Virus record (IMG/VR): IMGVR_UViG_3300032046_004423
Coordinates: 95,358 to 109,607 of that record
Length of the DNA stretch: 14,250 bases
DNA from: a virus
Taxonomy: Duplodnaviria > Heunggongvirae > Uroviricota > Caudoviricetes
Reading direction: 5' to 3' (one strand)
In this document: positions 1 to 14,250 of the stretch, piece by piece
How positions within the stretch are numbered: the first letter of the stretch is position 1
Layout of the letters: every line of letters starts with the position of its first letter
The notes under the pieces: generated by a model
Told to the model about the DNA's origin: nothing
The model's input: the letters and a program-made list of their open reading frames with translations, nothing else
Databases searched by the model: none
Made by a program: the position numbers and the translations under genes

Positions 1-207
1 TATATGGACACCCTGTATAACATTTGTCACAAACCCTAAACCCATGCGTGCTAGGGTTCTAAGGCTATGCTGTCCCAATCTCATTGGAACTATAGGATAT
101 ACAATAGAGACGCTATGCCCCCTAGCACACAGATGGTTAGCATACTCAAATATAACTCTAATCCCACCATATAACCCAATGCCTGGTGCTATGAATGTTA
201 TTTTCAT
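1..207 (-). CDS. Glycosyltransferase, GT-B fold / family 4-like, N-terminal 69 aa (runs off the window edge; not in ORF track)
   Basis: Manual translation from ATG at 207: MKITFIAPGIGLYGGIRVIFEYANHLCARGHSVSIVYP..., open to position 1. The MKI-x-F...GG-x-RV...AN-x-L-x-x-RGH-x-V pattern is the typical GT4 N-terminus. ATG overlaps the TGA of the upstream ORF (ATGA, 204-207). Confidence 0.85.
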   Translation of the reverse strand, partial: MKITFIAPGIGLYGGIRVIFEYANHLCARGHSVSIVYPIVPMRLGQHSLRTLARMGLGFVTNVIQGVHI

Positions 208-389
208 AGTTTATTAACCTGCTCCTTGAAGTCAGCGAGCATCTGGCTAACATCATTAGTATCCTCAGGATATAGTGCTAGTTCAAGAGTTCCAGTTGAG
301 TATCTTGTTAGGGCTACAAACAATCCTTCTCCAAACTTCATTACTAGGTGACTCCCGCTAACTTTAATCTCTAACTGCCTTTTTGGCAT
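204..389 (-). CDS. Hypothetical protein, 61 aa
   Basis: AGGAGG 7 nt before ATG (inside the radical SAM 3' end); stop coupled to the glycosyltransferase start. Confidence 0.7.
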   Translation of the reverse strand: MPKRQLEIKVSGSHLVMKFGEGLFVALTRYSTGTLELALYPEDTNDVSQMLADFKEQVNKL

Positions 390-1449
390 TCTTACCTCCT
401 ATAAGCATTCGTGGGTGTTTTAGAAAGTATAGTATATAAGGATAGAAGCTAGTCTCAAAGCTCCAGCGAGTACCCCATGCATTTAGGCACCCTTGGCAAT
501 TCCTGACTATTCCTCGAACTCCTACTGCCCTAGGGCTGTGCCAGAGTTCTGTGGGGGAACTTTCTCTAACATTACCCGCTTTAGTATCCCAAAGACTCAG
601 ACAAGGTACAATATCACCATTACACTGCAGCGCACAGAATGTATCCATAGCAAAACAGTGAAATTTGATAGGTTTGCCTGCCAGCCATTTAAGCCATAGT
701 TCACGGAGAATCGGGTACGGTAATGACTCAACAGCTTTAACCATAGAACCATTATTGCTAGCTAAATCCTTGCCTATATTATCGTAGAATGAGGACTGGC
801 TGTACCACTGCACAAGAAGTTCTATCCCCAGACTTTTAGCATATGTCTTGACATCATCCAGATAAGGTAGTGTATAGTTGCTAAGCGTAAAACCAAATAT
901 AGAGGATACCCTTTCATTCCCGTACTTCTTACTCAGAACTATAAGTTTATGAGATAATCCGTCTATCTTTTCAAAATTACCCTTAACGCCCCTTATCAAA
1001 TCATGACCTTCTCCTACTGCATCTAAAGATAATCCAACTCCCAAGTTGATATTATGCTGAATTGCAAACTCAACTGCACTCATCGCTCTATCAGGTAACA
1101 AGCCATTAGTACTTAAGGTTAAGTTAGCATTAGGAAGAGCTTTATGTTCTGCTAGAAGAATCTCATTGAAATCATCCCTGAGGGTAGGTTCACCCCCAGC
1201 ATTTAGTATGCACCTTACATCCCTAAAAAGTGGGTCACTAAGAGCCTCCTCTATTTCCTCAGGAGTTAATTCATTACCAACTGGTTCTTTACGCCATATA
1301 TCACAGTGAATGCAACGGGAGTTACATCTATCAGTAACCCCAAACCACAGCCATCTCGGTCTGAGTGAATAGCCTATAGCTCGCGGGACTAGATTCTTAA
1401 GCCCGTATCCTAAGTCTGTTAAGCCTTGTGTGATATACTTATTCATCAT
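364..1449 (-). CDS. Radical SAM protein with C-terminal SPASM/twitch-like domain
   Basis: CxxxCxxC motif (TDRCNSRCIHCDIW), GGEP and STNG motifs, C-terminal C-x7-C...NGDIVPC...GNV...CQGC Cys cluster. Confidence 0.92.
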   Translation of the reverse strand: MMNKYITQGLTDLGYGLKNLVPRAIGYSLRPRWLWFGVTDRCNSRCIHCDIWRKEPVGNELTPEEIEEALSDPLFRDVRCILNAGGEPTLRDDFNEILLAEHKALPNANLTLSTNGLLPDRAMSAVEFAIQHNINLGVGLSLDAVGEGHDLIRGVKGNFEKIDGLSHKLIVLSKKYGNERVSSIFGFTLSNYTLPYLDDVKTYAKSLGIELLVQWYSQSSFYDNIGKDLASNNGSMVKAVESLPYPILRELWLKWLAGKPIKFHCFAMDTFCALQCNGDIVPCLSLWDTKAGNVRESSPTELWHSPRAVGVRGIVRNCQGCLNAWGTRWSFETSFYPYILYFLKHPRMLIGGKNAKKAVRD

Positions 1450-1453
1450 CCTA

Positions 1454-2014
1454 CTAGTGAACTACTGCCCTTAAAGCTGTAATTGCCTGCTCAATTGTTC
1501 CCAATCTAGATATAACGTAGAACATCATAACCACAGCTACAACACTAGCACCAACAGCTATATACATTAGCATTCTCTCACCCTTACCAACCTTACCTTC
1601 CTCACCTACACCCTTAACTAAGTTAATTAACCACTGAGGGTCAAGTACAGCAGGTAACTCTTTTGATGATAGTGCTCCGGCTGGTGGATTTTGCCAATTA
1701 AGAGGGTCACTCCTTCCTCTCATGACTAGCGAACACCAAACTGTCTGCTGGAAAGATGATAATATCCTAGGCCATCCTATTGGATAGTCTACAAGCTTCA
1801 TTAAGTCATTCTTAAGTACCCACTCATCACTCCCATCCTTAATAAAGTCATCCTTATAAATCTTTAATAACTTAATACTTAGGGGCCTTCCCTTTTCAAT
1901 AATACAGCACAGATGTCTCCCCTTTATCTTTCCTCTTATAGCAAACTGTAGTACTAGAGGAAAAGACATAAATACAAGTATAAGTAAAACTACTGGCATC
2001 ATTACATTGGCCAT
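1454..2014 (-). CDS. Membrane protein, 186 aa, with N- and C-terminal hydrophobic helices
   Basis: GGGAGG 6 nt before ATG; hydrophobic segments VMMPVVLLILVFMSFPLVLQFAI and MLMYIAVGASVVAVVMMFYVI. Confidence 0.75.
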   Translation of the reverse strand: MANVMMPVVLLILVFMSFPLVLQFAIRGKIKGRHLCCIIEKGRPLSIKLLKIYKDDFIKDGSDEWVLKNDLMKLVDYPIGWPRILSSFQQTVWCSLVMRGRSDPLNWQNPPAGALSSKELPAVLDPQWLINLVKGVGEEGKVGKGERMLMYIAVGASVVAVVMMFYVISRLGTIEQAITALRAVVH

Positions 2015-2090
2015 TAAAAACCTCCCTTTTAAATTCCATAACTAAACTCATAGACTAACTCACTTCCTTTATAAACTTCCTAAATGCTAA

Positions 2091-2435
2091 CTATGATAGT
2101 ACCTTCTGGAAGATAGATACGAAGGTCATCACGAGTCCCCATACAAACATAGCCATTAAAGGGGTCCAAATTATCCACTTAACATAAATCCAGCCTCCCT
2201 GTATAAAAGCAAAGTCCCAAATAGCTGCCTTAAATAGTGCTCCAAAGTAGTTTGGAACAAAAGCGATTATATCAAGCATACCCCAAGACTCCTCACTTCC
2301 TACTTGCCTCCAAAGAAGTAAGGTATTAAGCGTACTTTGATGACTTGAACCAATTGTTCCCTGTTCTATAATTAAGCCTAGTATAGTCCCAACTACAAAT
2401 AAGAACACAAAGAAAGCTATATATTTCGGTGGCAT
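2091..2435 (-). CDS. Small integral membrane protein, 114 aa (putative virion membrane protein)
   Basis: AGGAG SD; start overlaps the upstream stop (TAATG); 2-3 hydrophobic helices (YIAFFVFLFVVGTILGLII; WIIWTPLMAMFVWGLVMTFVSIF). Confidence 0.75.
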   Translation of the reverse strand: MPPKYIAFFVFLFVVGTILGLIIEQGTIGSSHQSTLNTLLLWRQVGSEESWGMLDIIAFVPNYFGALFKAAIWDFAFIQGGWIYVKWIIWTPLMAMFVWGLVMTFVSIFQKVLS

Positions 2436-5263
2436 TACATACTCCTTGAGGCAACTAGATATGCACTACTAAATATAGCATAAACTATAGGTATCCACCA
2501 ACCAACACCACCAGTACTAGCCCCCACTGCTAAGCCAATACCAGTAGCTATAACAGCTAATAGAGCACTACCAGTCGCGACTGCTACTCCTACTCCTATC
2601 ATAATAGCCGCAAATATCATTAGAACTTCATATAGTGTATTCGTAGTCCACCCAAGTTCAACAGCTGCAGGCTGAATCAAGTCGAAAGGAAGCCAGCCTA
2701 TAGTAGTAATTTCCTCCTCCTGTTCCCATAAAGTAACATTGCCAGGTAATGGGAGTACAACAGGTAACTCACCCTCTTCAGTTGGTGCTGATATATAAGT
2801 AGTCATACTTTTTAAACCTCCCACTACTATAGTCAGGTTAGAATTTGAACCCCAAGCTATAGTACCATTATTACTACCTACTCTATCAACCAAGGTTGTA
2901 CCACTTATTATCGTATTTGGTTGGAACAGTAATTTTTGCACCCCATTTACAGTAATGCTAGTATAGTTCATATAAGGCATTACATTATTCTCTATCAACT
3001 TCCAGTTAGTAGAGTTAGTAGCAACACTCCAGTTGCCTAGACTAGTACTGCCCCCTTGAGTACCATCTATCCAAATAGAAAGATATCCCCCATGCCCACT
3101 AGCAATTGTACCATTAGCCATTACTTTGATTATATGCTCTCCACCTGAAATCCCTGTAGCAGTAGCATTTATTGTAGTAGCCGTTTCATTACACCCAAAG
3201 TCAAATTCAAGGAGGTCGATGGAACTTGGATATGTAGCAGTATTGTGAAATTTAATCCTTGCTTTAGTCACAGAATATGTCCCCCCCAGACTCTTATCAA
3301 TCCACATACCATCTGTAAAAGTACCATTATAAACATCGTGCCAAGCACTACTATAGTATACATCTAAATCCACAAGGTCTACAAAACCATACGAGTTACT
3401 AGTATAAAATCTCAGCTTACTACAGTTTGTAGCAGTAATAGTTAGATTCAAAAAGCTTCCCCACGAACTCGCAGGGATATCAGGCTCAGCTCCCACTACA
3501 CCGAAAGCATCATCATAAGCATAAGTCTCAAGACCCCATTTACTATCTGCATCTTCATATCCAGTTGGTGAAGTCCAGTTTATAACACCAAGTATTGATG
3601 AAGTTATATTACCAGTACCACTCACATATGTTCTAATAACATTCTGCTTATAACTTAAATTCCCAACAACAGAGGTATTGACATATCCATCCTGCTCAAT
3701 AATAAAGTTATTTGCTAGTCCTAAAGTAGCACTATCTGCAACTGTTACATTACCACCATTACCAGTTATTAAACCAAATGAAGGATTAGCAGGACTATAT
3801 CCTGTCTCAAACCTATACTGCCTCTGCTGATTAGCTATCAAACTAGGAATAAAGACACCAATCTTATCATCAGCTACCATATATAATCCTTCAGTTGTCC
3901 CCTCAAACATCCTGGTATCTAAACAAGTACTACTCAAGTAACCAAAATCTATAGCTTGCGCGGTACCGAAAGGAACCAAAGCTGGAACACCAATTCTATC
4001 AGTAACCGATATATCAATTATGGTTATTTCAGACCTATAGGCCCCAGAACTATATATTACTGCCTCAGTAAGAAGCTGAACAGTAGTTCCATATCCCGTA
4101 CCTGCTGAGTTAATAGCATAAGCCCTAACACGGTAACTCGTATCTGGACTTAAACTAGCTATAACTTTAGTATAAGAACCGTTGCCAAAACTACCGCTAT
4201 CATAAGCTATGCTACTAGAAGTAGTAGGATCCCCCGAGGTACCCTCCATATAGCAGAAACCTCTACTAGTACAATTCTCACCACCAGTATCAGTGATATT
4301 TCCATTACCTGTAGCATAGGTTGTTCCTATACCAGATACCTCCTGAGTAGTAACTGTAGGTATTACTATCCCCGGTGTCTCATAACTTACTATAACTAAA
4401 CCGGAACCACCAGCCATACCAACCTGTAGTTCTCCACCACCACCCCCACCCCCACCTGTATTTACTGTTCCCGCTACTGCTGCAATTGGTCCACCACCAT
4501 CCTTACCTGCTCCTGCTCCCCCACCACCTAGACCACCAGGAGCTACAGCTGTAATTAAATTGTGGGTACTACCTCCACCACCACCAGCATAGTAAACAGA
4601 TGAACCAGAAATCGAACAAGCCGTCCCATTACCTCCCTTACCTCCCCCTGCTGCACCACCATTAGCACCAACTACACTAGCTCCACCTCCACCACCTGCA
4701 CAATGGTAGGTAGCGCCAGAGCCAGCCCCACCATCGTATCCCTGCCTCGGAGAAATATAGTCAGCATCCCCTCCAGCCCCAGATTCTTGCCCTCCACCTC
4801 CACCAGAACCCCCAGGAGATCCTGCATGGTTAATATAGTATCCTCCTCCACCACCCCCGATTGCAGTTAGTATATCAAATACAGAATTACTGCCATTAGT
4901 TCCTTGACCTGAACTTGCACCAGCACCTCCATCCCCAACTGTAACAGTTAATTCCGCTTCAGGTATAACAGTATAAGTCGCATTATAAATAAAACCTCCT
5001 GCACCACCTCCACCACCCTCGCCTGTAGTATCATTACCACCACCACCACCCCCACCTGCTACTACTAAAACTTTTACTGAAGTTACTCCAATAGGTACTG
5101 TCCATTTACCCCCAACAGGAGTAGAGTTAAAAGCTACAATAGTTTCTCCCGAAGCAAAAGTAGAACTGCTAGGAATAGCTAGTAACGTTCCAACTAGCAT
5201 ACCTACTATAAGTAAAGTTGGTAGTAGATACCCTACAGGTCTATTTAGCTTTTTAAACATCAA
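2435..5263 (-). CDS. Large secreted, C-terminally membrane-anchored Gly-rich adhesin/spike-like protein, 942 aa
   Basis: Signal-peptide-like N-terminus (...AIPSSSTFA|SG); Gly-rich domain about aa 42-294 (VKVLVVAGGGGGG...GGSGLVIVSY); FN3-like domain about aa 302-399 (PTVTT...ATGNGNITDTGG...RGFCY...YRVRAYAINSAGTGYG); DUF2341-like stretch (YRSEITI...LDTRM); beta-rich S/T/N region; C-terminal TM helices. GGGGAGG SD. Confidence 0.8.
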   Translation of the reverse strand: MMFKKLNRPVGYLLPTLLIVGMLVGTLLAIPSSSTFASGETIVAFNSTPVGGKWTVPIGVTSVKVLVVAGGGGGGGNDTTGEGGGGGAGGFIYNATYTVIPEAELTVTVGDGGAGASSGQGTNGSNSVFDILTAIGGGGGGYYINHAGSPGGSGGGGGQESGAGGDADYISPRQGYDGGAGSGATYHCAGGGGGASVVGANGGAAGGGKGGNGTACSISGSSVYYAGGGGGSTHNLITAVAPGGLGGGGAGAGKDGGGPIAAVAGTVNTGGGGGGGGELQVGMAGGSGLVIVSYETPGIVIPTVTTQEVSGIGTTYATGNGNITDTGGENCTSRGFCYMEGTSGDPTTSSSIAYDSGSFGNGSYTKVIASLSPDTSYRVRAYAINSAGTGYGTTVQLLTEAVIYSSGAYRSEITIIDISVTDRIGVPALVPFGTAQAIDFGYLSSTCLDTRMFEGTTEGLYMVADDKIGVFIPSLIANQQRQYRFETGYSPANPSFGLITGNGGNVTVADSATLGLANNFIIEQDGYVNTSVVGNLSYKQNVIRTYVSGTGNITSSILGVINWTSPTGYEDADSKWGLETYAYDDAFGVVGAEPDIPASSWGSFLNLTITATNCSKLRFYTSNSYGFVDLVDLDVYYSSAWHDVYNGTFTDGMWIDKSLGGTYSVTKARIKFHNTATYPSSIDLLEFDFGCNETATTINATATGISGGEHIIKVMANGTIASGHGGYLSIWIDGTQGGSTSLGNWSVATNSTNWKLIENNVMPYMNYTSITVNGVQKLLFQPNTIISGTTLVDRVGSNNGTIAWGSNSNLTIVVGGLKSMTTYISAPTEEGELPVVLPLPGNVTLWEQEEEITTIGWLPFDLIQPAAVELGWTTNTLYEVLMIFAAIMIGVGVAVATGSALLAVIATGIGLAVGASTGGVGWWIPIVYAIFSSAYLVASRSM

Positions 5264-6282
5264 CCAAACCTCCCCAGTATGAATGTAACACTAAACATTA
5301 GTACAGCCATAAAAGCAGCAATAAAGGTAATAGTCAAGGATAGTATCCCGATAATATTCCCAACAAATAAGAATGGTATACTTACAGCAATAGCTACTGG
5401 TACCGAGTGAGTAGCTATGAATATCCTACCAGCTAGAATAAAAAATAGGATAGACAAACCAAGCCCCCCTACTACACTACCCATCCCATTCTTTCCAGTA
5501 ACCCATACTCCCAAGCCCTCAAGTGCAGTTGCTAATCTAGCCCCCTCTCTACTTGTCAATGTATCCTGGTAAGTATTATTATATACCGGATCCGTATACT
5601 CAGGGTAAGTAGAAGCTACCTGAAAGATATCTGGGCATATACTATCTAGTCCAGGAATTGCCTCCTTGAACTTTACCATCCCAACAGAATTAAGCTTATC
5701 ACCCGAAGAGAGTAAAGTTATATTTCCCCAAGCATCCTCAAGTGATCCAGCCAGCACAATACACCAGTCAGCTAAATATAGTCTCGTTTCAGAAACAGAA
5801 CCCCCCTCAAGCCAGTTACTAGCTGTTAAGGTTACAGTTCTCATATTAGCACCCTCAGTTAAAGTAGGGAAATACGAGGGATTACCTACAACCCTAACTT
5901 TTAGCTCGTCATCTAACTCATAACCAAAACTAACTACCTGAGCTGCAGTTAGATACACCGAAATAAAGTTATACTGGTAATAATTAAGGGGCATATCAGG
6001 CCCCTTAATAGTATTATTCCAAATGCCAACTAGGAACGTATCCGAAGGATCCTCCCCAGGGTCAACAGTATAATTTAGGTCATACTCAACGACAAACAGC
6101 ATATCGCCACTTTCCCATAGTCCCCTGTAAGCTTTAACAGACTCAATATATATACTGTTAGGATTTCCTATAGTAGCATAAGCTGGTGTAGCTGCAAATA
6201 GTACTACTACCAGAACTACTAAAGGTAGTAGTTTATAGAGCAAATTCCTTACTCTCAAGTTCAACTCCAGACTGTCTAACAT
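5260..6282 (-). CDS. Secreted/membrane protein, 340 aa, with signal peptide and about three C-terminal TM helices
   Basis: KLLPLVVLVVVLFAATPAYA| resembles a signal peptidase I site; C-terminal hydrophobic helices; stop overlaps the start of the 942-aa gene. Exact start uncertain (overlaps the upstream gene by 50 nt). Confidence 0.78.
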   Translation of the reverse strand: MLDSLELNLRVRNLLYKLLPLVVLVVVLFAATPAYATIGNPNSIYIESVKAYRGLWESGDMLFVVEYDLNYTVDPGEDPSDTFLVGIWNNTIKGPDMPLNYYQYNFISVYLTAAQVVSFGYELDDELKVRVVGNPSYFPTLTEGANMRTVTLTASNWLEGGSVSETRLYLADWCIVLAGSLEDAWGNITLLSSGDKLNSVGMVKFKEAIPGLDSICPDIFQVASTYPEYTDPVYNNTYQDTLTSREGARLATALEGLGVWVTGKNGMGSVVGGLGLSILFFILAGRIFIATHSVPVAIAVSIPFLFVGNIIGILSLTITFIAAFMAVLMFSVTFILGRFG

Positions 6283-6556
6283 AACCCCTTCCAGTTAAAG
6301 TATCGAGTGCCCCTCTTATCTGCTCACTTGTTAGACCAGTAGCTACCGGTAAACTATCAAGAGAAGTATAACCCTCAATTACTGCATCATACACAATTCT
6401 CTCCTCAGGGGTCCATCCAGCAGTTAGAATTCTCCTAAACATACTACCATACTGTGTAGGAGTAAGCGACTGTACAAATCCAGGTACTCTCATAAAGTTA
6501 TTTAACTGACGTGGGTCAACTCTCGAGAACTCATCACCTTTAGCAACATACGGCAT
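6233..6556 (-). CDS. Winged-helix protein, paralog 4 (107 aa)
   Basis: AGGAGG SD; C-terminal EERIVYDAVIEGYTSLDSLPVATGLTSEQIRGALDTLTGRGYV, a wHTH-like pattern shared with three other genes in the window. Confidence 0.8.
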   Translation of the reverse strand: MPYVAKGDEFSRVDPRQLNNFMRVPGFVQSLTPTQYGSMFRRILTAGWTPEERIVYDAVIEGYTSLDSLPVATGLTSEQIRGALDTLTGRGYVRQSGVELESKEFAL

Positions 6557-6578
6557 TTTAACTAATTACCTCCTATAT

Positions 6579-7115
6579 TTACATTAACCACTTTCTTTTC
6601 CTTTTCCTTCTCTCTTCTGCGTCTACAGTAGTATCCCCAGTAGTACTAACTAGTCCCTTTTTCTTTAAGTTTTCAATAGCAATATCAATTTGGTCCCTAG
6701 TTAAACCAGTAACCTGCGTCATATCCTCATAAGTATTGTGGCCCTCAATTATTGCATCAAGGACTTTATATTCATCCGTCGCCTTAGATAACCAGCTGCC
6801 ATCCTCCAACTTAATATTTTCACCCCTAAACTCATTGAAACCCTCAATGCCTAGTCTGCTTAACATCTCCTGCTCGTCAGGAGGTAGAGCATTGTACTCT
6901 TCTCCTTTAACAAACTCCTCATTGGGTAGTACAACATTTCCTTTAGCCACCCACTCAGTTTTCCCTCTCTCTTTACCTATATATCCACCCCAACTCTGAG
7001 CTGCCTCAGGACTAATATCCTCCCTAACTGCTGTACTAGTTAGAAAGGTTTCTAATTGCCTCGGATCAATACCTTTTACCACAAACTTCACCTCCTTATC
7101 TTCCTTACTTACCAT
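6579..7115 (-). CDS. Winged-helix protein, paralog 3 (178 aa) with basic C-tail
   Basis: DEYKVLDAIIEGHNTYEDMTQVTGLTRDQIDIAIENLKKKGLV; ends EERRKRKRKWLM; shares the DPRQL motif with the 107-aa neighbour. Confidence 0.8.
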   Translation of the reverse strand: MVSKEDKEVKFVVKGIDPRQLETFLTSTAVREDISPEAAQSWGGYIGKERGKTEWVAKGNVVLPNEEFVKGEEYNALPPDEQEMLSRLGIEGFNEFRGENIKLEDGSWLSKATDEYKVLDAIIEGHNTYEDMTQVTGLTRDQIDIAIENLKKKGLVSTTGDTTVDAEERRKRKRKWLM

Positions 7116-7303
7116 AGTTTAGTCTTCCCTTTCTTTCCAGGTATATAAAGGTGTGCATTAGTAATAAGGGAATCAGGGTGTCTTACTCCTTTAGGTACCA
7201 ACTTCCCAAAAACCTTAAGAACCTTCCCAACGTTCTCTGTAGACTTCCTTCTTCTCTCTTCCCTAACAGTTTTTATATACTCTCTCATCAACTGTTCATC
7301 CAT
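7109..7303 (-). CDS. Small basic hypothetical protein, 64 aa
   Basis: Fits the gene packing (7-nt overlap with the downstream gene, abuts the upstream stop); K/R-rich. Confidence 0.65.
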   Translation of the reverse strand: MDEQLMREYIKTVREERRRKSTENVGKVLKVFGKLVPKGVRHPDSLITNAHLYIPGKKGKTKLW

Positions 7304-7507
7304 CTACTTAACCTCTCTTTCCTCAATAACCAAGCCTTCAGGCAGAATAATAATTGGGTTACCTTGTCTTACAAGTGAGCGCTCAACAACATAACCTCTC
7401 TTCTCCTCAACTATCTTTGCAGAAAAACCTCTTTCAAGAATCTCTCTAGCTTTAGAACCAGCTCCGCTTCTAGACCAGGCGAATTTAACTGGGATAAACT
7501 CAAGCAC
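7304..7507 (-). CDS. Hypothetical protein, 67 aa
   Basis: Same strand, tight packing, purine-rich AGAGTAGATAGG upstream of the start. Confidence 0.6.
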   Translation of the reverse strand: MLEFIPVKFAWSRSGAGSKAREILERGFSAKIVEEKRGYVVERSLVRQGNPIIILPEGLVIEEREVK

Positions 7508-7524
7508 CTATCTACTCTTTCAAC

Positions 7525-7794
7525 TTATAGATCTTCTGGCCTAGTTGGATTATAAATCCAATCAGGTTGACTTTCATACAACTCAGGATAAATTCTAAGC
7601 ATCAGCTTTATAAGATCCTCCTCCTGGCCAGAAAGCATTATTACCTCGTGATCTGGAATATCTATCTTACCTAGCTTCTCTACTAAACTCCTTGCTGCCT
7701 TCTCATATCCTCTAACTGGATGCCCCTTAACAAATTCTCTAAGAATAGGAAGAGCAGCCCTTTTTTCCTCTTTAAATACTGTCCAAAAGGCCAC
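7525..7794 (-). CDS. Hypothetical protein, 89 aa
   Basis: GTG start directly after the stop of a 32-aa basic ORF, GAGG 9 nt upstream. Confidence 0.65.
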   Translation of the reverse strand: MAFWTVFKEEKRAALPILREFVKGHPVRGYEKAARSLVEKLGKIDIPDHEVIMLSGQEEDLIKLMLRIYPELYESQPDWIYNPTRPEDL

Positions 7795-7893
7795 CTATCT
7801 GGACCTCAAGGACCTCAAAATACTTCTATGTTTAGCTTGGGCTCTTCTAGTGCTAGGTATCCTACTAAGTTTACTACGTTGCTTTCTCATCAT
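7795..7893 (-). CDS. Putative 32-aa arginine-rich, protamine-like peptide (not in ORF track)
   Basis: Manual translation MMRKQRSKLSRIPSTRRAQAKHRSILRSLRSR*: 9 R, 3 K, no acidic residues. Fills the gap between two genes; TAG abuts the next GTG; only a weak AGGA SD. Confidence 0.5.
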   Translation of the reverse strand: MMRKQRSKLSRIPSTRRAQAKHRSILRSLRSR

Positions 7894-7906
7894 AATCCTA
7901 ATGCTC

Positions 7907-8182
7907 TCACGGTAGAGTTAGTGTACTCTGCGTTTCCTCCGAAGCAGCACACTTAGCGTGAACTAGTCCCCCCACTCTAGGCTGAAAAATTATATCCCTA
8001 ATAGTAATATCTTTATCACAGATAGGACAGGTCCCAATATACTCCCTACACTTTAAGCAAGTATACTCAGTCCCAAAAATGGCACGCAAAAATCTCTCCT
8101 CAGGAGTACCTCCCTCAACATAACTTGCCCTACTGCACTTAGAGCAAATAGTTCTTATCTTTCCTTTAGGCCAACCTCTCAT
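7907..8182 (-). CDS. Zinc-finger protein, 91 aa (two predicted Zn sites)
   Basis: CSKC...CLKC...CPIC...HAKC; start overlaps the upstream stop (ATGA). Confidence 0.75.
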   Translation of the reverse strand: MRGWPKGKIRTICSKCSRASYVEGGTPEERFLRAIFGTEYTCLKCREYIGTCPICDKDITIRDIIFQPRVGGLVHAKCAASEETQSTLTLP

Positions 8183-8433
8183 ACTTTATGAACTGCCCTT
8201 CTCACTCCTTTATCTAAGGACTTATAACGCCTTATTAACTGAGCTTTTACCATCTGCGTTGCCCTACTAGAATTACTTGTAGGTAACTCAAAAATTTCAG
8301 CCTTTTGACTCAAGTTAGCATCATCCATATAGTGCTGAGCTAGCAACTCAGAAGAAAAAGACCTGCCTCCTATAATGACAGGTCTTAAACTACCATCCTT
8401 TGCCCTAGTATAGTCAACTACCCAGTAGTACAT
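8179..8433 (-). CDS. Hypothetical protein, 84 aa
   Basis: ATG at 8433 overlaps the TGA of the hidden 45-aa ORF (TGATG), so it is preferred to the track's GTG at 8436. Confidence 0.7.
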   Translation of the reverse strand: MYYWVVDYTRAKDGSLRPVIIGGRSFSSELLAQHYMDDANLSQKAEIFELPTSNSSRATQMVKAQLIRRYKSLDKGVRRAVHKV

Positions 8434-8570
8434 CACTTTACTATAACTACTTTACCAGGTTTAGTAGAGTCAATTAGCATCAATATCCTACTACAACGGC
8501 AAAAACCAATGCTTGACCAAAAAGCTACCAAACTACCACAGTCTGGACACTTAAGAATTACAAGACTCAT
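8433..8570 (-). CDS. 45-aa Cys-rich Zn-ribbon-like protein (not in ORF track)
   Basis: Manual translation MSLVILKCPDCGSLVAFWSSIGFCRCSRILMLIDSTKPGKVVIVK*; AGGAGG directly upstream; CPDC...CRC; stop coupled to the next ATG. Confidence 0.75.
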   Translation of the reverse strand: MSLVILKCPDCGSLVAFWSSIGFCRCSRILMLIDSTKPGKVVIVK

Positions 8571-8579
8571 ACCTTCCTC

Positions 8580-11500
8580 CTACTTTACTAGTTTAACTCT
8601 CCTTGAAGTTTGCCTACCCAACTTTATACCCTTTACAGTTGGAGTTCTTAATACCTCCCTAGCCCCATATCTTACTGCTTTTTTACCCGCAAGCTGTATT
8701 TTCTTTTTCCTCATACTTAAAGGCTCAGGCATATTTAGTATCAAACCAGGTACCACCCATTTTGCTCCACTTAATACCTTACCAATACCACCCCCACTAT
8801 AGCCTCCACCCATACCAGGAAATCCTAGAGGAGGTGGGAATGGTAAAGGTAGTCTTGGTAAGCCATAACTAGGTAGGACCGGTTCAGGTTGAGTTATACC
8901 AATTTTAGGTGGAGATATAACAGGAGGTGTAGTCGTAAAGCCAACTACTACTGGAAAAGGTTCTGGAACCACCATAGGCTTAGGTATTACAGGTTCCTCA
9001 GTTAGGGCCTCTGGCACAATAGGAATAAGTAACTCAGATTCAGGCATTAGAGGATGGACTGTTACAGTCCCAGTAATAAGAGGTGTATAAATTCTAGGAA
9101 GAGTTACAACAGGTGTAAAAATTTCAGGTTCATGTTCTGGTTTAGCTACTCCAGGAATAACAAAAGGCTTACTAGGAATCTTTTCAGGCATAATAGGACT
9201 AAAAGGAGTTTTTATCCCAGGCTTAACTCTAGTAGGTATAGTAACTCCTATTCTAGCTGGAATAGTAAGTCTTGGGAGAGTTTTAGTCCAATCCATAGTT
9301 CTAGTTCCAACTCCAAGTTCTCCTCCCAGACCTCCCCAACTATATAAAGGACTACCATATCCTCCTCCTTCTAGAGGATAACTGAACTCCCCACTATACA
9401 GAACATCAGGACCTCTATATAAACCCCCACCCCCTTTTGTAGAACCACCACCAAAGGTCATACCACCTAGCCCAGGCATAGGTCCCCGCTCAAAAGGATA
9501 CCACCATTCTGGGATAGGTGGGCCCGACTTAGGCCCCCCACCTTTTCCATACCATTCCTCAACAGGCCACATAGAAACAGTTCCCTGAGCATAGGCTGTA
9601 GGTCCTTCTATAGGATAACTAGACTTAAGGAATTTATACTCAAGTGGGGATAGAACCTCCCCATATCTAGTAAAAGCAACTTCTTTAGGAGCACCCAACG
9701 ACTCTGTAAGACTAACAGGTTGAGGTCTATAAGCTGCAACAGGTTTAAAAGGAAATAACTCACTAGAAGGCCTATAGATATCACCCGAAAGCTCCTCAGC
9801 AGTAGGTAACTTTATCTCTTCCGTATAACGAGGCTTCTCTCCCTTACTAAGTTTTACCAGCTTTGCCCCGAATCCAGTAACTCTAGTATCACTCCTAAGA
9901 ACAGTACCAATAGTCTCTGAGATTGGTACTATCCTTCCTCCAAGAGGAGTAATAGCTTCCCCATAACTAATCTTTCCTTTTGCTACTCCCAATCCCTCAG
10001 CTACTAACTCAGGACTAACTTTTGCTCCTATTCCTTTACTAGCCCAGAACTTCTCAATTCCTCTTAAACCAACTGCTCTAGGTCCAAAGAGACTTCCTTG
10101 TAGTCCAGGAAGTAAGGTAAATCCTACAGTACCTATCTTATGTCCTATACCTGGCTGCTTCCATGTTAATACACCAGCAGCAGTTACTGGCCCAAAATAA
10201 GGAAATAGTGTAGTAAGAGACTTAGCCCCATACTGGGGATATAACTGTGAGGCAACCGTAGAAGGAGCAAGTATCTGATACATACCCCCTACTAGAAACT
10301 TAGGTACTGTAGGCCACTCCTGCATCTTCTCTAAAGGAGGCATAAGATACCTCTCCGTTCCTTTTCCCAAAGCACCTACTATGCTAGGCTGATACTGCAT
10401 CTCACCCAAAACACTCTCCCTAATACTTGCCATCACTTGTGGGTCATAATCTAAACTAGCCTGGGCTAAAAACTCATCCTTTCCGATATCTAATTCTAAT
10501 CCTTGGGCAGCAGCTTCTCTAGCCTCCCGGTCATATAGAGAAGACGCATCACTCATATACTCCTTATAGCCTTGACTATACTGAGAACTACCCTTATACT
10601 GCTCCCATGCCTTAGCAATATTACTCTCAATAGGTTCCGGTTCAGATAAGGCACCCAGTGCAGTCGCACTACCAATAGTCGCAACTGTAGGGATAGTAAG
10701 TACAGTTGTAGTTGCTTTTACCCCAGTTAAGAATCCAGATAATGGTCCAGCAAACCTCCCAAGACTTGGAGAAATTTCAATAGGTGCCCTTCCCCATTTC
10801 AGGAATGATGATACTGGCCCAAGTGCTTTAACTAAAACTGGAGCACCCATAGCCTCACCAGTACCAAGTGCAAGCCCTCCAGCAAATATCATAGGCTGAA
10901 TAGGAGACTCCTTCCACCATGCCTTAGTCTGTAACATATTGGGACTCGGACTATAACCTCCACCCCAACTACCAGGAGGAGAAATACCCCAAAGAGCATT
11001 TCTTACTTTTTCTAACCAAGTAAATCCAGGTTTAGAACCATAATACTCATCTGCGTGAATCACCGGTAAACCAAACTGACCTGCCTGGGATAAACCAGCA
11101 AGAGAAAAGAGATTAACAGGATGACCTCCAGCTAACTCTATCTGCTTAGTAGGAGCCATAGTTCCAGACCTATATTCTAAGGCTTTATCAACATCCTCCT
11201 GTCTAAAACCAAAACTGACTAACTGAGTTGGGGTTAACTCACTTAATGCTCCAACTAAATTATAACCCCCTCCACTAGTCTTATAAGATTCAATCTTAGC
11301 TTCCTCAGGAGTTACTATCTGCCAACCTCCCTGCGTATTCCTATAAGTAATACCACCTTGGTTAAGATACTCCACACCCCCACTCTCAAAAATTCCCTCA
11401 GGTCCCTTAACCAAATAACCCGTAGTAGGTCCAGTTATAGTAATAGGAGTTTCCCCACCATGTTCCTGGTAGTAACTAAGAAAAGCTTGCTTTTCAGCCT

Positions 11501-11741
11501 CAGTAGGCTCACCAGGTACTACTACAGTAGGAGGTTTATTACTAGTACCTCCACCCAATCCCGAACTAGGAATTACTTGAATCCCATGAGCTTTTGCAAA
11601 TGCAAGAACCTGTGCTGGTCCCCAACCACCACTTGTTACTAGACTACCCCCTCCAGTAACTGGATGGTACTCAATTCCATGGGCTTTTGCAAATGAAACT
11701 ACTTGGGCTTGAGTCCAACCACCACTAGTTACTTGTGCCAT
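8580..11741 (-). CDS. Large 1053-aa low-complexity protein (Gly-rich N-terminus, central hydrophobic segments, Pro-rich region, basic C-tail); putative internal virion protein
   Basis: AGGAGG SD with long (13-nt) spacer; uninterrupted ORF; no catalytic motif recognised. Confidence 0.8.
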   Translation of the reverse strand: MAQVTSGGWTQAQVVSFAKAHGIEYHPVTGGGSLVTSGGWGPAQVLAFAKAHGIQVIPSSGLGGGTSNKPPTVVVPGEPTEAEKQAFLSYYQEHGGETPITITGPTTGYLVKGPEGIFESGGVEYLNQGGITYRNTQGGWQIVTPEEAKIESYKTSGGGYNLVGALSELTPTQLVSFGFRQEDVDKALEYRSGTMAPTKQIELAGGHPVNLFSLAGLSQAGQFGLPVIHADEYYGSKPGFTWLEKVRNALWGISPPGSWGGGYSPSPNMLQTKAWWKESPIQPMIFAGGLALGTGEAMGAPVLVKALGPVSSFLKWGRAPIEISPSLGRFAGPLSGFLTGVKATTTVLTIPTVATIGSATALGALSEPEPIESNIAKAWEQYKGSSQYSQGYKEYMSDASSLYDREAREAAAQGLELDIGKDEFLAQASLDYDPQVMASIRESVLGEMQYQPSIVGALGKGTERYLMPPLEKMQEWPTVPKFLVGGMYQILAPSTVASQLYPQYGAKSLTTLFPYFGPVTAAGVLTWKQPGIGHKIGTVGFTLLPGLQGSLFGPRAVGLRGIEKFWASKGIGAKVSPELVAEGLGVAKGKISYGEAITPLGGRIVPISETIGTVLRSDTRVTGFGAKLVKLSKGEKPRYTEEIKLPTAEELSGDIYRPSSELFPFKPVAAYRPQPVSLTESLGAPKEVAFTRYGEVLSPLEYKFLKSSYPIEGPTAYAQGTVSMWPVEEWYGKGGGPKSGPPIPEWWYPFERGPMPGLGGMTFGGGSTKGGGGLYRGPDVLYSGEFSYPLEGGGYGSPLYSWGGLGGELGVGTRTMDWTKTLPRLTIPARIGVTIPTRVKPGIKTPFSPIMPEKIPSKPFVIPGVAKPEHEPEIFTPVVTLPRIYTPLITGTVTVHPLMPESELLIPIVPEALTEEPVIPKPMVVPEPFPVVVGFTTTPPVISPPKIGITQPEPVLPSYGLPRLPLPFPPPLGFPGMGGGYSGGGIGKVLSGAKWVVPGLILNMPEPLSMRKKKIQLAGKKAVRYGAREVLRTPTVKGIKLGRQTSRRVKLVK
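11568..11732 (-). repeat. Two-copy direct repeat (93-nt period) at the 5' end of the 1053-aa gene
   Basis: VTSGGWTQAQVVSFAKAHGIEYHP (aa 4-27) vs VTSGGWGPAQVLAFAKAHGIQVIP (aa 35-58); DNA shares gcttttgcaaatg and caaccaccact. Confidence 0.9.
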
Positions 11742-11758
11742 TTACGACTATTAACCTC

Positions 11759-12310
11759 CTATTTTAGATATCTAATAAACCCTTTCTTAACTAACTGAGA
11801 AAGTGCTCTTCCTACTTCCTCACCTGTTAAACCAGTAGCTATCTCTAACTGACTAGAATCAGTATATCCATCAACGATTGCTAAATAAACAGCTTTTTCC
11901 TCAGTAGGCATATTAGCTGCAGCCCCTCCCTGAAATGCCCTACTAACATCCTCTTCACCCCACTCATCTCCAGGTTGTAATACTGTTCCTAAGTAACTAC
12001 CTCCCCCAGCTACTGCCCTTTCCTCCTGTGTCATATTTCTCCACTCTTCTCTCCCCGCTATCTGTGTCTGCTCTGTTCTATAAAACGGGCTTGCCTCCAT
12101 CATATATGCTCTATTCGCGCCAGCAACCGCTGCACTCACCTCACAAGGTGATAGTCCAGCTGCTTCTGCTTGACTCTTTGCAGAACTAACTCCACTCTGC
12201 CAGTTCTGATAGTCCTGTTTCGCTGCATTTATACTTTGTTGGGCCTTTGTAGGGTTACTACCCCCAACAGGTCCCCCACCCAAACTAGAAGCAATATTTC
12301 CCCATGCCAT
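11759..12310 (-). CDS. Winged-helix protein, paralog 2 (183 aa), low-complexity N-terminus
   Basis: C-terminal MPTEEKAVYLAIVDGYTDSSQLEIATGLTGEEVGRALSQLVKKGFI. Confidence 0.8.
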   Translation of the reverse strand: MAWGNIASSLGGGPVGGSNPTKAQQSINAAKQDYQNWQSGVSSAKSQAEAAGLSPCEVSAAVAGANRAYMMEASPFYRTEQTQIAGREEWRNMTQEERAVAGGGSYLGTVLQPGDEWGEEDVSRAFQGGAAANMPTEEKAVYLAIVDGYTDSSQLEIATGLTGEEVGRALSQLVKKGFIRYLK

Positions 12311-12314
12311 AATA

Positions 12315-12890
12315 CTACGCCTTTATATAACCTTTACTAAGTAACCAGTGAAAAGCCCTACCTATCTCCTCATTTGTCAATCCTGTAGCTACTCCCAAAC
12401 TATCAGGACTAGTATAACCCTCCTGTATTGCCTGATAAACAGATTTCTCATTAGCAGGCATACCAGAAGGTATACCAACAGGTGTATCAGGCATCCGAGA
12501 TGCCTGACGGTTAGGCATAGTTCTAATCTTTAAATAGTTACCAGCTATTCCTCCTCCTCCCCCAAACTTTGGTAACAAACCACGCATAGACCCAGTTGAG
12601 ATTGCTACCCCTCCAGATATATTCCTAGCTGGTACTAACCTCAGCTTTGCCCCCTCCGACAAACCAGGTATTTTTTTACTACCAGCACTCCACTCATTAC
12701 TGGGCCTTCTTGCCTCTACCTCAGTAGGTTTTTCTGGGTGTGGAAAAGTCTTTACCCAACTAGGATTTTCTCCCCCCGGGCCAACAAAACCCCCACCTCC
12801 TGGTTTAGAATTTGAAGTTGGTGTTTGTGCTCCCAATCCATACCGTGGGTCCATATCATGAGCAAGTACTGCAGAAAGTTTACTTACCAT
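12315..12890 (-). CDS. Winged-helix protein, paralog 1 (191 aa), Gly/Pro-rich N-terminus
   Basis: AGGAG SD; C-terminal MPANEKSVYQAIQEGYTSPDSLGVATGLTNEEIGRAFHWLLSKGYI. Confidence 0.8.
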   Translation of the reverse strand: MVSKLSAVLAHDMDPRYGLGAQTPTSNSKPGGGGFVGPGGENPSWVKTFPHPEKPTEVEARRPSNEWSAGSKKIPGLSEGAKLRLVPARNISGGVAISTGSMRGLLPKFGGGGGIAGNYLKIRTMPNRQASRMPDTPVGIPSGMPANEKSVYQAIQEGYTSPDSLGVATGLTNEEIGRAFHWLLSKGYIKA

Positions 12891-12927
12891 TTCTAGTATC
12901 CTCCTATAACAAAATTTTTAATAGTAG

Positions 12928-12955
12928 AATGGGGAGTATATTTCAACTCCCCATT
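12928..12955 (-). terminator. Stem-loop after the capsid-like gene (terminator or mRNA-stabilising hairpin)
   Basis: Perfect 10-bp inverted repeat AATGGGGAGT (12928-12937) / ACTCCCCATT (12946-12955) with 8-nt loop, 12 nt past the TAA. No clean U-tract follows. Confidence 0.55.
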
Positions 12956-12967
12956 TACTGACTAGTG

Positions 12968-13133
12968 TTAACCCTGGCCTCCTATCCATGCTACTGCCCC
13001 TAATAGGATAACTGCGACGAAAACGTATGGCAGAACACCAACTAGAGCTGCTAAACCAGTAGGACTAGTAATAGCTGCAGTAGTCTGCAGGATGACCGGA
13101 ACCAGACTTACACCTACCACGATGGAAATCATG
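12968..13133 (-). CDS. Exon 2 of an intron-split small hydrophobic protein; putative spindle-shaped-virus-type major capsid protein (not in ORF track)
   Basis: C + ATG ATT TCC...GGT TAA encodes MISIVVGVSLVPVILQTTAAITSPTGLAALVGVLPYVFVAVILLGAVAWIGGQG*: two hydrophobic helices with a polar T/S/P/G linker. It begins right after the predicted intron omega-G. Confidence 0.75.
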
Positions 13134-13322
13134 CAACCTTATCCCAGGTTTTCCTGAGGGTTGGACTTTATCTTCACCCATTACTGGGTGTCCCGTGTAA
13201 AGTCTCTACACTTGCCTGTCTTTCAACTGCTAGCTCGGTATTACCATAAGTATCACTACCCTTAGGCTTCACCGACTTAGCGGGATTTATTACCTCTCAA
13301 TTACTCAAGAGGAGCACCACTT

Positions 13323-14072
13323 CTAGTATAAACCAAAGGCTTCTAGTTTTGCTAGAAACTTAGAACTATCAAGCCCAGTGTGCCTTCTAAGTCCAAGCTC
13401 ACATTCCCGAAGCACCAGGCATCTATAACCAGCCTCCCCATATAGATACATTCTGGCTACTTCCTCCAACTCATCCCTATGCCAGTAATCACCAAAAAGT
13501 TCAATGCAATCCTTTACACCGTCAGTTCTATAGAAATCAGGTACCTTTCCTGCTACTACTAGCTCACCCTCATTGAACTTCCACTTACCTGGACTTACAA
13601 AGTCTAGCAAATCCTTTAGCCAAGATTCGGGATAGTTAGGATGTAAACTACCAGCCCCAGACCTCATTGCAGCTATCTGGCTATTCTTAAACTCTGGATC
13701 TGACCACAGGTTATTATGAACCCTACTTAGCCTTTCCCTATAACCAGGCTGACTCCACATTTCCTTAGCAGTCCTGGAGAAATCCTCTGAGGACCTTGTA
13801 GATGGAACACCAAACTTCGCTTCTGAGATTGCATCTCCCCAAGTTATGTCTCTGCCTGTAAGAGCCTTAGATATAGCCTCATTTCTCTCAGCCGCAAACT
13901 CCTGCCAAGAACCCATAGACTCAAGAACGAGGTCAGAATAGATACTAGCATCTGGGAACATTGCCCGGTACTCAAGGACAGTACCTATTCCATGAGCAGA
14001 CTGTAGATGCGTACCAGTAATCTGTTCATAACTCAGACCACAAAGCCTGCACTCTACTAAGTACTTTCCCAA
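13323..14072 (-). CDS. Intron-encoded putative homing endonuclease, Vsr-like/EDxHD-type PD-(D/E)xK nuclease with N-terminal C2H2 Zn finger
   Basis: TTG start with GGGGG SD; CRLC...HLQSAH...EYRAMFP N-terminus; helical repeats (ISKALTG/ISEAKFG; WSQPGYR/WSDPEFK); C-terminal PNYPE...VPDF...IELFGDYWH...LVLRECE; lies between P1 and the ribozyme core. Confidence 0.82.
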   Translation of the reverse strand: MGKYLVECRLCGLSYEQITGTHLQSAHGIGTVLEYRAMFPDASIYSDLVLESMGSWQEFAAERNEAISKALTGRDITWGDAISEAKFGVPSTRSSEDFSRTAKEMWSQPGYRERLSRVHNNLWSDPEFKNSQIAAMRSGAGSLHPNYPESWLKDLLDFVSPGKWKFNEGELVVAGKVPDFYRTDGVKDCIELFGDYWHRDELEEVARMYLYGEAGYRCLVLRECELGLRRHTGLDSSKFLAKLEAFGLY

Positions 14073-14095
14073 CCATTCCCCCTAGATTGTAACCT

Positions 14096-14106
14096 GTAGC
14101 AGTCAT
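14096..14106 (-). other. Predicted internal guide sequence (IGS) of the intron
   Basis: Minus-strand AUGACUGCUAC is the exact 11-nt complement of the ligated exons GUAGCAGU|CAU. Confidence 0.65.
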
Positions 14107-14127
14107 TAAAAGTCGATGCCGATAAGT

Positions 14128-14141
14128 ACTGCTACTAACAC
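14128..14141 (-). CDS. Predicted exon 1 of the capsid-like gene (GTG TTA GTA GCA GT)
   Basis: GGGAGG SD 9 nt upstream of GTG; joins exon 2 in frame (GT|C = Val). The alternative junction GGC AT|C at 14116 is also in frame. Confidence 0.55.
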
Positions 14142-14159
14142 ATGCTAAAACCTCCCTTT

Positions 14160-14215
14160 AACATTACCGAGTAATATAACTAGTACTCTTCCTATGCAAC
14201 AAGTATAACATAGCA
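14160..14215 (-). promoter_or_regulatory. Candidate promoter region upstream of the capsid-like gene
   Basis: AT-rich non-coding region. Contains an extended -10-like TGTTATACT (14202-14210), a TTATAT box near 14174-14179 that could equally be an archaeal TATA box, and a short palindrome ATTAC-CGA-GTAAT (14163-14175). Confidence 0.3.

Positions 14216-14250: not shown

Follow-up and report, generated by a model that had tools for sequence, protein, structure and literature searches.

Four paralogous winged-helix proteins encoded in the structural module of an uncultured sediment virus

The window studied here, a stretch of 14,250 nucleotides from the genome (about 110 kb) of an uncultured sediment virus, raises the question of what role four proteins ending in the same small domain could have among structural proteins. 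An initial annotation had likened the domain to winged helices of the DprA/TrmB type and had suggested virion nucleoproteins or genome-tethering adaptors rather than transcription regulators. The source sequence is present in three DNA runs, all of them sediment metagenomes, of which the two examined gave only short, near-identical fragments; no RNA sequencing run carrying it is listed.

The four genes and their common domain

The four open reading frames, P0001 to P0004, all lie on the (-) strand (Table 1), and the homology claimed for their C-terminal domains was confirmed by pairwise BLASTP, with E-values of 2e-13 to 3e-3 for a database the size of the proteome of the virus genome. The start of P0003 lies 4 nt past the stop of P0004, its closest paralogue (1.7e-13); the other pairs are P0001-P0004 (4e-11), P0001-P0003 (2e-9), P0001-P0002 (6e-7), P0002-P0003 (2e-4) and P0002-P0004 (3e-3). 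When the four proteins were aligned, the domain of about 50 aa showed 33-49% identity to that of P0001 and 11 invariant columns, and the consensus first read from the sequence, E..V[YL].A[IV].[ED]G[YH][TN]...TGLT.[ED][EQ][IV]..A[LFI]..L..[KR]G[YFL][IV], proved correct. A profile search of the whole 109.6-kb record found exactly four copies, those of P0001 to P0004, and no fifth at E < 0.1. Because dN/dS, determined against relatives and between the paralogues, was 0.15-0.48, the four are real genes under purifying selection. AGGAGG ribosome-binding sites stand ahead of P0001, P0004 and the 1053-aa gene.

Each domain had been thought to be joined to a different N-terminus. The N-terminal parts are indeed variable, but the sequence [IV]DPRQLxxF is common to P0001 and P0002, and a degenerate form, MDPRY, occurs in P0004. 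The middle of P0002 is a repeated helix-hairpin module, and its C-terminal tail is basic (RRKRKRKW). P0001, P0002 and P0003 are acidic (pI 4.8-5.1), and P0004 has a pI of 9.8.

Table 1. Features of the module, in window coordinates
Feature	Position	Strand	Description
P0004	12315..12890	(-)	191 aa, basic pI 9.8, Gly/Pro-rich N-terminal region
P0004 wHTH	residues 142-190, nt 12321-12467	(-)	
P0003	11759..12310	(-)	183 aa, acidic pI 4.8, Ala/Gln/Gly-rich N-terminal region
P0003 wHTH	residues 132-182, nt 11765-11917	(-)	
P0002	6579..7115	(-)	178 aa, acidic body, N-terminal IDPRQL helix motif
P0002 wHTH	residues 111-168, nt 6612-6785	(-)	
P0001	6233..6556	(-)	107 aa, core family member; VDPRQL helix motif and two further helices
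P0001 wHTH, complete	residues 45-104, nt 6245-6424	(-)	
64-aa protein gene	7109..7303	(-)	basic pI 10.3, motif PKGVRHPDSLI..HLY.PG; overlaps P0002 start
340-aa protein gene	5260..6282	(-)	signal peptide and three C-terminal membrane helices
1053-aa protein gene	8580..11741	(-)	tandem N-terminal repeat, Pro-rich region, basic C-terminal tail; after P0004/P0003 pair
Small hydrophobic capsid-type gene, 3' exon	12968..13132	(-)	immediately upstream of P0004
GC stem-loop GGGGAG...CTCCCC, then T-rich run	12931..12952	(-)	between capsid gene stop and P0004

Fold and relation to named domain families

The predicted structure of P0001 (pLDDT 74) contains a three-helix bundle (H50-60, H69-73, H77-90) and the two strands of a beta-hairpin wing, the arrangement of a winged helix-turn-helix (wHTH). 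Residues 46-104 match solved winged helices closely, so that the fold first proposed from the sequence pattern holds: the best match is to Sul7s (7bzh), with Z 9.0 and an rmsd of 1.4 Å over 55 aa, followed by numerous domains of the MarR type (Z 8-9, rmsd 1.4-1.8 Å). P0001 has three N-terminal helices and nothing past the wing, and whole-chain Foldseek alignments to MarR proteins gave an rmsd of about 10 Å. In the P0002 model (pLDDT 77), Sul7s is again the top match (Z 6.9), with three helices present and the strands not modelled; searches with this model gave no convincing structural match for the middle module. P0003 and P0004 end 3-5 residues past the first strand (P0004 stops 3 aa past its G-Y-I strand), too early for a complete wing. 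Only generic wHTH matches (E ~0.05-0.3) came from Foldseek searches of the PDB and BFVD. Sul7s is a minimal stand-alone winged helix (~59 aa), but it is a cellular chromatin-type protein of only 11-16% identity, and the likeness is one of fold only. DPRQLxxF was considered as a PCNA-box or clamp-binding motif and dropped, the spacing being unlike that of canonical motifs and the segment being modelled as a packed helix.

Membership in the DprA or TrmB family did not survive comparison with the Pfam gathering thresholds, as no family reached its own threshold in any of P0001 to P0004. The DprA winged helix (PF17782, threshold 22.9 bits) scored 12.7 bits (E 0.14) in P0001 and had no match in P0002-P0004; TrmB (PF01978, threshold 25.6 bits) scored 12.2 bits in P0002 and had no match in the other three. 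The best match for all four was wHTH-PRTase_assc (PF24409), with 23.0, 14.2, 12.2 and 11.7 bits against a threshold of 27 bits. One relative, P0034, carries an extra second domain that scored 38.2 bits with TrmB (cut-off 25.6) and also exceeded the HTH_24 threshold. The three-helix-plus-wing fold is shared with the MarR, TrmB and IclR regulators (Pfam clan HTH), in which the pattern TGL(T/S)...(V/I)..A(L/I)..L...G(Y/L)(V/I) usually makes up the turn, the recognition helix and the first strand of the wing. The proteins studied here differ from these regulators in their scores below the Pfam thresholds, their acidic character, the apparent lack of flanking dimerisation helices, the lack of a wing in P0003 and P0004, a DPRxL helix extension of their own and their location in a viral structural operon.

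A virus-specific family in a fixed gene order

The domain defines a large, unnamed and previously uncharacterised virus-specific family: an HMM search of 1.84 billion proteins gave 223 clusters at E<=1e-3. Of the best 150 clusters, about 80 either were clear orthologs or carried a DPRxL motif at a distance of 28-39 aa on the N-terminal side of the domain. As DPRxL-wHTH proteins we define those with a helix start of the form [ILVMF]-D-P-[RK]-x-[LIV] 28-39 aa before the wHTH (much further in long forms) whose gene adjoins that of the 340-aa membrane protein. Both features are found in P0001 and P0002, and most family members have the N-terminal DPRxL helix; P0004 (MDPRY only) and P0003 (without the motif) are members by virtue of the domain only. 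The residues conserved family-wide (W48, Y56, A58, the EGYT loop, TGL, L87 and G91) are largely core or turn positions. Most family domains are negatively charged (mean net charge -1.4), two members (P0034, P0051) are tandem two-domain forms, and in three independent clusters (P0134, P0149, P0068) the motif of the 64-aa protein is fused N-terminal to the wHTH. A predicted complex of P0001 and the 64-aa protein scored 0.00, which speaks neither for nor against binding.

The placement of the genes among structural genes, as first described, was borne out by their fixed slot beside the 340-aa gene in distant relatives, by gene overlap and by the fusion to the 64-aa protein. Every related contig examined has one or two family members immediately upstream of the 340-aa gene. 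The order 64-aa gene, no or one extra wHTH gene, P0001-type gene and 340-aa gene was seen in L005, L006-L008, L011 and a 34-kb contig; only the wHTH-to-340-aa part is visible in L009 and L013, and in L014, a contig of 91 kb, a two-domain form takes this place. The 64-aa gene is a conserved upstream neighbour of the wHTH genes. The P0001-type gene is always followed by the 340-aa gene, whose start it overlaps in every locus (by 50 nt at the 3' end of P0001). Orthologs of P0001 occupy the equivalent position in L005, L006-L008, L009 and L011, and long-form orthologs of P0002 are P0037, P0050, P0064, P0067, P0072, P0078 and P0095. The fourfold expansion first remarked on is present here and is the maximum seen, but it is not fixed, as modules carry 1 to 4 domains.

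Beside the capsid gene, most relatives (L005, L014 and the 34-kb contig) carry no wHTH gene. L010 has an ortholog of P0004, P0027 (120 aa), immediately after its capsid gene; a word-indexed search with P0004 missed it and a full HMM search recovered it. A gene in the position of P0003 is absent from L010, L005, L014 and the 34-kb contig. Proteins of 759-961 aa are encoded directly behind the capsid genes of relatives, and intact capsid-type copies in L005 gave subthreshold His1_capsid matches (E 0.07-0.13). L010 has conserved the stem-loop behind the capsid gene, and L005 and L014 contain equivalents of it; it probably acts as an attenuator, reducing the expression of the genes that follow. 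With this conserved stem-loop and its T-run after the capsid gene, P0004 and P0003 would be reached only by transcripts that read through from that gene. A sigma-70 promoter scan gave no more matches than the shuffled expectation.

The 340-aa protein had no match in Pfam or PHROG; searches of viral contigs with the protein, and likewise with its alignment, led to one contig, L005. No relative was confirmed by pattern scans of viral contigs, whether with the domain alignment or with P0002, and tblastn of P0001 and the 340-aa protein gave no match in the deposited genomes of phages and archaeal viruses. Two family profiles found nothing at E < 0.1 among the six-frame ORFs of SSV1, and His1 gave neither a profile match nor a sequence relation to any of its proteins. 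No host is assigned, because a scan of GTDB genomes with the 340-aa profile gave no provirus.

Possible roles of the family

Our best reading, which we hold tentatively, is that the proteins are morphogenesis adaptors co-expressed with the structural proteins; the family probably helps to build the particle. It would belong to the particle-building module of a group of large uncultured viruses whose hydrophobic capsid proteins are of the His1 type. In favour of this reading we count the homology and fold of the domains, the size of the family, the purifying selection, the fixed gene order with its overlap, the fusions to the 64-aa protein and the situation of P0004 and P0003 behind the capsid stem-loop. 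P0001 to P0004 may be small cytoplasmic proteins, each composed of a variable N-terminal part and a constant winged helix. The common winged helix might dock onto one target, either viral DNA or a shared structural partner, and the N-terminal parts would each reach a different structural protein of a neighbouring gene through a DPRxL helix bundle (P0001, P0002), helix-hairpin repeats (P0002) or low-complexity, disordered-looking regions (P0003, P0004). P0001 would be the core of the system, with P0002, P0004 and P0003 as lineage-variable additions, and because the two genes overlap it would be made together with the 340-aa membrane-anchored protein. What we infer here are the binding partners, incorporation into the particle and the way in which adaptors would act.

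One alternative is that the proteins are sequence-specific regulators of the MarR/TrmB/IclR type, which would set the timing of the late structural operons or serve in their autoregulation, with different operators recognised by the paralogues. The wHTH fold would fit such regulators, as would the closest structures, mostly those of DNA-binding regulators, which count against adaptors; so would the weak Pfam matches to TrmB, MarR_2, HTH_Crp_2 and TFIIE_alpha and the HTH_5, IclR and HTH_24 clusters that are neighbours in the ESM Atlas. The recognition helix often contains Q and R and varies between paralogues, as expected of diverged specificities. The second domain of P0034, above the TrmB and HTH_24 thresholds, makes a regulatory role plausible and also speaks against the adaptor reading, as does the fold alone, which is compatible with binding of DNA or of protein. 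Against adaptors, too, the residues conserved throughout the family, mostly in the core and in turns, outline no proven binding surface. A fixed slot in a structural operon and an overlap with a membrane protein gene would, however, be unusual for regulators. The models of P0001 and P0002 lack MarR-type C-terminal dimerisation helices, the domain is mostly acidic (mean net charge -1.4), P0003 and P0004 have no full wing, a repeat search of the window gave no palindromic or operator-like repeated motif, and three clusters join the domain to the 64-aa protein of the structural module. In our judgement a regulatory role is less likely than that of adaptors but a serious rival to it.

That the proteins are bulk virion nucleoproteins, which would coat and condense the 110-kb genome, was among the roles initially proposed, and here it has lost ground. 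In the fuselloviruses VP2 is a small, strongly basic DNA-binding protein of the virion. In SSV1 its gene directly follows the capsid genes VP1 and VP3 and the terminators T1 and T2 and is transcribed by read-through from the capsid genes, a position like that of P0004 and P0003, and among SSV1 relatives it is variably present, as is the capsid-adjacent wHTH slot here. The basic, Gly-rich N-terminal region of P0004 and the basic C-terminal tails of P0002 and its orthologs agree with DNA coating, and the top structural match, Sul7s, is a small archaeal DNA-binding winged helix (PMC8998557). Yet unlike VP2, P0001 to P0003 are acidic, and with three of the four proteins acidic and most family domains negative, bulk DNA condensation is argued against. 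The stem-loop after the capsid gene suggests expression below the need of a stoichiometric DNA coat, the capsid-adjacent slot is vacant in L005, L014 and the 34-kb contig, and the profile searches linked the family to none of the proteins of SSV1 or His1. We consider this role improbable. Winged helices that bind proteins are known from RPA32C, the cullins and ESCRT-II, and a pure protein-protein module could bring a host machine, such as one of membrane remodelling or secretion, to the membrane proteins of the virus in budding or extrusion. The acidic domain with its variable recognition helix, the constant pairing with membrane protein genes, the tandem forms P0034 and P0051, as in ESCRT-II subunits, and the match to RPA32C (Z 7.7-7.9, nearly equal to those of DNA-binding winged helices) are consistent with this; similarity to such families does not rise above the generic fold level, however, and we give the idea little credence.

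Among known spindle-shaped viruses, small wHTH proteins comparable to those described here include F-93 and F-112 of SSV1, which are encoded in early or regulatory genome parts. We know of no multi-copy wHTH family described inside the structural module of such a virus. The genome map of NSV1 also shows wHTH genes (PMC8491892), likewise in parts of that kind. One may imagine, though we think it rather unlikely, that the proteins are modular winged-helix tethers by which a spindle-type virus fastens its very large genome (~90-110 kb) to its membrane-anchored tail and capsid proteins; they would then be previously unrecognised internal components of the particle, and the number of tethers would vary between lineages. 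In a more remote variant, single and tandem winged helices would imitate ESCRT-II-like adaptors and recruit the host membrane-scission machinery.

The organisation and anchoring of DNA in spindle-type viruses are poorly understood, notably where a 110-kb genome is combined with a capsid of a 60-aa hydrophobic protein. If the proteins are ordinary late regulators, the finding would be of modest interest. The family is one of the few soluble conserved proteins in the structural module; P0001, together with the 64-aa and 340-aa proteins, offers a concrete handle for biochemistry, and the family provides a sequence marker for locating this virus group in metagenomes.

A shared C-terminal domain and its fold

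The initial annotation held that four genes of the window, P0001 to P0004, share a C-terminal domain, and this was confirmed: all four give clean translations, their last ~50 residues align with 11 invariant columns, and pairwise BLASTP E-values, scaled to the proteome of the window's 109.6-kb genome as search space, range from 1.7e-13 (P0003-P0004) to 3e-3 (P0002-P0004). Profile searches found exactly four copies of the domain in the 109.6-kb record, and dN/dS was 0.15-0.48. The further statement that each copy has a different N-terminus does not hold for P0001 and P0002, both of which carry an N-terminal [IV]DPRQLxxF motif; P0004 has a degenerate MDPRY.

Assignment of the domain to the DprA/TrmB type was not upheld, both profiles staying below the Pfam gathering score (DprA_WH, 12.7 bits; TrmB, 12.2 bits). 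None of the four proteins reached the gathering score of any Pfam family, the best match being wHTH-PRTase_assc on P0002 (23 bits vs. a cut-off of 27). Structure prediction did bear out the winged-helix (wHTH) fold. The AlphaFold model of P0001 (pLDDT 74) has three helices at its N-terminus and, after them, a complete winged helix that matches solved winged-helix domains: residues 46-104 superpose on Sul7s (7bzh) with a Z of 9.0 and an rmsd of 1.4 Å over 55 aa, and on many MarR-type domains with a Z of 8-9. The P0002 model (pLDDT 77) comprises the DPRQL helices, two helix-hairpin repeats, three HTH helices and a basic tail, and shows no wing strands. A full wing is impossible in P0003 and P0004, because the chains end 3-5 residues past the first wing strand. 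The N-terminal regions of these two proteins are rich in Gly, Pro, Ala and Gln, with few hydrophobic residues. Within that of P0003, residues 42-67 gave a weak second match to the family profile (domain E 0.07) and could be what is left of a second winged helix, as present in the two-domain relatives P0034 and P0051.

Family extent and genomic position

Searching 1.84 billion cluster representatives with the domain profile recovered 223 clusters at E<=1e-3; among the best 150, about 80 are clear family members, the majority of them with [ILVMF]-D-P-[RK]-x-[LIV] located 28-39 residues before the domain. The hits outside the family are generic winged-helix proteins. The subfamilies are a P0001 type (about 105 aa), a "WGG" type (about 100-114 aa), long P0002-type forms of 145-264 aa containing one to three copies of the helix-hairpin repeat, a P0004 group whose members include P0003 and P0027, and the two-domain forms. 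Profile searches found no family member in His1 or SSV1, and tblastn found none in deposited phage genomes.

In all related contigs that could be read (L005, L006-L008, L009, L011, L013, a 34-kb contig and L014), the gene immediately upstream of the 340-aa homolog is of the P0001 type or a two-domain form; L013 has two tandem WGG-type genes at this site. In each of them the 340-aa gene begins within the P0001-type gene, and the 64-aa gene precedes the locus wherever the contig extends far enough. The P0002 position holds an extra member in the window, L009, L011, L013 and the 34-kb contig, and none in L005 and L006-L008. Family members follow the capsid gene only in L010 (P0027 alone) and the window (P0004 and P0003); L005, L014 and the 34-kb contig have none there. 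Because these two positions are variably occupied, modules contain 1 to 4 domains. The fourfold expansion noted initially is thus real in the window, which shows the maximum seen, but is not fixed among its relatives.

The structural module

The window is the final 14.25 kb (95358-109607) of the 109.6-kb IMG/VR virus record, and every real gene in it lies on the minus strand.

Features of the window in order of transcription
Feature	Position	Strand	Remarks
Small hydrophobic capsid-type gene		-	intron-split
GC stem-loop and T-run	12931-12952	-	directly 3' of capsid gene stop
P0004	12315-12890	-	wHTH gene
P0003	11759-12310	-	wHTH gene; residues 42-67 at 12110-12187
1053-aa protein gene		-	31-aa repeats at 11580-11640 and 11673-11733
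Six small genes		-
64-aa protein gene	7109-7303	-	basic, pI 10.3
P0002	6579-7115	-	wHTH gene
P0001	6233-6556	-	wHTH gene
340-aa protein gene		-	signal peptide, three C-terminal membrane helices
942-aa Gly-rich protein gene	2435-5263	-	PF21722 (Gly_rich_2) E 1e-27; phrog_2295 E 3e-45
Two small membrane protein genes		-
Radical-SAM/SPASM enzyme gene	364-1449	-	end of structural module
Last gene		-	only its start inside window

The stem-loop and T-run are conserved in L010 (385-410), with equivalents in L005 (~490-525) and L014 (~1545-1590), and look like an attenuator or terminator that sets the highly expressed capsid gene apart from those downstream. P0004 and P0003 would therefore fall in the portion of the capsid transcript reached by read-through, like VP2 in SSV1. 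Intact capsid-gene copies of a relative match His1_capsid below threshold (E 0.07-0.13). In the 91-kb L014, two capsid-type genes (642-980 and 1116-1436) have a normal start followed by unrelated sequence, which looks like further interruption of the tiny capsid gene by introns.

The gene order at 5260-14141 parallels ORF21-ORF31 of His1 (7341-13196), with no detectable sequence similarity between the proteins of the two regions. Common to both are a small two-helix capsid protein, membrane proteins, and two proteins that each carry a signal peptide and a C-terminal anchor; a glycosyltransferase is shared only if the window's last gene, read as one in the initial annotation, is indeed one. The adjoining radical-SAM/SPASM enzyme may modify a structural protein. 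The 942-aa protein also has a signal peptide and C-terminal membrane helices, and its homologs in relatives carry Laminin_G_3 in place of Gly_rich_2; it is probably a host-recognition protein with an exchangeable head. The 1053-aa protein begins with a tandem 31-aa repeat (SGGW.QAQV.SFAKAHGI), the two copies sharing 80% DNA identity. Like the 64-aa protein and the P0002 orthologs, it ends in a basic or Gly-rich tail whose last residues include a few hydrophobic ones.

Possible roles of the winged-helix proteins

The 64-aa protein, kept in L005, L006 and L011, has an invariant motif (P.G.R.PDS...N.HLY.PG..G.T.L) and no Pfam or PHROG match. In three separate clusters (P0134, P0149 and P0068) its PKG[VI]RHPDSLI..LY motif is fused N-terminal to the winged helix, which argues that the two kinds of protein would act in a single process or complex.

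Of the roles considered, we tentatively favour that of morphogenesis adaptors or assembly factors for the four proteins, given that their genes keep a fixed place in the structural operon, that the P0001-type gene overlaps a membrane-protein gene, that the domain has been fused to a structural-module protein and that modular N-termini are joined to a constant domain. The main rival, that they are late-gene regulators, draws on the fold, whose nearest relatives are regulators, and on a genuine TrmB domain, the extra domain of one relative; we consider it somewhat less likely. VP2-like bulk nucleoproteins are improbable, as the domain is mostly acidic (mean net charge -1.4 over 85 family domains) and P0001, P0002 and P0003 have a pI of 4.8-5.1. 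The conserved positions are mainly core and turn residues, together with W48, Y56 and the EGYT loop, and the exposed positions of the recognition helix are variable, with Q and R frequent. This variability and the acidic charge weaken the case for bulk DNA coating and are compatible with specific DNA binding and protein docking alike; the recognition helix of CAP itself contains an acidic residue. That the proteins serve purely in protein recruitment is likewise improbable.

The winged-helix fold itself is very well known, and archaeal viruses commonly encode small wHTH proteins. The novelty lies in a distinct wHTH family that has an N-terminal extension of its own, keeps a constant place within the structural module in a large uncultured group of viruses, and differs in copy number from one lineage to another.

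Follow-up and report, generated by a model that had tools for sequence, protein, structure and literature searches.

The window, a stretch of 14,250 nucleotides from the 109.6-kb record of a large uncultured sediment virus, carries on its minus strand the gene for a small two-helix protein, which is the first in the virus's structural gene cluster and has a group I intron inserted within codon 9 (AU|C). The 5' part of this intron is occupied by an ORF for a putative homing endonuclease, and the 3' part by the ribozyme core, so that two short exons are separated by nearly 1 kb of sequence (Table 1).

Table 1. Features of the intron-split gene in the window (minus strand throughout).
Feature	Position	Strand	Remarks and basis
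Shine-Dalgarno-like GGGAGG	14151..14156	-	upstream of exon 1 start codon; read directly
Exon 1	14116..14141	-	GTG start + 8 codons + 2 nt (MLVAVLIG + AT of Ile9)
Hairpin, 8 bp, GUAGCAGU/ACUGCUAC	14135-14128/14103-14096 (14096..14135)	-	encloses 5' splice site; read directly
Group I intron	14115..13134, 982 nt	-	C14115 to terminal G13134; RF00028 match, intron-less alleles
P1 5' strand GGCAU|CG	14114..14120	-	spans 5' splice site
Putative homing endonuclease ORF, 249 aa	13323..14072	-	TTG start behind GGGGG; within P1 loop
Internal guide sequence (P1 3' strand) UGGUGCU	13313..13319	-	directly after endonuclease stop codon; read directly
Ribozyme core	13142..13339	-	Rfam alignment
P2	13312-13305/13300-13293	-	Rfam alignment
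P3	13285-13281/13195-13191	-	Rfam alignment
P4	13275-13270/13240-13235	-	Rfam alignment
P5	13267-13265/13245-13243 plus 13260-13257/13252-13249	-	Rfam alignment
P6	13229-13225/13220-13216	-	Rfam alignment
P7	13204-13199/13169-13164	-	Rfam alignment
P8	13190-13186/13179-13175	-	Rfam alignment
P9	13158-13153/13148-13143	-	Rfam alignment
Exon 2	12968..13133	-	C of Ile9, codons 10-63, TAA stop; ORF list

The presence of a group I intron within the gene, as the original prediction had it, is borne out by a match of the minus strand to Rfam RF00028 (13339..13142; E 4.7e-11; 52.3 bits, only just above the gathering score of 50), and the 3' boundary predicted at that time, with G13134 as the last intron base and exon 2 beginning at C13133, also holds. 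The 5' boundary lies elsewhere. Four intron-less alleles read ...ATCGG(T/C)AT(T/A)ATGAT... in their DNA, and for the window to agree with these, exon 1 must end at T14116 (GGCAT|CATGATT); it is on this basis that the intron is defined as 14115..13134 and the product as a 63-aa protein, MLVAVLIGI|MISIVVG...GGQG. Removal of this segment restores the intron-less allele sequence in both DNA and protein, exon 1 corresponds to the first 9 codons of these alleles, with differences that are mostly synonymous, and the product of exon 2 is 96-98% identical to database homologs. As C14115 is identical to C13133, the boundary would be ambiguous by 1 nt from sequence alone, and the group I rules resolve this, since they call for a U immediately ahead of the 5' splice site and for an intron that ends in G. 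Upstream of the gene, the block AAAGGGAGGTTT is kept in the intron-less relatives L004-L006 as well as in L007.

The boundary proposed originally was at T14128, with an intron of 14127..13134, a P1 formed by GUAGCAGU/ACUGCUAC, a non-canonical U-A pair at the splice site, and a 59-aa product, MLVAV|MISIV.... This deletion is likewise in frame, the 8-bp exon-intron helix that it invokes exists, and two relatives (L024 and L025) do carry an intron at codon 5 (GGCGU|U), albeit a different one. However, the window keeps codons 6-9 (CTT ATC GGC AT) right after codon 5, with the same meaning as in the intron-less alleles, and the deletion would remove the LIGI for which ~110 uninterrupted database homologs have (L/M)-(I/V)-(G/S/T)-I. 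The intron-less homologs match a junction 12 nt further downstream and not the predicted 59-aa ligated sequence, and five further introns of this site keep the canonical P1, with its U.G at 14116. There is accordingly almost no chance that the gene is spliced at the upstream position.

With exon 1 ending at T14116, the nucleotides that span the 5' splice site pair with 13319..13313 as G.U, G-C, C-G, A-U, U.G, C-G, and G.U, and the U.G pair at the splice site, formed by U14116 opposite G13317, is the canonical one. Both this U.G and the terminal intron G are found in all six introns at codon 9 (site 1), namely those of the window, L007, L015, L016, L022, and L026, and RNAalifold predicts the same P1 from an ORF-deleted alignment. 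The core helices P3-P9, including the P3/P7 pseudoknot, are backed by covariation in four site-1 introns, in which 98.9% of cells are paired and 17 of 45 pairs have changed on both sides in a compensatory manner, the structure having been drawn from the same four introns on which it was scored. None of 500 shuffles was as good, and slid controls gave 26-46% paired cells (maximum, 45.5%). No RNA run containing the locus was found, and the contigs of three sediment DNA runs showed no exon-exon joint.

The hairpin that encloses the 5' splice site also occurs in relatives, as a 7-bp version in L026 (GUAGCAG/CUGCUAC) and as a shifted version in L007 (UUAGUAGC/GCUACUAA). A model of splicing-gated translation, in which this pairing between exon 1 and the intron would mask the Shine-Dalgarno sequence and start codon until splicing, was dropped, as the probability of these elements being unpaired, computed for two loci, went from 0.51 before splicing to 0.33 after it in L026 and from 0.45 to 0.38 in L022, and thus they did not become more open. 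As a separate observation, the probable source sample contains other variants of the intron core, which branch off at 13184-13244.

The endonuclease encoded in the window has no match of its own in Pfam, PHROGs, or NCBIfam, and profiles built from homologs, of which there are 4774, were needed to place it. The family profile matches the homing endonuclease I-Bth0305I (3r3p_A, E 5e-7) and Vsr (E 1.5e-4 to 1.8e-4), and the AlphaFold model (pLDDT 87.5), which has a helical N-terminal region, finds 3r3p_A as its top Foldseek match (TM 0.69, target-normalised). Judged by profile and model together, the C-terminal part of the protein is a Vsr-like nuclease fold. Among 50 relatives, E149, P178, and D179 are invariant and E191, Y196, W197, H198, and E225 nearly so, the latter including a YWH motif; these residues were picked by conservation alone, and the catalytic residues of I-Bth0305I are D196, H213, and D222. 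Pfam domains in the family include NUMOD3 (18 of 50 relatives), ROS_MUCR (4 of 50), and DUF559, and an N-terminal Cys/His motif resembles the MucR/Ros zinc finger. A 68%-identical copy lies at the identical intron position in L026. By analogy with enzymes of this type, the protein would be active as an endonuclease and would cut the intron-less capsid genes of co-infecting relatives, into which the intron would then be copied.

The original prediction had also described the two-helix protein as invisible to six-frame ORF calling. This is true of the first 9 codons, which are hidden; codons 10-63, on the other hand, form an ATG-initiated ORF of 54 aa (12968..13132). The intron might then be irrelevant to expression, with this ORF translated from the ATG of Met10 on unspliced RNA and exon 1 left as a relic, as almost all members of the family keep Met10, the ORF is complete and has an ATG, a weak AAGG lies 4 nt upstream, and gene callers give exactly this 54-aa product. 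Yet exon 1 retains a start codon, the conserved Shine-Dalgarno block, and the exact N-terminus of the family, and the ribozyme core is intact and co-varying. In addition, the region upstream of Met10 falls in P9 and the 3'-terminal part of the ribozyme, and a part of helix 1 in mature SSV VP1 aligns with the nine residues of the N-terminus. Initiation at Met10 on unspliced RNA is therefore very unlikely, and we favor the 63-aa protein as the product. Public calls of this capsid-type gene are wrong in a corresponding manner, with some truncated to 54-58 aa (54 aa in P0001 and P0006) and others chimeric through intron read-through (P0035, P0074, P0106, P0109, and P0130). With the splice sites known, the mis-called capsid gene of the lineage can be corrected in public data.

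Several lines of evidence support homology between this protein and the major capsid proteins, likewise with two helices, of the spindle-shaped viruses of archaea, a relation that had been proposed at the outset. The single capsid-type protein gave no match in Pfam, PHROGs, or NCBIfam, and profiles built from homologs were again needed; when the 54-aa ORF was compared by tblastn with 50,697 records of phages and archaeal viruses, nothing was returned either, even at E 10, because the query is too short and too hydrophobic for BLAST. Among the 177,635 sequences of the PDB, the sole match to the family profile was SSV19 VP1 (7xdi_A, E 3.3e-5), with both helices aligned, and hhalign gave 94.5% (E 8e-8, 60 columns) against an alignment of 7 fusellovirus VP1 sequences (A5) and 70.8% (E 3.8e-5) against His1 VP21. 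Scored with the family profile, SSV1 VP1 reached 28.1 bits and His1 VP21 reached 18.5 bits, compared with maxima of 11.3 and 10.2 bits in 1000 composition-preserving shuffles (z above 10); SSV1 VP3 was not matched. The SSV1 VP1 sequence given in the original prediction is correct, as translation of X07234 gives ...GVLLGLFIFILIGIVLLPVIVSQVNNLTSGTSPQVTGTNATLLNLVPLFY.... In Pfam, 49 of 73 family members match His1_capsid (PF25665) below threshold (best E 1.9e-4), the window's protein, represented by P0003, reaching 8.7 bits against a cut-off of 27 bits, and no match to PF06281 (VP1_VP3) is listed for the family.

The structural evidence points in the same direction with less specificity. The AlphaFold model of P0003, a 96%-identical homolog, is a helical hairpin (helices 2-28 and 34-61, pLDDT 86), and its best PDB match in Foldseek is again 7xdi_A (TM 0.70, rmsd 2.5 A), with an E-value of 0.56 that is not significant; in BFVD, only non-specific helical hairpins were matched. 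Helical hairpins are generic, and hydrophobic ones are common. The protein may thus be some other two-helix membrane protein, such as an envelope, holin-like, or assembly protein, with the true capsid gene either unrecognisable or located in the 18% of the genome that was not sequenced. The structural match is not significant alone, the Pfam cut-off is not reached, the genome is incomplete, and ~110 kb is far above the classical SSV1/His1-type genomes. Against this stand the specific profile matches already described, with a single PDB match, scores above the composition controls, and 94.5% in hhalign. The gene also heads the structural cluster, its product combines extremely conserved helices with a hypervariable loop across the family, relatives carry 2-3 paralogs per contig, comparable to the two major capsid proteins of ANME-1 spindle viruses (PMC9894754), and no other capsid type was found in the record. 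A non-capsid function is therefore unlikely, and we continue to regard the protein as the probable major capsid protein of a presumably spindle-shaped virion.

The wider record is consistent with this assignment. Across its 109.6 kb there is no Pfam match to TerL, portal, or HK97 capsid proteins, and hallmarks of tailed phages are also absent among the strongest Pfam and PHROG matches of the larger ORFs; the record is estimated to be 82% complete, and the missing part could hold another capsid gene. It encodes a family A and a protein-primed family B polymerase, and contigs of the lineage span ~60-113 kb. The virus is probably non-tailed and archaeal. A search of 185,579 species genomes for a host gave one match, a homolog whose 15-kb contig had been binned into a Bathyarchaeia MAG, which is a hint of a Bathyarchaeia host. 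No tRNA was found in a scan of the whole record, and a scan of the window for sigma-70-like promoters was uninformative on host domain (35 sites compared with 29 +/- 5.4 in shuffles).

The intron of the window is one of several in this gene. Relatives carry group I introns at no fewer than five sites in the capsid-type gene, at codons 5, 9, ~15, 59, and 61, with up to two introns per gene and RF00028 scores of 44.6-81.3 bits. At site 1, introns of 195-225 nt that lack an ORF are present in L007, L015, L016, and L022, and L026 has a 969-nt intron with the same endonuclease ORF; the site-1 introns of L007, L015, L022, and L026 score 44.6-69.8 bits. Site 2 (~codon 15) is known from two read-through protein calls, P0106 and P0109, both with an N-terminal part that is a translation of the J8/7-P7 consensus. 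The conserved intron block CGCTAAGTCGGTGAAGCCTAA has 0 matches in IMG/VR and 1 in JGI metagenomes (L016), and the protein family is itself sparse in IMG/VR, where a protein pattern finds 2 loci. The occurrence of group I introns at five sites or more within one tiny gene of 63 codons is new, and five sites within ~190 nt represent an unusually dense record of repeated invasion, which offers a compact system in which to study how endonucleases choose their targets and how introns and their hosts co-evolve. We tentatively suggest that the capsid gene of this widespread, uncultivated, non-tailed lineage could be a hotspot of independent intron invasions and that the intron-endonuclease pairs may serve competition between strains. 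They may act in marker exclusion at the capsid locus between co-infecting strains and so be more than passengers.

Taken together, the presence, boundaries, and conserved structure of the intron, the endonuclease fold, and the capsid homology are, in our judgement, probably explained by a capsid gene of the spindle-virus type that has been invaded by a mobile group I intron. The pre-mRNA would fold compactly into a ribozyme comprising helices P1-P9, in which the exon end GGCAU pairs with the guide GGUGCU and the splice-site U lies opposite G. Exogenous guanosine would attack after U14116, and exon ligation after G13134 would then yield the mRNA for MLVAVLIGI-MISIVVG...GGQG. The predicted products are a ligated RNA, ...CGGCAU-CAUGAUUUCC..., and a 982-nt intron with an added 5' G. 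As the capsid supply would depend on splicing, it should be possible to test whether splicing limits or times the production of virions.

Comparison with known systems places the small protein closest to SSV1/SSV19 VP1 (Fuselloviridae; 7XDI) and His1 VP21 (Halspiviridae; PF25665), which likewise have ~60-80 aa, two hydrophobic helices, and a short variable loop, and which share with it IxxGxxLxP as the motif of helix 1 and LxP/Y as that of helix 2. In contrast, SSV1 VP1 has an N-terminal propeptide that the window's protein lacks, the C-terminus here is AVAWIGGQG where the SSV and His1 proteins have a basic tail, and their genomes are 14-24 kb compared with the ~110 kb and the intron-interrupted gene described here. 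Large genomes do occur in the predicted spindle viruses of ANME-1, Itzamnaviridae and Tepeuviridae, which have hydrophobic alpha-helical major capsid proteins, sometimes encoded by two genes (PMC9894754). By description, these have in common with the window's virus a genome far above that of fuselloviruses, structural and enzymatic arms, and QueCDEF, whereas the large forms have an RNA-primed PolB and introns are not mentioned for them (PMC9894754); the virus studied here has a protein-primed family B polymerase and introns.

For the intron itself, all 39 group I introns reported in one survey of archaea are in rRNA genes of cellular genomes, some with homing endonucleases (PMC6125680), whereas that of the window is in a viral protein-coding gene. 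If the hosts are archaeal, such introns would need to splice themselves out of late, protein-coding mRNA within archaeal cells. The closest parallel for the endonuclease is I-Bth0305I, an EDxHD (Vsr-like) homing endonuclease that Bacillus phage 0305phi8-36 encodes in the group I intron of its recA gene (PMC3239194; PDB 3R3P). Both are intron-encoded ORFs in a virus gene with a C-terminal Vsr-like nuclease domain, and a candidate N-terminal helical DNA-binding region of the NUMOD type is present in part of the family of the window's protein. The I-Bth0305I ORF, however, interrupts P5 (PMC3239194), whereas that of the window is placed in the loop of P1, with the 5' splice site on one side and the guide on the other, and its product has an extra N-terminal Cys/His motif.

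In capsid genes, group I introns are known from tailed phages such as the crAss-like Delta/Zeta groups, where they interrupt the major capsid protein genes, often with endonuclease ORFs and several per gene (PMC7886860). These are likewise of the self-splicing type and break gene calls, but their targets are HK97-fold genes of ~400-500 codons in bacterial tailed phages, compared with a two-helix gene of 63 codons in what is probably an archaeal virus. We found no description in the literature of capsid genes of the spindle-virus class that carry a group I intron, in agreement with the original prediction. Mobile group I introns, known from HK97-type capsid genes of phages, are found here in a two-helix capsid class that has so far been known only from archaeal spindle-shaped viruses.

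The window forms the final 14.25 kb of a 109,607-bp IMG/VR virus record with an estimated completeness of 82%, with every relevant feature on the minus strand. The 54-aa ORF downstream of the ribozyme core retrieved 142 homologs, mostly 63-75 aa long with the N-terminus MLVAVLIGI-MISIVVG..., which is uninterrupted in about 110 cluster representatives. In the window, a GGGAGG box upstream of the 249-aa ORF is followed by GTG TTA GTA GCA GTA CTT ATC GGC ATC GAC TTT TAA. The DNA of four intron-less alleles from related loci (L003-L006) reads ...ATCGG(T/C)AT(T/A)ATGAT..., and for the window to match this pattern, T14116 must be joined to C13133 (GGCAT/CATGATT, slash at the junction), which places the intron at 14115..13134 (982 nt), with a predicted spliced product of 63 aa. 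A C on both sides of the junction leaves a one-base ambiguity, which is settled by the group I rules that U precedes the 5' splice site and G is the last intron base. The original prediction had the 3' boundary right, but its 5' junction after T14128 is refuted, as it deletes four codons still present directly after codon 5; the junction moves by 12 nt, and the proposed 59-aa product becomes 63 aa. In some intron-less alleles, the conserved start position holds none of ATG, GTG, and TTG but reads ATT (L008, 2650-2680) or ACG (L023, 285-300), although the SD block and N-terminal codons are kept; such alleles may use non-canonical start codons.

Features of the window and group I introns of related loci (slash, splice site)
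Feature	Location	Strand	Details
Radical SAM + SPASM enzyme (PF04055, PF13186)	364-1449	-	end of structural cluster
942-aa protein	2435-5263	-	Gly_rich_2 domain PF21722, E 1e-27; PHROG matches to tail-fibre-related families
Tandem genes, 183 and 191 aa	11759-12310 and 12315-12890	-	directly downstream of capsid-type gene
ORF, 54 aa, ATG start	13132..12968	-	downstream of core; two hydrophobic stretches
ORF, 249 aa	14072..13323	-	upstream of core; TTG start behind GGGGG
Intron site 0	codon 5		GGCGU/U; L024, L025; Rfam 72.9 bits
Intron site 1	codon 9		GGCAU/C; window and five others
Site 1, ORF-less	L007		225 nt; 55.3 bits
Site 1, ORF-less	L015		195 nt; 44.6 bits
Site 1, ORF-less	L016		206 nt
Site 1, ORF-less	L022		220 nt; 54.4 bits
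Site 1, with ORF	L026 (60.5-kb contig)		969 nt; endonuclease ORF 68% identical, same place
Intron site 2	about codon 15		protein calls P0106 and P0109 only; no DNA locus
Intron site 3	codon 59		UGGAU/A; L015; Rfam 81.3 bits
Intron site 4	codon 61		GGGGGU/; L016, L023; Rfam 51.6 bits (L023)

That a group I intron splits the small capsid-type gene was borne out, both by the Rfam model, which matches 13339..13142 (-) at 52.3 bits (gathering score 50, E 4.7e-11), and by the restoration of the intron-less allele sequence upon removal. The exon end GGCAU/CG (14120-14114) pairs with UGGUGCU (13319-13313), with U14116 opposite G13317 as the canonical wobble of P1, and because this guide directly follows the ORF stop codon, the endonuclease ORF lies in the P1 loop. 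The 8-bp helix GUAGCAGU/ACUGCUAC (14135-14128/14103-14096), previously taken as P1, does exist around the splice site and is found again in L026, but it is not what defines the site. All five other site-1 introns retain both the splice-site U.G pair and the terminal G. Across 45 pairs (P2-P9, including the P3/P7 pseudoknot) in an alignment of four site-1 cores, 98.9% of cells hold standard pairs and 17 pairs have changed on both sides, none of 500 shuffles was as good as the real alignment, and slid partners pair at 26-46%, all for a structure drawn from the same sequences with n=4 only; despite this, the compensatory changes are plain in P2, P8, and P9. Three short contigs from sediment DNA run X1, the probable source sample, agree with the ribozyme core (window 13184-13244) over 30-52 nt and beyond that run into different intron-like sequence, e.g. 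..GGGUGAAGACAAAGUGCCGGAC..; several related introns coexist in this sample, breaking the assembly graph at the capsid-type locus.

A search with the 249-aa intron protein found 4774 relatives (E up to 0.001), and a profile built from 50 of them matches the catalytic domain of I-Bth0305I (3r3p_A, E 5e-7) as well as Vsr endonucleases (E about 1e-4). The top Foldseek match of its AlphaFold model (pLDDT 87.5) is also 3r3p_A, the PD and YWH motifs are conserved in the family, and the 50 relatives include NUMOD3 (18), DUF559 (14), and ROS_MUCR (4) domains. By profile and fold, the protein belongs to the EDxHD homing endonuclease family (PMC3239194). In the 60.5-kb relative, a 264-aa gene that faintly matches LAGLIDADG_3 (L026 423-1217, opposite strand) adjoins the intron-bearing capsid-type gene on its upstream side and may encode a second, free-standing homing endonuclease.

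An unexpected result was that the small capsid-type gene is a multi-site intron hotspot across the virus lineage. Several database entries listed as proteins of this family are translations that read through intron RNA, and DNA from relatives revealed further group I introns elsewhere in the gene. At every site for which DNA was seen, the intron has a U.G-containing P1 of its own, and the family C-terminus is restored; in L015 and again in L016, two introns interrupt the one gene. The other 95 kb of the window's own genome gave no further Rfam match. The public gene calls P0035, P0074, P0106, P0109, and P0130 fuse translated ribozyme sequence to capsid exons, with peptides such as DIVRH from GAUAUAGUCCG and QIRGKLN from CAAAUUCGGGGAAAGCUAAAC in L015 (J3/4-P4 region), and are annotation artefacts that flag intron sites.

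The proposed similarity to spindle-virus capsids held at the profile level. A profile of 73 homologs searched against 177,635 PDB sequences gave a single match, SSV19 VP1 (7xdi_A, E 3.3e-5), with both helices aligned, and hhalign matched it to an alignment of seven fusellovirus VP1 from GenBank records (probability 94.5%, E 8e-8, 60 columns) and to His1 VP21 (E 3.8e-5). Composition does not explain the match, as the profile's scores on mature SSV1 VP1 (28.1 bits) and VP21 (18.5 bits) exceed the maxima in 1000 shuffles of each (11.3 and 10.2). Matches to Pfam His1_capsid in 49 of 73 members fall below the curated cut-off, and SSV1 VP3 did not match the profile. The protein is predicted to fold as a helical hairpin, and 7xdi_A is again the best match in the PDB (TM 0.70), but at E 0.56 this match alone does not reach significance. 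Within the family, the helices hardly vary, and the loop between them is hypervariable. The 82% complete record yielded no match to terminase, portal, or HK97 capsid, and the functions encoded by its larger ORFs are replication, DNA modification, and glycosylation. The small protein is very probably homologous to VP1-type capsid proteins, and it is reasonably likely to be the major capsid protein of a spindle-shaped virion.

Fourteen nucleotides after the capsid-type stop codon, a 9-bp stem-loop (AUGGGGAGU / ACUCCCCAU, 8-nt loop, 12929-12954 (-)) precedes the next gene's SD; its tail is not U-rich, and it could be a terminator or attenuator raising capsid mRNA over downstream genes. The 183- and 191-aa proteins have in common a winged-helix-like domain at the C-terminus (about 45 aa, ..YQAIQEGYTSPDSLGVATGLTNEEIGRAF..), give only weak matches to wHTH families (PF24409, SSO5209, MreA), and may be DNA-binding virion or regulatory proteins. 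The 942-aa protein is probably a virion adhesin or terminal fibre.

The window carries a canonical, mobile group I intron that encodes an EDxHD endonuclease; from sequence, we infer the intron's splicing and homing as well as the virion role of the small protein. To our knowledge, only archaeal viruses have so far yielded capsid proteins of the spindle-type two-helix class, and one of the homologs comes from a 15-kb contig that was binned with a Bathyarchaeia MAG. Spindle viruses have been predicted for Bathyarchaeia and Methanosarcina (PMC10541130, PMC12451623), and large ones with one or two hydrophobic MCPs for ANME-1 archaea (PMC9894754). In our full-text literature search, no group I intron was found to have been described in the capsid gene of a spindle virus or an archaeal virus; one survey reported archaeal group I introns only in rRNA genes (PMC6125680), and group I introns in capsid genes are known from tailed phages, with several per gene in crAss-like phages (PMC7886860). 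The capsid-type gene split here is a new kind of host gene. The intron also differs from that of I-Bth0305I, in which the ORF interrupts P5 (PMC3239194), whereas here it occupies the P1 loop.

Follow-up and report, generated by a model that had tools for sequence, protein, structure and literature searches.

A compact group I intron encoding a predicted EDxHD homing endonuclease in a 63-codon gene of a virus contig

The window analyzed here, that is, the whole stretch formed by the last 14,250 nt of a 109,607-nt IMG/VR virus contig, contains on its minus strand a complete group I intron of 982 nt (14115-13134) which harbors a homing endonuclease gene of the EDxHD family. The stretch that the first-pass annotation had described (13134-13320) is the 3' part of this intron only, and the catalytic core makes up its 3' fifth. 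Taken together, the features described below make it very likely that the element is a mobile, self-splicing intron with the compact, tRNA-intron-like (IC3-type) architecture; the presence of the intron and of the endonuclease gene is real, and judging from the sequence, the intron is probably active and self-splicing. Both are known kinds of elements, found here in an interesting and unusual host gene.

The boundaries of the intron were delineated by comparison with uninterrupted homologs. A search of viral contigs with the 54-aa ORF downstream of the core as the query detected intron-less genes in L003 and L004, in which MLVAVLIGIMISIVVG is uninterrupted; in L141, L142 and L143-L145, the insertion site of the window is occupied by a homologous intron. 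The junction was placed at GGC AU|C AUG because this is the only joint that keeps the conserved protein intact, follows a U and leaves an intron that ends in G. Joining of the exons produces the sequence GGC AUC AUG and a 63-aa two-helix protein. The gene is organized as follows:

14202..14231, minus strand: putative promoter-like site upstream of exon 1 (ATGGCA, 18 nt, TG-n-TATACT, with the look of an extended -10), from a consensus scan only
14116..14141, minus strand: exon 1, 26 nt, coding for MLVAVLIG plus bases 1 and 2 of codon 9, with a GTG start at 14141-14139 and the last base U14116; from the intron-less homologs in L003 and L004
13134..14115, minus strand: complete group I intron (982 nt; first base C14115, last base G13134); from the intron-less alleles, the U before the 5' splice site, the 3' G, and the homologous introns that L141, L142 and L143-L145 carry in this position
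14106..14108, minus strand: UAA stop in the frame of exon 1, three codons past the 5' splice site, read from the sequence
13323..14072, minus strand: homing endonuclease ORF, 249 aa, with a TTG start, in the P1 loop; from profile, structure model and conserved residues
12968..13133, minus strand: exon 2, the third base of codon 9 and 54 codons (MISIVVGV...AWIGGQG; 13133-12971), with the stop at 12970-12968; from homolog comparison

This arrangement corrects the gene model: the conserved 63-aa protein is invisible to ORF callers, the 982-nt intron leaving an exon 1 of 26 nt. A Shine-Dalgarno sequence, GGGAGG (14156-14151), precedes the GTG start of exon 1, and a comparison by eye identified the near-identical CTATGTTATAAT upstream of the gene in L142. 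The early UAA within the intron would cut short the translation of unspliced RNA; an early in-frame stop is a known feature of phage and bacterial group I introns (PMC3984707). The region 12900-14250 is contained in three sequencing runs, all of them of sediment DNA, and in none of the RNA runs.

The catalytic core consists of the following elements:

13313..13320, minus strand: internal guide GUGGUGCU, directly 5' of P2, at the same position in all relatives; 3' strand of the first stem in the Rfam alignment
13312-13305/13300-13293, minus strand: P2, 8 bp, loop GUAA (13304-13301); from fold and alignment, with 8 of 8 pairs compensatory in relatives
13285-13281/13195-13191, minus strand: P3, from sequence reading and the Rfam alignment
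13275-13270/13240-13235, minus strand: P4, from sequence reading and the Rfam alignment
13266-13257/13252-13244, minus strand: P5, loop GUGA, with the motif CCUAAG...UAUGG and without P5abc, from sequence reading and the Rfam alignment
13234-13225/13220-13210, minus strand: P6, loop GAAA, from sequence reading and the Rfam alignment
13206-13201/13167-13163, minus strand: P7, G(A)GACU (13206-13201) with AGUCC (13167-13163) and a bulged A; Rfam consensus with high posterior probability
13190-13185/13180-13175, minus strand: P8, loop GUAA; covaries (model helix 9)
13174-13168, minus strand: J8/7, AAGAUAA; Rfam consensus with high posterior probability
13162-13159/13138-13135, minus strand: P9.0, AACC/GGUU, which becomes AAUC/GAUU and ACU/AGU in relatives
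13158-13153/13148-13143, minus strand: P9, loop AAAA (13152-13149); covaries in relatives
13134, minus strand: terminal G (omega G), the 3' end of the intron

The proposal that a compact group I core is present in a viral protein-coding transcript is borne out on the minus strand, where all the named helices are present. The first-pass annotation had suggested a search with group I subgroup covariance models and a covariation analysis of homologs; the search was made with the general Rfam model, and covariation was analyzed across related cores. The Rfam group I model RF00028 matches 13339-13142 (minus strand) end to end (model positions 1-253) with a score of 52.3 bits (E 4.7e-11), 2.3 bits above the gathering score of 50, and is the sole Rfam family over threshold in the window. 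The set of helices P2, P3, P4, P5, P6, P7, P8, P9 and P9.0 and the GNRA loops (GUAA in P2 and P8, GAAA in P6) were located by reading the sequence; the short P5 lacking P5abc and the absence of a P7.1/P7.2 insertion were confirmed in the sequence and the alignment, the gap between P7 and P3' (J7/3) being 4-5 nt, so that P7.1 and P7.2 are absent. The fold of the isolated strand (z = -3.8) is better than those of all 200 shuffles. A second RF00028 match in the contig (G000:C1:80085-80230, 19.7 bits) was dismissed as a chance match; it falls within a 194-aa ORF, and R1, the covariance model that we built from nine aligned cores, does not recover it.

When scored with RF00028, nine related cores, among them those of the introns at the window's site, range from 47.6 to 69.8 bits, with eight above the 52.3 bits of the window (55.9-69.8) and one at 47.6. 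R1 was searched against the related loci and 80 IMG/VR loci that a degenerate P7/J8/7 pattern had identified, and yielded 110 core matches in viral contigs. Among the 92 distinct cores, 88.5% of the cells pair, compared to 33-41% with slid partners; changes on both sides are seen in 47 of the 49 modelled pairs, and none of 500 shuffles reaches the observed values. The R1 alignment is fitted to the model and thus favors the structure, and the margin is very large. Covariation is seen in model helices 2-8, which span the 5' strand of P3 and the P4-P5-P6 domain (13210..13285). P7 and J8/7 are unchanged across the nine family cores; P7, being invariant, is uninformative with respect to covariation and is partly forced by the search pattern. 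Comparison with 50,697 records of deposited phages, by blastn for the core and tblastn for the host protein, gave no match.

In the periphery of the core, the P9 loop is AAAA, the most common L9 among the relatives being GAAA (33 of 92), and one peripheral contact may be weakened by this loop. In the Azoarcus intron, tetraloop-receptor contacts connect L9 with P5 and L2 with P8. P5 of the window intron carries the textbook 11-nt GAAA-receptor motif (CCUAAG...UAUGG), yet the only GAAA loop of the intron is in P6. Co-occurrence lends no support to an L9-P5 contact: in the 92 relatives, GAAA in L9 (33 cores) and the CCUAAG...UAUGG motif (5 cores) are not found together.

The guide GGUGCU (13318-13313) matches the 5' splice site: G13317 forms a wobble with U14116, 13316-13313 pair with A14117-G14120 in P1, and 13318-13320 can pair either with the first bases of the intron or with CAU of exon 2 (P10). 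P1 comprises only five exon pairs, and its strands are about 800 nt apart. Exons at site A, the site occupied in the window, form five contiguous pairs with site-A guides as opposed to one or two with guides from other sites; in relatives, the introns that interrupt this gene at two further sites have different guides at the same position, and there the pairing test is less discriminating. The U preceding the 5' splice site, the U-G wobble and the 3' terminal G are all present, and the junction is set independently by the intron-less alleles. The minimum-energy folds predicted for the window, L142b and L143a show a different structure around the 5' splice site:

14096..14103, minus strand: intron segment ACUGCUAC, which pairs with codons 3-5 of exon 1 (GUAGCAGU, 14135-14128), making a hairpin around the 5' splice site that is not P1

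This hairpin has 8 bp in the window, and its partners are altered in relatives (GCAGUAC/GUACUGC in L142b, GUCGCC/GGUGAC in L143); in L143, the intron partner changes together with synonymous changes in the exon. We speculate that the hairpin might shield the start region or restrain translation of the unspliced RNA.

We infer the steps of splicing from this anatomy and the textbook group I mechanism. GGCAU at the end of exon 1 would pair with the guide GUGCU (13317-13313) to form P1, in which the wobble pair of U14116 and G13317 marks the cleavage site; a free guanosine in P7 would attack after U14116; the terminal G13134, positioned by P9.0, would then occupy the same pocket; and CAU of exon 2 would pair with the guide to form P10, allowing the exons to be joined. 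The product, GGC AUC AUG, would be the mRNA for the 63-aa two-helix membrane protein. The endonuclease, in turn, would cleave the uninterrupted gene of a co-infecting relative, and repair would insert a copy of the intron; the putative target of the enzyme is the uninterrupted sequence around ATCGGCAT/CATGATTTC. Both intron-containing and intron-less alleles exist, which supports homing indirectly, the cleavage itself being predicted.

The 249-aa ORF is a homing endonuclease of the EDxHD family (I-Bth0305I type) with predicted activity. The 750-nt ORF lies in a 770-nt cassette within the P1 loop and is preceded by a Shine-Dalgarno sequence, AGGGGG (14083-14078); the protein combines an N-terminal finger (CxxC...H....H) and helical repeats with a Vsr-like (EDxHD) nuclease domain at the C-terminus. 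Searches of Pfam and NCBIfam with the endonuclease alone and a single-sequence search of the PDB returned no match. When a profile of 16 relatives was compared to the PDB, the top match was the catalytic domain of I-Bth0305I (3r3p, E 4.5e-7), followed by Vsr (1odg, 1vsr, 1cw0), and 3r3p_A was also the top Foldseek match (probability 1.00, TM 0.72 on target) of the AlphaFold2 model (pLDDT 74.5). Five residues, E149, D179, E191, H198 and E225, are invariant among the 16 relatives; two of them, D179 and H198, correspond in the alignment to the catalytic residues D196 and H213 of I-Bth0305I (mutants D196A and H213A in PMC3239194). I-Bth0305I, the EDxHD prototype, comes from the recA intron of Bacillus phage 0305phi8-36 (PMC3239194; PDB 3r3p). 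In both systems, a viral gene is interrupted by a group I intron whose multidomain endonuclease has a Vsr-like domain at its C-terminus, the catalytic residues of the two enzymes being the same and the nuclease domains 24% identical. However, the I-Bth0305I ORF interrupts P5 of an intron in recA, whereas the window ORF is located in the P1 loop of an intron in a 63-codon membrane protein gene, and its N-terminal part contains the C2H2-like finger and helical repeats and no recognized NUMOD motifs.

The three closest relatives of the endonuclease (61-72% identity) are all encoded at this very site of the gene, before a group I core. The distant relatives, from 55 viral loci, are free-standing genes; no group I match at the Rfam cut-off was found in the 40 of these loci that were searched, and the sole R1 match near them, in L046, is unrelated. 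The window ORF ends 5 nt before the guide; in contrast, the ORF in L143 (L143:1600-1680) crosses the guide and the 5' strand of P2 and stops in the P2 loop (G-UAA), and that in L142 crosses the same elements and stops just past the P2 loop (L142:1440-1475). In a comparison of L141:2071-3008 with window positions 13134-14072, the L141 core is 68% identical to the window core and 77% identical to the endonuclease-less L142a core, and the L141 endonuclease is 67% identical to that of the window, which suggests that either the endonuclease cassette or the core might have been exchanged between introns.

Given that the contig contains only one copy of this very conserved host gene, the gene must be spliced to be expressed. 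At least 159 homologs of the protein were detected in metagenomes, nearly all of 63-67 aa, with a mean column identity of 63%; I9 and M10 are invariant in the 36 aligned homologs. Six homolog clusters begin at MISIVVG and represent the exon-2 ORFs of site-A introns, and four clusters read into introns at further sites, after VLP, YVFV, GAV and AWI. Read-through tails with GNPEL and KCVET are translations of cores (catalogue proteins P0043, P0046, P0110 and P0114). Altogether, at least seven intron sites exist in this 63-codon gene across the relatives (three seen directly and four by read-through), with up to two in a single gene copy, and the introns occur with and without an endonuclease. 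L142 has two gene copies with three introns (L142:190-1980), namely an endonuclease-less one at the window's site (L142a, with a P1 loop of 18 nt), one with an endonuclease, and one before the last two codons; L143-L145 combine the window-type intron with a second one at LPYV|F (L143:800-2140). The first gene copy of L142 (L142:160-200) seemingly starts with ACG, the relatives using GTG, TTG or ATG, and either an assembly error or a rare start codon may account for this. The 63-codon gene is a compact natural system for the study of homing, intron-endonuclease exchange, and splicing versus translation near a start codon.

Two readings of the intron itself compete with that given above. The 5' splice site could lie 12 nt upstream, after GCAGU (14128/14127), with ACUGCUAC as the guide, a non-canonical U-A pair and a 59-aa product. 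Although GUAGCAGU and ACUGCUAC form a perfect 8-bp helix and the adjacent AUG could pair with CAU of exon 2, splicing at this site would remove LIGI, which is found in 36 of 36 aligned intron-less homologs (L6 and I9 are invariant), and in every relative the guide adjoins P2 on the 5' side and matches GGCAU with a U-G wobble; furthermore, a normal P1 appears in the minimum-energy fold of the endonuclease-less L142a. The upstream site is exceedingly improbable, and was rejected because LIGI would be lost against the conserved homologs. With the splice site after U14116, the core might still be recognizable in an intron that is decaying or protein-dependent, splicing poorly by itself and needing a factor or being lost. 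The marginal Rfam score (52.3 vs 50 bits), the AAAA loop of P9 where GAAA is the most common in relatives, the 800 nt between the guide and the 5' splice site, and the competing hairpin over exon 1 would all fit such an intron. Nevertheless, the catalytic elements are intact (the bulged A of P7, J8/7, omega G and the U-G wobble), the exons keep the frame and carry no mutations, the gene is the sole copy and has 63% mean column identity, and the endonuclease ORF is open and retains all catalytic residues; decay or dependence on a protein therefore appears unlikely, and an active, mobile intron is the preferred reading.

The architecture of the core fits subgroup IC3 and not IA2, as assigned by architecture and not by a subgroup-model score: P2, P9.0 and a short P9 are present, and P5abc and P7.1/P7.2 are absent. 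IC3 is exemplified by the introns of Azoarcus pre-tRNA-Ile and cyanobacterial pre-tRNA-Leu(UAA), with tRNA-Leu(UAA) being the classical host gene of this subgroup, and the classical phage group I introns mostly belong to IA. The bacterial group I subgroups comprise IA1-3, IB4, IC1, IC3 and ID (PMC3984707), and the P5(a-d) regions are absent from IC3 (PMC11835236). Outside the virus family, 39 of the 84 distinct cores are located in tRNA anticodon loops (ARAGORN), with tRNA-Leu(UAA) hosting 18 of the 39 and CUA suppressor tRNAs six. One might still regard the intron as a member of a usual phage subgroup, IA2 or IB, that merely looks compact, given that the classical phage introns are mostly IA; however, the P7-P3' gap of 4-5 nt without P7.1/P7.2, the simple hairpin of P5, and the nearest relatives, which are tRNA anticodon-loop introns including the 18 in tRNA-Leu(UAA), make this quite improbable. 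Of the two subgroups in the original "IB- or IC3-like" designation, the IC3-like one agrees with the architecture and the tRNA-intron relatives. The window intron shares with the bacterial tRNA IC3 introns the core of about 190 nt, P2, P3-P9, P9.0, a short P9 and the lack of P5abc and P7.1/P7.2 (subgroup features: PMC3984707, PMC11835236), and its closest relatives outside the family are found in viral contigs, within the anticodon loops of tRNA genes. It differs from them in that its host is a protein-coding gene, the intron residing in an mRNA and not in the anticodon loop typical of IC3, in the 750-nt endonuclease gene in the P1 loop, and in the AAAA loop of P9.

Three relatives lie in protein-coding genes (L071, L083 and L095), in each case interrupting the gene for the major head protein of a tailed phage. 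Uncultivated viruses carry this lineage in abundance, and it has invaded capsid genes on repeated occasions, as indicated by the many tRNA-borne relatives and the three head-gene introns. The earlier notion of an unusual intron lineage is accordingly overstated: a single pattern found 80 IMG/VR loci, the same lineage splits the head genes of tailed phages, and introns in capsid genes have been published (PMC7886860). Group I introns of the tRNA type (IC3-like) are frequent in uncultivated viruses and move into their capsid genes. Related introns also split CUA-anticodon suppressor tRNA genes (L136:10520-10690, L120:806-970, L097, L078, L121 and L128), and the viral contigs with split CUA tRNAs, some of them longer than 170 kb, possibly belong to phages that recode the TAG stop. 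Intron clusters were observed as well, with four introns in 4.5 kb, at least three of them in tRNA genes, in L074:1199-5726 (also in L084), and six related introns in 2 kb in the GC-rich L125:11715-13630.

The 63-aa membrane protein is probably a major virion protein, and likely the main one of an unclassified lineage of viruses of 67-120 kb. A putative capsid role is what we infer from its likeness to the His1 capsid protein, which is weak and suggestive: the protein scores 15 bits with Pfam PF25665 (His1 capsid), below the cut-off of 27, 28 of 36 family members match PF25665 below threshold (best E 9.3e-4), and hhalign aligns the protein with His1 VP21 (ORF21) over 59 columns (probability 65%, E 6e-5), values that the hydrophobic composition may inflate. 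Landthaler and Shub are said to have described, in 1999, three introns in orf142 of phage Twort. The major capsid protein genes of crAss-like phages of the Delta and Zeta groups contain several group I introns per gene (PMC7886860). The shared feature is the presence of several group I introns in one conserved late or structural virus gene; the difference is that those are large (HK97-fold) and belong to tailed phages, whereas here at least seven sites are found in 63 codons and no tailed-phage parts were found.

The few pointers to an archaeal host are the weak likeness to the His1 capsid protein and a single match in a Bathyarchaeia bin. The search for the host gene covered the 185,579 species genomes of GTDB, and the sole match was an intron-less copy in this bin (L146:664-864; CAZZFH010000015.1, a 15.4-kb contig), a strong match in one of 401 Bathyarchaeia genomes. 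ARAGORN detected no tRNA genes in the viral contig, and Pfam searches of its 20 large ORFs detected neither terminase, portal, HK97 capsid or lysin nor an archaeal or bacterial marker. A published Bathyarchaeia virus is a different, fusellovirus-like provirus (PMC10541130). It is a tentative and rather doubtful possibility that the virus is a large one (about 110 kb), lacks a tail and has a capsid of the spindle-virus type, and that the intron interrupts its major capsid gene and, if the host is archaeal, is the first group I intron, with the first EDxHD homing endonuclease, in an archaeal virus; to our knowledge, neither has been described in an archaeal virus before. Should this reading of the capsid be true, the 63-codon gene, with its at least seven sites, would be the most intron-dense viral gene known, and with an archaeal host, an IC3-type intron would be working in an archaeal cell, widening the known range of group I introns. 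The statement that archaeal group I introns occur mainly in rRNA agrees with the literature (PMC6125680), where the archaeal rRNA introns belong to subtypes IB4 and IA3 and two IC3 matches in "archaeal" records were set aside as possible phage or bacterial DNA (PMC6125680); the present intron differs in subtype and resides in a viral mRNA as opposed to rRNA, a comparison that is relevant only if the virus infects archaea. Upstream of the structural block, a Zot-type P-loop ATPase was detected as a weak match (E 9.6e-5; G000:C1:86704-87372, L154:6707-7372).
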